From NCBI GenBank assembly GCA_015233335.1, contig JADFXX010000007.1, positions 15,221 through 79,220 on the forward strand: a stretch of DNA of 64,000 nucleotides. Reading direction: 5' to 3'. This document shows, in pieces, positions 1 through 64,000 of the stretch. The notes below the pieces were generated by a model. The model was not told the DNA's origin. It ran no database searches and was given only the letters and a program-made list of their open reading frames with translations. A program made the position numbers and the translations under genes. Source of the DNA: Candidatus Omnitrophota bacterium (lineage in GTDB: Bacteria > Omnitrophota > Gorgyraeia > Zapsychrales > Fredricksoniimonadaceae). Numbering within the stretch: position 1 is the stretch's first letter; the number at the start of each line of letters is the position of its first letter.

Positions 1-1
1 A

Positions 2-1321
2 CATCTTGACTTGGAAATGCGTTTCCCTCACTCCTTGGGGCTTTTGTATTCCGCTTTTACTTATTATTGCGGATTCAGGGTCAACTCCGGTGAGTATAAA
101 TTAATGGGGTTAGCCCCTTATGGCGAACCTAAATATACCGATTTAATTTATAAAGAATTAATTGATGTTAAGGATGACGGCTCATTCAGACTTAACATGG
201 ATTATTTTAATTATTGCGTGGGCCTGACCATGACCAATAATAAATTTCACCGGTTATTCGGCCGCTGTGCACGAAAACCTGAATCACCCATCATGCCGCT
301 TGATATGGATTTGGCCAGTTCCATTCAGGAGGTAACGCAGGATATTATGGTCAAGGCCGCAAACCATGCCTACAAAATAACCGGCAAAGAAAATTTGTGC
401 TTGGCCGGTGGCGTTGCTCTCAATTGTGTCGGCAACGGTAAGATCATTGAGAAAACCAAATTTAAAAATGTTTGGGTTCAGCCGGCTGCTGGGGATGCCG
501 GAGGAGCTTTGGGTACTGCGCTTTTTATATGGTATCAGTATTTGAATAGCCCGCGTATAAGTGACGGCCGAAGGGACCTTCAAAGCGGATCTTGTTTGGG
601 CCCCGGTTATTCTGATAATGAGATTGAGGATTTCTTAAAGTCTAAAGGAATCCCGTTCAAAAAATATGAAGGGGAGTCAATTTTCGATCAAGTGGCACTT
701 TTGATCGCCAGTGAAAAAGTGATCGGCCTGGTCCAAGGCCGCATGGAATTCGGACCCAGGGCACTTGGCAACAGAAGTATCATAGGTGATGCCCGTTCCC
801 TAAAAATGCAGGAAGAAATGAACGTCCGGATCAAATTCCGTGAATCGTTTAGACCTTTTGCTCCAAGCATACTCAAAGAACGATTACATGATTATTTTGA
901 ACTTCCGTTTGAAAGCCCCTACATGCTTTTCGTTGGCAAGCTCAAGGAATCGCAAATAGACCCCCATTCACGGCATACACCGCTGCGTGGGCTGGACAGG
1001 CTTAAGGTTAAACGTTCAAGCGTACCTGCCATTACCCACGTTGATTATTCAGCACGTATCCAGACGGTTGATCGAGAACGTAACCCTTTTTTTTACAAAA
1101 TCATTGAAACTTTCAATCAAAAAACAGGATGTCCTGTGATTATTAATACATCGTTTAATATCCGTGGGGAGCCTATTGTTGCCACATTAGAAGATGCCTA
1201 TCGGTGCTTTATGTGTACGAATATGGATTATCTTGTCCTAAACCGTTTTATTCTTGATAAATCACAGCAGCCTGATCAGCATAAATATAAAAAGCATCAA
1301 ATTTCACAAATATTGGATTAG
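2..1321 (+). CDS. Carbamoyltransferase, NodU/CmcH family (C-terminal ~440 aa; 5' end outside window)
   Basis: The frame is open from nt 2 (HLD-LEMRFPHSLG...). Motifs PHSLG, EYKLMGLAPYG, GGVALNC, RMEFGPRALGNRSI and INTSFN are typical of O-carbamoyltransferases. Confidence 0.85.
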   Translation, partial: HLDLEMRFPHSLGLLYSAFTYYCGFRVNSGEYKLMGLAPYGEPKYTDLIYKELIDVKDDGSFRLNMDYFNYCVGLTMTNNKFHRLFGRCARKPESPIMPLDMDLASSIQEVTQDIMVKAANHAYKITGKENLCLAGGVALNCVGNGKIIEKTKFKNVWVQPAAGDAGGALGTALFIWYQYLNSPRISDGRRDLQSGSCLGPGYSDNEIEDFLKSKGIPFKKYEGESIFDQVALLIASEKVIGLVQGRMEFGPRALGNRSIIGDARSLKMQEEMNVRIKFRESFRPFAPSILKERLHDYFELPFESPYMLFVGKLKESQIDPHSRHTPLRGLDRLKVKRSSVPAITHVDYSARIQTVDRERNPFFYKIIETFNQKTGCPVIINTSFNIRGEPIVATLEDAYRCFMCTNMDYLVLNRFILDKSQQPDQHKYKKHQISQILD

Positions 1322-1322
1322 T

Positions 1323-1721
1323 ATGCCTAAAGACAAGAAAAATCTATTAGTTTTTGGATACGGCCTTGGTATAATTGCTTTAATATTTAGTATTGGTGGC
1401 TATATCAAACATGGACTTGGGACCGCTGTAATTGTTTTATTATTATGCAGTGTAATTTTTATAGGCGTCACAGCTTTAAATTGGATGGCACTTAAGCCAG
1501 GCTATCAGGCTTGGATGAAAGCCGCTCATTTGATCGGCTTGATCGTAACAACAGTCATTTTAAGTATTATCTTTCTTTTGATTTTTACCCCTATAAGTTT
1601 TATATTAAGATTCATGGGCCGAGACCATCTGCAGCGTGATTTTTCAAGGCAGGGGACAAGCTATTGGGAAAAAAGAAATCAAACGGCTTTCCGGCAGGAA
1701 CAATATCATAACCAGTTTTAA
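1323..1721 (+). CDS. SxtJ-family small membrane protein
   Basis: ATG at 1323 lies one nt after the upstream stop; the ORF-track start at 1254 would overlap the carbamoyltransferase. The 132-aa product is hydrophobic (MPKDKKNLLVFGYGLGIIALIF...). From memory, this family usually follows carbamoyltransferase genes. Confidence 0.6.
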   Translation: MPKDKKNLLVFGYGLGIIALIFSIGGYIKHGLGTAVIVLLLCSVIFIGVTALNWMALKPGYQAWMKAAHLIGLIVTTVILSIIFLLIFTPISFILRFMGRDHLQRDFSRQGTSYWEKRNQTAFRQEQYHNQF

Positions 1722-1733
1722 AAGGATAAAATA

Positions 1734-1892
1734 ATGTCAAAAATATCTATTATGAGAGAGCTATGGGACTTTTTGAAGGTCCGTAAACGCTTTTGGCTGG
1801 CCCCGATTATCATTATTCTTGTATTACTGAGCGTTCTTGTTATTTTCGCTCAAAGCTCATCCGTTGCGCCGTTCATCTATACATTGTTTTAA
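1734..1892 (+). CDS. 52-aa membrane peptide, DUF5989-like (absent from the supplied ORF track)
   Basis: Hand translation gives MSKISIMRELWDFLKVRKRFWLAPIIIIILVLLSVLVIFAQSSSVAPFIYTLF*. It has one TM helix, lies 12 nt after the SxtJ-like stop, and is followed by a terminator hairpin. Confidence 0.55.
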   Translation: MSKISIMRELWDFLKVRKRFWLAPIIIILVLLSVLVIFAQSSSVAPFIYTLF

Positions 1893-1908
1893 TAAGTTAA
1901 AACCTTTC

Positions 1909-1940
1909 GGGGGGCCTGTTTTACCCCCCATTTTTCTTTT
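1909..1940 (+). terminator. Rho-independent terminator between convergent genes
   Basis: GGGGGG (1909-1914), a 9-nt loop, CCCCCC (1924-1929), then ATTTTTCTTTT. It lies between the + gene ending at 1892 and the - gene ending at 2025. Confidence 0.7.
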
Positions 1941-2024
1941 CAACAACTTCCTATAATATATGTTATGTTAAGTACATAGATATAAAACATTATTAAATTT
2001 AAGTTTTATACAAACATGGGTCTT

Positions 2025-3656
2025 TTATGGGAATTTAACCAGAAAAATAACAGCAACCAATAATAAAGCCCCTGCCCAAGAAGCAATAATCCCTATCACA
2101 CGCACAAGCGTAAGACCAAAAGTAACTTGAATATCATGATCCCCTAATGGAACATTAAAAAGTATCAAGCCGTAAGGGTTATCCAGATAAGGCTGAATAG
2201 CCTGACCATCTACATAAACCCGCCATCCGGGAAAATAAAATGTATGGAAACACAACAAAGACGGCTCTAATGCATGAAATTTAGTTACATAACGGACAGG
2301 ATTAATAGATATTTCCTCATCCAGTTGGCCTTGCCCTTGGACAATTTCAAATTTTCTTTTGGGCGATTTATCTGGCCTAACCTTGATCCACTTAGGCGTA
2401 TATTCTCCTTCACCTAAAGCGAGAGAATTTTCAATCGTATCTTCATAGATATGAAATATAGGCCTAGGAGAAGTGCCTAAATAAATAAAAAATACCGCCA
2501 GCCCTACAAGAATTATGAAAAAGATTTTAACTAATAAATTCTTAAATAATACCCCTAACGAACCGCACAACAAAGACATTATAAATACAATAATAGCTAA
2601 AATACGCCAAGGAAACTGAATAAACCTCAAAATGGAGATTTTTTCCCAAAAAAAGGCTGAATACGGCAGAGTAAAAAAAACAGCTATCAAACCAACAATT
2701 AGAAAAAATACATAACCAGATCCGGACTGCTTGTTAATTTTAAATATTTTAAAAAAACATACCAGCGTGCCTAGACAAAGTAATGAATGAATAACCCCTA
2801 CCTGAAAAGAAATACGGTCCATGAACTTATTATTTAAAGGCCAAAATAGATCCCCCAAAGAAACAAAATTCTTGTGAAAATCATAGCGCTGGCCTATCAA
2901 AAAATTAAGATTAAGATACTGCTTTTCTAAAAAGGCCGGCAACCAAAAAAAAGATGACATCATGAGCCCGATAACAAACATACCAATTGCAAAAACGATC
3001 CAAGCATACTTCTTTTCTAAAAAAAATAAATATAACATATAAGCTATACCAAGAGGAAGAAACAACATATTCATAATATTATGAGTTAAACTAAGGCCAA
3101 ATATGCAACAGACTCCTAAGATAAAAACCCCAAGATTTGGCTTACGGCTCATTCTCAAGATAGACAATAAAATAAATGGAAAAAAAGCAAAAGAACTGAA
3201 TTCCGCAAAAGCACCCCGGACATAAAGATCAATCATATGATAGGGCGCGTAAGCATAGAGCAGAGCCGAAATCATCCCCCCTTCATCCCCCCAAAATTCC
3301 CGAGCCAGCAAAAACATGCCAATTCCTGATAAAACCCAAAATAGAACACAAGCCCAGTTAATAGCGAACACCATATTGTGAGTCAGCTGAAAGAATAAAT
3401 TAGAAATAAAAGAAAAAAATGGCGGGTAAAAATTAAACATGGGATAGCCATACCCCCAGTTGATTTCTGGTGACCATCTTACCAAAAATTGGCCATGCCC
3501 CATGTATCTGCTCATGGATTGAGCCCTTATAAAACCTGCCATTGAATCATGGCCATCGATTAACTGACCGCTAAAAAGACCCTGAAATAAAGGAATAGTT
3601 AAAACGGTTAACAATAAAAGATACACCCAGGTTGATCTGGAGAATTCTTTAAACAT
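2025..3656 (-). CDS. Polytopic membrane protein, YfhO/COG5617-like GT-C glycosyltransferase candidate (paralogue of 11382..13094)
   Basis: Many TM segments. Motifs GHGQFLVRWSPEINWGYGYPMFNFYPPF and C-terminal FYFPGWRVYVDG. The start is moved to ATG 3656 (MFKEF...) because the ORF-track start at 3767 overlaps the upstream gene by 95 nt. Confidence 0.6.
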   Translation of the reverse strand: MFKEFSRSTWVYLLLLTVLTIPLFQGLFSGQLIDGHDSMAGFIRAQSMSRYMGHGQFLVRWSPEINWGYGYPMFNFYPPFFSFISNLFFQLTHNMVFAINWACVLFWVLSGIGMFLLAREFWGDEGGMISALLYAYAPYHMIDLYVRGAFAEFSSFAFFPFILLSILRMSRKPNLGVFILGVCCIFGLSLTHNIMNMLFLPLGIAYMLYLFFLEKKYAWIVFAIGMFVIGLMMSSFFWLPAFLEKQYLNLNFLIGQRYDFHKNFVSLGDLFWPLNNKFMDRISFQVGVIHSLLCLGTLVCFFKIFKINKQSGSGYVFFLIVGLIAVFFTLPYSAFFWEKISILRFIQFPWRILAIIVFIMSLLCGSLGVLFKNLLVKIFFIILVGLAVFFIYLGTSPRPIFHIYEDTIENSLALGEGEYTPKWIKVRPDKSPKRKFEIVQGQGQLDEEISINPVRYVTKFHALEPSLLCFHTFYFPGWRVYVDGQAIQPYLDNPYGLILFNVPLGDHDIQVTFGLTLVRVIGIIASWAGALLLVAVIFLVKFP

Positions 3657-3672
3657 AAATAGTTTCCTTAAG

Positions 3673-5439
3673 TTAATGTTGAATTTGCTTATAAAGAATA
3701 CCCAGCAGGTAATCAACTTTTTCAACGGGTTGATAATGAAGTTCACGACTTTTATATGCAAAAGCAAAAGCCTGTTGATACTCCCCTTCTTGGGACAATT
3801 TTAAAGACTTTTCAAAATAATCATTTGCCTGCTTTTCGTTAGATTCAACAAGTAAATATGCCTGAGCATATCCGCCCCCATCCTGCCGTACAGGTAAAAC
3901 CGTATAGGGAGTATTAGAAAAATCGTATCCTTTAGGAGCAATAAATAAAATATGCAATCCCCGCAGGATAAGATCATCTGCCAAAACTTTTTGTTTAATA
4001 GAATATATTCCTGAAACATAGGGAGCACAACTATTTACATAATTAGAGAAATAAGAAAAATAGTCGGGGTATAAAACGGCAATCTCATCTTGCAGGCTGC
4101 TATCCCTATCATTTCCCTCGAAAAAAGCAGCCTCAAAATTTGAAAAAGGCATTGGATAAACTCCGATAAAAATGAATTTTGGAAATTTTGCATGAATCTC
4201 ATTGTTAAATCTGACAGCCCCTTGTGTATATCCTGATAGCTGCTTATTATAGGTTAAAGCATGGCCTAAGGATTGAATGGTAAATACAACCACATATATA
4301 AAAATAACGGATTTAAAAATAAAGTTTTTATTGTTCATATTAAGATAAAATAAAACAAACAGAGGGCTGAATAAACTAATAACGCAGACGAGATAATGTT
4401 CATCGTAATTTTTGGCGATAAGAGCCGACTGAACCAAAATACAAAAAGTTATCGCTAGAAAAAAAACATTCGATCGGCTGCAACTACGGTTCCGAGCGAC
4501 TTGGACTAAATTAAAAATAACACCAATAAGCGCAAAAATAGTCAAAAATCCGCATCTGCATAAAATAATCTGCCAATTCGATATATATTGATGAATATTA
4601 ACAAACCCTCCTGCACCTGAACCATACCCTCCCACATGGGTTAAAAGCCTGACAATCCAGCCCCATATCATCACATAGGAAGTAATAATGGGAATAGTCC
4701 AAAGGGTGAAAGACATGATAGATACCAATATAAACAAAAGCTTCATCCACCTTTTGCAAATAATCAACCCAAGCAATAAAAATGGACAGAACGTTAATTT
4801 GGTAGCAATACCCAATCCGCATATAAACCCAAGACAGATAGTCAATAATCTTTCCTCTTGAGATTCTTTAGCAAAAAATAACTTGAGAAAATAAAGATTA
4901 AAAAGAATCGAAATACTGATGAGCAATGGTTCAGGACTGACATTGGTTACGACGGGTAGAACGTAATCATAAAAAGAAAAAGATCTTAATGACAGAAGGC
5001 CTAATAGCGGCAATTGAGACAACAAAACCGCCAGCTTGTCATTTGTCTGGCGATATGTATATACTCCTAAAATGGATGATGTTATAAAAACAAAAACGAC
5101 CATCAACAGATTAATTGCATTTAGATAAAAATCAGGGGCAAGCAACGCTCTGTGGATGATCCCGGATGCAGACTGCCCCATGTTCAACAACAATATAACA
5201 ACAGCTCCGAGGATCTGGACAGGAGTCCCTGGATGGTCAATATAGGTGGTCGAAAAATTTTTGATCAAAGAAAGACTGCTTAAAAGATACGCATAAGAGG
5301 GGTCAGGGAATTGCCAATAAGGGCCAGTAGCCAATTTGAACTGAAAAGAGAAAAAAAGAACAATAAAAGGAATAATTACAGCGATCCAATAAATTCTAAA
5401 ACTCTTCAGCGTATTCTTTATTAACATTTTTATTCCCAT
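3673..5439 (-). CDS. Polytopic membrane protein with a C-terminal soluble (TPR-like) tail; GT-C-like candidate
   Basis: More than 10 hydrophobic segments. The first-loop motif YIDHPGTPVQILG resembles the HPPG(Y/T)P loop of ArnT/PMT/DUF2723-type GT-C enzymes. An alternative start lies at 5427. Confidence 0.5.
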   Translation of the reverse strand: MGIKMLIKNTLKSFRIYWIAVIIPFIVLFFSFQFKLATGPYWQFPDPSYAYLLSSLSLIKNFSTTYIDHPGTPVQILGAVVILLLNMGQSASGIIHRALLAPDFYLNAINLLMVVFVFITSSILGVYTYRQTNDKLAVLLSQLPLLGLLSLRSFSFYDYVLPVVTNVSPEPLLISISILFNLYFLKLFFAKESQEERLLTICLGFICGLGIATKLTFCPFLLLGLIICKRWMKLLFILVSIMSFTLWTIPIITSYVMIWGWIVRLLTHVGGYGSGAGGFVNIHQYISNWQIILCRCGFLTIFALIGVIFNLVQVARNRSCSRSNVFFLAITFCILVQSALIAKNYDEHYLVCVISLFSPLFVLFYLNMNNKNFIFKSVIFIYVVVFTIQSLGHALTYNKQLSGYTQGAVRFNNEIHAKFPKFIFIGVYPMPFSNFEAAFFEGNDRDSSLQDEIAVLYPDYFSYFSNYVNSCAPYVSGIYSIKQKVLADDLILRGLHILFIAPKGYDFSNTPYTVLPVRQDGGGYAQAYLLVESNEKQANDYFEKSLKLSQEGEYQQAFAFAYKSRELHYQPVEKVDYLLGILYKQIQH

Positions 5440-6107
5440 GCCAGCAGATGTCCGTTCATTTTAAGCCACTTTTCATCCTTCTTATAATCCGGTATAATTT
5501 GACCCACCTTTTCCCAAAACTGGCGCGAATGGTCCCTCTGCTTTAAATGCACCAGTTCATGGATTATGACATAATCCACCACTCTGGAGGGCGCCATAAT
5601 AAGCCTCCAGGTAAAGTTAAGAACATTCTTATGTCCGCATGAACCCCAACGCGTTTTAGCGCTGTTAATTCTGATGGATCTATATTTAAAGCCTGTGACG
5701 TGGGCATAATATTGGGCCTTTCGAGTTATATACTCTAAAGCCTGATCTTTATACCAGCACTCTAAATGGTCTTTGGCATTACCCAAAACCATGCTTGAAA
5801 TCATCAGAGAATGATCAAAGACCACAGCCTTGGGAATGTCCTCTGCCACAACTAAAGGATAGTTTTGGCCTAAAAATAAAAATTGCTCGCCGGCAACAAA
5901 GTTCCTGACAAGAGCCCCGGCCTGTCTTTGTTTAAAATAATCTTGTTTAGCCGTAATCCAGGATTTTTTTCGTTCGATAAGCAGATGGATTAAATCAGCT
6001 GTAGCAAAAAAAGGCGCCCGTACGATTAGACGCGCGTCTTGGGTTATCATTAAACCTATGGTTTTGCGATGACTGCGTATCAGTCGATCTATTTTAATTT
6101 CGGTCAA
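5430..6107 (-). CDS. YgjP-like (DUF45/M48-type) zinc metallohydrolase
   Basis: TRWGSCGHKNVLNFTWRLIMAP...VDYVIIHELVHLKQRDHSRQFW, which contains an HExxH motif. Confidence 0.75.
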   Translation of the reverse strand: MTEIKIDRLIRSHRKTIGLMITQDARLIVRAPFFATADLIHLLIERKKSWITAKQDYFKQRQAGALVRNFVAGEQFLFLGQNYPLVVAEDIPKAVVFDHSLMISSMVLGNAKDHLECWYKDQALEYITRKAQYYAHVTGFKYRSIRINSAKTRWGSCGHKNVLNFTWRLIMAPSRVVDYVIIHELVHLKQRDHSRQFWEKVGQIIPDYKKDEKWLKMNGHLLAWE

Positions 6108-6110
6108 TTT

Positions 6111-7040
6111 TTATTGATGGCGTAAGATGCTTTTTACTATGTATTTAGGACGGGCCTTGACTTCTTCAAAAATCTTCCCGATATATTGCCCTAAAATGCT
6201 GATGCTTAAAAGCTGAACAGCCCCCATAAAAAGGATCGCAATAAGAATAGTGGTGTAACCCCGAGGCGCACTTGGATCAATAAAGCGCAATACAAGCTCA
6301 ACAACAATTCCCATCAGAGCAATAAAAAAAACAGTCAATGAAAACAATATCATCATCTCCAGAGGAACATAAGAAAAGGAGAATATCCCTTTGGTCGCCC
6401 AATTAAAATTCCTAAAGAAATTATTGGTCGTTTGCCCGAACATTCTTTCCGGGCGCACGTAAGGCACCCCTATCTGTTTAAACCCTGTCCAGGCACGCAA
6501 CCCCCTAAGAAAACGGTCACGCTCAGGAAAAGCTTTCATGATCTGGACAATTTTTGTGTCCATCAATGAAAAATCACCTGCATTCAGGGGAATTTTAATA
6601 TAAGAAAGTTTATGAAAAATACGATAAAAAAGCTTATACAAAATCTGCATCAATAGAGTAGCCTCTCGTTTGGTGCGGACCCCATAGACAACATCGAACC
6701 CCTCCATCCATTTGTTATAAAACTCCTCTATCAATTCAGGAGGATCCTGCAAGTCGCCATCCAGCAAGACCACAGCGTCCCCTGTAGCAATGTCCATTCC
6801 GCTCGTAAAAGCCATCTGAGAGTTAAAATTACGGGAATGATTAACCGCGACCACATGAGGGTCTTTCTTAACCAATTCCTTTAAAACAGTTTCTGTATCG
6901 TCAGGGCTGGCGTCATTAACAAAAATAATTTCATAATCAACACCGATCTTGCAAAAAACCTTGGTCAGCCGCTCATGCATGAAAGGAATGGCCTGTTCAT
7001 CCTTATAACAGGCGATGACCGCTGTAATCTTTTTGGACAT
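6111..7040 (-). CDS. GT2 polyprenyl-phosphate glycosyltransferase (GtrB/ArnC/DPM1 type), copy 1
   Basis: N-terminal GT-A domain (VIACYKDE, VNDASPD, LDGDLQDPP) plus two C-terminal TM helices and the tail LGQYIGKIFEEVKARPKYIV. Confidence 0.85.
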   Translation of the reverse strand: MSKKITAVIACYKDEQAIPFMHERLTKVFCKIGVDYEIIFVNDASPDDTETVLKELVKKDPHVVAVNHSRNFNSQMAFTSGMDIATGDAVVLLDGDLQDPPELIEEFYNKWMEGFDVVYGVRTKREATLLMQILYKLFYRIFHKLSYIKIPLNAGDFSLMDTKIVQIMKAFPERDRFLRGLRAWTGFKQIGVPYVRPERMFGQTTNNFFRNFNWATKGIFSFSYVPLEMMILFSLTVFFIALMGIVVELVLRFIDPSAPRGYTTILIAILFMGAVQLLSISILGQYIGKIFEEVKARPKYIVKSILRHQ

Positions 7041-7046
7041 ATCTAC

Positions 7047-7550
7047 CTACTTTCGTAAATTCAAATAAAACGGTAACCCTGAAGACAGCATTTCTTCGAC
7101 AATAGACGGCAATTGTTCAACATGATCAGGCCAGCGAGACTCAATATTGCTTAAGATCTTAAGAACATCGCGGTCTTCCTCGGCCCAATGAGAAAAACCG
7201 TCATGAGCATAATCACACCCCCGGCCTGATCCCACCAATTTAACGGGTATGCGTTCATGATTCACATAATTGCGTAATGTTTCAAAAGGCCTGTACAGTA
7301 AGAATGGAGTAATGGTATACACAATCGGGATCTTACCTTCAAGGGCCAAGCCTACGGCAATACCCATCATGGCCTGTTCCGATGCCCCTACATTAAGAAA
7401 ACGTTGAGGATAATCCGTCCGGATCATATCCCACATTTTATATCCCATATCAGCTGTTATGATCCAAATATTTTGATTGCAGGCCATCTGTTGATGCATG
7501 ATATCTGCAAAACGCCTTCGCATCTGAGGATTAGGAAGAGCCTGGTTCAT
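7047..7550 (-). CDS. Transketolase-family subunit, Pyr domain only (167 aa)
   Basis: ITADMGYKMWD...FLNVGASEQAMMGIAVGLALEGKIP. It overlaps the PP subunit by 4 nt. No transketolase C-terminal domain is encoded. Confidence 0.75.
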   Translation of the reverse strand: MNQALPNPQMRRRFADIMHQQMACNQNIWIITADMGYKMWDMIRTDYPQRFLNVGASEQAMMGIAVGLALEGKIPIVYTITPFLLYRPFETLRNYVNHERIPVKLVGSGRGCDYAHDGFSHWAEEDRDVLKILSNIESRWPDHVEQLPSIVEEMLSSGLPFYLNLRK

Positions 7551-8269
7551 TTCAACACCCCCGATGCCAAATGATAATCCTGCTCGTTCATTATATAATA
7601 ATGAGCATCCAGTCCTTTAAGAAAAGGAAACTGCTCAACTTCTGTTCTGGCAAATATGATAGACTCCCCTCCATGACACTCCCTAATAACATGGTCAAGT
7701 TCCGGCAATGAGTGCCCATTCACCTCTATGGATTTAACACCAAACCCTTCAAATTGCGCCTTTAATCTTTGTGGCGCCACCGGCATATACGCCGCCCAAC
7801 CATTTACATTAACGATGAGTTTAAGGTTCTTGATTTTTTGTCCCACCAAAATACGCATCGACTCCCATATGCTTCCCTCAGCGCATTCTCCATCTGAAAT
7901 CATACAATACACATCTCGTTGAGGATCAGCCATCGCCATTCCTAAAGCAATAGGGAGCCCCTGCCCCAGGCTTCCGGTTGAAACATAAATTCCTCTGTTA
8001 AGACACCGGTCAGGATGAATGTAGGTTCCCTCTAAAGATCCTAAGTCCATTAAGCCTTCCTTTTCAAGGATCACATACAGCGCCAACCCCGCATGTCCGT
8101 TGGAAAGAACAAACCTGTCATCAGGCTGTTTAATGCCATAAACAGCAATCATAAGATCAAAAGCACTCAAACAGGAGCCAATATGTGAAAGTTTATCTCG
8201 ATAAATAACTTCTATTAATCTGAGTCTTAACTGTTTCTGTAATGAGGTTAACCGCTGCAAATCAAACAT
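7547..8269 (-). CDS. Transketolase-family subunit, ThDP (PP) domain
   Basis: SHIGSCLSAFDLM, LSNGHAGLALY, GSLGQGLPIALGMA, ISDGECAEGSIWE. The start is taken at ATG 8269 (MFDLQRL) to avoid overlap with the upstream gene. Confidence 0.75.
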   Translation of the reverse strand: MFDLQRLTSLQKQLRLRLIEVIYRDKLSHIGSCLSAFDLMIAVYGIKQPDDRFVLSNGHAGLALYVILEKEGLMDLGSLEGTYIHPDRCLNRGIYVSTGSLGQGLPIALGMAMADPQRDVYCMISDGECAEGSIWESMRILVGQKIKNLKLIVNVNGWAAYMPVAPQRLKAQFEGFGVKSIEVNGHSLPELDHVIRECHGGESIIFARTEVEQFPFLKGLDAHYYIMNEQDYHLASGVLK

Positions 8270-8274
8270 ATTTA

Positions 8275-9171
8275 CTACCCCTTTTGGGCAACCAGACAAA
8301 GATTGCCAAGCTTAACCCTAATAGACCAAGAAAGCCATTTCCCTTGCGATTTTAAAATTTTAGTCTTTATTCCTTTTGAAATAGGCATTAACCATAAAAG
8401 ATGTCGCAAAGAAATTTGATTAATTGGGGAATACACGCGCAAAACAGAAAACCCATGTTTCTTAAAAATGACTTTTATCGTCTCTGGACTAAATAAGTAG
8501 ATATGCTCCACATCAATGATGGGGCTTAGCCGCCCTAAAGCCCGTGCACTTATACTTTCTACATTATGTTGAAACGCAACAATAAAGCCCCCCGGTTTAA
8601 GCCACTTAAAACATTGCGCAATGAAAACATTAGGATCATAAATATGGTCCAGGGTCTGAAAAAAATAGATCAGATCAAATGTCCCTTCAGAAAATGTCCC
8701 TTCATCAAAACTGTTAACAACAATCCTCTCGCGAATATGAGCGGGGGTTTTTTGTACAGCATCCTGACTGGGTTCAATACCATACAGACGATGAAATCCC
8801 TTTTTATAAAGAGCATCTAACATAAAACCATTGCCACAACCGATCTCGAGAATTGAAGCATCAAATTTTATATTATCCAGCACTTGCTTTAAAGCCTCTA
8901 TGTACGTCACTGTCAAATTTTGGATTTCATCAGTATAAGAAAACGAGCTGTGTTTATATAATTTGGCCGCATCCCCAGCCGAGAGAACCGGACTAGACCA
9001 GACCATGCCATCCTGCGGACAGCGTAATATCCGATAATGGATCCGGTCTGGAAGACGACGGGCGGAAAAAGTCTTTTCATTAAGGTCATCCATCCGAAAA
9101 TTTTCTTTATATTTGACCCGTCCGCTAACCGTTGTCCCACATAAAGCACATGGCATAGACTGCAGCAGCAT
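8275..9171 (-). CDS. Class I SAM-dependent methyltransferase with N-terminal Cys pair
   Basis: ILEIGCGNGFMLD glycine-rich SAM motif. N-terminal CALCG...C. Confidence 0.75.
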   Translation of the reverse strand: MLLQSMPCALCGTTVSGRVKYKENFRMDDLNEKTFSARRLPDRIHYRILRCPQDGMVWSSPVLSAGDAAKLYKHSSFSYTDEIQNLTVTYIEALKQVLDNIKFDASILEIGCGNGFMLDALYKKGFHRLYGIEPSQDAVQKTPAHIRERIVVNSFDEGTFSEGTFDLIYFFQTLDHIYDPNVFIAQCFKWLKPGGFIVAFQHNVESISARALGRLSPIIDVEHIYLFSPETIKVIFKKHGFSVLRVYSPINQISLRHLLWLMPISKGIKTKILKSQGKWLSWSIRVKLGNLCLVAQKG

Positions 9172-9188
9172 GAATGATCCTTTTAGAT

Positions 9189-10166
9189 TTACGCAGCCAA
9201 GCGTCCGGTTTTAAGGTAAATTTGATGATGTTTGCAATACCATCGCCAAGTCTTGCGTAATCCCTCTTCCAGAGATGTTTTCGCGGACCATCCCAAAAAT
9301 TCGCGCGCTTGACTCACATCAGCAACCCAATGAAGGGCATCCCAAGAGCGTGACGGCATGGCTCCCCAGCGCAAGTCAGCTGATTTGCCTGTCACCTTTT
9401 GGACGACCGTCACTATTTTCTTGATCGTTGTCTGCTTTCCTGTCCCAAGATTAAAAACCTTCCCGGAATTCCTCTTTAAAGCCTCAATATTAAGATAAGC
9501 TTCGAGTAGATCATCAATATAAATAAAATCATGAACAGTCTTAGAATTAACAAGATCTATGGCTTGAGCACGATGGAATGCTTCCATTAATTTAGGGACC
9601 AGTCTTGAAGGCTCTTCATAGGGTCCATAAACAGAAAACGGCCTGAGAGTAACTACTGCCGACTGATTTTGACGGGAAGCCTGAGCAGACAACCAAGTCA
9701 TGGCACATTTAGTGGTCGCATAATAGCTCACCGGCTGTAAAGCATCAGACTCATTCATAGGGCCTGTCTTAAAACCATATTCCGAAGAAGTGCCAGTATT
9801 AACAAACAATTCACTCCCAAACTCACAAGCAGAACTTAATAAATTCCAGCCTCCCACAATATTAGTCCTAACAATGCGCTCAGGATCATTCTGTGAAGAG
9901 TACGCACCGTTCGCGGCCAAATGATAAATGATATCCGGCCGCACACGCTTTAAAGTCGCCTTAACGGCCTTGGCATCGGTGATGTCAAGAATATGACACT
10001 TGACATCGGACAAGATATCTCTGATTCTCCAAAGCCTTGCATCAGGGCGGATAATGATATGTGGTTTTATTCCAAAGACCGCTAATCGCCGAAGTAAACA
10101 AGACCCAATAAACCCTGTCGCCCCTGTTAATAAAAAAGTTTTTGCACGAAAATGACTTGTATTCAT
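9189..10166 (-). CDS. NAD-dependent sugar epimerase/dehydratase (extended SDR)
   Basis: LTGATGFIGSCL Rossmann motif and a YYATTK catalytic YxxxK. Confidence 0.8.
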   Translation of the reverse strand: MNTSHFRAKTFLLTGATGFIGSCLLRRLAVFGIKPHIIIRPDARLWRIRDILSDVKCHILDITDAKAVKATLKRVRPDIIYHLAANGAYSSQNDPERIVRTNIVGGWNLLSSACEFGSELFVNTGTSSEYGFKTGPMNESDALQPVSYYATTKCAMTWLSAQASRQNQSAVVTLRPFSVYGPYEEPSRLVPKLMEAFHRAQAIDLVNSKTVHDFIYIDDLLEAYLNIEALKRNSGKVFNLGTGKQTTIKKIVTVVQKVTGKSADLRWGAMPSRSWDALHWVADVSQAREFLGWSAKTSLEEGLRKTWRWYCKHHQIYLKTGRLAA

Positions 10167-10182
10167 ATAAAGATATCAAGAT

Positions 10183-10905
10183 CTAGCGGACGCGTTTAAT
10201 AACAAAAACATATACCGCACAACACAAAACATTAATAACAGGTAATCGTTCAACGACCGGTTCAACGGCCTTCAAAATTTGGGCCAGCCGGTCAGGACAA
10301 AAAAAAGGAACAAATCCGGCATAACGGCCAGTACACACCTTTCCCCCAATTTGATTGATCCATCGGTGCAAGCGTAAAGAGGAAAAAGATTTTTCTTTAT
10401 GTTCTCTGTGATAAAGTGAAAACATTTCTAATAATTTTAAGACTGGGTTATACCCATTAGGCTCAATGACAACAACAGTGGGCGCAACACGCAATGCTTC
10501 CCTTAACACATGAATAGGATCCCCCACATGATGAAGCACTCCTCTTAGATGGGCAATATCAAAACTATCTGAAGCATAATTTAACTTCTCGCCACTTTGC
10601 AAATCAAAAACAATTCTTTGATTGGCTGTTCGTTGTTGAGCAATCTTTATGGCATTACCGGCCGGGTCAATCCCATGAATTGAATCGACTCCGCCTCGAA
10701 GAAATAACTCCATTGTATAAGTACCGTCACCGCATCCGATATCAACCACTTTTTTCCCATTCAAATCACAAATTTCAAGCGTTGCTAAGGTAAGACGGAG
10801 GTTGGCTAATTCACTGCTTAAGGAAGCTTTGGTCGTATATTTATAACCGGAATTAGAATTTACGTCCTGATTAAAAATTTCCGCACTTGATTGTTTTTGC
10901 TTCAT
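10183..10905 (-). CDS. Class I SAM-dependent methyltransferase
   Basis: VVDIGCGDGTYT motif. The start is taken at ATG 10905 (MKQKQ...), which removes the overlap with the PilZ gene. Confidence 0.75.
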   Translation of the reverse strand: MKQKQSSAEIFNQDVNSNSGYKYTTKASLSSELANLRLTLATLEICDLNGKKVVDIGCGDGTYTMELFLRGGVDSIHGIDPAGNAIKIAQQRTANQRIVFDLQSGEKLNYASDSFDIAHLRGVLHHVGDPIHVLREALRVAPTVVVIEPNGYNPVLKLLEMFSLYHREHKEKSFSSLRLHRWINQIGGKVCTGRYAGFVPFFCPDRLAQILKAVEPVVERLPVINVLCCAVYVFVIKRVR

Positions 10906-10921
10906 TAAGAAAATCCTGTAA

Positions 10922-11284
10922 TTAATGACGCGCGGCAAAAACAGTTTTGGCTGGACGGCTTTTGGATTTTAAATCCACATATTTGACGGCGACTTGATAA
11001 TAGCCGCCTTTATTGCGGAAGACTCTGACAACTCGACCAAAACCATTAAAAATATCGAGAACCCCGGACATCACCACTTGAAGCTCAATAATATCGGCAG
11101 GATGATACTCTAAAGCGCTCACAAAAAGTAAACCGGAAATCGACATGTCTTCGGTAACGGCTAATTGCCAGATCGATTCAACACGCCTGCCCTTATGCTT
11201 GACGATCCGGTGACGCACGGTGATAATGCGTTTAGCACGCACACTATCCCGGCGCTCTTCAAATTTTGAATTATCTTTGACCAT
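10922..11284 (-). CDS. Stand-alone PilZ-domain protein (c-di-GMP receptor candidate)
   Basis: RxxxR (RDSVR) followed by D-x-S-x-x-G (DMSISGL) in a 120-aa protein. It is the first gene after the divergent promoter gap 11285-11381. Confidence 0.7.
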   Translation of the reverse strand: MVKDNSKFEERRDSVRAKRIITVRHRIVKHKGRRVESIWQLAVTEDMSISGLLFVSALEYHPADIIELQVVMSGVLDIFNGFGRVVRVFRNKGGYYQVAVKYVDLKSKSRPAKTVFAARH

Positions 11285-11381
11285 AATTTAACATTTTACC
11301 CGTCTTTTAAGAATTAACCACAAGAAAATAAATTTTACAGTTTAAAAGGAATTCCCTTTACTGTATCATAAAGCTAATTTC

Positions 11382-13094
11382 ATGCAAACAATTCAGTCAC
11401 ATAGAACATCTTTCATTAATCGCGATTTCGTCTATCTCGTTTTACTCTTTTTTCTTTCCCTATTTATTTGCAGGTCTCTGTTCAAAGAAGATTTTATTAA
11501 TACCGTAGACGGCGGAAGTCATTTATTGCACATTTATTGTATGGCACAATTTATCGGCCATGATCAGTGGTTTGTCCGTTGGGTCCCTCAATTCTACGGG
11601 TATGGATACCCTGTATTCAATTTTTACCCTCCTCTTTTTTCTATTTTGGGCACTGTTTTGGTCAAAACAGGTTTAACCTATGTTTGGGCCTTAAATTTAG
11701 CCTGTTTTTTTATTGTCCTTTTTTCGGGTTTTACAATGTACTTTTTTAGTAAAGAACTATGGGGCTATGAAGGTGGCTTTTTGTCCGGTGTTGCCTATAT
11801 GATCGCCCCCTATCTCATGCTAGATCTTTATTCCAGAGGAGCTTACCCGGAGGCAACATCGTTTCCTTTTTTACCCCTTATCCTTTGGGCATTCTTGAAG
11901 CTCACCAAAGAGCTAAAAGCACACTACCTGTCGATCGCAAGCCTTTCAATAGCAGGATTATTCCTATCTCATAATTGCATAACACTGGTCTTTTGCCCGA
12001 TTATTTTCCTCTATATCCTTGTTTTACATCTTTTTCCCTACCGTCAAAACCGCCCTACGATCACATCTGGCATTCGTCGTCACTGGCCATTTTTAGCCAG
12101 TTTAACAGCTTTCGGTTTAGGCATTGGATTGGCTGCTTTCTTTTGGCTGCCGGCCATATTAGAAAAGAATTTTGTTCATATCGATAAACTAGTAGGCGGA
12201 TTCCTCGACTATCATAACAATTTTCTTTCAATCCAACAGCTCATCTATTCTCCCTGGCCCACTAAACCGGGCCCCTACTATTCTTATGAGATTGGCCCTA
12301 TGCACTGCCTCCTTGCCATCACCACTCTATGCATGATCACAAAAGTAACCAAAGACAGAGAATTTCTTCGCCCACAGATCCTCTTTTTATTCTTAATATC
12401 AATGACATGTATTTTTTTAACCCTTCATTCTTCATTGATCATTTGGGAACATCTTCCTATTTTAAAATTCATGTCGTTCCCCTGGCGATTTTTAGTTATT
12501 ATCACTTGTATGGTCAGCACTCTGGCCGGAGGAATAACCCTTGTCTCTCATCCCAAACACCGGCCGGTTCTTATGATCTTAGGAGTATTGGCCTTATTAT
12601 TGATTAATGCTTCCCGCTCCCATCCGCCTTATGGTTCAGTGAAAGTCAATTTAAAGAATGTCACTGCCTCTATGGTATTTACTCGTCTTCAGCCACAGGA
12701 TACAGGAGAATATCTTCCTCAATGGGTTAAGACGATACGTTACCCTATCCCCTCGGAGAAACTCGAAATCATTACAGGAGAAGGTCAAATCCTAAACAAA
12801 AATACTGTTTCTGATTTGCACCAGACCTTTACTGTAGGAATTTCAACGCCTTCAATTCTATGCTTTAATGTTTTCTACTTTCCGGGCTGGAATATCAAAG
12901 TAGACGGACATGATGTGGATATATTTAAAAACAACCCTTTCGGGCTTATGTTCTTCTCCATCAACCCGGGTGTTCATGAAATCAAAGCGGATTTCGGGCC
13001 AACACCCGTACGCCGGGCAGCAACAATCATTTCCATAGTTTGCCTTATACTATTGATCGGCCTTTTATTTTACAAGATCCCCGTTGATTCATAA
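11382..13094 (+). CDS. Polytopic membrane protein, YfhO/COG5617-like GT-C candidate (paralogue of 2025..3656)
   Basis: GHDQWFVRWVPQFYGYGYPVFNFYPPLF and a C-terminal FYFPGWNIKVDG. It aligns with 2025..3656 along its whole length. Confidence 0.6.
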   Translation: MQTIQSHRTSFINRDFVYLVLLFFLSLFICRSLFKEDFINTVDGGSHLLHIYCMAQFIGHDQWFVRWVPQFYGYGYPVFNFYPPLFSILGTVLVKTGLTYVWALNLACFFIVLFSGFTMYFFSKELWGYEGGFLSGVAYMIAPYLMLDLYSRGAYPEATSFPFLPLILWAFLKLTKELKAHYLSIASLSIAGLFLSHNCITLVFCPIIFLYILVLHLFPYRQNRPTITSGIRRHWPFLASLTAFGLGIGLAAFFWLPAILEKNFVHIDKLVGGFLDYHNNFLSIQQLIYSPWPTKPGPYYSYEIGPMHCLLAITTLCMITKVTKDREFLRPQILFLFLISMTCIFLTLHSSLIIWEHLPILKFMSFPWRFLVIITCMVSTLAGGITLVSHPKHRPVLMILGVLALLLINASRSHPPYGSVKVNLKNVTASMVFTRLQPQDTGEYLPQWVKTIRYPIPSEKLEIITGEGQILNKNTVSDLHQTFTVGISTPSILCFNVFYFPGWNIKVDGHDVDIFKNNPFGLMFFSINPGVHEIKADFGPTPVRRAATIISIVCLILLIGLLFYKIPVDS

Positions 13095-13805
13095 CTTAAA
13101 TCCGGCTGCCAGCGCATCGTTATAAAACATCTTCACGGTATCTAAAGAATAATCATCAAGGCTATAACCGACCAAGGATAATTTTTTAAGGATATCGTTA
13201 GTTACAGTGATCACATGACAGCCAATCTCATCAGCCTGAAAGATATTCAGCAATTCGCGCGGACTCGCCCAGATCAGTTGGGCGGCGGGTAAAACCTTAA
13301 GGATTTGTACAGCCTCGGCCATTAAAGGCACCGGATCACGGCTGGTATCTGCAATACGGCCCGCAAAGACTGATACATAGCTTGGCACATGGGGATTTAA
13401 TACTTCAACAATATCGTTCACCTGTGTAAGCGTCATAACAGCAGTTACATTGAGCTTTACTTTTTGAGCTGCTAATTTTTTTACCAATTTATAACATGCT
13501 TCCTTCCGGGTATTAGTAACGGGGATCTTGACATAAACATTCTGACCCCAACCGGCAATTTCCATGGCCTGACGCTCCATCTCATTAAAGTCATCTGAAA
13601 ACACTTCAAACGAAAGAGGCTTATCCTTGATGAAATTTAGAATATCCTTACAAAATGCCCTGTAATCAGTAATGCCGGCTTTTTTCATGAGTGTGGGATT
13701 AGTTGTAAGCCCCTTGATATAGGGCTTAGCGTACATCTCCAGCATGCCCGCACGATCTGCCCCATCAGCAAAAATCTTAACCTTAAGATCTTCTAGTTTC
13801 TTCAT
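13089..13805 (-). CDS. Transaldolase / fructose-6-phosphate aldolase family protein
   Basis: IFADGADRAGMLE..IKGLTTNPTLM; the 238-aa length fits the short transaldolase type. Confidence 0.75.
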   Translation of the reverse strand: MKKLEDLKVKIFADGADRAGMLEMYAKPYIKGLTTNPTLMKKAGITDYRAFCKDILNFIKDKPLSFEVFSDDFNEMERQAMEIAGWGQNVYVKIPVTNTRKEACYKLVKKLAAQKVKLNVTAVMTLTQVNDIVEVLNPHVPSYVSVFAGRIADTSRDPVPLMAEAVQILKVLPAAQLIWASPRELLNIFQADEIGCHVITVTNDILKKLSLVGYSLDDYSLDTVKMFYNDALAAGFKL

Positions 13806-14344
13806 TAGATTTCTCCTTTGGATAAATCTAAAATAATTTGTGCGGCTTCAGAGAGAGAAGCAACTCGATAATCAACAGACTGCGGTTGTTTTTCACTATA
13901 CCCATAATCAATAAAGACGGTTTTACATCCTGCCCGCTTTCCGGCCTCTATATCCTTTGAACGGTCACCAACCATGTAACTTGAATTCAAATCGATCTGA
14001 TATTTGTTAGCTGCCGCCAACAAAGCGCCGGGCCGCGGTTTTCGACAGTCACAGCCATCGATGGTATCATGAAAACAACAATAAAATTCATCAATCCTCA
14101 AATGCCGAGAAAGATACGTGTTAATTTCTTCAACTGTCTTGCGCAATGTACTCCCACGGGACACATCGGGCTGATTTGTCACTACGATCAATAAATAACC
14201 GGCACGGCGAAGAGCCTCCAAAGCCTGAGGGACTCCTGGTAAAATAGTAACCTCTTTTAAGCTGGACGGAGGATAAGGCTTACCCTCTCGTACATATGCA
14301 CGATTGATTACGCCATCCCTGTCTAAAAAGACCGCACGATTCAT
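13805..14344 (-). CDS. gmhB: D-glycero-D-manno-heptose 1,7-bisphosphate phosphatase (HAD-IIIA)
   Basis: VFLDRDGVIN, VTNQPDV, the Zn-site pattern CCFHDTIDGCDCRKP, and GDRSKD. Confidence 0.85.
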   Translation of the reverse strand: MNRAVFLDRDGVINRAYVREGKPYPPSSLKEVTILPGVPQALEALRRAGYLLIVVTNQPDVSRGSTLRKTVEEINTYLSRHLRIDEFYCCFHDTIDGCDCRKPRPGALLAAANKYQIDLNSSYMVGDRSKDIEAGKRAGCKTVFIDYGYSEKQPQSVDYRVASLSEAAQIILDLSKGEI

Positions 14345-14952
14345 TATTTAACAGATTCCCACTTCATTTCATTAGCTTTAAGCAGTGGATGAGAAACGAT
14401 CAAATGCCAGACAACGGCCTGAAAAGACTCCGTGTGAGGCGTTATGGTCTGCGGGTCCATTGTCGCAACGATGACAACCGCATCTGCCACACGGGCTGTG
14501 TATCCGCCGTCACGGCCAACAACGCCGATAATTTTTGCCCCTACTCCTTTGGCGCATTTTAAGGCCTGCACCAAATTATTACTTATATTTTTCTCGGCAT
14601 TCCCGCCACCTACCGAGAAAACTAAAACACAGTCGTTCGAATTAATCTTACTGCCCAAAAGCCAGTTGGCAAAAGAAGAATCCCATCCATCATCGTTAAT
14701 TCTGGCCGTCAGTTCCGAAACATTATCAGTGGGAGAATACGACTCAATCCCTGCAATTTTCCTAAAATCATTAACCGCATGCCCGGCATTGCCTGCCCCT
14801 CCCCCAACACCAATAATAAAAAGCCTTCCGGCTAAATGACGAATCCCCAAAAGAATATCAACCATCTTCTTAATAGCTTTCCTGTCTATCAATTCTGTGA
14901 TCTTGACGGCTTGTAACAAATATTGATCAATATAATCATCCTCATTACTCAT
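14344..14952 (-). CDS. gmhA: SIS-domain sugar-phosphate isomerase, putative sedoheptulose-7-phosphate isomerase
   Basis: SIS motifs IIGVGGGAGNAGHAVNDF and VFSVGGGN. It sits between hddC and gmhB. Confidence 0.6.
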   Translation of the reverse strand: MSNEDDYIDQYLLQAVKITELIDRKAIKKMVDILLGIRHLAGRLFIIGVGGGAGNAGHAVNDFRKIAGIESYSPTDNVSELTARINDDGWDSSFANWLLGSKINSNDCVLVFSVGGGNAEKNISNNLVQALKCAKGVGAKIIGVVGRDGGYTARVADAVVIVATMDPQTITPHTESFQAVVWHLIVSHPLLKANEMKWESVK

Positions 14953-14953
14953 A

Positions 14954-15667
14954 TTACTTCTCCCGTTTTCTTAAATTTAAGAGATACTTCTCTGTCTCTG
15001 CCAACCCGCTCAATGAACCGATTTCATAGAATCTTTCTGTAACCTCATACCCGGACATCTGTTTTTTTGATATAATATATTGATAGATTTCTGATAGATC
15101 AAAGATATTTTTGAACCCCGTGACATCAAAGGCCGACTTTCTTAATATCCCCAACCCATAGTCGATATAGTCCATCCCTTTAATTTTATTATTTTTATCA
15201 TAAGTGGTTATTTTTCCGCCTTCAAACACGATATTACTTTTATCCCAAGCATTCTGGTTCTTTAATACAGTCATCAATCCAATGCCCGGATTTTTAAGAA
15301 AATAATCATAAACGTCCTGAAAATTGACTGTCAGGTAAGAATCTCCGTACATTACAAAGAACTGCTCTTCCAAAAGTGGCAACGCCTTTTTGACAGCACC
15401 ACCGGTCCCCAAAAGTTTCTCACCGTCAACGCAAAACGCTATAGATAAACCATATTGACTTCCATCTCCGACAAAATCTTCTATTTGTTGACTTAAATAA
15501 CCGGAACATATAACCACCTTCTTAATCCCATTCTTACGTAATAAATCAAGCTGATGGGCAATAAATGGCTTACCGGCAACAATAAGCAATGCCTTAGGAA
15601 CAGTTTGGGTGATCGGCCTCAGGCGTGCGGCAACACCCCCGGCAAGAATAACCACAGGGGGCATCAT
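14954..15667 (-). CDS. hddC: Sugar-1-phosphate nucleotidyltransferase, putative heptose-1-phosphate guanylyltransferase
   Basis: VILAGGVAARLRPITQTVPKALL N-terminal NTP-transferase motif. The 237-aa product overlaps the kinase gene by 4 nt. Confidence 0.7.
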   Translation of the reverse strand: MMPPVVILAGGVAARLRPITQTVPKALLIVAGKPFIAHQLDLLRKNGIKKVVICSGYLSQQIEDFVGDGSQYGLSIAFCVDGEKLLGTGGAVKKALPLLEEQFFVMYGDSYLTVNFQDVYDYFLKNPGIGLMTVLKNQNAWDKSNIVFEGGKITTYDKNNKIKGMDYIDYGLGILRKSAFDVTGFKNIFDLSEIYQYIISKKQMSGYEVTERFYEIGSLSGLAETEKYLLNLRKREK

Positions 15668-16644
15668 GATTGCGACATCACCTTTGTCCCTTCAAAATCA
15701 AACCTAAAGCGCACCTCTTCTAATCCCGCAGAAGTCATGGCACGTCTTAGCCTTACATGATCATTGGTATAAAACATCAGAAACCCTCCGCCGCCGGCAC
15801 CGATCAACTTGCCGCCGAAGGCTCCGTTTTTTAACGCCAGATCATACCAGTCGTTGATCTTCTGGTTCGACATCGCTCCCGATCGCTTCTTCTTATGCTC
15901 CCAATGAATATTCATCAACTCGCCGAATTTCTTAAGATCTCCACGTTCTAAAGCCTTTTTGCTCTCAATACCCAATTCTTTTATGAAATGCAGGTTCTCA
16001 ATCATAGCTTTATCGTTGGCTTTACTCTTATGGTGCTGTTCCTTAAGAATACCGGAGGCCGAACGTGTGTATCCGGTAAAAAACAACAATAGATTATCTT
16101 CCAGATCATACAATATTTCCTTTTCTATATTCAGAGGATACGCCTTGACCGATTTCTTGGTAAATTCAAAAACAGTAATCCCTCCATAAGCCGCAATATA
16201 CTGATCCTGTTTTCCTATAGGCCCATTTAATTTAACAATTTCAATATAACAGGCTTGTTCTGCTAATTCTTTAGGATGGATTAAGTTGCGCTTATAAGCA
16301 TGTAAGGCCTTCAGCAAAGCTGTGGTAAAACTGCCTGATGACCCTAATCCGCTCCCGGCAGGAATATCCGCCATACTCGCTATTTCCAAATAATTATCAT
16401 TAATCCTCAGCAATTTTAACGACTCACGGATAATTGGATGCTTGATCTTATCTATTTGTTTTGTCTTTTCCATTGATGAATATTTAATAATATAACCCGG
16501 CTGAAATGTCCTGTGCAAAGTAATATAGACATACCGGTCGATCGCGGCCGATATCAAAAACCCGCCAAATTTCTCATAATATGAAGGCAAATCTGTTCCA
16601 CCGCCCCCAAGTGTAATGCGTAAAGGACTTCGCACGATTATCAT
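15664..16644 (-). CDS. hddA: GHMP kinase, putative D-glycero-D-manno-heptose 7-phosphate kinase
   Basis: SPLRITLGGGGTDLPSYY N-terminus, GHMP motif PAGSGLGSSGS, and GAGGGGF. Confidence 0.8.
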   Translation of the reverse strand: MIIVRSPLRITLGGGGTDLPSYYEKFGGFLISAAIDRYVYITLHRTFQPGYIIKYSSMEKTKQIDKIKHPIIRESLKLLRINDNYLEIASMADIPAGSGLGSSGSFTTALLKALHAYKRNLIHPKELAEQACYIEIVKLNGPIGKQDQYIAAYGGITVFEFTKKSVKAYPLNIEKEILYDLEDNLLLFFTGYTRSASGILKEQHHKSKANDKAMIENLHFIKELGIESKKALERGDLKKFGELMNIHWEHKKKRSGAMSNQKINDWYDLALKNGAFGGKLIGAGGGGFLMFYTNDHVRLRRAMTSAGLEEVRFRFDFEGTKVMSQS

Positions 16645-16657
16645 TCATCACCCTCCC

Positions 16658-17647
16658 TTAACCCCTGTATATTTTATCCACTATCTTTAGCGCTTCATAG
16701 GCATCATTGATATCACCATTAAGAGGACTCTTGGCATGAATCGCTTCAGTAAATGCCCTAAATTCTAAATTCCAAGAATTGTCTTCCCCCGGATACTCCC
16801 AAACGGTCGTTTGAGGAGGCCCCATTTGGGGCAGCATCTGATAATATGCTAATTTTTCGATCCCATAGCTTCCTCCTAGACCATCAATCTGAATTTTTCC
16901 GGTTTTACCATAAATTTCCAGTGAAAACATATTTTTCCATTCCGTGCAACTAACCTGGATCCAGGCGATTTGATTCTTTTGAGTGCTCAAACATAAAAAA
17001 GCATTATCATCAACCGGCATATCCCAAAAATAAGTCGCAGTTTGGCCATTGATAGAAACAAAATCCCCCAAAAACCAGCGGCAAAGATCGATCATATGCA
17101 CCCCCTGATCGATCAATTCGCCGCCTCCGGATATTTCTGGTTTGGCACGCCATTCTTTGTCGTATCCAATACGACCGCCATGACCGTATCGCCCCCGGAT
17201 GAACATTAATTCCCCCATAATTCTTGAATCAACAATTTCCCGGGCTTTCATTAATGCGGGATGATAACGTAAATTAAACCCAACCTTGACGCATTGAGAT
17301 GAACTTAAAGCCTTTTCCCGAAATGAAACGATTTCCGTCAAAGAACGTGCAGCTGGTTTTTCAACTAATACATGTTTATTGTGCTCTAAGGAATACAATC
17401 CGATAGGAGTAAGCCAGTCATTGCTGGTTGATATGATCACAATATCTACTTCGGGCAATTTCACCAACTCTTGCCAGTCGCTAAATACTCGCGCCCCTGA
17501 TCCTTTCGCTAATTGGTCAGCTCGATTCACATCGATATCTGCACAAGCGACTAACCGCCCATACTCGCCAAGCGCGTGTGCACGCTTGTGTCCTATCAGC
17601 CCACAGCCGATAATCCCTACCCCAAATGATCGATCAACCCGGGTCAT
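16658..17647 (-). CDS. Gfo/Idh/MocA-family NAD(P) oxidoreductase
   Basis: GIIGCGLIGHKRA Rossmann N-terminus and an EKP motif (VLVEKPAA). Confidence 0.8.
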   Translation of the reverse strand: MTRVDRSFGVGIIGCGLIGHKRAHALGEYGRLVACADIDVNRADQLAKGSGARVFSDWQELVKLPEVDIVIISTSNDWLTPIGLYSLEHNKHVLVEKPAARSLTEIVSFREKALSSSQCVKVGFNLRYHPALMKAREIVDSRIMGELMFIRGRYGHGGRIGYDKEWRAKPEISGGGELIDQGVHMIDLCRWFLGDFVSINGQTATYFWDMPVDDNAFLCLSTQKNQIAWIQVSCTEWKNMFSLEIYGKTGKIQIDGLGGSYGIEKLAYYQMLPQMGPPQTTVWEYPGEDNSWNLEFRAFTEAIHAKSPLNGDINDAYEALKIVDKIYRG

Positions 17648-18516
17648 TTATCACCCCAGCTCAATCTCCGATCCCGTCCGGTTATACGACGTAAGGTGTA
17701 TGCATCACTTGAAGACAGTTCATCTAAATGCGAGGGCCAATGCTCCCAATCATCCCAAACTGCGCTAATCAATTTACCGGTAATCCCCTGACTGGCTTGA
17801 CCGGAAAGGAATATGGCAAGATCTCCTACTCTGCTCATTGAAGCTCCACCTTCCATAAACACTTTGTTGGCCAAGGCGAATTCACGTTCACCTATGCTTT
17901 CCGCCCCTTTTTTTAATACTTCACCTAACATCGCCGTCTTCATAGCCCCCGGAGCAATACAGTTCACACGTATTCCTGCCGACCTGGTTTCCTCAGCAAT
18001 CGTCTCACTAAAACGAACAAGCCCGGCCTTGGCCGTGGCATAAGCGCTAAAGTTGGCCCTTGGACCGGCTGCACCGCCACCGGATATGTTAATGATTGAC
18101 CCTCCTCCGGTCTGCTTCATCCAGGGAATAAAGGCACGACACAAAGCAACGGGTGCCAGCAAATCAATTTGTATCACCTTCTGCCATAAAGAAAAGTCGT
18201 TTTCCCACAAAGGTCCTATAGGTCCCTGAATTGCGGCATTATTGACAAGCACATCCAACCGGGGCACAGTCGCTCTGACCTTAATGATCAATTCATCGAT
18301 TAAAACAGGATCTCCTAAATCACAAACCAAATGTATTATCTGTTGTCCCTTTTTCAGAGGAAGTGAATGCTCGATTTTCTCTAAGTGTGCCTCTGAACGA
18401 GCGACAAGACAAAGGTTATAACCCTCATCCCAAAAACGGCGGGCCAAAAATTCCCCCAACCCCCTGGAGGCTCCTGTAATCAAGCATGTTCGATCAGCCT
18501 TCAATCGCCACCCCAT
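17644..18516 (-). CDS. Short-chain dehydrogenase/reductase (classical SDR)
   Basis: ITGASRGLG, NNAA, YATAK. Start uncertain: ATG 18516 is chosen, and the ORF-track start is 18549. Confidence 0.75.
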   Translation of the reverse strand: MGWRLKADRTCLITGASRGLGEFLARRFWDEGYNLCLVARSEAHLEKIEHSLPLKKGQQIIHLVCDLGDPVLIDELIIKVRATVPRLDVLVNNAAIQGPIGPLWENDFSLWQKVIQIDLLAPVALCRAFIPWMKQTGGGSIINISGGGAAGPRANFSAYATAKAGLVRFSETIAEETRSAGIRVNCIAPGAMKTAMLGEVLKKGAESIGEREFALANKVFMEGGASMSRVGDLAIFLSGQASQGITGKLISAVWDDWEHWPSHLDELSSSDAYTLRRITGRDRRLSWGDK

Positions 18517-19372
18517 AAGGTTGCCTTGACACTTTATAATGCTTATCAACTACACGAGCCATAGCCTCCCAAGGAAGAACATCAATCCAATGACTGCGGT
18601 TCTTAATGTGAAGCGTTTTTAGAACTTTAAATTTTATAATATCAACAAAACCGTTAAACGACATAAATTCTCTAGGTAAAAAACCGGCCTTACTCAGACA
18701 CCTCTTCAAAGTTTCAGGCTCGTAAAAAGAAATATGGACATCAGGGCACTTAACATAGTCCCATGAGAAAAATCTCTCTCTCCAAGGCTCTGCATTACCC
18801 ATAGTCACAAACAAAATCCCACCGGGTTTCAAAACCTTACGCATTTGTAACAACGTCTCTATGGGATTAGGGATATGCTCAAGAACCTCAATGGCGCTGA
18901 CGAAATCAAAACTTCCTGCATATTTATTTAACTCACTCAAAGGGATAATAGGAATGCCCAACATTTGGCCCCGTTGGGCAATCCAGCCTTCTTCACAACC
19001 AATCGCATCAACACCATTCTCTACCGCAAAACGAACAAGTCCACCGCCACCGCAGCCATAATCTAACCAACGCCCATTTCCTGAAACTAATTCCTTGTAA
19101 ATTGAAAAAATACCTTTCCACTCATAACCCCTAATAGTCCTTAAAGGGTTCTCAAGCTCATACACATAATCAACCGTTGGGTCTGCGCCAGATCCGCGGT
19201 AGTAATTTTCGTTGTAAATATGATCGAAGTCAATGCGATAATTTTCTACATAAAAAAAGCGGCACAGAGGGCAACGCCTTACTAAAAATTCACGGCCATC
19301 CAAAAGACCTGTTTGACTACCCAAAATAAATGTCGGAGTCAGACAAACAGGGCATAAATGTTCGTTATTCAT
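18494..19372 (-). CDS. Class I SAM-dependent methyltransferase with N-terminal Zn-ribbon
   Basis: CPVC...CPLC, then LDYGCGGGGL. The start at ATG 19372 forms an ATGA overlap with the upstream stop. Confidence 0.75.
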   Translation of the reverse strand: MNNEHLCPVCLTPTFILGSQTGLLDGREFLVRRCPLCRFFYVENYRIDFDHIYNENYYRGSGADPTVDYVYELENPLRTIRGYEWKGIFSIYKELVSGNGRWLDYGCGGGGLVRFAVENGVDAIGCEEGWIAQRGQMLGIPIIPLSELNKYAGSFDFVSAIEVLEHIPNPIETLLQMRKVLKPGGILFVTMGNAEPWRERFFSWDYVKCPDVHISFYEPETLKRCLSKAGFLPREFMSFNGFVDIIKFKVLKTLHIKNRSHWIDVLPWEAMARVVDKHYKVSRQPYGVAIEG

Positions 19373-20331
19373 TTTCGCGCCTCGAAGATCCACTCATGGG
19401 AGCGCAGATACTCGACTGTTTTAATCACGCCCTCACGAATACTAAACTTAGGCTTCCAACCTAACGACATGATCTTTTTCGTTTCAAGAAAGATAAAAGG
19501 ATTGTCGCCAACCCATCCCCGGTCACCGCCGGAATATTCTAATTTTGGCTTAACCCCAAGCTCTTCACAAATCCAGCCGATAGAGTCATTGACCTCACAA
19601 TACCCTTCTGAGCCTAAGTTAAAAATATTAACTCGATCATGGGTTTGGTCCATGGCCAGCAGAATAGCATCGATACAATCCTGAATATACAGATAAGATT
19701 TACGCTGTTGCCCGTTACCAAGCACCGGTAAGCGCGAAGGGTCCTCCTTTAATTTCTTATAGAAATCGAAAATATGTCCGTGAGTATAGCGTTCTCCTAA
19801 TATCGAAACAAACCTGAATATCCAAGACTTGAATCCAAAGCCTTCGCAATAAGCTTGTATTAACCCTTCACAAGCTAATTTAGAGGCCCCATACAATGAG
19901 GTTTGAAGAGGAAAAGGAGCGTTCTCAGGGGTTGGAATAATATCCGTTTCCCCATAGATCGATCCTGTGGAAGAAAAAGCAATTTCTTTAATACCATTTG
20001 CGCGCATGGCTTCGAGTACGTTAAAAGTAGCAATGGTATTTTGCTGCAGATCTTTTTGAGGATGATGAATGCCAAAACGCACATCAGCATTGGCTGCCAG
20101 ATGAAAAACCACCTGACCGCCTGCAAATGCCTGTTTTAATAAATCGCTGTTCAACAAATCCGCCTCGACTAATCGAAAATTTGGATGACCCAAGGCCCCT
20201 TCAAGAAATTGACGCTGGCCTGTCGAAAAATTGTCGATACCTATAACTTGCTCCCCTTGAGCCAACAGGCGATCGGCAAGGTTGCTTCCTATAAAGCCAG
20301 CACAACCGGTTATAATATATCGAAGCGCCAT
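19369..20331 (-). CDS. NAD-dependent sugar epimerase/dehydratase (extended SDR)
   Basis: ITGCAGFIGSNL and YGASK. Confidence 0.8.
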   Translation of the reverse strand: MALRYIITGCAGFIGSNLADRLLAQGEQVIGIDNFSTGQRQFLEGALGHPNFRLVEADLLNSDLLKQAFAGGQVVFHLAANADVRFGIHHPQKDLQQNTIATFNVLEAMRANGIKEIAFSSTGSIYGETDIIPTPENAPFPLQTSLYGASKLACEGLIQAYCEGFGFKSWIFRFVSILGERYTHGHIFDFYKKLKEDPSRLPVLGNGQQRKSYLYIQDCIDAILLAMDQTHDRVNIFNLGSEGYCEVNDSIGWICEELGVKPKLEYSGGDRGWVGDNPFIFLETKKIMSLGWKPKFSIREGVIKTVEYLRSHEWIFEARK

Positions 20332-20335
20332 AGTC

Positions 20336-21862
20336 TTAATGTCTGCAAAAACCTCTATACTGTTGAGGCAAATAAAATACGGTTACTTTCTTTTCTTTAA
20401 AATATGAGCGCACTTCAATCTCGCGCTTGCCACCGCTTGGGACTACACCCAATACTGTGCCAGCTTGGCACAGCACTGAGACTGCATCAATAAACGGAAA
20501 AAAAGCATCAGCCGAAAAAATGGATTTATTTGTATCATGACCGCATTCATGCGAACGCAAAACAGCGACTTTTGCCGCCTCGAAGGTTGAAGGCCCCCCA
20601 CCTGCTCCTAATAAAGCGCCGTCTTTGGCCAAAGCCACTTCATTGCCTCCGTGATTTGAACTAAAAGCAGTCGCCCATGCTATTATCAGAGTGTCTAAAT
20701 CTGTGGAAGATAACGAATCCCCTTCATGCTGTGCCTCTTTAATGTCTAAACAATAATTTGCCGGAGGCTGGCGTAAAAATCCTCCCCGAATAAAACGGTA
20801 ATCGTATTTTGTCTTTTTTAAAAAAGGATCGACTAAAGCAGGGTTCTGCATAAGCTTACGGCTTGAGCGCTTCCCAAGCACCTCTACAGCCTGTAAAGAA
20901 AAAAAAGGTGCCAGCACTATGTCCAGCATCCATGCCGCATCACCCAGCAATTTTTCGCGTCTTTCGCTCTTGAGTATGAACTCGGCAAGAGAGGAATCAA
21001 CATTAAAATTCACGACCATCTCCCCTCCCCATACAGAACGAGGATTGCCAAATAAAGCCCGGCTGATCGCATCAACGGGACTTGTTCGGCTGGCTCCAAA
21101 CCCGCACGGGTTACCATGCTTGGCAACCACACACAGATAAGGAACCCCAGGTGTGTTTTTTCTGTAAGCCTCTGCTGCAAGGGATAGGGTTTGCAATAAA
21201 CAATCCGCATCAGCTAAATTAGTAAAACAGGGAGATTCTCCTGAAATTCGAGTAAAATTTAAAAGAGACAGCGTGTCGTTACTCTCGGCAGGAAGAACAA
21301 ATGCCTTTGCCGGGGTCTGATATGGATTTTCGCCATTCTTAAGCTCGAAAGCAAATTCACCGGCTTTAAAGTCAAATCCTTCCTTTTCTGCGGCAAGAAT
21401 ACCATAATGACGCGCCATTTCAAAAAATGTTTTACCAATCAGTTCTTGACGGAAAACAGGATCAACATGGCCTTGCGTAGTGATTTGAGAAACCACTTTC
21501 TCCATGTCCTCTATGCTCATGACCGCGATGCGTCCCCCTTTTGCCGCAAGCGCAAGCAAAGTCCTACCGCCTACATCGTTTCCATGGGCCATAGGATAAG
21601 GGACCACATACACAAGCTCTATATGCTCTTGAGTGGACAAAGTTAAGGCGGCCTCAACTTTTGGATGAAAAGTACCGGGAAAGCCGTATTCTGATTTTAC
21701 TTCTGTAAAATCATCAATATCTAAAACCGGAAGGCCCTCATGCCTTAGCAAGCTCACCGTTTCCTTTGAGGCAATAATCTCCCATCCGGCTTCGATGAGT
21801 CTTTTGGCAAAAATAACTGCATGATCCGTATTAAAAATAGAAAAAAGAGCTCTTTGTTTCAA
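20336..21862 (-). CDS. Divergent PurH-like protein (MGS-like domain + AICARFT/IMPCHase-like domain)
   Basis: AKHGNPCGFG, ADAFFPFIDA and a C-terminal YRGFCRH parallel the PurH signatures. Several catalytic-region motifs are altered (see findings). Confidence 0.6.
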   Translation of the reverse strand: MKQRALFSIFNTDHAVIFAKRLIEAGWEIIASKETVSLLRHEGLPVLDIDDFTEVKSEYGFPGTFHPKVEAALTLSTQEHIELVYVVPYPMAHGNDVGGRTLLALAAKGGRIAVMSIEDMEKVVSQITTQGHVDPVFRQELIGKTFFEMARHYGILAAEKEGFDFKAGEFAFELKNGENPYQTPAKAFVLPAESNDTLSLLNFTRISGESPCFTNLADADCLLQTLSLAAEAYRKNTPGVPYLCVVAKHGNPCGFGASRTSPVDAISRALFGNPRSVWGGEMVVNFNVDSSLAEFILKSERREKLLGDAAWMLDIVLAPFFSLQAVEVLGKRSSRKLMQNPALVDPFLKKTKYDYRFIRGGFLRQPPANYCLDIKEAQHEGDSLSSTDLDTLIIAWATAFSSNHGGNEVALAKDGALLGAGGGPSTFEAAKVAVLRSHECGHDTNKSIFSADAFFPFIDAVSVLCQAGTVLGVVPSGGKREIEVRSYFKEKKVTVFYLPQQYRGFCRH

Positions 21863-21874
21863 TATCTTATTCTC

Positions 21875-22999
21875 CTATACCCTGCAAATGTCCCATTCTA
21901 AACGACAATTCCGGAATGTCGTTATAATTTGCTGATTCTTATGATGTGTTAAGCTTTCGTATTGATCCCATTTTTTAATGACAACGAAAAGATCATGCAA
22001 GCCCGAATAAAATGGGACTCTTTCTTCAAAATTTTCCAAATGAACCACATCCCCCTCTTTAATTCTTCTGGGGCACTGAGAGTGCTCCTGAGTACATTGA
22101 AAGCAATATCGCCCTTTCTTATCTTTTGTCACTGTATAGTTAACCTGACAGGTATCATTAGGACAGCACACACCCGCCTTGTTTCGGTCATAAAATAAAA
22201 AACCTAATTGCCCTTTGTCTAACAGAGCAAGCAAATAAGGAAATGCGATATAAAATGAAGTCAGACACTGCAAATGTAATGTTTCAATCAATTCATCCAT
22301 TGAATACCAAACACCCTGTTTGATCGGAACATCAAAAGTGCCGGAAATCCTCTTGAGTTGAATTTTTACTCGATAAGTATCACATTGGGTATAGATGTTA
22401 TCTTTGGGTTGATCGTGACTTGATCTAAATTTAACATGTGTACGGTAATCAGGACATCCGACAGAGCACCTGTTTTCCAAAAGCTTGCCTGATGGATAGA
22501 CCGAGTGAAAGGCCGCAGGACATAGCTCATCGGCATTGTCCACATTAAAAGTGAAGGCATCGCCTAATTGGATGCCCAATGGACAAGACTCATTGACACG
22601 GGTTGCCGTATAATCAACAAGAAAATCACGCTGCTCAAACGGTATGAATATGTTCATAAAACGCGAAACATATATTTGAAAAAGATTAACAAAGCTTTTA
22701 GGTCTTTTTCTATAGGTCAAAGAAAATTCAAGGCCGCGGTCCTGTGCGGCACAACAAAGGTGTTGTTCGATTTGATTCCCTTGGGCTAGAACAAAACTTT
22801 GTTGGCAATGAAGAGAAAAAAGTGACGGATAGAAATAACAAAACGTAAGCTGACAAGGAAAACTCTTTAAAAGCGGCTGAGTTTTCCCTTTAGCTCGATG
22901 GGGATGATACCTGCATCGGTTATCGTTAAGGTCATAAACAACAACCTCACTGTCTTTATCTTTGAGAGCCAGGTCACATAAAAAACTAGTCATACACAA
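21875..22999 (-). CDS. Cysteine-rich repeat protein of unknown function (TIGR04076-like modules?)
   Basis: 22 Cys in 374 aa, with recurring modules of the form CP..(I/L)..GD ... C..(A/S)F...(Y/F)P ... CC/GC-P.D ... V.F/Y. Confidence 0.45.
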   Translation of the reverse strand: MCMTSFLCDLALKDKDSEVVVYDLNDNRCRYHPHRAKGKTQPLLKSFPCQLTFCYFYPSLFSLHCQQSFVLAQGNQIEQHLCCAAQDRGLEFSLTYRKRPKSFVNLFQIYVSRFMNIFIPFEQRDFLVDYTATRVNESCPLGIQLGDAFTFNVDNADELCPAAFHSVYPSGKLLENRCSVGCPDYRTHVKFRSSHDQPKDNIYTQCDTYRVKIQLKRISGTFDVPIKQGVWYSMDELIETLHLQCLTSFYIAFPYLLALLDKGQLGFLFYDRNKAGVCCPNDTCQVNYTVTKDKKGRYCFQCTQEHSQCPRRIKEGDVVHLENFEERVPFYSGLHDLFVVIKKWDQYESLTHHKNQQIITTFRNCRLEWDICRV

Positions 23000-23003
23000 A
23001 TCC

Positions 23004-23846
23004 CTAGGCCTTCTGCGGCACTTTCATGAGATGTTTCATGACTTTTTGCGTTAAAGAAATACTCATAAATTTCTTAAACAGGACCAATTCCTTGACTTTC
23101 TTTCCGATAGGAAACCTTAACTGTGGATGAGATGTCTGGGCAATCCTCACTAATAAACAAGCAACACTCTCAGGAGAATCATATTGTGTTTTTTTATGTC
23201 TCTTAAAAAAATAGTCATTCAAAACATGATAAGGGGAATCATGGTTTCTCATGCTAGATCCATATTTGACAGACCCTTTTGAAAATTCAGTATCAAATGG
23301 CCCGGGTTCGATATTACTAATCTTGATCTGGAATGGATCAAGCTCAAAAACAAGGGCTTCGGAGAGCCCCTCAAGGGCATATTTACTCGCGCAATAGGCA
23401 CTGTAAAGAGGCAGACCTGCCAAACCGGCCACGGATGAGATATTAATAATGTGCCCGCTTTTTTGTCTCCGAAAAATAGGCAGGACCGCCTTGATCATCC
23501 GTACAGCACCAAAAAGATTTGTGTTAAATAAGTCCTGGATCTGTTCCATGGACAGATATTCAAGGGGCCCTATCAAACCATAACCGGCGTTATTGACCAA
23601 CACATCCAGTCGGCCGGCTTCTTGAGTCAGCTCCTTAATCGATTGATCGATAGTCGACTGATCGGTAACATCAATTCTTTTCACCTCTAAGGGCAAATGC
23701 TCCTCATGAGCTTGATGAAGCAGGCGATCCTGCTTAGATAGATCACGCATGGTCGCATAAACACGCCATCCGCTGCGCGCAAACGCTAAGGCACCTGCCA
23801 TACCAAATCCCGAGGAACAACCGGTAATGAGGACAACTTTCTTCAC
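23004..23846 (-). CDS. Short-chain dehydrogenase/reductase (classical SDR)
   Basis: ITGCSSGFG, NNAG, YCASK. Confidence 0.8.
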   Translation of the reverse strand: MKKVVLITGCSSGFGMAGALAFARSGWRVYATMRDLSKQDRLLHQAHEEHLPLEVKRIDVTDQSTIDQSIKELTQEAGRLDVLVNNAGYGLIGPLEYLSMEQIQDLFNTNLFGAVRMIKAVLPIFRRQKSGHIINISSVAGLAGLPLYSAYCASKYALEGLSEALVFELDPFQIKISNIEPGPFDTEFSKGSVKYGSSMRNHDSPYHVLNDYFFKRHKKTQYDSPESVACLLVRIAQTSHPQLRFPIGKKVKELVLFKKFMSISLTQKVMKHLMKVPQKA

Positions 23847-24937
23847 ACATTAACCTTTCTTTTTTTTGTCAATAAATTAAAAGCATTGATGGCAGACTTG
23901 GGATCTAAAGTCAGCATGAGACTTTGTTCAATAATGCTCAAATGGGAACATGTATGGCAATCTTTATCACCTAATATTTTCCAGGCATTCTTAATCCCCC
24001 CTGCCTGTTTGACATCAATTTCCTTATCATAACGGTTGACGCAATGCCGAAGCTTGCCGTCACTGCTTAATTCAAAATTAAAGATGCCGCATGTACACTC
24101 CGGCACTTTATATTCAGGATGTTCATTTAATTCTGATTTATAAAGAGTATATTTATCGTAACTGTAAGGATACTCGACCAAAAGTTTTAATGATCGGACA
24201 GAATTCGATATAGGGACATCTTCTTCTATTTTCCTTTTAAGAATTTTCTTAAAGAAAGCCCTCGCCATATCGTCAGGAATATAATAATAATCAGGAATAT
24301 ATTCAGGCTTATAATAAGGGTTGATCATTAAACGGCAGAAGTCAAATTGAACATCGTATCTGCGGCAAAAATCGATCATAAAATCGATGTTATCCTCCTG
24401 AATGTTGTAGCGGTTTAACACCATATGGATCCTGACGTATTTACCGGCTTTGGTGCAAAGTGCTACGGCTTTTTCAGCTTTCTCAAAACTGTCTTTTCCG
24501 CGGATGCGCTCGTGGTTCTCCTTATTGCCTTCAATACTGATGCCGACAAAATATAAATTTTCCAAAGCATCCATTTTCTTATCGATATTGATCCCGTTCG
24601 TTACAATTTCAGCAATCTTCCCACGGGTTATAGAAACATGATCAATAAGCTCCTTAAGATCGCGCCGTAAGAGAGGCTCACCTCCCAGAAACCGAAACCA
24701 CTCAACCCCCAAGGAACACAGATCATCAATGTTTTTCTTGATCTCTTGGGTCGTTAACTCTTTGATCTTTTGGTTGACGGTATGGATGCCGCAATGGGTA
24801 CACCTTTGATTACAAATATCGGTGATGTAAAGCGTTGAAAACAAAGGCATGCGTTTGTTCGTCATTCTGGAATAAACAGATTTTAGAGCGATTTTCCCGC
24901 CGTTGTAAAATATCTGCTTATATTTATTATTGAGCAC
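23843..24937 (-). CDS. Radical SAM enzyme with partial SPASM/twitch-like C-terminal Cys cluster
   Basis: CNQRCTHC (C42/C46/C49, nt 24791-24814), the GGEPLL motif, and C-terminal CGIFNFELSSDGKLRHC (CX11GX4C) plus CHTC. Confidence 0.8.
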   Translation of the reverse strand: MLNNKYKQIFYNGGKIALKSVYSRMTNKRMPLFSTLYITDICNQRCTHCGIHTVNQKIKELTTQEIKKNIDDLCSLGVEWFRFLGGEPLLRRDLKELIDHVSITRGKIAEIVTNGINIDKKMDALENLYFVGISIEGNKENHERIRGKDSFEKAEKAVALCTKAGKYVRIHMVLNRYNIQEDNIDFMIDFCRRYDVQFDFCRLMINPYYKPEYIPDYYYIPDDMARAFFKKILKRKIEEDVPISNSVRSLKLLVEYPYSYDKYTLYKSELNEHPEYKVPECTCGIFNFELSSDGKLRHCVNRYDKEIDVKQAGGIKNAWKILGDKDCHTCSHLSIIEQSLMLTLDPKSAINAFNLLTKKRKVNV

Positions 24938-24967
24938 TCATAAATCCTTTCGCATAACTCAAAAGAA

Positions 24968-25909
24968 TCACTGCTTATCTTCAAAATTTACTTTCCGATC
25001 AATAATATACATGGGCCTGCGTTTAACTTCATCATAAATACGGCCAACGTATTCCCCGATTAACCCCAAACCAATCAACTGGATACCAGCAAAAAAACTT
25101 ACCAACAATACCGTCGTAGAAAGCCCGGGAGATAAATCAAAGCCAATTAACTTTTGCAGAACATACCAAGCTCCCAGCAAAAAGCTTAAAGCCGCTATGG
25201 TAAAACCTGTTATAGACATTATGATCAAAGGCCGTGAACTGAAACTGATCAGGCCGTTCAGCCCTATCTTAAGCGATCCGGTCAGGCGATTATAGTTTCC
25301 CTTTCCGGCATATCGTTCATCACGGTCATACTCGATAAATGTCTGTTTAAATCCCACATATGCCACAAGGCCGCGCAGAAAACCGTGGCTCTCATTCAAC
25401 CGTCGTAATTCTTCTATCACTCGGCGAGTCATGATGCGAAAATCCCCGGTGTTACGCGGGATCTTGACATCACTGAGACGATTGATCAATGAATAACCGA
25501 TATAAGTAATAAAACGTTTAAGGAGCGTCTCCCCTTTGCGGGAACGACGCTTGGCATAAACCACCTCATATCCTTCCTTTAACTTGGCATACATCTCTTT
25601 GATAAGCTCCGGTTGGTCCTGAAGATCAACATCTATGACAACACAAGTTTCTCCTAAACAGCTTAGAATACCTGCCATAGTGGCAGCTGGCTGGCCGAAA
25701 CGGCGTGAAAACACCATTAACTTGATGTTCTGATTTCGATTAATCTCCTCAAGAATAATTTCTTCTGTGTGATCAGGGGAAGGATCAAGAGTAAAGATAA
25801 TTTCGTAACTTTTGCCCATCTGGATAAGAGTTTTTTCTATACGGGATAAGAACGGTCGGATGTTAGATTCTTCTTTATATACAGGGACAACCACAGAAAT
25901 GTTAACCAT
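24968..25909 (-). CDS. GT2 polyprenyl-phosphate glycosyltransferase (GtrB/ArnC/DPM1 type), copy 2
   Basis: VVVPVYKEE, DVDLQDQPE, two C-terminal TM helices, and the tail IGEYVGRIYDEVKRRPMYII. Confidence 0.85.
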   Translation of the reverse strand: MVNISVVVPVYKEESNIRPFLSRIEKTLIQMGKSYEIIFTLDPSPDHTEEIILEEINRNQNIKLMVFSRRFGQPAATMAGILSCLGETCVVIDVDLQDQPELIKEMYAKLKEGYEVVYAKRRSRKGETLLKRFITYIGYSLINRLSDVKIPRNTGDFRIMTRRVIEELRRLNESHGFLRGLVAYVGFKQTFIEYDRDERYAGKGNYNRLTGSLKIGLNGLISFSSRPLIIMSITGFTIAALSFLLGAWYVLQKLIGFDLSPGLSTTVLLVSFFAGIQLIGLGLIGEYVGRIYDEVKRRPMYIIDRKVNFEDKQ

Positions 25910-26021
25910 AAATCCTCCGATAACGGCATGAACAAAACATTTTGAATTATAGCACTTCCCTTGAAATTGGAAACTATTCTTTCGTTAATTGGAAGTATAA
26001 TTGACGCGGTATTTCGTTACT

Positions 26022-26043
26022 AACAATTGACTTTTCAATTGTT
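26022..26043. promoter_or_regulatory. Perfect 8-bp inverted repeat, candidate operator in a divergent promoter region
   Basis: AACAATTG (26022-26029), a 6-nt spacer, CAATTGTT (26036-26043). It overlaps the -35 hexamer of the promoter below. Confidence 0.4.
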
Positions 26044-26054
26044 TAGAATATAAT
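26027..26054 (+). promoter_or_regulatory. Sigma70-like promoter for 26099..29370
   Basis: TTGACT (26027-26032), a 16-nt spacer, TATAAT (26049-26054). Confidence 0.55.
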
Positions 26055-26098
26055 ATTTAAAAATTATTTCTTCGAGCCTATCGATCGGCATATCATCA

Positions 26099-27706
26099 AT
26101 GCTGTCCAATCTTAAGTCGTTTCTCTTATTTTTACGCCAGCCTAATTTCGTCCAATGGTTTAAGGTGCTCTTTGGTTTATTTCTGATCTACTTCGCTATT
26201 CTTATTCTTCATTATCATTACTATCTGATCACATTCCCCTATCCCATTATGTATAGAGAAGGCACCATGATGGCAACAACCACCCTGTTGCTGCACGGCA
26301 TTAATCCTTCCAACTTTTTTTTAGAGCCACAATATAGTAATTTATATGGCATTACCTACCCTTTAATCGTTTTACCTTTCGCGAGCCTTTATGGAGTAAC
26401 CTTGCCTGTTCATCGGGCAATAGCAGCTTTTTTTATACTCGCTTCTTGCGCGATAATATCCCTTGTTCTTAATAGAAAAAAAACCCCTTTATTACTCAAT
26501 TTTTGGGCTGTACTAACTCTCTGGGCCTCCCTGCTTTACCCTCTTACCACTACCCCTTGTGTCGACCCTGCTTCAACAGGTTTATTTTTTATGCTCCTAA
26601 CCATTTTTATCCCATTTTTTCTTAACTACACTTATATTTCTCTTTTTATAAGCATCATTTTCGGCATACTTGCTTTTTATACTAAAGCATACTTTCTATT
26701 GGGCCTGCCGGTTGTGACCTCTTATTTATTTTTATTTGTTTCCAAGAAAAAATCTGTACTTTTTGGTTGTTGCTGTTTAATTGGCTTTATGTTCAGTGTT
26801 GTAGCCATGAATTATTTTTTTCCAAGCTATTTCGATAATTGTTTCTTTGTTAATTATAATATCTCTCCTCAAACGAGCATGATGATTGTTCTGGAAAGAC
26901 AACTTCACAAATTTGCCCAACTACATATAGGAATAATCATTGCGATGCTACTTGTGCTTCTTTATGCTCTGCTACGCGGATTTTGGACAAGTAAAACTAC
27001 AAATATAAAATCCATTTTAAGACAGTGTCTGTCCGCCGTTCAATTAAGGAATTGGGAAGCCCCTCTGATTATAAAACAGCTGCCCTTGGACATATACGCT
27101 GGGATTTATTTTGCAGCCGTCCTTGTGTTATGTATGGGGAAACACTTCGGGGCTAACATGTGGTATTTTTTTCAGCTATTTTCCCCTTTTTTAATGATCA
27201 CAACTGCCTGGGTTACCGGACGCTTCAGGCTATGGCCGATTTTATTTTCATTTTTTTTGATTTTTAATTTATATTCTCTTTCTTCTGATTATAATTATAA
27301 ATATTTCGATAAAAATCAGACAGGATGGCTGTCCCTAGAAAAACTTGTTCAATCAAACAGCAGCATATTTAACTCTTCTTTAATTGCTCCATTGTTGATT
27401 AAAGAGAATAAGGAAATTTTTGAAGACGGTGCGGAACATTTTATAGAAGGTGGGCATCGCAGAGGCCTGCTGGCGCAGCTGTTTGCGGAAGACAAAAGAG
27501 TTTTTGCGGCCCAAACCTTACTCTTTAATAGGGTCCAGAACATGATAATATATAAAAAATTCGATCTAATTATCATAGAAGCCGGCTATGCCTCTAATCT
27601 TATTCCTGATAGTTTCAGAAATTTTTATAAATTTGTCGGTCCAATTTTGGTCAATACGCCCCAGGACCGTAAGTCCTTTTTAATAACAGTCTGGAAGCCA
27701 ATTTGA
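26099..27706 (+). CDS. Polytopic membrane protein, GT-C-like candidate (paralogue of 33409..34992)
   Basis: More than 10 TM segments. FPYPIMYREGTMM...YGITYPL...TPCVDPASTGLFF aligns without gaps to 33409..34992. Confidence 0.5.
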   Translation: MLSNLKSFLLFLRQPNFVQWFKVLFGLFLIYFAILILHYHYYLITFPYPIMYREGTMMATTTLLLHGINPSNFFLEPQYSNLYGITYPLIVLPFASLYGVTLPVHRAIAAFFILASCAIISLVLNRKKTPLLLNFWAVLTLWASLLYPLTTTPCVDPASTGLFFMLLTIFIPFFLNYTYISLFISIIFGILAFYTKAYFLLGLPVVTSYLFLFVSKKKSVLFGCCCLIGFMFSVVAMNYFFPSYFDNCFFVNYNISPQTSMMIVLERQLHKFAQLHIGIIIAMLLVLLYALLRGFWTSKTTNIKSILRQCLSAVQLRNWEAPLIIKQLPLDIYAGIYFAAVLVLCMGKHFGANMWYFFQLFSPFLMITTAWVTGRFRLWPILFSFFLIFNLYSLSSDYNYKYFDKNQTGWLSLEKLVQSNSSIFNSSLIAPLLIKENKEIFEDGAEHFIEGGHRRGLLAQLFAEDKRVFAAQTLLFNRVQNMIIYKKFDLIIIEAGYASNLIPDSFRNFYKFVGPILVNTPQDRKSFLITVWKPI

Positions 27707-29370
27707 AACCACCCATACAAAAAAATAAGTTCAACTTCGGTCTTGCCCTTATCTGCGTAAATCTTCTTCTAGTCTATGTTTATGTCTTCTATATCCTGTT
27801 AAATTACGATTTAACCTGGATGAATTATGAAAAATTAAAAACTCATTTATGGATTCTGGAAAACGGAAAGCAATGGTATTGGGAAGATTTTGCCAAAGCG
27901 CTGAACACCAAGATCATTGAAATTGACCCCAACAGGCTGTCCCGCCCCCTTTCTAACCTTATCGAAGTCTTTGATGCTAAATTCCGGGCCAACCTCTGGG
28001 ATTTGATCCCTCCCCATCCGACACTGTCCCTGCAATGGCCTTTTTTATTTATTGGCCTTCCTATACTCCTTTATAAATTTTTTAGAAATTTAAACTGTCA
28101 ACCAATAATCGCTTTAGCCGGGATGAGTCTCTATCTGACTTCTTCAGGATTTTTGAGCCCCATCATCATGCTTTCTCATCCAGCTAAAAATATGGTAAAT
28201 TTTTTCTCTATTTTATCCCTTTTTTTGATCTCGCAATTTTACCGGGTTATTAAAACTTCGGATGTTTCCATTAAAAACGTTCCTTATTTTTGGTGGACCC
28301 TAATCAGTTGTTTTTTAGGGACCATGATTACGTTCTTATCTGATGAAACGGGATTGTTTTTATTTCTTATACTCGCGATTGTTTCATACCCGTTATTTTT
28401 AAAATTAAAAGAAAAAATCCTGCCTTTATGCTGTTTTTTTATTTTACCGGTCCTCTATCTTGTTATTATTCGTTTTCTTTTACCGTGGCTTCATTTGATC
28501 GTTAACCATAAAATTGTTCATATTAACGATTACAGGGATTACCCCCATCTATCGAGCTTATTCTTCCCCAATTGGCATGATGTCTTGACGAATGCCTATT
28601 TATTATTCTCTGCTCATCCTAATCTTAAATGGAATTTTTCTCCGCTTTCAGGTCACCCCTTTCTGATATTTTTACAATGTCTTTACTCTCTGGCTTTTTT
28701 ATTATTAGTCGGATCATTTGTTTATTGTGCTTATAGAAGAATGGCTTTTACTCCTAGAATCAAACAAATCTTGTCTGGGCTCTCGATTCTTATCATTTTC
28801 ATATTTTTTCATACTTTTCAGTTATCCCATAACGTGCGGGTATGGACCGTATTTTATTATGGCTGTCTTTTTTCTTTGATTTATTACGGAACTTTGACTT
28901 TAGTACTGCAGTTTCTTTGGGAGGAGTTTAAGGGCAATATGATGAAAGGGCTTTTACCGTTTATAATAATTATTTTTACGGCACACGCTCTTATGACAAC
29001 CACCTACATCATCAGAATTTTTAAAAATCAGGGCTTGGATCCAAAAGATTATTCACACCCATTAATTTTTTCAGGACAAATCAACCCTTATCAATACTTC
29101 AATCTTTCCCAGAGCATTCAAAAAAGTAGATGCCGGTATATTTATACGTTATGGCTTTGGTCACAAATAAAACACAAGAAACTCGACCCAAAATCTTTTG
29201 CCAGTGAAATCCAATTCTGCTCTTCTGTTTCAAATCAGGATCCTTTTTTCCAAATAGATCTGCTCTATTTTACAATTGAAGGATCTTTTGAATTCCCTTC
29301 GGGACGGTCTTTTTTAAATGACCCCGGCTATGTTGCTGCCATGGTTCATCAGGTAGGTGAACCGCCATAA
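27703..29370 (+). CDS. Polytopic membrane protein of unknown function
   Basis: A TTG start overlaps the upstream TGA (TTGA). An N-terminal TM helix and about 10 further hydrophobic segments. I recognised no motif. Confidence 0.45.
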   Translation: MKPPIQKNKFNFGLALICVNLLLVYVYVFYILLNYDLTWMNYEKLKTHLWILENGKQWYWEDFAKALNTKIIEIDPNRLSRPLSNLIEVFDAKFRANLWDLIPPHPTLSLQWPFLFIGLPILLYKFFRNLNCQPIIALAGMSLYLTSSGFLSPIIMLSHPAKNMVNFFSILSLFLISQFYRVIKTSDVSIKNVPYFWWTLISCFLGTMITFLSDETGLFLFLILAIVSYPLFLKLKEKILPLCCFFILPVLYLVIIRFLLPWLHLIVNHKIVHINDYRDYPHLSSLFFPNWHDVLTNAYLLFSAHPNLKWNFSPLSGHPFLIFLQCLYSLAFLLLVGSFVYCAYRRMAFTPRIKQILSGLSILIIFIFFHTFQLSHNVRVWTVFYYGCLFSLIYYGTLTLVLQFLWEEFKGNMMKGLLPFIIIIFTAHALMTTTYIIRIFKNQGLDPKDYSHPLIFSGQINPYQYFNLSQSIQKSRCRYIYTLWLWSQIKHKKLDPKSFASEIQFCSSVSNQDPFFQIDLLYFTIEGSFEFPSGRSFLNDPGYVAAMVHQVGEPP

Positions 29371-29381
29371 ACTAGAAAACA

Positions 29382-30497
29382 TTACGCATTCAGTATTCGA
29401 GCCACATGCTCGACTTGACTCTCCGCCAGACCAATCCAAAATGGCAAGCTTATCGTCTCGAACCCAAACTGTTCAGCCTTAGGAAAAGTATTTAATTTGT
29501 ACCCGAATTCATCTTTATAAAAAGTAAGCAGGTGTACAGCGCGATAATTGACCGCACAACCGATATCATTTGAATTAAGTCTCCCCAATAAAGCATCCCT
29601 TTGATCTGCAGGAACTTTTATCGTAAATAGATGATACGCGCTTTTGACACCATCGACAATTTTGGGAGCATTTAGATAAGAAATCTTGTTAATATGATGA
29701 CGATACAACTTGTACAATAAATCTCTTTTCTGCCAACGCTCTTCGATACGATCTATTTGCGGTATCAGTAAAGCCGCCTGGATATTACTCATATTGTACT
29801 TCCATCCCAACTCAGTCATATCCCAATGCTGGTATGCGCCTGTATAGCGGTCAGCTGCGGATTTGGACATGCCGTGCTGGCGTAGGGTCATTAATCTTTG
29901 CGCCAAACTGTCATCATTGCAGGCCACCGCTCCACCTTCCCCGCAAGTCAAATTCTTTGTCGCATAAAAACTATAACATGCGGCATCACTCAGCTGTCCG
30001 GGCCTCACCCCATCGCGAACACCTTCAACGCAATGGGCGCAATCCTCGATGAGCTTCAGATTATACTTATGAGCTATTTTGGAAATAGCTTTCATATCAC
30101 ACATTTGGCCGTATAAATGAACGGGAATAATGGCTTTGGTTCGGGAAGTAATGGCAGCTTCGATCAAAAGCGGATCGATCAAACCAGTTTGGGGCTCAAC
30201 ATCCACAAATACCGGTTTGGCCCCAACGTAAAGAATGGCATTGGCTGTGGCTATAAAAGTCATAGGGGTTGTGATTACTTCATCCCCTGGGCCGATATCT
30301 AAGGCCAATAAAGATAAGTGCAGCGCTGCCGTGCAGGAAGTAAGTCCAACGACATTTTTGAGGCCTAAATATTGAGCAAATCGGTTTTCAAAATCTTTGA
30401 CATACTGACCTGTCGTTAAAAATATCCCTGACAAACACTCAAGGACTTTTTGCTGTTCCTCAACACCTAGATTATGTTTATAAAATTCAACTTTCAT
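29382..30497 (-). CDS. DegT/DnrJ/EryC1/StrS-family PLP-dependent sugar aminotransferase
   Basis: TSCTAALHL and DAACYSFYATKNLTCGEGG (PLP lysine); 371 aa. Confidence 0.85.
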   Translation of the reverse strand: MKVEFYKHNLGVEEQQKVLECLSGIFLTTGQYVKDFENRFAQYLGLKNVVGLTSCTAALHLSLLALDIGPGDEVITTPMTFIATANAILYVGAKPVFVDVEPQTGLIDPLLIEAAITSRTKAIIPVHLYGQMCDMKAISKIAHKYNLKLIEDCAHCVEGVRDGVRPGQLSDAACYSFYATKNLTCGEGGAVACNDDSLAQRLMTLRQHGMSKSAADRYTGAYQHWDMTELGWKYNMSNIQAALLIPQIDRIEERWQKRDLLYKLYRHHINKISYLNAPKIVDGVKSAYHLFTIKVPADQRDALLGRLNSNDIGCAVNYRAVHLLTFYKDEFGYKLNTFPKAEQFGFETISLPFWIGLAESQVEHVARILNA

Positions 30498-30511
30498 TAT
30501 ATTCAGTTGGT

Positions 30512-31531
30512 CTAAAGCAACGTATTATCCAAAATAACATCCTTAAGAATAACTTCTGAATCAAGTAAATACTTATACCATTTGACTGTAAAGGTGTCCG
30601 GATAATCCCAAATAGAACCTTTTTTAAGGGCTTCATAAATTTCCTTCACGCCATCTTCGATCTCATAGCGCATCTTGAGTCCCAAAACTGAATGGATCCG
30701 GTCAAAATTGACCTTATAACTTCTTTTATCCGGATCATCAGGGATAATTCTAACCTGAATTTCAAATGGCAGGATCTCCCTGATTAAATAGGCAAGATTG
30801 ATTATTTTCATATTGTTGCGATTCTCACCGACATTAAAGATCTGGCCGTTGACCTTATTCTGATCACTCTTCATAACATGCTCAATGGTTCCTGCAACAT
30901 CTCTAAGATGCACAAACGGCCTCCACTGCATCCCCTGACCTAAGACGTCAATAACCCCTTCCTTAAAAGCTTTCAGGGTCATTAAATTGACAGCTAGATC
31001 AAAACGCATACGGGCGGAAACTCCAAAAACAGTGGCAAAACGTAAGACTGTAACGCAAAAATCATCCTGCTTAAGGCTCAAGACCTCTTCGGACTTCAAA
31101 TTAGCCTTGGCATAGGTACTGATAGGGTTTGGTTTGGAAGTCTCATCACAATCAGATTCATTGAGTCCATAAACAGAACAGGATGACGCCAAGATATAAC
31201 GTTTGACACCCATTTCCTTGGCTAATCGGCAGACCCTAAGGCGCCCTTCGTAATTAATGGCATATGTCTTGTCCGCAACTAACTGCCCCAAAGGATCGTT
31301 GGACAATGCAGCCAGATCAATCACCACATCAAAACCTTGGAGCAAAGACTTATCAAACGTACGCACATCCGCCTGAATAGTTTTATAAAGAGGATTTTTC
31401 AGGAACGACTCTATTTTGTCTTTTCCTAAGAAAAATCTGTCTAAACAACTAACATGATTTCCTGCATTTAAAAGGCATTCCGTCAAGACTACACCTATGT
31501 ATCCGCCTCCCCCTGTTATTAAAACCTTCAT
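30512..31531 (-). CDS. NAD-dependent sugar epimerase/dehydratase (extended SDR)
   Basis: ITGGGGYIGVVL and YAKANLK. Confidence 0.8.
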   Translation of the reverse strand: MKVLITGGGGYIGVVLTECLLNAGNHVSCLDRFFLGKDKIESFLKNPLYKTIQADVRTFDKSLLQGFDVVIDLAALSNDPLGQLVADKTYAINYEGRLRVCRLAKEMGVKRYILASSCSVYGLNESDCDETSKPNPISTYAKANLKSEEVLSLKQDDFCVTVLRFATVFGVSARMRFDLAVNLMTLKAFKEGVIDVLGQGMQWRPFVHLRDVAGTIEHVMKSDQNKVNGQIFNVGENRNNMKIINLAYLIREILPFEIQVRIIPDDPDKRSYKVNFDRIHSVLGLKMRYEIEDGVKEIYEALKKGSIWDYPDTFTVKWYKYLLDSEVILKDVILDNTLL

Positions 31532-31559
31532 TCTTCCCCCTTAACTGTTAGATGTTCGA

Positions 31560-32501
31560 TCATTCTAAATACTTCTCAACCACATATAAAGGCCGGCCTT
31601 TAACTTCCAGGAATATCCTCCCAATATACTCACCTAAAAGCCCAAGGAAAAGCATCTGAATCCCCCCAATAAAAATAATGACAACCAGCAGGGAAGTCCA
31701 CCCTAAAATCCCCATACCAAAAAAGATCTTTGCAATGATAAGATAAATGATCGATATAAAACCAAAAAAAGAGAGAATAAACCCGACCCAACTGGCCAAC
31801 TGAAGCGGTCTTATGGAAAAAGCCGTCAAAGAGTTCATGGCCAGACGCAGCATCTTTGTTAAACTATACTTAGTCTTACCGGAAAATCTTGCTCCATGTT
31901 CGACCTCAACTCCGATTTCTTTAAACCCGGCATAACTGATAAGTCCGGTAATGTTGCGGTCCCTCTCCTTGTATTGGTTAAATACCTCAATCACCCGACG
32001 GCTCATGATCCTGAATATATTAGAGTTAATCTTAACATCTGCATCGATAATAGAGTTCATAAGCCAATTAAAAATACGGGATGTCTCTTTTTTAAACACG
32101 TTATATTTCTTTACTTTCCGGATCCCATAAACCACATCATAACCCCGAGAAAACATCCCATACAGCTTAGGGATTTCTTCAGGAAGGTCCTGGAGGTCTG
32201 AGTCCATCATAACAACCGCATCGCCTCGGGAAGAATTGATCCCGGCAGAAAGTGCTATATGATGCCCAAAATTCCTGGAAAATTTGATACCTCTGACCAA
32301 GGGATCCTTCTGATTAAGCTCTTCTATGATCTTCCAGGAGCCATCCCTGCTAAAATCATCCACAAAAATGATCTCATAAACAGTCAGATTAAGATTATCA
32401 CGCAGAACTTTACTTAGCCTCTGATAAAGTTCACGCAAATTACCTTCCTCATTAAAAACCGGCAAAACAACAGACAGCTGACATCCAAGAGATGTTGACA
32501 T
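31560..32501 (-). CDS. GT2 polyprenyl-phosphate glycosyltransferase (GtrB/ArnC/DPM1 type), copy 3
   Basis: VVLPVFNEE, DSDLQDLPE, two C-terminal TM helices, and the tail LGEYIGRIFLEVKGRPLYVV. Confidence 0.85.
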   Translation of the reverse strand: MSTSLGCQLSVVLPVFNEEGNLRELYQRLSKVLRDNLNLTVYEIIFVDDFSRDGSWKIIEELNQKDPLVRGIKFSRNFGHHIALSAGINSSRGDAVVMMDSDLQDLPEEIPKLYGMFSRGYDVVYGIRKVKKYNVFKKETSRIFNWLMNSIIDADVKINSNIFRIMSRRVIEVFNQYKERDRNITGLISYAGFKEIGVEVEHGARFSGKTKYSLTKMLRLAMNSLTAFSIRPLQLASWVGFILSFFGFISIIYLIIAKIFFGMGILGWTSLLVVIIFIGGIQMLFLGLLGEYIGRIFLEVKGRPLYVVEKYLE

Positions 32502-32528
32502 AACTTCCTTTATACTTGATAAAAATTT

Positions 32529-33254
32529 CTAGAAATTCCTAAACCCTTTGGGATAAACATGGTAAACGTGCTGTTCGTCATGCACCTTCAAATTTAAAGA
32601 GTGATAAAAATTCAAAGCTCTTGTATTATGCAGCATCGCGTTCACTAAAAGCGGACTACGAGGATCTTTAGAGGCCGCGTAATTAAAAAATTTATGCATC
32701 AATTTCTTGCCATACCCCTTCCCTTGATACCGATCGGACACCTTGAGCAAAACTGGTTCAAAAAAACCATTGTTTTTCTTAACTGATACAAAACCAATGA
32801 CAGCCCCTTTTAAATTACGACACACAAGAATGGTATCAGCAGCTTGGCCTGACATTGAATTTTTGATCCATTCTGTGTATATGTTCTTTCCTAAACGATG
32901 CGTGTGCGGGTCCGGATGAAATCGTGACTGTTTAAATAAGTCTTGTGCAAGATCAATAAGTCCAGTCTTATCCGAAGCTTTAAAAAAATCCTTTGAGGTC
33001 AGAGCGATCCTAGGAAAAATAACTGAGTGTAATTTTGATTGAAAAGCGATTCTTACCCCGGCAAACACCCAATCAAAGCTGGTAAAAGAAGCCAAGACTT
33101 CAGGATCCATCTGACTAAAAACATAAATCAAGTCGTATGTCTTAAGACCACGTCTTAAAAACGCCTGATCAAAATGCCCGTTATCAATAATGATTTTTCC
33201 GACTTTTGCTTTTGCCAACCTTGAATCTAAAACAAGATCGCAAATTTTATTCAT
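32529..33254 (-). CDS. GNAT-family N-acetyltransferase (WecD-like architecture)
   Basis: The C-terminal GNAT core is GFVSVKK...VSDRYQGKGYGKKLMHKF. The 241-aa product has an N-terminal extra domain. Confidence 0.65.
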   Translation of the reverse strand: MNKICDLVLDSRLAKAKVGKIIIDNGHFDQAFLRRGLKTYDLIYVFSQMDPEVLASFTSFDWVFAGVRIAFQSKLHSVIFPRIALTSKDFFKASDKTGLIDLAQDLFKQSRFHPDPHTHRLGKNIYTEWIKNSMSGQAADTILVCRNLKGAVIGFVSVKKNNGFFEPVLLKVSDRYQGKGYGKKLMHKFFNYAASKDPRSPLLVNAMLHNTRALNFYHSLNLKVHDEQHVYHVYPKGFRNF

Positions 33255-33373
33255 ATTTTATTCCTGCCATACATCGACGTTCTTGAAATAGACTTAAGGC
33301 TTATTAGCATATCCCCTATTCTATTTTCTTTATTTTACCAGTCAATCATTTTATTAATTGATAAGATTCTAAG

Positions 33374-33401
33374 TTGCTTTTTTTTCAATAACTTATACTA
33401 T
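33374..33401 (+). promoter_or_regulatory. Sigma70-like promoter placed 7 nt from the ATG (possible leaderless transcript)
   Basis: TTGCTT (33374-33379), a 16-nt spacer containing a T8 run, TACTAT (33396-33401). ATG at 33409 with no Shine-Dalgarno. Confidence 0.4.
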
Positions 33402-33408
33402 ATATTTT

Positions 33409-34992
33409 ATGATCAAATTCTTACGTCCGGTCTTAATCATCTCCCAGATTGTTTTTGCTCTTTTCTTAACCTATTTTTCCTATCGCCTTCTCCTTTATCA
33501 CTTCCATTTAATCATGTTCCCTTACTCTAACATGCTAAGAGAGGGAGCTATGATGACAAACACGGACGCTTTATTAAAAGGTCTCAATCCCTATGCCATG
33601 GCCCAACAGCCTCAATGCACCAATGTATATGGCATTATCTTTCCCTTATTGACTTGGCCTTTGGTTAAACTCTTAGGCCACACCTTGATCATCCATAGAC
33701 TGGTTACCGGATTTTCTATATTAGCTTCCTGTGCTTTAGTTTCATTTGTACTCAAAAAAATGAAAATCCCTTTTTTATTAAATATCTGGGCATCCCTTAT
33801 GCTCTACTCTTCCTTGTTGTATCCGGGCACAAGCACTCCCTGCATTGATCCCGCGGCCACAGGTTTATTTTTCCTCCTGGCAACTATTTTTGTGCCTTGG
33901 TTTTGCAAATATTCCTATAAGTCACTTTTTATAAGCGCTCTTTGTGGAATATTTGCGCTTTATAGCAAGCAATATACAGTACTTGGCGTTATTGTAATGG
34001 CAACCTATTTATTTCTTTTTGTTTCCAAAATTAAAGGCTTCTTTTATGGTTTTCTATGGCTACTGCTTTTATTTATAAGCGCCCTAGCTGCTAATCTTAC
34101 CCTTCCGGCATATTTTAACAATTGTTTCTTTTCAATACTCACCATGAATCCTGCTTGGTCCAGCATGGAAAGATTACACGTACAGATCGTCATGTACAGG
34201 GCTTTACACAAATGGACCTTAATCCTGATGGGAATATTTACATTAGCCTATGGCTTTAAAATGATATCAGAATATTTCGGGGCTGATATCAAAAGCAGGA
34301 TCAAAAAGATCATTTTTTGTTTAAACATTATTAATATCAAAGAACCCTTGATAAGATTGTCCGTTCCTCTAGGGCTATACGCCGGTTTGTGGTCTGCGTC
34401 CGTTTTATACCTGTCCTTAGGACGACATGGCGGGGCCATGTTATGGTATTTTTTCCAATTGCTCTCCCCCTTTTTATTGATCGGTGCGGTATGGTTATTC
34501 AGCCGTTATGCTTTTTGGCCTATTATTTGTGTCCCTTTTTTAATTCTTAATTTATACACGATAACTGCTGATCAAGACGGTAAATATTTTAATAAAAATA
34601 CACAGGGCTGGCCTGAGATCTCCTTGCTTGTCAGCCAACACCGGCATATCCTTAATTCACCCATTATCGCACCCATGCTTATTGAACAAAATAAAGAGGT
34701 CTTTGATAATGGTGAGACAGAATATTTCTTAGAAGGAAGCCAGCTCAGCCCCCTGATTAAGATCTTTTTTAAAGAAGACCCACGCGTGTTTCTTCAATTA
34801 CTGTTATTTTTTGAAAACATTAAGGACATGATTCAAAATAAAAAATTTGACCTAATCTTACTACAGCCGAGTCTTTTACCGATGGGGGTTGGCGAACAAA
34901 TTAAGAAATATTACAAATTTGAAGGGGAATTTATGGTTTACGCGCCTCAAGACCGCAGACCGTATGCCATAACTGTCTGGATACCGCTTTAA
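33409..34992 (+). CDS. Polytopic membrane protein, GT-C-like candidate (paralogue of 26099..27706)
   Basis: FPYSNMLREGAMM...YGIIFPL...TPCIDPAATGLFF. By hand count, 29 of the first 60 aligned positions are identical to 26099..27706. Confidence 0.5.
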   Translation: MIKFLRPVLIISQIVFALFLTYFSYRLLLYHFHLIMFPYSNMLREGAMMTNTDALLKGLNPYAMAQQPQCTNVYGIIFPLLTWPLVKLLGHTLIIHRLVTGFSILASCALVSFVLKKMKIPFLLNIWASLMLYSSLLYPGTSTPCIDPAATGLFFLLATIFVPWFCKYSYKSLFISALCGIFALYSKQYTVLGVIVMATYLFLFVSKIKGFFYGFLWLLLLFISALAANLTLPAYFNNCFFSILTMNPAWSSMERLHVQIVMYRALHKWTLILMGIFTLAYGFKMISEYFGADIKSRIKKIIFCLNIINIKEPLIRLSVPLGLYAGLWSASVLYLSLGRHGGAMLWYFFQLLSPFLLIGAVWLFSRYAFWPIICVPFLILNLYTITADQDGKYFNKNTQGWPEISLLVSQHRHILNSPIIAPMLIEQNKEVFDNGETEYFLEGSQLSPLIKIFFKEDPRVFLQLLLFFENIKDMIQNKKFDLILLQPSLLPMGVGEQIKKYYKFEGEFMVYAPQDRRPYAITVWIPL

Positions 34993-36089
34993 TATTTTTT
35001 ATAAGGAATATCGAAGGTCTCTGCAACTTCCTTGATCGTCAAATGCCCTTCCGTCATATTTAAAGCAGTGCGGATTTCATGTGAATCACGGACACATTTC
35101 TTATATCCGTCACTCGCAACTTTCAAAATATAAGGGAAAGTAGCATTCGTCAACGCATAGGTGCTAGTCCGCGCTACAGCCCCCGGCATATTAGTCACAC
35201 AGTAATGGACAACCCCATCAATAACATAAACAGGATTATCATGAGTGGTAGGCCGTGAGGTTTCAATGGTCCCCCCTTGGTCGATAGCGACATCCACGAT
35301 CACAGCCCCTTTTTTCATAGAAGAGAGCATTTTACGATCAATCAAACAAGGAGCTTTTGAGCCGCGGATTAAAACACAGGATATAACTAAATCCGCCTTA
35401 AAAACAGATTCACGGATATTATGAGCATTGCTCATCAGAGTATGAACATTAGGCGGCATGATTTCTTCCAGATGACGCAAACGGTTTAAATTAACATCTA
35501 AAACTGTGACATGAGCCCCTAATCCAGCCGCAACCCGACAAGCATTGGAACCGACCGTTCCGGCCCCGATAATGACGACTTCGGCCGGCAAAACACCCGG
35601 CACACCCGCTAATAAAATACCTCTTCCCTTCATCGGCTCTTCAAGATATTTGGCTCCCTCTTGAACGGCCATACGGCCGGCTACCTCAGACATAGGAGTC
35701 AGACAAGGCAATTCACCCTGCTCTGTCGAAAGAGTTTCATAAGCCAGCGCCGTAATCCTGCTTTCCAGTAAAGCCTCCGTCAGAGCACGGTTGGCTGCTA
35801 AATGAAAATAAGCAAATACGATCTGGTCTTTTTTAAGAAGCCTATACTCCAAGGGTTGAGGTTCTTTGATCTTGACGATCATCTCTGCCTGAGAATAGAC
35901 CTGTTGGGCTGTATCAACAATTTCTCCCCCCACTGACTCGTAATCAAGGTCACTGATACCGCTGGCTAGACCTGCGTCATGCTGAATGACAACCTGGTGT
36001 CCGGCGCGCACTAAAGATTCAACGCCGGCCGCCAACAGGCTGACTCGACATTCATTATTTTTGATTTCTTTTGGGACCCCAATGATCAT
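34989..36089 (-). CDS. ald: Alanine dehydrogenase
   Basis: MIIGVPKEIKNNECRVSL, IIGAGTVGSNA, 366 aa. Confidence 0.85.
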   Translation of the reverse strand: MIIGVPKEIKNNECRVSLLAAGVESLVRAGHQVVIQHDAGLASGISDLDYESVGGEIVDTAQQVYSQAEMIVKIKEPQPLEYRLLKKDQIVFAYFHLAANRALTEALLESRITALAYETLSTEQGELPCLTPMSEVAGRMAVQEGAKYLEEPMKGRGILLAGVPGVLPAEVVIIGAGTVGSNACRVAAGLGAHVTVLDVNLNRLRHLEEIMPPNVHTLMSNAHNIRESVFKADLVISCVLIRGSKAPCLIDRKMLSSMKKGAVIVDVAIDQGGTIETSRPTTHDNPVYVIDGVVHYCVTNMPGAVARTSTYALTNATFPYILKVASDGYKKCVRDSHEIRTALNMTEGHLTIKEVAETFDIPYKKY

Positions 36090-36091
36090 AT

Positions 36092-37480
36092 TTAATGTGG
36101 ACCTATCATATCCTGCGGACGAACTAGAGTATCAAACTCCTCAGGGCTCAGGAGTCCTAATAGAACAGCTGCCTGTTTTAAAGTTATATTCTCAGCAAAT
36201 GCTTTCTTCGCAACCTTCGCGGCATTGTCATAGCCAATGCGCGGATTTAGAGCAGTCACCAGCATCAACGATTGTTCCAGATGCTTTTGGATATTAAGAC
36301 GGTTGGCTTCAATACCTATAACGCAATGGTCGGTAAAACTTTCAGCGGCATCAGACAAAAGTCGAATAGAGTTAAGGACATTAAAAATAATAACCGGTTT
36401 ATAGACATTTAATTCAAAATTACCGCTTGCACCTCCGATAGTCACAGCCGTATGATTGCCAAATACCTGCGTGCAAACCATGGTCATGGCCTCACACTGG
36501 GTAGGATTGACTTTACCCGGCATGATTGACGAACCCGGTTCATTTTCCGGTAAATACAGTTCTCCGATCCCAGAACGCGGGCCGGAGCCTAACCAACGGA
36601 TATCATTAGCAATTTTCATCAACGAAGCTGCCAGTGTATTTAAAACACCGCTAAGTTCCACCATCGTATCATGACTAGCTAAAGCTTCAAATTTATTTCG
36701 GGCGGTCACAAAAGGTTTGTCTGTGATTTGAGCTATTTTCAAAGCGGCTTTAACAGCAAATTGCGGATGAGTATTAAGCCCTGTCCCCACTGCTGTTCCG
36801 CCTAAAGCTAATTCGTAGATCCTAGGCAAAACAGCTTCAATTCGTTTTAAGTTATTATTAAGCTGTTCGACATATCCGGATATCTCCTGCCCCAGTGTCA
36901 AAGGGGTCGCATCCATCAAATGAGTACGCCCGATCTTGATGATCGAGCTAAACTCTTCGCTCTTTTTTTGCAGGGCATCTCTCAATTTCATAATCATTGG
37001 AATCAAACGACGGTGGATCTCTTCAACAGCAGCAATATGCATAGCTGTCGGAAAGGTATCATTAGAAGATTGGGCCTTGTTGACATCATCGTTAGGATGA
37101 ACGGGTTTCTTACTTCCCATGACACCACCGGCAAGTTCTATGGCACGGTTAGATATCACTTCATTGGCGTTCATGTTAGTCTGTGTCCCTGAACCAGTCT
37201 GCCAGACGACCAACGGAAAATGATGATCAAGCTTGCCTTCGATAACTTCATTAGCCGCACGTACAATTAATTCCGCACGATCACTGGGCAAGGTTCCAAG
37301 TTCTTGATTAGCCATAGCCGCAGCTTTCTTAAGAATCCCCAGAGCCCGGATCAATTCTCTGGGAAACCTATCTCCGCCGATTTTAAAATTTTCCAATGAA
37401 CGCTGGGTCTGAGCGCCCCAATATTTATCTACTGGGACTTTGACTTCTCCCATACTGTCTGTTTCAATACGGTAATCCAT
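36092..37480 (-). CDS. fumC: Class II fumarate hydratase
   Basis: [17 protein letters not shown] signature and the N-terminus [22 protein letters not shown]. Confidence 0.95.
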
Positions 37481-37490
37481 GTTTGACCTT

Positions 37491-38897
37491 TTAGTTATGC
37501 AGTAAATAATGTGTCAATAAACGCACGCCGGCACCGGTTGAACCATGACCAAAATACATACGGCCCTGGCCTTCTGCATAGGCACTTCCGGCAATATCCA
37601 AATGGGCCCAGACAGTATTTCCGGTGAACTGATGAAGAAATTCTGCCGCGGTAATTGCACCGCCACCCTTGATGGTGCTGATATTTTTTAGATCTGCGAT
37701 GAGCGACTTAATATAATCTCGGGCTTCCGCATACACGGGAAGGCGCCAGACTCGGTCATCAGTTTCATTAGAAGCGCGCACCAATTGACGGGCTAGATCA
37801 TCATTGTTAGAGAATAATCCGGAGTAGTCAAACCCCAAGGCGACAACACAAGCCCCGGTCAAAGTCGCCAAATCAATCATTCTTGCCGGTTTATAATTGC
37901 GGACTATATAGGCAAAAGCATCTGCCAAAACCAAACGGCCCTCGGCATCGGTATTGCCGATTTCAACAGATTTTCCCGCGTAACCGACAAGCACATCACC
38001 CGGCTTATAAGATGCCGGCCCTATAGAATTCTCAGCGACAGCTAATACAAACAATAAATTTTTTTTAATTCCTAAATTCAGAACATTCCTCAAAATGCCG
38101 CATACAGCAGCGGCCCCTGACATATCAATCTTCATCGTTTCAATACTTCCAGTAGGTTTTAAATTCAAGCCACCACTATCAAAGGTCAAGCCTTTGCCGA
38201 TTATAGCAGTGTAGCTCTCCGACTTTTTTGCGCCATTATAACGAACTATGATAAGCTTGGGCTCCTTATTGCTGCCCTGATTCACCGCCAAATGAAGAAA
38301 AAGCCCCTTAGCTTTTAATTCTTTACGGTTAAGAATTTCCAAATAAATATTCTTTTTACCTTTAATAAGGCCCCGCACTTTTTTTTCCAGATAGACCGAT
38401 GTAACGACATCCGCATTATCATTAGCCAAATCACGGCACAAATTAACGCCCTCTGCCGTAATCACCGTCTGTGCAAATTCTTTTCTTCCCTCAGAGGCTA
38501 TGGTCACTTGCTTGGGACGAATCGTCGGATCCTCCTTGTCTTTTGACTTGTATTTATCCCAAACATAAGCACCGATCATCACCCCCTCGATAATCGCACA
38601 AATAACCGCCTTATCATGATTATGAGGAATGATCTCCACACTCTTAGCTTTCTTCAGATAAGCGGATAATAAGGCTTTGCGCACCTGTATGCGTAGATCG
38701 GTTAAGGACAACGAAACCTCTTTGCCTAAACCAATAAACAAAAGTGTCCTCGAACCATCAAGAATGGGAAAAATTTCTCCTTTTTCTAGTTTTTGTTTAA
38801 GGCGATCATGCGTCTGGCCCGTAGTCAAGAACACCACCGCAGCGTCTTTGTCATATTTGGGGTTAGGACGAAATGAAATCATTGAAATTCCTTTCAA
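37491..38897 (-). CDS. pepA: Leucyl aminopeptidase (M17)
   Basis: [13 protein letters not shown] signature and [10 protein letters not shown]. Confidence 0.9.
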
Positions 38898-40183
38898 CGC
38901 TGTTCTAGCTGAACGTAATCTGTCATTTTAGCTCCGACATAGATTTGAAACGGTCTGCCGATTTTGTTGGTCGGATCTTGGATCATTTCCTTCCAGTGGG
39001 CTATCCAGCCGGGCATACGCCCTATGGCAAACATCACGGGAAACATATTCAAAGGTATGCCGACCGCGCGATAAATAATACCGCTGTAAAAATCAACATT
39101 AGGATACAATTTACGCGAAATAAAATATTCGTCCTTAAGGGCCGCATCTTCCATATGTTTAGCTAAATCCAGCAAAGGATCATGAATACCTAATTTATTA
39201 AGTAAATCATCGGCACATTTTTTAATAATTTTAGCCCTAGGGTCAAAATTTTTATAAACCCGATGGCCAAAACCCATTAAACGTGAATGATCATTCTTAT
39301 CTTTTGCACGGGTAATGTATTTGGCAACATCACCGCCATCCCTTTGGATCCCTTCCAGCATCTCGATGACCGCCTGATTGGCTCCCCCATGCAAAGGCCC
39401 CCACAAAGCGCAGATCCCTGCGGAAATGGAAGCATACAAATTCGCACGCGAAGAACCCACTAAGCGCACGGTGGATGTGGAACAATTCTGTTCATGATCA
39501 GCGTGTAATATCAAAAGCACCTGTAAGGCCCGCACCACTTCATCCACAAGCTTGTAAGGATGAGTTGGCGAAGAAAACATCATGTTGAGAAAATTTGGCA
39601 CATAGTGCAGATCATAACGGGGATAAACAAAAGGCTCACCAATAGTCTTTTTATATGAAAAAGCGCAAATCGTACGAACTTTGGAGAGCAGTTGAACTGC
39701 AATGCGATCCATTTCTTTCTGATTCGGATTTTCTTTGATCAATTCGGGATAATACGCCGACAAGGCGCAAACCATGGCTGAAAGACTGGCCATAGGATGC
39801 GTGGAGGCCGGATAAGCATCGAAGAAATTCTTCATATCCTCATGGATCATAGAATGCTCGTTAAAAGCGGCGGAAAAAGCTTCCAACTCACCGTGATTGG
39901 GCAATTTGCCGTAGATCAATAAAAAAGCTGTTTCCACAAAAGTAGAATGTTCCGCAAGCTGTTCGATCGGAATTCCACGATAACGCAGAATACCCTTTTC
40001 ACCATCGATATAAGTAATGGCGCTTTTGCAGGAACCAGTATTGCTAAATCCCGGGTCAAGAGTGATCAAGCCTGTTTGAGAACGCAATTTTGCGATGTCA
40101 AAAGCTTTTTCCCCCTCAGTGCCGACTGTAACCGGACATTCCAGGATCTTGCCGTTATAATTAACTTGCACATTGTCCGCCAT
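38894..40183 (-). CDS. gltA: Citrate synthase
   Basis: GFGHRVYKNFDPRA and LILHADHEQNCSTS. Confidence 0.95.
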   Translation of the reverse strand: MADNVQVNYNGKILECPVTVGTEGEKAFDIAKLRSQTGLITLDPGFSNTGSCKSAITYIDGEKGILRYRGIPIEQLAEHSTFVETAFLLIYGKLPNHGELEAFSAAFNEHSMIHEDMKNFFDAYPASTHPMASLSAMVCALSAYYPELIKENPNQKEMDRIAVQLLSKVRTICAFSYKKTIGEPFVYPRYDLHYVPNFLNMMFSSPTHPYKLVDEVVRALQVLLILHADHEQNCSTSTVRLVGSSRANLYASISAGICALWGPLHGGANQAVIEMLEGIQRDGGDVAKYITRAKDKNDHSRLMGFGHRVYKNFDPRAKIIKKCADDLLNKLGIHDPLLDLAKHMEDAALKDEYFISRKLYPNVDFYSGIIYRAVGIPLNMFPVMFAIGRMPGWIAHWKEMIQDPTNKIGRPFQIYVGAKMTDYVQLEQR

Positions 40184-40201
40184 AAACGAATCCTCCCACG
40201 G

Positions 40202-41251
40202 TTAGTTCAGACCATAAATAGCTATAATGTCCTTAATAATATCGCTGAAAGCTTCAACTAATTTAGGATCAAAATGTATTCCTTTCAAGCGATTTATTTC
40301 TGCCACAGCCTCATCAGGAGTCCATGCTTTTTTATATGGTCTTTCAGACGTCAAAGCATCAAATACATCCGCAACAGCACAAATGCGGCCAACCAAAGGG
40401 ATCTCCTCACCCTTAATCCCATGAGGATACCCACGACCATCCCATTTTTCATGATGGCTGCCAGCAATGGTCTGAGCCATGTTTAAAAAAACGGAATCAC
40501 TTCCTGAAAGCATTTGTGCCCCGAGGGTCGTATGCGTTTTCATGATTTCAAATTCAGGAGCACTGAGAGAAGAGGATTTTAACAAAATAGCATCGGGAAT
40601 TGCAATTTTACCGATATCATGTAAAGGAGAAGTCGTCAAAACCAGCTCAGCCTGCGCCTTTGAAAACCCGACGGCTAGGGCCAATTGCTGACAATAATGG
40701 CTCATACGGTGAATATGTTTGGCTGTCCCAGCGTCCCTTAATTCCGCGGCCACAGCCAGGCGCCTGATCACATCCAGACGCGTGTCCTTTAACTCTCTGA
40801 TGCGGTCAGAAACCTGCTGCTCCAAAGAGACATTATGATTCTTAATTTGACTGTACAAAAGCCGTACTTCAATAATGTTTCGGCTTCTTAAGATAACATC
40901 TAAATGATCGTACGGTTTATGTAAAAAGTCTTTGGCTCCGACTTTAAGGGCCTTAAATCTTATAGACTCTTCTTCTGCGGTCACGACCAGAACCGGAAGA
41001 TAATCCTCAGGATCGAAAGCTGAAAGCTGGGCCATGACGGCAAACCCATCGACTAGAGGCATATTTAAATCTAATAGAATTAAATCAGGCTTAACCTGCT
41101 TGTAAAGACTAACAGCCTGGGTTGGATCCGTCGTGGTAGTAATATTGATGAACCCTGCGTTAGAAAGAATTTTCTTAAGGATTTGAATATTAAGAATATT
41201 GTCATCAATAACAAGGATTTGAGCCGCAAGGATCTTTTCTTCAGAAATCAT
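40202..41251 (-). CDS. Response regulator with HD-GYP domain (c-di-GMP phosphodiesterase type)
   Basis: REC motifs (LVIDDN, LLDLNMP), then HDIGK and HHEKWDGRGYP. Confidence 0.85.
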   Translation of the reverse strand: MISEEKILAAQILVIDDNILNIQILKKILSNAGFINITTTTDPTQAVSLYKQVKPDLILLDLNMPLVDGFAVMAQLSAFDPEDYLPVLVVTAEEESIRFKALKVGAKDFLHKPYDHLDVILRSRNIIEVRLLYSQIKNHNVSLEQQVSDRIRELKDTRLDVIRRLAVAAELRDAGTAKHIHRMSHYCQQLALAVGFSKAQAELVLTTSPLHDIGKIAIPDAILLKSSSLSAPEFEIMKTHTTLGAQMLSGSDSVFLNMAQTIAGSHHEKWDGRGYPHGIKGEEIPLVGRICAVADVFDALTSERPYKKAWTPDEAVAEINRLKGIHFDPKLVEAFSDIIKDIIAIYGLN

Positions 41252-41987
41252 AGGTTTTCACTTTATCTAAAAATATATTATCCGTCAAATCAGAATGTAT
41301 AGGGGTCACAGTAATAAACTTGTTCTTTAAGGCATAAGTGTCTATTAAATTATCATTTTTATGGACCGGCATTTTTGAACCCATCCAATAGTAATGATGA
41401 TCGTGAGGACTTTTTCGTTTTTCAAAAACCTCGTGAATAGGCTCTGTGCCCTGACGGGTTAACCGTATCCCCTTTGGACAACCGGTAGGCACGTTAACAT
41501 TTAAAAATGTGCCTGAAGGCAAAGTGTTCTTATGCACCCACTTGGCAATCTTAGCTGTACACTGGGCCGCGTAAGAAAAGTCCGGAGAATCAAAACAGTC
41601 CAATGAGACTGCAAACGAATGAATACCCAGAAGAGCTCCTTCGCGAGCACCTGCGACTGTCCCTGAATAAAATACGCTGCAGCCGTCATTTCCGCCCAAA
41701 TTGATACCGGAAATTACCATATCCGGTTTTTTACCTTTTAAAAGCACACTCACGGCCCATTTGACACAATCAGCCGGCTTACCGCTGATAGCATGCCCGT
41801 CAAAATGATGTTGAGGAGCAATTTTCTTGACAAACAAAGGAGCAAAAAGAGTGATCCCATGCCCAACTGAGCTCTGCTCGCTTTCAGGCGCTACAACGAT
41901 CACATCGGCAAATTTGATCAATTGCCGATAAGCGGCATAAAGACCTTGTGCATAGATCCCATCATCATTGGTCAGCAAAATCTTCAT
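41241..41987 (-). CDS. surE: 5'/3'-nucleotidase SurE
   Basis: MKILLTNDDGI, GINLGGN, YSGTVAGA. Confidence 0.9.
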   Translation of the reverse strand: MKILLTNDDGIYAQGLYAAYRQLIKFADVIVVAPESEQSSVGHGITLFAPLFVKKIAPQHHFDGHAISGKPADCVKWAVSVLLKGKKPDMVISGINLGGNDGCSVFYSGTVAGAREGALLGIHSFAVSLDCFDSPDFSYAAQCTAKIAKWVHKNTLPSGTFLNVNVPTGCPKGIRLTRQGTEPIHEVFEKRKSPHDHHYYWMGSKMPVHKNDNLIDTYALKNKFITVTPIHSDLTDNIFLDKVKTYDF

Positions 41988-41989
41988 TA

Positions 41990-44686
41990 TTAAATTAACT
42001 TCCTCAAAACGGTTTGTAAAATCCCCCCGTTGCGCAAATAATCAACTTCCACCGGCGTATCTACCCGAGCGATCACGCTGAACTCTTTTCTGTGACCATC
42101 TAATGAAATAGCCTCAATCATTATCTCCTGACGCGGTTTAAGATAATCATCCAAATTAATAAAATCAAAAATTTCATTGCCCTCAAGGCCTAGAGAGGCA
42201 TGGCTCTCTCCTTCTTTAAACTGACATGGTAGAACACCCATACCGCACAAATTACTTCGGTGAATACGTTCGAAACTTTGGGCGATAACTGCCCTAACCC
42301 CAAGCAAGTTTGTACCCTTGGCCGCCCAATCACGGGAGGAACCAGTTCCATACTCACGACCGGCCAAAATGATAAGGGGCGTTAGGCTTTCCTTATATTT
42401 CATAGCCGCATCGTAAATAAACATTTTTTCTCCGGTCGGCCAATATGTGGTCCATGGTCCTTCATTCCCCTGAGCAATTAAATTGCGCAAACGAATATTA
42501 GCAAAAGTGCCGCGGGTCATGACCCTGTCATTACCCCGACGGGATCCGTAACTGTTAAAATCTTGCGCTTGAACACCCTGGGCCATGAGGTATTTTCCTG
42601 CCGGAGAATCTTGGGCAATAGAACCTGCCGGTGATATATGGTCGGTTGTAATGGAATCCGCAACCATCACCAAACATCTGGCCCGTTTGATCTCCCCCAG
42701 CGGATCTGTCTGTGATTTTATGCCCACAAAATAAGGCGGATGTTGTATATAAGTACTTTTGTGATCCCACTTAAATAGATCAGAGCGACTATTCTTGATA
42801 GCATTCCAATTTTTATTTCCATGGTCCACATTTTTATAACATCGACGAAAAATAGAAGCTTTAACAAATTTACGGACAACCTGGGCGATTTCTTGATGGG
42901 ATGGCCAAATATCTTTAAGATAGACCGGTTTGCCTTTTTGATCCAAACCGATAGGTTCCTGGGTTAAATCAATGTCCACACGCCCTGCCAAAGCATAAGC
43001 TACCACCAAAGGGGGAGATGCCAAAAAATTAGCCTTTGTGTGGGGGTTTACACGGCCTTCAAAATTACGGTTGCCGGAAAGAACCGCGGCCGCAACCAGA
43101 TTGCCTTGGACGATCGCCTGGACCACCGGCTCAGGCAAAGGACCGGAATTGCCAATACAAGTGGCGCACCCATATCCAACAATATTAAATTTAAGCTTTT
43201 CAAGACATATCATCAATCCTGATTTTCTTAAATATTCTTCAACCACCTGGGAACCCGGAGCAAAAGAAGTTTTAACATATTCAGGCGTACACAAACCCTT
43301 GGCTACGGCTTTTTTTGCCAAAAGACCGGCACCGATCAAGACAGATGGGTTCGAAGTATTCGTACAACTGGTAATGGCTGCAATGACAACAGCGCCGTGA
43401 CCGATAGATTGAGCCGAAATTCCTTGCACTGTTTCCTTGCGGGTTAGCTCTTGTGGCAAAAGTCCATACCCGCAAGAAGGAATATCCGCAGTCAAGGACT
43501 TTAAGAAACTGCTTTTTAGATCTTTTAAAGGGACCCTGTCGTGCGGTCGTTTAGGCCCGGCCAGGCAAGGCTCGACAGTGGATAAATCCAGTTCCAAAAT
43601 ATCGGAATAAACACTTTCAGGGCTGGCGGCAGAATAAAACAGGCCCTGTGCTTTATAATATTTTTCCATTAAAGCTACTTCCGTCGTACTGCGACCGGAC
43701 AATTTCAAATAGTCAAGCGTCTGTTCATCAACAGGAAATAAACCTATGGTCGCCCCGTATTCCGGTGCCATATTGGCAATGGTGGCCCTGTCCGGCAGGC
43801 TCAAATAAGATAATCCTTCTCCAAAAAATTCCACAAATTTTTCCACCACCCCTTTTTTTCGTAAAATTTGGGTAACTGTCAGGACCAGATCGGTCGCTGT
43901 CACTCCATCATTTAATTTACCTTTAATACGAAAACCGACAACTTCCGGCAAAAGCATATAAATCGGCTCACCTAACATGACTGATTCAGCCTCAATACCG
44001 CCAACTCCCCAGCCGACTACGCCTAAACCATTGATCATGGTCGTATGCGAATCAGTGCCCACTAAGCTATCGGGATAAGCGACATTGACAAAGCCTATTT
44101 TTTTCCTTAAAACCCCTTTTGCCAAATATTCAAGGTTGACCTGGTGCACGATTCCTGTAGCCGGCGGGACAACCCTGAAGTTTTGTAAAGCACTCTGTCC
44201 CCATTTGAGGAATTCATAACGCTCTTTATTGCGATCAAATTCCAAACGCACATTTTGGGCCTGAGCTCGATCTGTTCCAAAAAAATCAACTTGTAATGAA
44301 TGGTCAACCACAAGATCACATTGCACCTGTGGATTAATTTTCTTAATATCCCCTTTCAAACACTTCATAGCATCGCGCATGGCAGCCATGTCAACCACAC
44401 AAGGGACACCGGTAAAATCCTGCAGAATCACACGGCCGGGCTTAAAGGCGATTTCTTCCTTTTTTTCATTAGGCTTCCAGTTAATGATCGTTTCGATATC
44501 TTTTTGTGTCACCTGATAGTTGTCAAAATTACGTAAGGCGCTTTCTAAAAGGATACGGATGGAAAACGGTAATTTAGAGATATCGAGATTGTTGTTTCTG
44601 GCAAATTGGGGGAGAGAAAAAATGGTAAAAGAGGAAGAATTAACTCTCAGCTTTTTAATGACAGATTTTTTATCGAATAGATTCAT
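41990..44686 (-). CDS. acnA: Aconitate hydratase A
   Basis: 898 aa, with [27 protein letters not shown] and the swivel-domain motif [16 protein letters not shown]. Confidence 0.95.
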
Positions 44687-44700
44687 CGCATCATTATAGG

Positions 44701-45405
44701 CTATATCGAACTTGCGTCAATAAGGAATAAAGCAGGTTTTTTATCGATATGGATAAGATTTTTCTTCCATTCTTTGACATTCATAGTTTTGATGATCTGT
44801 TCGCTGGAGCCTATAGAACAGGCAACACAAAAATAAGTCTTGTCCTTACAAACTTTCAGGACATCATCTAATATGTATTGATTACGATAGGGCGTTTCCA
44901 TAAAAATTTGGGTTTGTTTTTCCTTTAAAGAGCGCTCTTCTAACATCTTGATTTTCATTATTCTTGCCTGATGATCTCTAGGTAAATAACCGTTAAAAGC
45001 AAAATTTTGACCTGAAAGTCCAGACGCCATCAAAGCCATCACGATCGAACAAGGTCCTGTCAGGGGGATAACATCTATATGATGCTGATGGGAGAGCAGG
45101 ACCAAATCAGCCCCGGGATCAGCTACACAGGGGCATCCGGCTTCTGATATAATAGCCCCATCCCCTTTTTGAAGAATTGTGATGTACCCTGCAATCTGAT
45201 TGAGATTGGTGTGTTCATTGAGATCATAAAAACAGCAGGCATCAAAAGGAAATTGCGCATTCAATCTTTTTAAAAAGCGACGGGCTGACTTTGGCTCTTC
45301 AACAAAGAAATTACGCACATCATTGATTTTTCGGACTATGTCAATGGGAAAAAGAACTCCCTCTTGATCATTAATAGTGTTGGGGATTAAATATAACTTA
45401 TGCAT
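44701..45405 (-). CDS. Tetrapyrrole-methylase-fold SAM-dependent methyltransferase (RsmI-like paralogue)
   Basis: LYLIPNTI N-terminus, [25 protein letters not shown]. Confidence 0.6.
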
Positions 45406-46016
45406 TAATGCTCGTCATGTCCCCATGTCTTTTCCAGATATTCATTACGTCCGGAATTGTCATGGTAATGATGATATTGAAGAGAGCTCTTTTGATAATA
45501 CTTTTGATGATAGTCTTCCGCCGGATAAAAAGCGGATGCCGCTACAATTTGGGTTGCAATAGGTTCGTGAAAACGGCCCGAAGCAGACACGGCCTGCTTG
45601 GATTTTTCTGCTATACGTTTTTGCTCTTCATTGTGATAAAAAACTGCGGTCCTGTACTGTGAGCCTTCGTCTACAAATTGACCATTGACCTGGGTTGGAT
45701 CAATATTATGCCAATAAATGTTTAAGATTTTCTCATAGGATACTTCTTGAGGATCAAATTCAACCTGAATCGCTTCAGCGTGACCTGTGACGCCAGAAGA
45801 GACTTCTTCATAGGTTGGATTAGGCATGTTCCCTCCGGTGTAACCCACGGTTGTTTTCTTGACACCTTGAGTGTGATCAAAAAAAGGCTGCATGCACCAA
45901 AAACATCCGCCTGCAAAAGTTGCTTTTTCCAGTTGAGTATTTTTCACAACAGCCTCCCCTGCTAGCACGATATTCGAAAAAGATACAAAAGCGGCAATCA
46001 ACAATAAAATACGCAT
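45405..46016 (-). CDS. msrA: Peptide methionine-S-sulfoxide reductase, exported
   Basis: N-terminal signal peptide (MRILLLIAAFVSFSNIVLA), GGCFWC, and GHAEAIQVEFDP. Confidence 0.9.
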   Translation of the reverse strand: MRILLLIAAFVSFSNIVLAGEAVVKNTQLEKATFAGGCFWCMQPFFDHTQGVKKTTVGYTGGNMPNPTYEEVSSGVTGHAEAIQVEFDPQEVSYEKILNIYWHNIDPTQVNGQFVDEGSQYRTAVFYHNEEQKRIAEKSKQAVSASGRFHEPIATQIVAASAFYPAEDYHQKYYQKSSLQYHHYHDNSGRNEYLEKTWGHDEH

Positions 46017-46028
46017 AAAAGATATCGC

Positions 46029-46544
46029 TTATTTCTGTTCTACAAATTTTAGGGCTACTGAATTAATGCAATACCTTTTTCCTGTTGGGGCCGGACCGTC
46101 ATCAAAGACATGCCCTAAATGCGCTTTGCAGCGGGGGCAGTACACTTCAATACGGGCCTGTAAAAGACTTTTATCCGTTAAGTAAGCAATATTAACAGGA
46201 TCAATAGGTTTGGTAAAGCTAGGCCAACCTGTCCCTGATTCAAATTTATCTTCTGACGAAAATAAATCCAACCCGCAGCCAATGCATTGATAAACGCCTT
46301 TACGATGATTGTTGACATACTCCCCGCTAAAAGCATGTTCGGTCCCATGCTGACGGGTCACATCATATTGCATAGGAGATAATATTTTTTTCCATTCATC
46401 GGGCGTTTTAACTACTTCTGAAGTTTTAACATAAGTTTTAGTGGTTGCATCATAAACCTTGATTGTGTTATGAGTTGATTGAGACATAACCGAGCCTCCA
46501 TTAAAAATCATCACTAAGAATAAGGTCCATATGATTCTATTCAT
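46029..46544 (-). CDS. msrB: Peptide methionine-R-sulfoxide reductase, exported
   Basis: Signal peptide, CIGCG...CPRC Zn site, GWPSF, RYCINS. Confidence 0.9.
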
Positions 46545-46559
46545 AATTTATAGGTGTCT

Positions 46560-46991
46560 TTATTTAAATATGGCCAGCAATGCCAGGGCCTGAGAGAATT
46601 CCTTTGAACTTACAACTCCTACAATCCTGGAATCCGGTATTTCGTGACCATGGCTATCCAGAAAAACAATGGTCGGCACGCCATCAATCCCATACTCCTG
46701 AATAATCCTCTGTACCCGGCTATTATCCATATCGGTCACATCCATTCTCAGGGCAGTCACAGAGGCAAGTTTGGCCGCAATCGCAGGATCAGAAAAAACA
46801 GTCCGGTCTAATTCATGACAATTAGGACACCAGTCCGCATAAAAATCAATCACTACAGGTTTTTTTCGATTGACGGAATCCGCCAAGACCTTCTCGCTAT
46901 ATGGCTTCCAGATCGATTTTGACATCATCGATACTTGCTGGCAGGATGCAAAGATAAACGATAAAATCATTAAACCAATTAAATTCTTCAT
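46560..46991 (-). CDS. Thioredoxin-fold lipoprotein resembling the DsbD gamma domain
   Basis: Lipobox IFASC. VIDFYADWCPNCHELDRTVFSDP...GVPTIVFLD parallels the E. coli DsbD C-terminal domain ([21 protein letters not shown]...GLPTILFFD). Confidence 0.8.
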   Translation of the reverse strand: MKNLIGLMILSFIFASCQQVSMMSKSIWKPYSEKVLADSVNRKKPVVIDFYADWCPNCHELDRTVFSDPAIAAKLASVTALRMDVTDMDNSRVQRIIQEYGIDGVPTIVFLDSHGHEIPDSRIVGVVSSKEFSQALALLAIFK

Positions 46992-47009
46992 ATGAGATAT
47001 TCTACCACG

Positions 47010-50000
47010 TTACTGATCTTGAATCCCTAAAAATCCGTGCAGGTCTGTCATAGGCTGGATATTAACAATCACCGGCATAAAGCCGGTGGCGTGTTGAAGC
47101 TCTTTTAGCATAGAGGAATCGGTCCTGAACTTAAATTTTTCACCAAAATCTTGCGTCTGCAATTTCATATAAGCAGAGGTCAAATCAATACCGCCAGTAT
47201 TAACTTTGTTTTTTTCTGCTTCAGCATTCCCTTTAATAAATTTTTCTCTTAGCTCAGGCCTTGATCCGACAATCTGAATGGCAAATTCTTCTGCTTTGAC
47301 CCGAACATTTCTTCTGTACTTTTCAACCGCCATGGCCCCTTTTTTCACCATTTCTGCTCTTTCATCTGGAGCATTCATTAATCTTTCTAAAATTTTCCTA
47401 CTAAAAACCTGCGCGGCACCGATTTGAACTAATGCATCTTTTACTTCTTGATTAAATTTCCAGTCACCCTCAAAATACAAGACTGGTGTTTGTTGACTAG
47501 CCGGTTCGAAAATATTCCTGTCACTTCCAATTACAGCGACATTACCAAGACCATACATTTTAAGAAGCTCTCCATCAGTATTAAGGATAAGAACATTACT
47601 GCCCTCTACTTTTGAATCTGACCAAGGCATGTTATCATCACTGCGAACAACGATCGATTGACCGGAAAGATTACTCAATATTGGTAAATCATTTTTTAAA
47701 GTCTTTGCGTCTCTCTTTTGCCTAAAACCGATAATAAGCAGTGGACGCTCTTCTGGCCTTGTCCGGCGCATTACTTCTTGTGTTTGGATTTTTCCATATA
47801 AAGAGTTATAAACTTTCATAAATGCGGGAAATTCTTCTCTTTCTTCAGGAGAGCCCAGCACAATTACTTTTCTATCAGGAGTTATCCCTAAAGACTCTCT
47901 TATTCCTTGAACATCTTCTTGGGAAGCCCTTACCGGAAGATTAAATTTAAATGGCGTATAAGGCAATGATACGGACAAGGGATTTTTAGGAGATTCCATT
48001 ACAATATCCCCGAGATCATGAAACTCTACTGAAATAGCACCTTTTTCGCTATATTCCTCGAATGCCTGTATCCTGAAATTTGGAAAAAATTTTCTAGCCT
48101 TAACCAAATCAATCTCCTTATCGTATAATATGACCACCCTGTCTTTATTTAAACCTAATGCCCTGATTAACCCCCAAGCAGCATTAACAGCAGCGATTTC
48201 ATGTATTTTTATAGCCAATGTTACTGAATGAGAAGTGATCATTGTTGTAAATCTTTGTTTTAATCGTGATAGAAACACATCAGGAGTATGCAGTAAATTT
48301 AAAGAATCTTTGATCAAATCTTTCTCTAATGAATTTTCACTCTCTTTCTGAGTTTGATAGCTATGATCAGAGGCAAGGCCTCGTGCAAAAAGATCAAAGA
48401 TACGAAACAGCTCCTCTAATTGCCCCACACTCCAATTAGGCACTTCATAGGCTCTTTCGGGATTATCTTTTAATAGGGCAAAAAATTTTAGAAAATAATC
48501 CAACCCAACACCGGGAAGCTGTTTTCCATAAACCTCCCTGAATACAGTTTGAATTTCTTCATCCAAAAGCTTATCCTCTTTGGGAGTAAAGTTGCGAACT
48601 ATGCCTTGATTTGAAACGATAACTTGGGAGGATCTAGCTCTCTTCGACTTTGCGCCACGACTACGATCAAAAACCACTGGCACCTTCGCATCATTTAAAG
48701 CTATTCTAACATCTTCTTGAGTTGCAAAGCCTGCGTCAACAAGACCATTTAAGCCCTCAACACATGCTTTGCTCACAGGACTATTTTCATCCCTTCTAGT
48801 CAAACCACGGACAAAGGCTCCTAAAACATTATGCTCTTTCACGTCTTCTTCATTAACTAAGCCGGCCGCAATCAGATAATTAAGGCTCTGGACATTGGCC
48901 AAGCTCACCTCCGAAGATGTCCCGCCAATACCACGCACAAGAACCTCTGACACCTGCCTATCCTGCAACTCTTTTATAATCTCTGCTTTTGTAGCAAACC
49001 CTTTGATCATAAGGCTATTGAGGCCGTCGGCATTGGCATGACTTATCGCACGATTTTCATGCATAAGGCCGCTCACATATTTCTTTAACATCTCATATTT
49101 TCTTATGTCTTCCCCAGAAACTACACCGGCTGTAATGAGGCTATTAAGCGCTTGTGTATTATCACGCCTTACCGGATTACTATTAACATCACTAAGACCA
49201 TGAACAAGAATATCAAGGATCTGATCTGTTATTTTTACTTCTTCCTTAGAAACACGTCCCGTGGCAATAAAATTCTTAATGTTCTCAGCATTTTCTAATC
49301 TTACAGCACTATTTTTATTCCCCAGAGCATCTACAAAAGTTTTTAAAGAATTGCGATCCGAGACTTCTGTTATTTTATTTTTCAATCTCTCTATTGAGAT
49401 GCTTTTGAACCATTTTTCAAATCGTTGATAATTATCGGGATTTGCTGGCCCTGTATCGCCTTCTAAAGGTTTCACCCCCACGGGCAGAGTATTTTCCGTG
49501 GCAACAATTAACGAGGAAGAACCTTGAGGAGGGACCTCTGTCATCTTGATCAAACCTTTCGTCCCCAAAGCAGTATCACCGAACATCGCAGCATCAAAAT
49601 TAACTCCACCCGAAAAGTATTTCCTGGGAATAACCTCCTGGGTCAATGGGTCTTGTTCTTCCTTGATATAATTATAAACCCCCTTTTTAAAGGCCTTTAA
49701 ATACAGCTGATAAATCTTCTCTTTTTCCAGCGGGTCATCAATATTAACGCCAGCAACCTTGTTTTGATCGGCATACACCTGCCCTAAGATGCTATCCTTG
49801 ATCTTCTTCTTATACCAGGTGGCAAGAATAAGGGAATTATACACCTGCCTTAACTGAGAAAAATTCTTGCCTTCGTTGACTTCTTTATTCAATTCTGGAA
49901 TGACGACTTCACGGATGATCTGTGAACCAAGGGCATTAACGTCATTTGTCGATTGGCTGTTAACCTGGGTTGCTTTCAGTTGCAGTCCTTCATTGATTGG

Positions 50001-50720
50001 CGTCTGGCTTTTCTTCAAGGATAAATAATCCTGCTCCAACATAACCTTTAACTTGCTTTCTTTCACATATGCCGTCCCTGCTTTGGGATTTTCATAAACC
50101 ACAGCTGTCTGTGGCACTATCCAGACCTTATTAAAAGTGTTAACAGGGATGTTCGTGGTCCCATATTTCTTGCTTGCCTCATCATAAACACGCCTCCAAA
50201 ATCTTTTTCCTACCTTATCTTCAGGAAAAACCAAACTAGCTGTAATTTGCTTTAACATATAATCTTCAGCTAACACGTCTCGCCCCATTTGGGTTAAACC
50301 AAAACTCGTTGGAATGATCCTGTCGTTCTCATACGGAGACAAATTCACCCATAAATCTTTTTCGGGAATAGTTAAGGAAGCAAGGAAGTATTTGACAAGC
50401 TTGGTGGTTTCGTTCTTTAATGCGATAGGGTTTTGTCCCTGGGTTAGAGCCAAATCCCCCTTGTCTAAAATAAAATCAAAACGAAAAGGATTGTTGGGAT
50501 AAACCTTGATACCTTTAAGAATAAGCGGATTAAATTCAGGACTAAGATTAACCCTAACTCCCGGGGCAGGCAAATTAATATCTCCTCCTGCCAAAGAAGC
50601 AGGCTGGGCTTGAATTAAAGGGATATTAAGGCTTGTAATAAAAAAACAGCATATAACCAAAAAGGTGATCACACGCTTAAAATCTGTTAATTTTATGGGG
50701 TTTGACATGCTCTTAATCAA
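47010..50720 (-). CDS. 1236-aa exported multidomain protein: signal peptide, unknown N-domain, 5 x ~44-aa helical repeats, GT30 (Kdo-transferase)-like domain, C-terminal GGIDL tail
   Basis: Single uninterrupted ORF. The N-terminus has K/R residues, a hydrophobic core and IQA-QP. Domain evidence is given in findings. Confidence 0.7.
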   Translation of the reverse strand: MIKSMSNPIKLTDFKRVITFLVICCFFITSLNIPLIQAQPASLAGGDINLPAPGVRVNLSPEFNPLILKGIKVYPNNPFRFDFILDKGDLALTQGQNPIALKNETTKLVKYFLASLTIPEKDLWVNLSPYENDRIIPTSFGLTQMGRDVLAEDYMLKQITASLVFPEDKVGKRFWRRVYDEASKKYGTTNIPVNTFNKVWIVPQTAVVYENPKAGTAYVKESKLKVMLEQDYLSLKKSQTPINEGLQLKATQVNSQSTNDVNALGSQIIREVVIPELNKEVNEGKNFSQLRQVYNSLILATWYKKKIKDSILGQVYADQNKVAGVNIDDPLEKEKIYQLYLKAFKKGVYNYIKEEQDPLTQEVIPRKYFSGGVNFDAAMFGDTALGTKGLIKMTEVPPQGSSSLIVATENTLPVGVKPLEGDTGPANPDNYQRFEKWFKSISIERLKNKITEVSDRNSLKTFVDALGNKNSAVRLENAENIKNFIATGRVSKEEVKITDQILDILVHGLSDVNSNPVRRDNTQALNSLITAGVVSGEDIRKYEMLKKYVSGLMHENRAISHANADGLNSLMIKGFATKAEIIKELQDRQVSEVLVRGIGGTSSEVSLANVQSLNYLIAAGLVNEEDVKEHNVLGAFVRGLTRRDENSPVSKACVEGLNGLVDAGFATQEDVRIALNDAKVPVVFDRSRGAKSKRARSSQVIVSNQGIVRNFTPKEDKLLDEEIQTVFREVYGKQLPGVGLDYFLKFFALLKDNPERAYEVPNWSVGQLEELFRIFDLFARGLASDHSYQTQKESENSLEKDLIKDSLNLLHTPDVFLSRLKQRFTTMITSHSVTLAIKIHEIAAVNAAWGLIRALGLNKDRVVILYDKEIDLVKARKFFPNFRIQAFEEYSEKGAISVEFHDLGDIVMESPKNPLSVSLPYTPFKFNLPVRASQEDVQGIRESLGITPDRKVIVLGSPEEREEFPAFMKVYNSLYGKIQTQEVMRRTRPEERPLLIIGFRQKRDAKTLKNDLPILSNLSGQSIVVRSDDNMPWSDSKVEGSNVLILNTDGELLKMYGLGNVAVIGSDRNIFEPASQQTPVLYFEGDWKFNQEVKDALVQIGAAQVFSRKILERLMNAPDERAEMVKKGAMAVEKYRRNVRVKAEEFAIQIVGSRPELREKFIKGNAEAEKNKVNTGGIDLTSAYMKLQTQDFGEKFKFRTDSSMLKELQHATGFMPVIVNIQPMTDLHGFLGIQDQ
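48702..49346 (-). repeat. Five tandem ~44-aa protein repeats (period 42-46 aa) inside the 1236-aa ORF
   Basis: Recurrent core (L/I)N(S/G/Y)L(I/M/V)x(A/K/T)G(F/V/L)(A/V)xxE(D/E)(I/V), anchored at aa 481, 525, 567, 613 and 657. Confidence 0.7.
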
Positions 50721-50851
50721 TAAGATCCTTTCATATAAAGTATGTCCTATAAATAACTAAAATTCAAGTTCATATAGAAACTAAATAATCTTTAATTTAT
50801 ATGTAAAATTGATCTTTACGCTAAATCATTTATTTAAATTTAAAAAAAAGG

Positions 50852-50880
50852 TTGCGACGTAAAACGGCCAGATGTAGGAT
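50852..50880 (+). promoter_or_regulatory. Sigma70-like promoter 8 nt upstream of the ATG (possible leaderless transcript)
   Basis: TTGCGA (50852-50857), a 17-nt spacer, TAGGAT (50875-50880), with an A8 tract just upstream (50842-50849). ATG at 50889 with no Shine-Dalgarno. Confidence 0.4.
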
Positions 50881-50888
50881 ATAAGCCC

Positions 50889-52427
50889 ATGAAGGTCACT
50901 ATCCTTAACCCCTCATTCGGTAATGATTTTGTTCGAGTGGCCCGTTGGGCTGCCAAGTCACGCGGGCGCGTTCAACGCCACCCTGAATATTTGCTTACAG
51001 CCGCACAAGTTCTTATCGATGCCGGCCACGACACCCATTTTATAGAAGCAGCCGCACGTAACTTTACCAAAGAAGAATCGATCCAGACAACTGTCAATCT
51101 CAAGCCTGAATTGTTGGTCATGCATGTGACCACTCCTTCGATTTATTCAGACATTGAACAGGCCCGTACCATTAAAGATAAAACCAACTGCAAGGTTGCT
51201 TTTGTCGGCCAGCATGCCACCGCTGAAGTAGACAATACTTTTGAGATCGGACGAGGGGTCATCGATTATATTTTGCCTCGTGAATACGACTATACTTTGC
51301 GTGATTTAGCAAACGGCGTTGCCAATGATAAAAATTTGGGGCTTTGCTGGTTCGCTGACGGGAAGGTCAAAAAAAACATGCCCCGGCCTGATATCGATGT
51401 CAATCTTCTGCCTTTTCCCGCCTGGCAATTGATCGAACCTGAATGGTACCCTGACGGCGGAAAGAAATTCCCTTTTTTGACTCTTATTACCGGTCGCGGC
51501 TGTAATAATGCCTGCACCTTCTGTCGTGATCCCCAATTAATGTACGGTTATAAATTACGAAGCCGAAGAGCCGATCTGGTTGTCGCAGAAATGGAACATG
51601 ATTTAAAACTCCATCCGCAAATCCGTGAGATCATGTTTGAAACTGACACTTTTGCCGCAGACCGTCAGCATGTCATGGATGTCTGCAAATTAATCATTGA
51701 AAAAGGCCTTAATAAACGCGTCAGCTGGTCATGCAATATGCGCGTCAATACGGACTTAAGCCTCCTGCCTTTAATGCGCCAAGCCGGCTGCCGTATGCTG
51801 ATGACTGGTTTCGAGTTTGGTACCGATGAAAATTTACGCGTTATCCGTAAAGGCGGCGTTTCTATTGATATGGCCCGCGCCTATTCCAAGGAAGCACACC
51901 GTTTGGGATTCACCATTCATGGCTGTTTTATGTTTGGTGCTCCGGGAGAAACCAGGGAAAGTGCCCGTAAAACCATTGATTTTGCTAAATCCATGCCTTT
52001 GGACACTATTCAGTTTACCGGCATAGCCTGTTATCCGGGCACGTCACTGTATAGATGGGCCAAAGAAAATAATTATATATTAGCCCAAAACTGGAAAGAT
52101 TGGTTGACCCAGGCCGGAGAACAGCGCACCCTTCTTTCTTACCCGCAATTTTCCCATAAAGATATCGATGAGCATATTGACATCGGTCTTAAAGAATTTT
52201 ATTTGCGCCCTAAACAGATTTGGAACATGCTCATTTCGATCAATTCTTTGGGAGATCTCCTGCGGAAATTGCACGGATTTAAAGCCTTTGTACATTATTT
52301 TGCACAAAAAATGCTAAGAAGCCTTCAAGGGAAAAAAACAGATAAAAAATTAACTGTAAGATTTCTAAACCGCACGGTACGCCAACGCTCTCAAAAAAAT
52401 ATCCCTGTATTGACACCTGTGCATTGA
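50889..52427 (+). CDS. B12-binding-domain radical SAM enzyme (class B)
   Basis: An N-terminal Rossmann-like B12 domain, then TGRGCNNACTFC (CxxxCxxC). The 512-aa product has a basic C-terminal tail. Confidence 0.75.
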   Translation: MKVTILNPSFGNDFVRVARWAAKSRGRVQRHPEYLLTAAQVLIDAGHDTHFIEAAARNFTKEESIQTTVNLKPELLVMHVTTPSIYSDIEQARTIKDKTNCKVAFVGQHATAEVDNTFEIGRGVIDYILPREYDYTLRDLANGVANDKNLGLCWFADGKVKKNMPRPDIDVNLLPFPAWQLIEPEWYPDGGKKFPFLTLITGRGCNNACTFCRDPQLMYGYKLRSRRADLVVAEMEHDLKLHPQIREIMFETDTFAADRQHVMDVCKLIIEKGLNKRVSWSCNMRVNTDLSLLPLMRQAGCRMLMTGFEFGTDENLRVIRKGGVSIDMARAYSKEAHRLGFTIHGCFMFGAPGETRESARKTIDFAKSMPLDTIQFTGIACYPGTSLYRWAKENNYILAQNWKDWLTQAGEQRTLLSYPQFSHKDIDEHIDIGLKEFYLRPKQIWNMLISINSLGDLLRKLHGFKAFVHYFAQKMLRSLQGKKTDKKLTVRFLNRTVRQRSQKNIPVLTPVH

Positions 52428-52480
52428 TTTGCTATATTTATCCTCTATAAACTTATATTAATTACCAGAAGGAGATTTCT

Positions 52481-52762
52481 ATGGCACACATTGTTGCCCA
52501 ACCCTGCGTCAAATGTAAATATACTGACTGTGTCACCGTTTGTCCTGTGGATTGTTTTCACGAAGATGCAGAAATGCTTGTGATTGATCCCGAGGTATGT
52601 ATCGATTGCGGTGCCTGTATTCCTGAATGTCCGGTACAAGCTATCTTTGCAGATGCCGATCTTCCAGAACAATACAAGAGTTTCATTGCGTTAAACGCCA
52701 GCAAAGCCAAAGAATTACCGGTCTTGACACAAAAGAAAACTCCTCTGGCACCGCCTAAATAA
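52481..52762 (+). CDS. fdxA: 7Fe-type ferredoxin (FdxA-like)
   Basis: [18 protein letters not shown]...[12 protein letters not shown]. An AGGAGA Shine-Dalgarno lies upstream. Confidence 0.85.
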
Positions 52763-52780
52763 ATCCTAAAAAGGTGTGCC

Positions 52781-53278
52781 GTGAAGCAGATTAAGAATGT
52801 CTGGGATTTAGGACGATTCTGTCTTGCCTATTCAATGGCAGTCTGTGGAGCCTTTCTTTTGTGCAGGTTACTCTGCCACTCCATCGGAATAAAAGCTCAA
52901 TCACCTATCTGGATCAGAACCTGTTTCTATTTGCCATTTGTCCTATTCGGGTATTTTCTGGGTTCGATGATATTTAAAGTCTTCTTACGACTTCGCCCCA
53001 AATGTAAAAATGAATGGGATTTTTGGATGATCATGCTTAGTTTTTCTTTGGCAGGCATGGTCATCATGCCTGTACGCAAATTTATTTTTCACATGGTTGG
53101 CATTACCCCTCAAACACCTTTATGGATCACGGTCCCCGTCTATATCGCTCTTATCCCCCCCACCTATTATGTGGGGCTGATAATCTTCGGGACCCTGTTA
53201 GGCCAATTTACTTTTTTTTGGGGTTTTATATCCAAAAGACTGCAATTCTTAACAGGCAGGAAAAAAATAACGAATTAA
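52781..53278 (+). CDS. Small 4-TM membrane protein with internal two-fold repeat
   Basis: GTG start. HSIGIKAQSPIWIRTCFYLPF... is repeated as HMVGITPQTPLWITVPVYIAL... Confidence 0.5.
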   Translation: MKQIKNVWDLGRFCLAYSMAVCGAFLLCRLLCHSIGIKAQSPIWIRTCFYLPFVLFGYFLGSMIFKVFLRLRPKCKNEWDFWMIMLSFSLAGMVIMPVRKFIFHMVGITPQTPLWITVPVYIALIPPTYYVGLIIFGTLLGQFTFFWGFISKRLQFLTGRKKITN

Positions 53279-53829
53279 CGCAGTAAAATATTATTGATAC
53301 CGAAAACATACCACAAATTTGCAGCAATATGATGACCCTGCTTTATTTGGTCTAACAGAAATTCTTTAGCCTCCGCAAGACTCACCAGACAAACCTGAAT
53401 ATCTTCAGCATCTTCAAGTTCTTGGACGGGAGTTTGATTAGCAGGCAACTGTTCATCCACCTCAACATAAACGATCCGGGCATTATCATTGATAAGAGAT
53501 GCTCCTGTTTTGAGGACAGGGCTTACATCGACAATGGTACCAATATAGCCGGTCTCTTCTTTAAGTTCAACCAAAGCATGATTAGGGTCGTTAAATCCTA
53601 AACCTGCCGGAAAAGCAATGATATACCCATCAATGGCCGGACGGTATTGCTTGATGAGAATAAACCTTTTGGAAGGCATTAGCCTCGCAACGATGACAAC
53701 CCCCACGGTTGAACGTCTGCGATGGACCGTCTCCCAGGTAAGTTTTTGACCTTTATTATTTTGATAAATCGTTTCATGGACCGATAGCCATTCTCCTTCG
53801 TATAAAATTTTTTCGTCAATTTTTTTCAT
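53275..53829 (-). CDS. NUDIX hydrolase (ADP-ribose pyrophosphatase-like)
   Basis: Nudix box GLGFNDPNHALVELKEETGYIG. Confidence 0.75.
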   Translation of the reverse strand: MKKIDEKILYEGEWLSVHETIYQNNKGQKLTWETVHRRRSTVGVVIVARLMPSKRFILIKQYRPAIDGYIIAFPAGLGFNDPNHALVELKEETGYIGTIVDVSPVLKTGASLINDNARIVYVEVDEQLPANQTPVQELEDAEDIQVCLVSLAEAKEFLLDQIKQGHHIAANLWYVFGINNILLR

Positions 53830-54086
53830 GATACAGGTGTCACTTCATCTGCGAGAAGAACAACATCATGTTGCGGTGTGACCTCTAAAATACCACTGCT
53901 GATAACATAAGCTGTAACCTGTTCGCCTCTACGGATTCGAGCATGGCCTGATTTTAAGACCGAGATCAGGGGTGTGTGCTGGCTATAGACTTCAAAGCCG
54001 CCTTCAATTCCCGGAATAGACACAGAATCAACGGTATCATCAAAGACCCTGCCATCAGGAGAAACTATGGATAGTTGAAAACTCAT
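53826..54086 (-). CDS. atpC: F1 ATP synthase epsilon subunit, beta-sandwich domain only (86 aa)
   Basis: LSIVSPDGRVFDD...SIPGIEGGFEVYSQHTPLIS. It lies immediately downstream of atpD. Confidence 0.85.
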   Translation of the reverse strand: MSFQLSIVSPDGRVFDDTVDSVSIPGIEGGFEVYSQHTPLISVLKSGHARIRRGEQVTAYVISSGILEVTPQHDVVLLADEVTPVS

Positions 54087-54090
54087 AATT

Positions 54091-56389
<2,299 letters not shown>

Positions 56390-56427
56390 ATTTTCTTAAG
56401 ATTCTTAGGCCTTTAGCATGAGAGTCC

Positions 56428-57942
56428 TCATGCTTTAAAGGTAGATTTGACCTCTTCAAGCATTTTTTTCAAAAGAGCCTTTATTTCATCAGTCATGGCC
56501 AAGGTATTATTAAAAATTCTTACAAATTCAACATATTGGCTGTCCATCTGGGCAGACAAATAGTCTTCAAAATCGCGCACACGGTTAACCGGAATATCAT
56601 CAAGATAACCATTGGTCCCGGCAAAAATAATAGCCACCTGTTTAACGACCGGCATCGGTACGTGAATACCCTGTTTAATGACTTCCATCAAGCGCTTTCC
56701 GCGATCCAGCTGTTTACGGGTCGCTTGATCCAAATCAGAAGCAAATTGTGAAAAAGCCGCAAGCTCCCTGTATTGGGCCAGATCCAAACGCAGAGAGCCG
56801 GCTGTTTGTTTCATGGCTTTGACCTGAGCATCGCCTCCGACACGGGAAACTGAAATCCCGGGATTAATAGCAGGACGCTGACCAGCATTAAAAAGATCGC
56901 CTTCCAGGAATATTTGTCCGTCGGTAATGGAGATAACATTGGTCGGAATATATGCGGAGACATCAGACGCCTGAGTTTCGATAATAGGCAATGCTGTCAG
57001 ACTTCCGGCACCTTTTTTATCTGACAATTTGGCTGCGCGCTCAAGTAAACGGCTATGCAAATAAAAAATATCACCTGGATAAGCTTCACGGCCAGGGGGG
57101 CGGCGCAGCAATAGCGACAGTTGACGATAAGCCTGAGCTTGTTTCGTTAAGTCGTCGTAAATAATCAACGCGTGCTTACCATTGTCACGGTAATACTCTG
57201 CCATAGCGCAACCGGCGTAAGGCGCTAAAAATTGCATAGGTGCGGGATCCGAGGCAGTGGCCGCAACAATAGTCGTGTATTCCATAGCGCCAAACTTACG
57301 TAAAGTTTCGTAGACACCAACCACGGTCGATCTTTTTTGACCGATGGCTACATAAAAACAATACACGCCTTTACCTTTTTGATTAATGATCGTATCAATA
57401 GCCAAGGTCGTCTTTCCTGTTTTTCTGTCACCTATAATCAATTCCCTCTGTCCTCGGCCGATGGGTGTCAGGGCATCAATAACCTTAATCCCGGTTTGTA
57501 TAGGCTCATGTACATTCTTGCGGTCAATGATCCCGGGGGCTTTTACTTCAATCGGCTGCATGGAACGAGCCTCAAAGGCCGGCTTCCCGTCAACAGGAGC
57601 TCCCAGGGCATCCACAATGCGGCCTAACAGTCCCTCCCCTGCCGGGACAGAAGCGATGGTGCCGGTGCGTTTAACCTCATCACCCTCTTTGATATCAGAA
57701 TCCTTACCGAATATAGCGACCCCAACATTGCTGCTTTCCAAATTCAAAGCTATACCTTTAATGCCTCCGGAAAATTCCACTAACTCTCCCGCCATGACAT
57801 TGCTCAGGCCATAAACACGAGCAATACCGTCACCAACATTAAGGACAGTGCCGACCTCATAGGTTTCCACCTTACTGGTAAAATTGGCTAACTGCTTTTT
57901 GAGAATTGATGATATTTCATCGGGATCTAATTGTTGGGACAT
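56428..57942 (-). CDS. atpA: F1 ATP synthase alpha subunit
   Basis: GDRKTGKT Walker A. The start is taken at ATG 57942 ([12 protein letters not shown]), preceded by AAGGA; the ORF-track start at 57966 overlaps atpH. Confidence 0.95.
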
Positions 57943-57959
57943 ATTATTCCTTTTGTTGG

Positions 57960-58499
57960 CTAACAAACAGGCGAAGTCGTCTGTTGTAAAAAATGATTCA
58001 ATTGGCTTTTAAACCCATAATCATAAACTCGGCCTTGGGCATATATGCGAAAACCTCCCACCAAGGAGGGATCCATATCCCATCGGGGGATCATATGCTG
58101 ACCAAAAGTATCCTGTAGGCATCTGCTGATAAAAATCTTGTCTTCATCGTTAACGGGAAATGCTGTTTGGATGAGAGCACGCAATTGATGGGTGCCGGAT
58201 AAATATAAAACATCAAAAGCTTCTATGATCTCTTGAAGTATGCTCAAACGGTTTTTGTAAGTAATAAATAAAAGAAATCTCAAGACCAAATCCGGTACTT
58301 TGCCTTCAAATAAAGCCTTTAAAATACCCCCGCGTTCCTCAACAGAAAGAAGAGGATTCTTTAAAAATAACTGAAAATCCTCCAAATCAAGAATAAGGCT
58401 TCCCATATGGATTAAGGCGTCCTGCACCGGCTGAAGATTATTTTCTTCCCGGGATAGATCAAAAAGCGCTTGAGCGTAACGATGAGCTGATTGACTCAT
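57960..58499 (-). CDS. atpH: F1 ATP synthase delta subunit
   Basis: The N-terminus [11 protein letters not shown], 179 aa, and operon position. Confidence 0.85.
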
Positions 58500-58504
58500 A
58501 AAAT

Positions 58505-59029
58505 TTAAAAATCCTTAATAGCCTGATTGATCAAATTCCGGTTCTTTTCTGTATCCAGATTTTCTTTTAAAATTCTTTCAGCCAGAGTGACCGCTGTTTG
58601 AACACTTTCTTTTTTCAGGGCTTGCCGTACACGTTCACGTTCTCCCTGAATTTCTTGATATGCGCTACTGATGATCTCTTCAGCGCTTTTTTTGGCTTTC
58701 TGTTCAATTTGAAGCTCCAGCTCATGGCCTGTTTTACGGGATTGTTCGATGATGCCATTAGCCTGTGCTTTAGCTTCATCAAGAATTTTGATCTTAGCGA
58801 TTTCGATCTGAGCCAGTTGCTCTTTGATCTTATCCGCATCCTCGAGAGATTTGCGGATATGATCTTCTCTCTTCTTTAAACTCACGAGAATCGGCTTCCA
58901 GGCAAATTTTTGTAACACAAAAAGAAGAATAAAGAACGTGCCCCAGGTTAAAATAACCATGAGCGTTTCAGGCATCAAGAGATTAGGGCTGCCGCCCGAC
59001 GCGGCATGTCCCATAGCTGTATTTTCCAT
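58505..59029 (-). CDS. atpF: Fo ATP synthase b subunit
   Basis: A single N-terminal TM helix, then a long charged helix; operon position. Confidence 0.85.
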   Translation of the reverse strand: MENTAMGHAASGGSPNLLMPETLMVILTWGTFFILLFVLQKFAWKPILVSLKKREDHIRKSLEDADKIKEQLAQIEIAKIKILDEAKAQANGIIEQSRKTGHELELQIEQKAKKSAEEIISSAYQEIQGERERVRQALKKESVQTAVTLAERILKENLDTEKNRNLINQAIKDF

Positions 59030-59046
59030 AATATGCCCCTAAAGAA

Positions 59047-59283
59047 TTAAGATTGAAGAGCTAAAAAACAAAACACAGCACACAATAATGCCACTCCTTC
59101 AACCAAAGCGGCACCCACAAACATCACAGTCTGAATCTTACCGGATTGCTCGGGTTGGCGGGCAATACCGTTTAACGCAGCTGCGACAATAAGCCCGACC
59201 CCGATACCGGCTCCGACAGAACACAGACCAAAGCCTATGCCAACAAAGAGTCTGCCTAAATGAGCTATTTCCCAAGATTGCAT
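59047..59283 (-). CDS. atpE: Fo ATP synthase c subunit
   Basis: A hairpin of two TM helices with an ARQPE loop and a carboxylate in AALVEGVALL. Confidence 0.9.
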   Translation of the reverse strand: MQSWEIAHLGRLFVGIGFGLCSVGAGIGVGLIVAAALNGIARQPEQSGKIQTVMFVGAALVEGVALLCAVFCFLALQS

Positions 59284-59298
59284 AATGTTTCCTTTCTG

Positions 59299-60063
59299 TT
59301 AATGTTGAGGATGATACATTTGACCAATAAAAACTGCCGATAATAGCACAAAGATGTACGCTTGTAAAAATACAATCAAAAGCTCCAATAAAGATATGCC
59401 TACAGCCAATACAACGGCAGGAAGCGCCCACCAGCCAAACATAACAACCATGCCAAGGAGGGATAAAATAAGCATGTGGCCGGCCAACATGTTGGCAAAA
59501 AGACGGATCATTAAGGCAAATGTCCTAATGAAAATACCTATAAACTCCATTAAAAAAATAAAAGGCAATATGATTTTGGGAACACCCGCAGGCATAAAGG
59601 CATGAAAAAATCCCCCGATGCCGTTTTTGCGCACGGTATCGGCGGTCATAAAATAAAACGTGATCAAGGCCAATGGGGCCGTAACACTTATATTGGCTGT
59701 TGCTGTTGCAAATAAGGGAATCTGACCTAAAAGATTAAGCCCTAAAATAAAAAAGAAGAATGTGCATAACAACGGCGTTAAACGTTCCCCTTCCTCTTCA
59801 CCCAAAGAAGGAATCGCAATACCATCACGAACAAATTGAACAAAAGCCTCCAAAAGATTGGTTAATCCTGTAGGCACCCTCTCTTGATGGCGATAAAAGA
59901 CGCAAAAAAGTACTATTAAGATCAACGCACAAATGATCACCATGAGTCCATGCAAACTCAAAAAACCGGGCAAAGGAACGGGTCCCAGAAACGGCAAATG
60001 CCATTCATTTGAATTCATGACATGGTGCATGACGTATTCAGTTAGATTAAATGAGGGATTCAT
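59299..60063 (-). CDS. atpB: Fo ATP synthase a subunit
   Basis: RLFANMLAGH with the essential Arg; 254 aa. Confidence 0.9.
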   Translation of the reverse strand: MNPSFNLTEYVMHHVMNSNEWHLPFLGPVPLPGFLSLHGLMVIICALILIVLFCVFYRHQERVPTGLTNLLEAFVQFVRDGIAIPSLGEEEGERLTPLLCTFFFFILGLNLLGQIPLFATATANISVTAPLALITFYFMTADTVRKNGIGGFFHAFMPAGVPKIILPFIFLMEFIGIFIRTFALMIRLFANMLAGHMLILSLLGMVVMFGWWALPAVVLAVGISLLELLIVFLQAYIFVLLSAVFIGQMYHPQH

Positions 60064-60116
60064 AATCTGGATATGATAAACGATAACTTAGAAGAGCGCA
60101 AGTATTTCAAAATGCA

Positions 60117-60323
60117 TTATTTTTCTCTGAAGGCCCGCCAAGCTTCATAAAAGCAATACGAAACACCTAAAGCTGCCCCAACAATGGTTAAAACTGGAAA
60201 AGTATGAAATTTCTTATCCAACCACCAGCCAAGCAACGGTAATACGATAAGACCGCCGCCTATGCTCCAAAGCCTTGACAAGGTGGAATAGTCCGATCGG
60301 TCTTTAGGTGAGGGGTCAGGCAT
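60117..60323 (-). CDS. AtpZ/AtpI-family small membrane protein
   Basis: 68 aa, two TM helices, LGWWLDKKFHTFP motif; directly upstream of atpB. Confidence 0.65.
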   Translation of the reverse strand: MPDPSPKDRSDYSTLSRLWSIGGGLIVLPLLGWWLDKKFHTFPVLTIVGAALGVSYCFYEAWRAFREK

Positions 60324-61365
60324 TGATGATAAAGAAATCAGAATCCGGATTACTTTGTAATTTTAAGATTTTTTCATTAAATTCCAGTATCTTCTGACGG
60401 ATAATCTCCTCGACCTGCGGCAAAGCGCTGGAACGTCTTTTCATACTGCTGTCCACAACTTCAACCAAATTATCGATAGAACTTAAATGAACCCCGGCTA
60501 AGTTTTTGACCTGCGGATCGATGCTGCGAGGCATGGAGATATCAATAAGAACAAGCGGACGACCTTGACGCATGGCCATGATAGGGCTTATCGTTTCAAG
60601 ATCTAAAACATAATGCGGCGCATCCAAGGCACAAAAACACACATCCACCTCACTTAAAATTTCTTTGATATTCCAAAAAGAAGAAGCCACGCCGTGATAT
60701 AAAGCTGCCAATTTTTCCGCTTTTTGGCCGGTACGATTCATTAAATGTATTTTCTTAACCCCCAAATCATGAAGGTGCTGAAGAGCAATTTCTCCCATTT
60801 TACCGGCACCGACAACTAAAACAGATTTGTCATTCAAACGACCGAGCATTTTCTGGGACATCTCAATGGCCGCCCAACTGATCGATGAGCCTCCATGAGA
60901 GATTGCTGTTTCGTGCTGGGCTTTTTTACCGGTACGGATCGCGATATTTGTCAAAATATTAAAATACCGAGACAATGTGCCTGACTGACGGGCACGCTCA
61001 ATAGCACTCTTAACCTGACCCAAAATTTGTCTCTCCCCTAATACCAGAGATTCCAGACCGCAAACTACCCTTAAAAGATGATTAATAGCTTCCTGATCTT
61101 TATAAACGTAAATATAGGACGAGAAATTCAAAGAAACTTTTTTAATCTTGGCAATTAAAGAAACAACAAAAGAAATATCCGCCGAATCCCCTGCCCGCTT
61201 TAAATAAACCTCGATCCGGTTGCATGTGGAAAGCACAAACGCCTCACAGACAAGCGGATGATTTTTAAGCTCACTTAAAAGCAAGTCCTGTTCAACCGGA
61301 TTTAAATAAAACTTCTCCCGGATCTCGATAGGAGCTGTCTTGTGGCTTAAACCGACAACTAACAT
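60316..61365 (-). CDS. hemA: Glutamyl-tRNA reductase (short, 349 aa)
   Basis: LSTCNRIEVY signature, GLESLVLGERQILGQVK, VVGAGKMG. Confidence 0.9.
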   Translation of the reverse strand: MLVVGLSHKTAPIEIREKFYLNPVEQDLLLSELKNHPLVCEAFVLSTCNRIEVYLKRAGDSADISFVVSLIAKIKKVSLNFSSYIYVYKDQEAINHLLRVVCGLESLVLGERQILGQVKSAIERARQSGTLSRYFNILTNIAIRTGKKAQHETAISHGGSSISWAAIEMSQKMLGRLNDKSVLVVGAGKMGEIALQHLHDLGVKKIHLMNRTGQKAEKLAALYHGVASSFWNIKEILSEVDVCFCALDAPHYVLDLETISPIMAMRQGRPLVLIDISMPRSIDPQVKNLAGVHLSSIDNLVEVVDSSMKRRSSALPQVEEIIRQKILEFNEKILKLQSNPDSDFFIINA

Positions 61366-61377
61366 AATAGATCAGGC

Positions 61378-61791
61378 TTAGGTTTCTTTGCGATAAGTAT
61401 TAATAAGGTCTGAAAACAGATTCGGACTAAAGGCCCCCAAATATTCCCTAGCACCGGCTTCCTGGGTTGCGATCTTCATGTATTGAACCGCGATCATCTG
61501 AGCCCGAATGGCAAAATGGTCCTGGGCTTTGGGGTTAGGAACGTAATAGGTCAGAATTACTGTGTGATTTAATTCCGGTATGCTTTTAAGTTTCTTGATC
61601 ATTTCATCAGCAGGAATCTGCGGCATCAAAAGATCAAGAAAGATAACATCAGGGTTGCATGTGAGGGCCTCTCGAAAAAGCGATTCACTTTCACTGGAAT
61701 AATGGCCCTTCCATTCCGGCATCTTTTTAAGCAGTTCCTGACAGGATGATATGACCTGAAGACTGCCGCTAATTAGTATTTTATTCATCAA
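61378..61791 (-). CDS. Single-domain receiver (REC)-like protein lacking the N-terminal acidic pair
   Basis: PDVIFLDLLMP retains the phospho-acceptor-like Asp, but beta-1 reads KILISGS instead of xxDD. Confidence 0.5.
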   Translation of the reverse strand: MMNKILISGSLQVISSCQELLKKMPEWKGHYSSESESLFREALTCNPDVIFLDLLMPQIPADEMIKKLKSIPELNHTVILTYYVPNPKAQDHFAIRAQMIAVQYMKIATQEAGAREYLGAFSPNLFSDLINTYRKET

Positions 61792-61806
61792 GAAAGTATA
61801 AACTAT

Positions 61807-62397
61807 CTATAAGGACAAGTCAACGATACGATCATACTCTTGGGACGTGTTGATATTATCCAGCCAATGGGCGTTGGTTTGTTTGATTAAATGAGTATCA
61901 CTATTGATCAAAATTCTGCGCGGGCAATGAACCCCCTCTTGAAACATTTTAATAGTAGCATTATACGCATGCCCTTCCCAGATAGCGCATAAAGGCTCTG
62001 GCAAATCATCCTGGGTGCTCATAAAAGCTGTAGCTGTTTTCTGGGGGTCCCGGTTACTAAAGAGCGTTTGAATTGTGTCATCGGTGATAAAAGGTAAATC
62101 ACAGGCTGCTATAAACCATGCCATATCCGGATACTCTTTCATGGCTGACAAAATGCCTCCTAAAGGACCTATGCCGGAAAATTCTTTAGCATCATTAATC
62201 CAGGCAATACGCTTATAGGGCTTCTGTTCTTTTCTTTTGGATAAAAAAACACGGGAACAATGCTTTCGCAGGAGACCATCGACATATTCAATTTGAGGTC
62301 GACCGTTAAAATCAAGCAGGCCCTTGTCCCGGCCCATACGCCGGCTATACCCGCCAGCTAAAATAAGGCCAAAGATTTTGGTTTTTGTGGCTTTCAT
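61807..62397 (-). CDS. mobA: Molybdenum cofactor guanylyltransferase
   Basis: GLILAGGYSRRMGRDKGLL. Confidence 0.85.
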   Translation of the reverse strand: MKATKTKIFGLILAGGYSRRMGRDKGLLDFNGRPQIEYVDGLLRKHCSRVFLSKRKEQKPYKRIAWINDAKEFSGIGPLGGILSAMKEYPDMAWFIAACDLPFITDDTIQTLFSNRDPQKTATAFMSTQDDLPEPLCAIWEGHAYNATIKMFQEGVHCPRRILINSDTHLIKQTNAHWLDNINTSQEYDRIVDLSL

Positions 62398-63508
62398 ACT
62401 CTATAAACCCATCAGCCAAGGCCAAAGAAGCAAAATCACCGGAACCTCCAATAGGAATTAAACGAGCTCCGCTAACTGGTAAGAATTGGGTTAGATCAGA
62501 TTGGATATTTATCTTGTCCTTGATAGCAATATATTCCTGCTTAACTTCCAGGCCACTGGCTTTCTTTAAATACGGAACCACATAACGATATGCACAAATT
62601 TGAGTCGAGACCGGATTACCCGGTAAGGCAAAAACAGGCATGCCTCTTTTAGACATGCCAAACCAAAAAGGTTTTCCGGGTTTCTGGGAAACTTTATGAA
62701 AAATCTGTTTAATCCCTAATTGCGCAAGAACTCCGGGCACATAATCATATTCTCCCGTAGAAACTCCCCCGCTTAATATCAACACATCAAACTTCCCTAA
62801 TATCTTCTTAATGGTTTGCAGCATCAATTTTTGATTATCGTGAAGATGAAAAATCTGCACTTCTCCTAATTGGGCCTGGGTTATTAAAGCAAGCAACGCA
62901 TACGAGTTTGACAAACGGGTCTGATACTGTTTAATGGGCTTATGAATATCCACCAGTTCATCACCTGTCGCGATCACCGCAATCTTAGGGATCGCGCTCA
63001 CCTTGATCTTGACTTTGCCCACACTTGCGGCAATCCCTATATGCGGCGCCCAGAGACGACACCCAGACTTAAGCAGTACTTCACCCTTTTTACCATCAGC
63101 CCCCTGAAAGCGAATGAATTGATTTTTCTTGATCATGGTCCAATCTTTGATTAGTGCCGTATCTCCTTCCAAATGGAGCTGTTCGACTGGTATAACAGAA
63201 TCACATCCCTTAGGGATCACCGCACCAGTCATGATACGCACACAGTTGGAAACATTTTTTAGAGGTTTGGGAGCCGTTCCCGGCGGTACAACAGCTTCAA
63301 CAAGATACGTGCGTAACCCCTTCTGCCAGGAGTCAGAAGCAATCGCAATGCCGTCCATCAAACTTTTATTAAAGGGCGGCTGGTCGCGATCACTTTGTAT
63401 ATCTTCGCGCAACACGCGTCCGATAGCTTTTTCCAAGGGAATAATTTCTACGGGAAAAATCTTAGCATTATGCAAAATTAGCCTATACGCTTCTGATGGG
63501 GAAATCAT
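62345..63508 (-). CDS. moeA: Molybdopterin molybdenumtransferase
   Basis: SPSEAYRLI N-terminus, VLILSGGVSTGEYDY, LPGNPVS. Confidence 0.9.
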   Translation of the reverse strand: MISPSEAYRLILHNAKIFPVEIIPLEKAIGRVLREDIQSDRDQPPFNKSLMDGIAIASDSWQKGLRTYLVEAVVPPGTAPKPLKNVSNCVRIMTGAVIPKGCDSVIPVEQLHLEGDTALIKDWTMIKKNQFIRFQGADGKKGEVLLKSGCRLWAPHIGIAASVGKVKIKVSAIPKIAVIATGDELVDIHKPIKQYQTRLSNSYALLALITQAQLGEVQIFHLHDNQKLMLQTIKKILGKFDVLILSGGVSTGEYDYVPGVLAQLGIKQIFHKVSQKPGKPFWFGMSKRGMPVFALPGNPVSTQICAYRYVVPYLKKASGLEVKQEYIAIKDKINIQSDLTQFLPVSGARLIPIGGSGDFASLALADGFIEYESHKNQNLWPYFSWRV

Positions 63509-63612
63509 GCTCTTATTATCTCATATATTACGCAGATAGCAAGTACGGCGCATACCCTACCCGGTTTCCTAACCCATGAATAAAACGCCTAAAAAAAATT
63601 AACAGCCTCAAA

Positions 63613-64000
63613 TCAGATGACTACGGTTGAGGCGAGAGATTTGACGTTGTTGATGCAGTCGTTGAATGAAATCCCGTCTAAATAATTGGCGCATAAATAT
63701 AAGCCCGGGGTCTTGGCGCACTGCTGGGCTATAGATTGACGCCATAATGGATAACTGATTTCATATTGCGGGATCGCTTTAGGCCAAATTTTAATAAATT
63801 TTTCAAGAGGTTTCCCTTTTAGACCATAAACCGCATCTATCTCTTCTAGCGCTCTAGCATAAATCTGATCTGGTGCGTTATTGACAATGGAAGGATGATG
63901 TGCCCCCCCAAGCATCACGCGTAGCATCATTTGATCTTGAGATGCCCTTTGCTCAAAAACATTGCTTTCGATGAGAACTCCTAAAATGTCCTTATTTTCA
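63613..64000 (-). CDS. hemY: Protoporphyrinogen/coproporphyrinogen oxidase, C-terminal part (5' end outside window)
   Basis: The frame stays open to nt 64000 (ENKDILGVLIESNVFEQRASQDQMMLRVMLGG...). WPKAIPQYEISYP and the C-terminal LCANYLDGISFNDCI are typical of the HemY C-terminus. Confidence 0.65.
   Translation of the reverse strand, partial: ENKDILGVLIESNVFEQRASQDQMMLRVMLGGAHHPSIVNNAPDQIYARALEEIDAVYGLKGKPLEKFIKIWPKAIPQYEISYPLWRQSIAQQCAKTPGLYLCANYLDGISFNDCINNVKSLASTVVI

What the first reader, a model, noticed from the sequence alone, without database searches (positions are those of the whole stretch)
47265..48239. Kdo-transferase (GT30)-like domain on a protein predicted to be exported
Seen: aa ~828-1152 parallel E. 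coli WaaA/KdtA in order. HSVTLAIKIHEIAAVNAAWGLIRAL matches HAVSVGE..AA.PLIRAL. VIVLGSPEEREEF matches VWIAGSTHEGEEE. PLLIIGFRQKRD matches LLLILVPRHPER. VLILNTDGELLKMYGLGNVAVIGSDRNIFEPASQQTPVLYFEG matches VVVGDTMGELMLLYGIADLAFVGGSL..GHNPLEAAAHAIPVLMGP. Catalytic-region residues are substituted, for example SVGE to TLAIKIHE and GGHNPLE to DRNIFEP. Established: GT30 enzymes are cytoplasmic-face GT-B enzymes that use CMP-Kdo. Inference: there are three options. The domain may be a degenerate, non-catalytic sugar- or nucleotide-binding module in the periplasm. The N-terminal hydrophobic segment may be an uncleaved anchor with an unexpected topology. Or this may be a divergent lipid A-core transferase fused to a large accessory region.
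Basis: partly seen in the sequence, partly recalled or inferred. Interest (0 to 1): 0.55.

Follow-up and report, generated by a model that had tools for sequence, protein, structure and literature searches.

The report
Kdo-transferase-like cargo on exported protein
A real but very divergent relative of the lipid-A Kdo transferase is one of many interchangeable enzyme 'cargo' domains in a huge Omnitrophota-only protein family whose members all carry an export signal, a conserved head and a conserved tail, so it is unclear where such cofactor-dependent enzymes do their work.

Summary
Residues 828-1152 of the 1236-aa ORF (47010-50720, minus strand) form a GT-B glycosyltransferase fold. Its donor-binding half is homologous to GT30 Kdo transferases (hhalign E=1.5e-31; best PDB folds are WaaA 2xci and 4bfc). 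It is not WaaA: there is no PF04413 acceptor domain, no SxGE motif, no lipid A or Kdo gene context, and it scores 27 bits against a 438-bit cutoff.

It is also not degenerate. The equivalents of the WaaA CMP-contacting residues (R1000, G1050, N1069, E1072) and of K162 (K925) are kept in 74-83 of 84 copies of a previously unannotated subfamily. Stand-alone members of that subfamily, which lack a signal peptide, sit in glycan-assembly gene clusters.

The domain is variable cargo in an Omnitrophota-specific family (more than 4000 proteins, at least 594 loci, several paralogues per genome). The family is built as Sec signal peptide, conserved ~340-aa head, spacer, cargo, conserved ~60-aa tail. Other members carry kinases, methyltransferases, GGDEF domains or dehydrogenases.

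The most likely reading is an active CMP-sugar transferase with a non-lipid-A acceptor, exported and acting outside the producer's cytoplasm. The site of action is inferred, not shown.

The parts
47010..50720 (-). Whole ORF, 1236 aa from TTG. The NCBI record starts at ATG 50708 and gives 1232 aa.
   Evidence: An AAGGA Shine-Dalgarno-like motif lies 5 nt upstream of the TTG.
50607..50720 (-). Sec-type signal peptide (aa 1-38): K/R-containing n-region, h-region aa 17-36, c-region ending IQA|QP.
   Evidence: It is the only hydrophobic segment of the protein. The same tripartite pattern occurs in 164/165 family members, and a small -3/-1 site in 159/165. This rests on heuristics, not a trained predictor.
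49566..50588 (-). Conserved N-module ('head', aa 45-385), the hallmark of the Omnitrophota family.
   Evidence: It is 60-75% identical to more than 100 listed homologues and has over 4270 hits. At least 594 loci occur in GTDB genomes, and the best 80 are all Omnitrophota MAGs. It has no Pfam or PDB relative. The AF2 model is poor (pLDDT 57) and has no significant fold match.
48561..49400 (-). HEAT-like alpha-solenoid spacer (aa ~441-720).
   Evidence: Weak Pfam HEAT hits here. Precomputed HEAT/HEAT_2 domains in homologues P0002 and P0005. This region aligns to several different stretches of P0002 and P0005, which indicates internal repeats.
48231..48560 (-). Helical extension (aa 721-830) that precedes the GT-B core. 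It is conserved only in the closest fused copies.
   Evidence: Alignment A1 columns 1-110. The AF2 model is all-helical here. Stand-alone subfamily members lack it.
47961..48230 (-). GT-B N-terminal (acceptor) Rossmann-like domain, aa 831-920. Candidate catalytic Glu841 (48198-48200) sits at the N-cap of helix alpha1, just after strand beta1.
   Evidence: AF2 secondary structure. Foldseek aligns the full length to 2xci. Pfam, NCBIfam and hhalign do not recognise it. E at this position in 58/84 copies.
47265..47960 (-). GT-B C-terminal (donor) domain homologous to the GT30 CMP-Kdo-binding domain, aa 921-1152. Includes K925 (47946-47948), R1000 (47721-47723), NTDGEL (47565-47582) and DRNIFEP (47502-47522).
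47013..47198 (-). Conserved C-terminal tail (aa 1175-1236): GGIDLT..IKF..D...L..LQ.A.GF.PVI.NIQP..DL..FLG.
   Evidence: It is 55-60% identical across paralogues, and 117 of 120 top hits carry both head and tail. In genome loci 50 of 58 complete ORFs end with it, 0-8 aa before the stop. It has no PDB or NCBIfam relative.

Best explanation
Shown: aa ~831-1152 form a genuine, very divergent GT-B glycosyltransferase domain. Its nucleotide-sugar-binding half descends from the GT30 (Kdo transferase) lineage.

Shown: it belongs to an unannotated subfamily with the signature PFKF ... RPLLI(G/A)xR ... NTxGEL ... GxDRNxxEP. That subfamily also exists as stand-alone ~320-aa proteins without signal peptides in glycan-assembly gene clusters.

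Shown: in this protein the domain is the variable 'cargo' of an Omnitrophota-specific, massively paralogous family. The family is built as Sec signal peptide + conserved ~340-aa head + spacer (HEAT-like here) + cargo + conserved ~60-aa tail.

Inferred: the domain still binds a CMP-activated ulosonic acid (CMP-Kdo or similar) through R1000, G1050, N1069 and E1072, with K925 helping. It transfers the sugar to an acceptor other than lipid IVA, with Glu841 as the probable base.

Inferred: the protein crosses the inner membrane by Sec. Like its kinase-, methyltransferase- or GGDEF-bearing paralogues, it works where a cytoplasmic cofactor pool is available outside the producer's own cytoplasm, that is, at or in a host or prey cell, or on material released from one.
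For: Homology and fold:
- NCBIfam WaaA models are the only hits.
- The domain profile finds PDB 4bfc and 2xci.
- AF2 model pLDDT 85.5; Foldseek top hits are 2xci and 4bfc, followed by other GT-B enzymes.
- hhalign E=1.5e-31; a WaaA-only HMM gives E=7e-24.

Donor site kept:
- The functional residues of A. aeolicus WaaA are listed in review PMC6286764.
- They map onto K925, R1000, G1050, L1052, N1069 and E1072.
- Conservation over 84 domain copies: K 82, R 74, G 83, N 78, E 82.
- An E, D or H is present at one of two N-cap positions of helix alpha1 in 71/84 copies.

Functional relatives:
- Stand-alone members P0173 and P0178 lie beside an ABC_tran/ABC2_membrane exporter, GT2, GT9, GT1/GT4, a sulfotransferase and a polysaccharide deacetylase.

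Family architecture:
-.
- Signal-peptide statistics.
- Cargo diversity: 50 Pfam families in 51 members, plus the domain lists.

Lifestyle context from the literature:
- Omnitrophota are mostly ultra-small cells with predatory, parasitic or symbiotic signatures and with large extracellular proteins (PMC10066038).
- Long multi-enzyme proteins with signal peptides have been reported in this phylum (bioRxiv 10.1101/2023.11.21.568195 and 10.64898/2026.06.07.730766).
Against: - No assay, ligand docking or coordinate-level superposition was possible, so activity and donor identity are inferred from conservation only.
- The E31/G30 'SxGE' position of WaaA is Ala-Ala here. Glu841 lies three residues earlier and is not universal (58/84).
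- The 'GGSLxxxGGHN' loop is shortened by 7 residues, which could change the donor.
- Nucleotide-sugar GT-B enzymes are not known to work in a periplasm, and no delivery machinery, immunity gene or other conserved neighbour accompanies family genes.
- The head and tail have no recognisable relatives, so their trafficking role is a guess.
- The signal peptide was judged by simple rules only.
- The gene neighbourhood in the window is housekeeping.
Confidence: 0.55

Rival explanations
1. Pseudo-enzyme. The domain is exported and serves only as a sugar- or nucleotide-binding or structural module of a surface or extracellular scaffold, without catalysis.
For: The canonical base position (WaaA E31) is Ala here, and the acceptor half is unrecognisable by sequence. 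No CMP-sugar pool is expected outside the cytoplasm. The protein also contains HEAT-like scaffold repeats.
Against: Near-invariance of exactly the CMP-contacting residues and of K925 across 84 copies. An alternative acidic N-cap residue is kept in most copies. Stand-alone relatives sit in biosynthetic glycan clusters. Binding alone rarely preserves the whole set R, G, N, E and K.
Confidence: 0.2
2. Cytoplasmic-face enzyme. The N-terminal hydrophobic segment is not a cleaved export signal, and the whole family is tethered at the inner membrane with the cargo in the cytoplasm. There the domain acts in ordinary glycan assembly.
For: All cargo types need cytoplasmic cofactors such as CMP-sugar, ATP, SAM, GTP or NAD(P). 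The 2026 preprint reads many long Omnitrophota proteins as membrane-anchored with cytoplasmic domains.
Against: There is only one hydrophobic segment. K/R residues lie on its N-terminal side and none in the 15 residues after it. An A-x-A|Q site is conserved in 159/165 members. This is the signature of N-in/C-out insertion followed by cleavage.
Confidence: 0.15
3. N-terminally extended housekeeping WaaA (lipid IVA Kdo transferase).
For: WaaA models are the only named relatives. No other waaA lies in the 64-kb window.
Against: The score is 27 bits against an equivalog cutoff of 438. There is no PF04413 and no SxGE motif. The domain lies more than 800 residues from the only hydrophobic segment. 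Only about 2 of 85 family proteins carry it, and some proteins carry two copies. There are no lipid A or Kdo neighbours.
Confidence: 0.02

Closest known systems
WaaA/KdtA, CAZy GT30 (A. aeolicus 2xci/2xcu; A. baumannii C-terminal domain 4bfc)
   Same: GT-B fold. The C-terminal domain is homologous (hhalign E=1.5e-31). The equivalents of K162, R212, G248, L250, N273 and E276 are conserved, as are the 'TxGEL' and 'NxxEP' motifs.
   Different: The acceptor domain is not recognisable (no PF04413). SxGE is replaced by (Y/H)E(V/I)A(S/A). The GGSLxxxGG loop is shortened to GxDR. There is no adjacent N-terminal membrane helix. A ~110-aa helical extension precedes the core. The domain is embedded in a 1236-aa protein with a signal peptide, and there is no lipid A context.
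Acinetobacter baumannii KdoT (PMC12856342)
   Same: A GT-B enzyme that uses CMP-Kdo, lies outside the assigned GT families and has no single essential catalytic base. This is a precedent for Kdo transfer without the WaaA Glu.
   Different: Its SRRT motif is not seen here. No sequence was available for comparison, so the relation is untested.
Long or giant multi-enzyme proteins of Omnitrophota (bioRxiv 10.1101/2023.11.21.568195; 10.64898/2026.06.07.730766; PMC10066038)
   Same: Same phylum. The same repertoire of HEAT, HATPase_c, methyltransferase, PPDK_N, GGDEF and glycosyltransferase domains sits behind signal peptides or TM segments. The same unresolved topology paradox applies. Proteins of 2.6-5.1 kaa carry this head, tail and GT30-like domain (P0137, P0149, P0172).
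   Different: In the passages I searched, those papers do not describe the conserved head and tail or a GT30-like domain. This protein is only 1.2 kaa, with a single cargo.
Type IX secretion cargo (Sec signal peptide + functional domains + conserved C-terminal domain)
   Same: [quoted passage not shown] Q at +1 of the predicted signal peptidase site recalls the Bacteroidetes 'Q-rule'.
   Different: The tail matches no NCBIfam or PDB model. An additional conserved 340-aa head is present. T9SS is not known in this phylum (my own knowledge).
Neisseria Lst sialyltransferase (surface-exposed CMP-sugar transferase that uses host CMP-Neu5Ac; recalled from my own knowledge, not tested)
   Same: A precedent for an exported bacterial transferase that depends on a CMP-activated ulosonic acid supplied by another organism.
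   Different: It belongs to a different GT family (GT52), has a different architecture, acts on the cell's own LOS, and shows no detected sequence relation.

Membership tests
GT30 / WaaA (KdtA) | [quoted passage not shown] | tested here: met
   AF2 model pLDDT 85.5, pTM 0.81, with alternating beta/alpha elements in two halves. Foldseek top hits are 2xci and 4bfc, followed by TreT, WaaG, EarP, TagF and MurG.
GT30 / WaaA (KdtA) | C-terminal CMP-Kdo-binding domain homologous by sequence | tested here: met
   hhalign probability 99.9%, E=1.5e-31, 211 columns. WaaA-only HMM 70 bits, E=7e-24. Profile against PDB finds 4bfc at E=1.2e-5.
GT30 / WaaA (KdtA) | CMP-contacting residues (A. aeolicus R212, G248, L250, N273, E276) and K162 | tested here: met
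   They align to R1000, G1050, L1052, N1069, E1072 and K925. They are conserved in 74-83 of 84 subfamily copies. This rests on alignment, not on a ligand-bound structure.
GT30 / WaaA (KdtA) | N-terminal domain matching Pfam PF04413 (Glycos_transf_N) | tested here: not met
   No Pfam hit at E<=10 for the whole protein or the isolated domain. hhalign covers only the C-terminal half. True WaaA controls score 1e-37 to 1e-65.
GT30 / WaaA (KdtA) | Catalytic SxGE motif (G30, E31) at the beta1-alpha1 junction | tested here: not met
   The equivalent positions are A843-A844. A Glu (E841) lies three residues earlier. Stand-alone subfamily members do keep D/E at the E31 position.
GT30 / WaaA (KdtA) | Curated family score (NCBIfam equivalog cutoffs) | tested here: not met
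   27.4 bits against a 438 cutoff, 17.1 against 524, and 14.2 against 590.
GT30 / WaaA (KdtA) | Membrane-associating N-terminus next to the catalytic domain; cytoplasmic-face location | tested here: not met
   The only hydrophobic segment is aa 17-38, about 800 residues upstream, and it looks like a cleavable signal peptide. Actual topology cannot be tested here.
GT30 / WaaA (KdtA) | Transfers Kdo from CMP-Kdo to lipid IVA | not testable with these tools
   This needs an enzyme assay or complementation.
GT30 / WaaA (KdtA) | A separate canonical waaA present elsewhere in the genome (shows this copy is an extra paralogue) | tested here: inconclusive
   In the 64-kb window the WaaA HMM hits only this ORF. 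The rest of the MAG could not be searched.
Sec-exported protein | Tripartite signal peptide (basic n-region, hydrophobic h-region, small -3/-1 residues) | tested here: met
   aa 1-38, KR...VITFLVICCFFITSL...IQA|Q. The pattern is present in 164/165 family members and the site in 159/165. These are rule-based checks only; no SignalP or DeepTMHMM was available.
Omnitrophota head/tail cargo family (defined here) | Conserved N-module directly after the signal peptide | tested here: met
   aa 45-385, 60-75% identical to paralogues. HMM 589 bits.
Omnitrophota head/tail cargo family (defined here) | Conserved ~60-aa tail at the extreme C-terminus | tested here: met
   aa 1175-1236. 50/58 complete ORFs in genome loci end with it.
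Type IX secretion cargo | C-terminal domain matching known T9SS CTD models | tested here: not met
   No NCBIfam or Pfam hit in the tail. No PDB relative.
Polymorphic toxin / effector systems | Variable toxin domain with an adjacent cognate immunity gene or conserved delivery genes | tested here: not met
   Clustering of neighbour ORFs over 80 loci found no recurrent neighbour; the only large clusters are antisense artefacts. The variable part is central, not C-terminal.

The most novel reading that the evidence does not exclude
The head/tail family is a previously undescribed export and delivery platform of Omnitrophota. It sends cytoplasmic-type enzymes out of the cell: Sec, then an unknown step that reads the conserved head and/or tail. 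The enzymes end up on or in a host or prey cell. This member would then be an injected or surface-acting GT30-derived transferase that uses the victim's CMP-Kdo (or a related CMP-sugar) pool to modify a target. That would make it the first exported branch of the Kdo-transferase lineage.
Probability: 0.2. Interest if true: 0.85.

Novelty: new variant of a known kind. Interest (0 to 1): 0.6.

Why it matters
GT30 is known only as the cytoplasmic-face lipid A Kdo transferase. This finding defines a deep, unannotated sister branch with an intact donor site, a relocated candidate base and a new acceptor domain. The branch occurs both as stand-alone enzymes in glycan clusters and as a module in Omnitrophota multidomain proteins.

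The domain also exposes a very large Omnitrophota-specific family (thousands of proteins, several per genome) that places cofactor-dependent enzymes behind a textbook export signal and between a conserved head and tail. If these proteins really leave the cell, they form a candidate effector arsenal for an uncultured, probably predatory or parasitic phylum. Its mechanism of interaction with hosts is an open question. The family gives concrete, expressible targets for testing it: head, tail and single-cargo proteins of about 1 kaa rather than 40-kaa giants.

Tried and rejected
- Pfam on the whole protein and on four pieces gave nothing useful.
- phmmer of the single domain against the PDB returned only spurious de-novo TIM-barrel hits. 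An alignment profile was needed.
- The head alone modelled poorly (pLDDT 57). Its Foldseek matches are not significant: colicin Ia, ClyA, NheA and MakB/E at E 0.26-0.9 with probability below 0.1. I treat these as a lead only, not as evidence.
- Head and tail profiles against PDB, Pfam and NCBIfam found nothing.
- Exact look-up of the window protein's contig: not on record.
- Neighbourhoods of close homologues P0002 and P0006 show no shared or glycan-related genes. Clustering of neighbours over 80 loci found no conserved partner.
- A search with the stand-alone subfamily profile returned no named protein.
- Literature searches for the motifs and for an Omnitrophota head/tail family found no description.
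- Rejected: lipoprotein (no lipobox), prepilin-type signal (no G|F...E5), N-terminal beta-barrel translocator (the head is predicted mostly helical and is highly charged), and housekeeping WaaA (see the membership tests).
- Caveat: the 20-sequence WaaA alignment used for hhalign contained one stray subfamily member (P0246). The HMM rebuilt without it still gives E=7e-24.
Full report
**What is there.** The finding lies in one long ORF on the minus strand, 47010-50720 (1236 aa from a TTG start). It is identical to an NCBI 'hypothetical protein' of a Candidatus Omnitrophica MAG, which is annotated from the ATG four codons downstream. The window is ~41% G+C. The neighbours are housekeeping genes: aconitase, an exported Trx/MsrB/MsrA trio, a radical-SAM protein and F-type ATP synthase subunits.

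**Is the WaaA resemblance real?** Yes, for the C-terminal half beyond any doubt.
- Pfam finds nothing. The only NCBIfam hits of the protein are three WaaA equivalog models, far below their cutoffs (27 bits against 438).
- I collected 19 copies of the domain from homologues. Their profile finds the two WaaA entries of the PDB (4bfc E=1.2e-5; 2xci E=0.047).
- Against 1.84 billion representative proteins the profile has 4021 hits. About 150 ranks down, the list passes from multidomain proteins into ~420-aa proteins at E~1e-17. These are bona fide GT30 by Pfam PF04413 (E 1e-37 to 1e-65) and by their sources' names.
- Profile-profile comparison with 20 sequences (19 WaaA plus one stray subfamily member) gives probability 99.9%, E=1.5e-31 over 211 columns. 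The alignment starts exactly at FKF/KYD.
- A WaaA-only HMM scores this protein at 70 bits (E=7e-24), aa 925-1136.
- An AlphaFold model built on the 19-sequence alignment is confident (pLDDT 85.5, pTM 0.81). Its best PDB matches are A. aeolicus WaaA (E=9.6e-7, 383 columns) and the A. baumannii WaaA C-domain (TM 0.78, rmsd 3.1 A), followed by other GT-B enzymes.
- The N-terminal Rossmann half is supported by fold only. No sequence method aligns it.

**Is it degenerate?** No.
- A review of the WaaA structure lists the CMP contacts as the P211 carbonyl, R212, F247/G248/L250, N273 and E276, and lists G30, E31, E98 and K162 as needed for activity (PMC6286764).
- From the printed alignments, R212 maps to R1000, G248 to G1050, L250 to L1052, N273 to N1069, E276 to E1072 and K162 to K925.
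- Over 84 near-complete copies of this subfamily these residues are kept in 74, 83, 74, 78, 82 and 82 copies respectively.
- The SxGE motif is indeed lost (A843-A844 here). However, a Glu (E841) sits at the N-cap of helix alpha1 directly after strand beta1. This is the canonical place for a GT-B base.
- Stand-alone members of the subfamily carry D/E at the true E31 position ('HAEHVSELNAA' against the WaaA 'HAVSVGEVxAA'). The fused copies carry E three residues earlier. In total 71 of 84 copies have E, D or H at one of the two positions.
- A CMP-Kdo GT-B enzyme without an essential base has recently been described (KdoT, PMC12856342).

**Relatives of the domain.** The subfamily (signature PFKF ... 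RPLLI(G/A)xR ... NTxGEL ... GxDRNxxEP) has no Pfam or NCBIfam model and no named member.
- It occurs fused in large proteins up to 5 kaa, sometimes in tandem (P0006, P0009, P0141, P0153).
- It also occurs as stand-alone proteins of 315-365 aa without signal peptides, one of them from a Margulisbacteria MAG.
- Two stand-alone genes lie in glycan-assembly clusters. One sits directly beside an ABC_tran/ABC2_membrane exporter with GT2, GT9, GT1 and a sulfotransferase. The other sits next to a polysaccharide deacetylase, GT2, GT9, GT4 and acetyltransferases.
- This argues that the lineage is enzymatically active in ordinary cytoplasmic glycan synthesis.

- Of the more than 4270 homologues of the full protein, most match only aa ~14-380 (60-72% identity) and aa ~1175-1235 (55-60%). 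They carry entirely different Pfam domains in between. 117 of the 120 best hits have both ends.
The best 80 are all in Omnitrophota MAGs; some are deposited as 'uncultured Planctomycetales'. Up to eight paralogues of one genome appear among those 80.
- In those loci 50 of 58 complete ORFs end with the tail within 0-8 residues of the stop. Only 2 of 85 carry the GT30-like domain.
- The cargo regions of 51 members hit 50 different Pfam families, each in one or two members. Examples are protein kinases, SAM methyltransferases, HATPase_c, Glu/Ala dehydrogenases, PPDK_N, GGDEF, a GDSL lipase, GNAT and PRK.
- Nearly all members (164/165) start with a basic n-region plus hydrophobic h-region, and 159/165 have a small -3/-1 site, mostly A-x-A|Q.
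- The head and the tail have no relatives in Pfam, NCBIfam or the PDB. The head modelled poorly and its fold search was not significant.
- No gene is recurrently adjacent, and the close homologues P0002 and P0006 have unrelated neighbourhoods.

**How it most likely works.**
- Shown: a GT30-derived GT-B domain with a conserved donor site; membership of the head/tail family; a signal-peptide-like N-terminus.
- Inferred (i): the domain binds a CMP-activated ulosonic acid and transfers it to a non-lipid-A acceptor. The acceptor half is new and is preceded by a ~110-aa helical extension.
- Inferred (ii): the protein is exported by Sec. Its cargo, like that of its paralogues, needs a cytoplasmic cofactor pool. 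It is therefore used at or in another cell, or on material from one.
- This fits published views of Omnitrophota as ultra-small, host-dependent or predatory cells with large extracellular multi-enzyme proteins and conserved T2SS/Tad loci (PMC10066038; bioRxiv 2023.11.21.568195; bioRxiv 2026.06.07.730766). The last of these explicitly notes the same topology paradox for giant proteins.
- I put this explanation at about 0.55. The rivals are a non-catalytic exported module (0.2), a cytoplasmic-face tethered enzyme with a non-cleaved anchor (0.15) and a true WaaA (0.02).

**Comparison with known systems and novelty.**
- The domain works like the donor half of WaaA but fails most membership tests for GT30/WaaA: PF04413, SxGE, the curated score, membrane-proximal placement and gene context. 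It is best described as a new, deep sister subfamily.
- The carrier architecture resembles T9SS cargo in logic (Sec signal, then functional domains, then a conserved C-terminal domain), but it shares no detectable homology.
- I found no description of the head/tail family or of this GT30-like branch in the searchable literature.
- Overall I rate it a new variant of a known kind, embedded in a family-level puzzle that is only partly anticipated by recent preprints on giant Omnitrophota proteins.

**Limits.**
- There was no trained signal-peptide or topology predictor.
- The rest of the MAG could not be searched for a canonical waaA.
- Two AlphaFold jobs were the maximum, so the idea that head and tail fold together could not be tested.

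Noticed in passing
window 45405-46991 (minus strand): The Trx-like gene starts 18 bp after the stop of the big ORF, in the same orientation. It has a lipobox-like N-terminus (46560-46991) and is followed by MsrB/SelR (46029-46544) and MsrA/PMSR (45405-46016). Each has its own hydrophobic N-terminus. Together they look like an exported methionine-sulfoxide repair set that may be co-transcribed with the big gene. The arrangement is not conserved next to homologues P0002 and P0006.
   Followed up: partly
L001 10709-10728; L014 6592-6611; L021 6139-6158; L029 6139-6158; L048 6142-6161 and 6805-6824: A palindromic element ATTCCCGC-N4-GCGGGAAT lies inside the head-module coding region of paralogues, at two variable loops, and reads in frame as 'VIPAKAGIQ/H'. 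Other odd in-frame peptides occur at the same loops ('ILSAAKDLK', 'HPERSEGSQ'). This recalls the Rickettsia palindromic elements that insert into ORFs. No copy is present in the window (0 matches at up to 2 mismatches).
   Followed up: partly
window 50607-50612 and family-wide: The predicted signal-peptidase site is mostly A-x-A|Q, with Gln at +1 (here IQA|QP). This is reminiscent of the 'Q-rule' (N-terminal pyroglutamate) described for Bacteroidetes signal peptidase I substrates.
   Followed up: no
window 50708-50720: Start-codon ambiguity. The TTG at 50720 has an AAGGA motif 5 nt upstream, whereas the NCBI record starts at the ATG at 50708. The difference is 4 residues and does not affect the signal peptide.
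   Followed up: yes
window 48189-48200 (aa 841-844) compared with stand-alone homologues P0178, P0205, P0181, P0194: The candidate catalytic acid has moved. Stand-alone subfamily members keep D/E at the WaaA E31-equivalent position. The fused Omnitrophota copies have S/A there and a Glu three residues earlier.
   Followed up: yes
P0006 (aa 651-1076 and 1647-2067), P0009, P0141, P0153: Some family or giant proteins carry two copies of the GT30-like domain, and P0029 combines it with a GT2 domain. This suggests multi-step glycan building on one polypeptide.
   Followed up: partly
window 49566-50588 (head module); model mee6fe4315a05: The best fold matches of the low-confidence head model are alpha-pore-forming toxins and colicin Ia (helical bundle plus beta-hairpin). 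They are statistically non-significant (E 0.26-0.9), so this is only a lead for a membrane-insertion or translocation role.
   Followed up: partly
L013 6802-7161 (-), L008 1732-2040 (-) and ~25 other loci: The apparently 'conserved' ORFs of 100-120 aa that recur across loci lie antisense to the head-module coding sequence. They are artefacts of its high DNA conservation, not genes.
   Followed up: yes
window 54091-57966 (minus strand): F-type ATP synthase beta, gamma and alpha subunit genes lie 3.4 kb from the ORF. Omnitrophota papers distinguish 'symbiotic' type 2/3 F-ATPases linked to type IV pili. Which type this one is was not examined.
   Followed up: no
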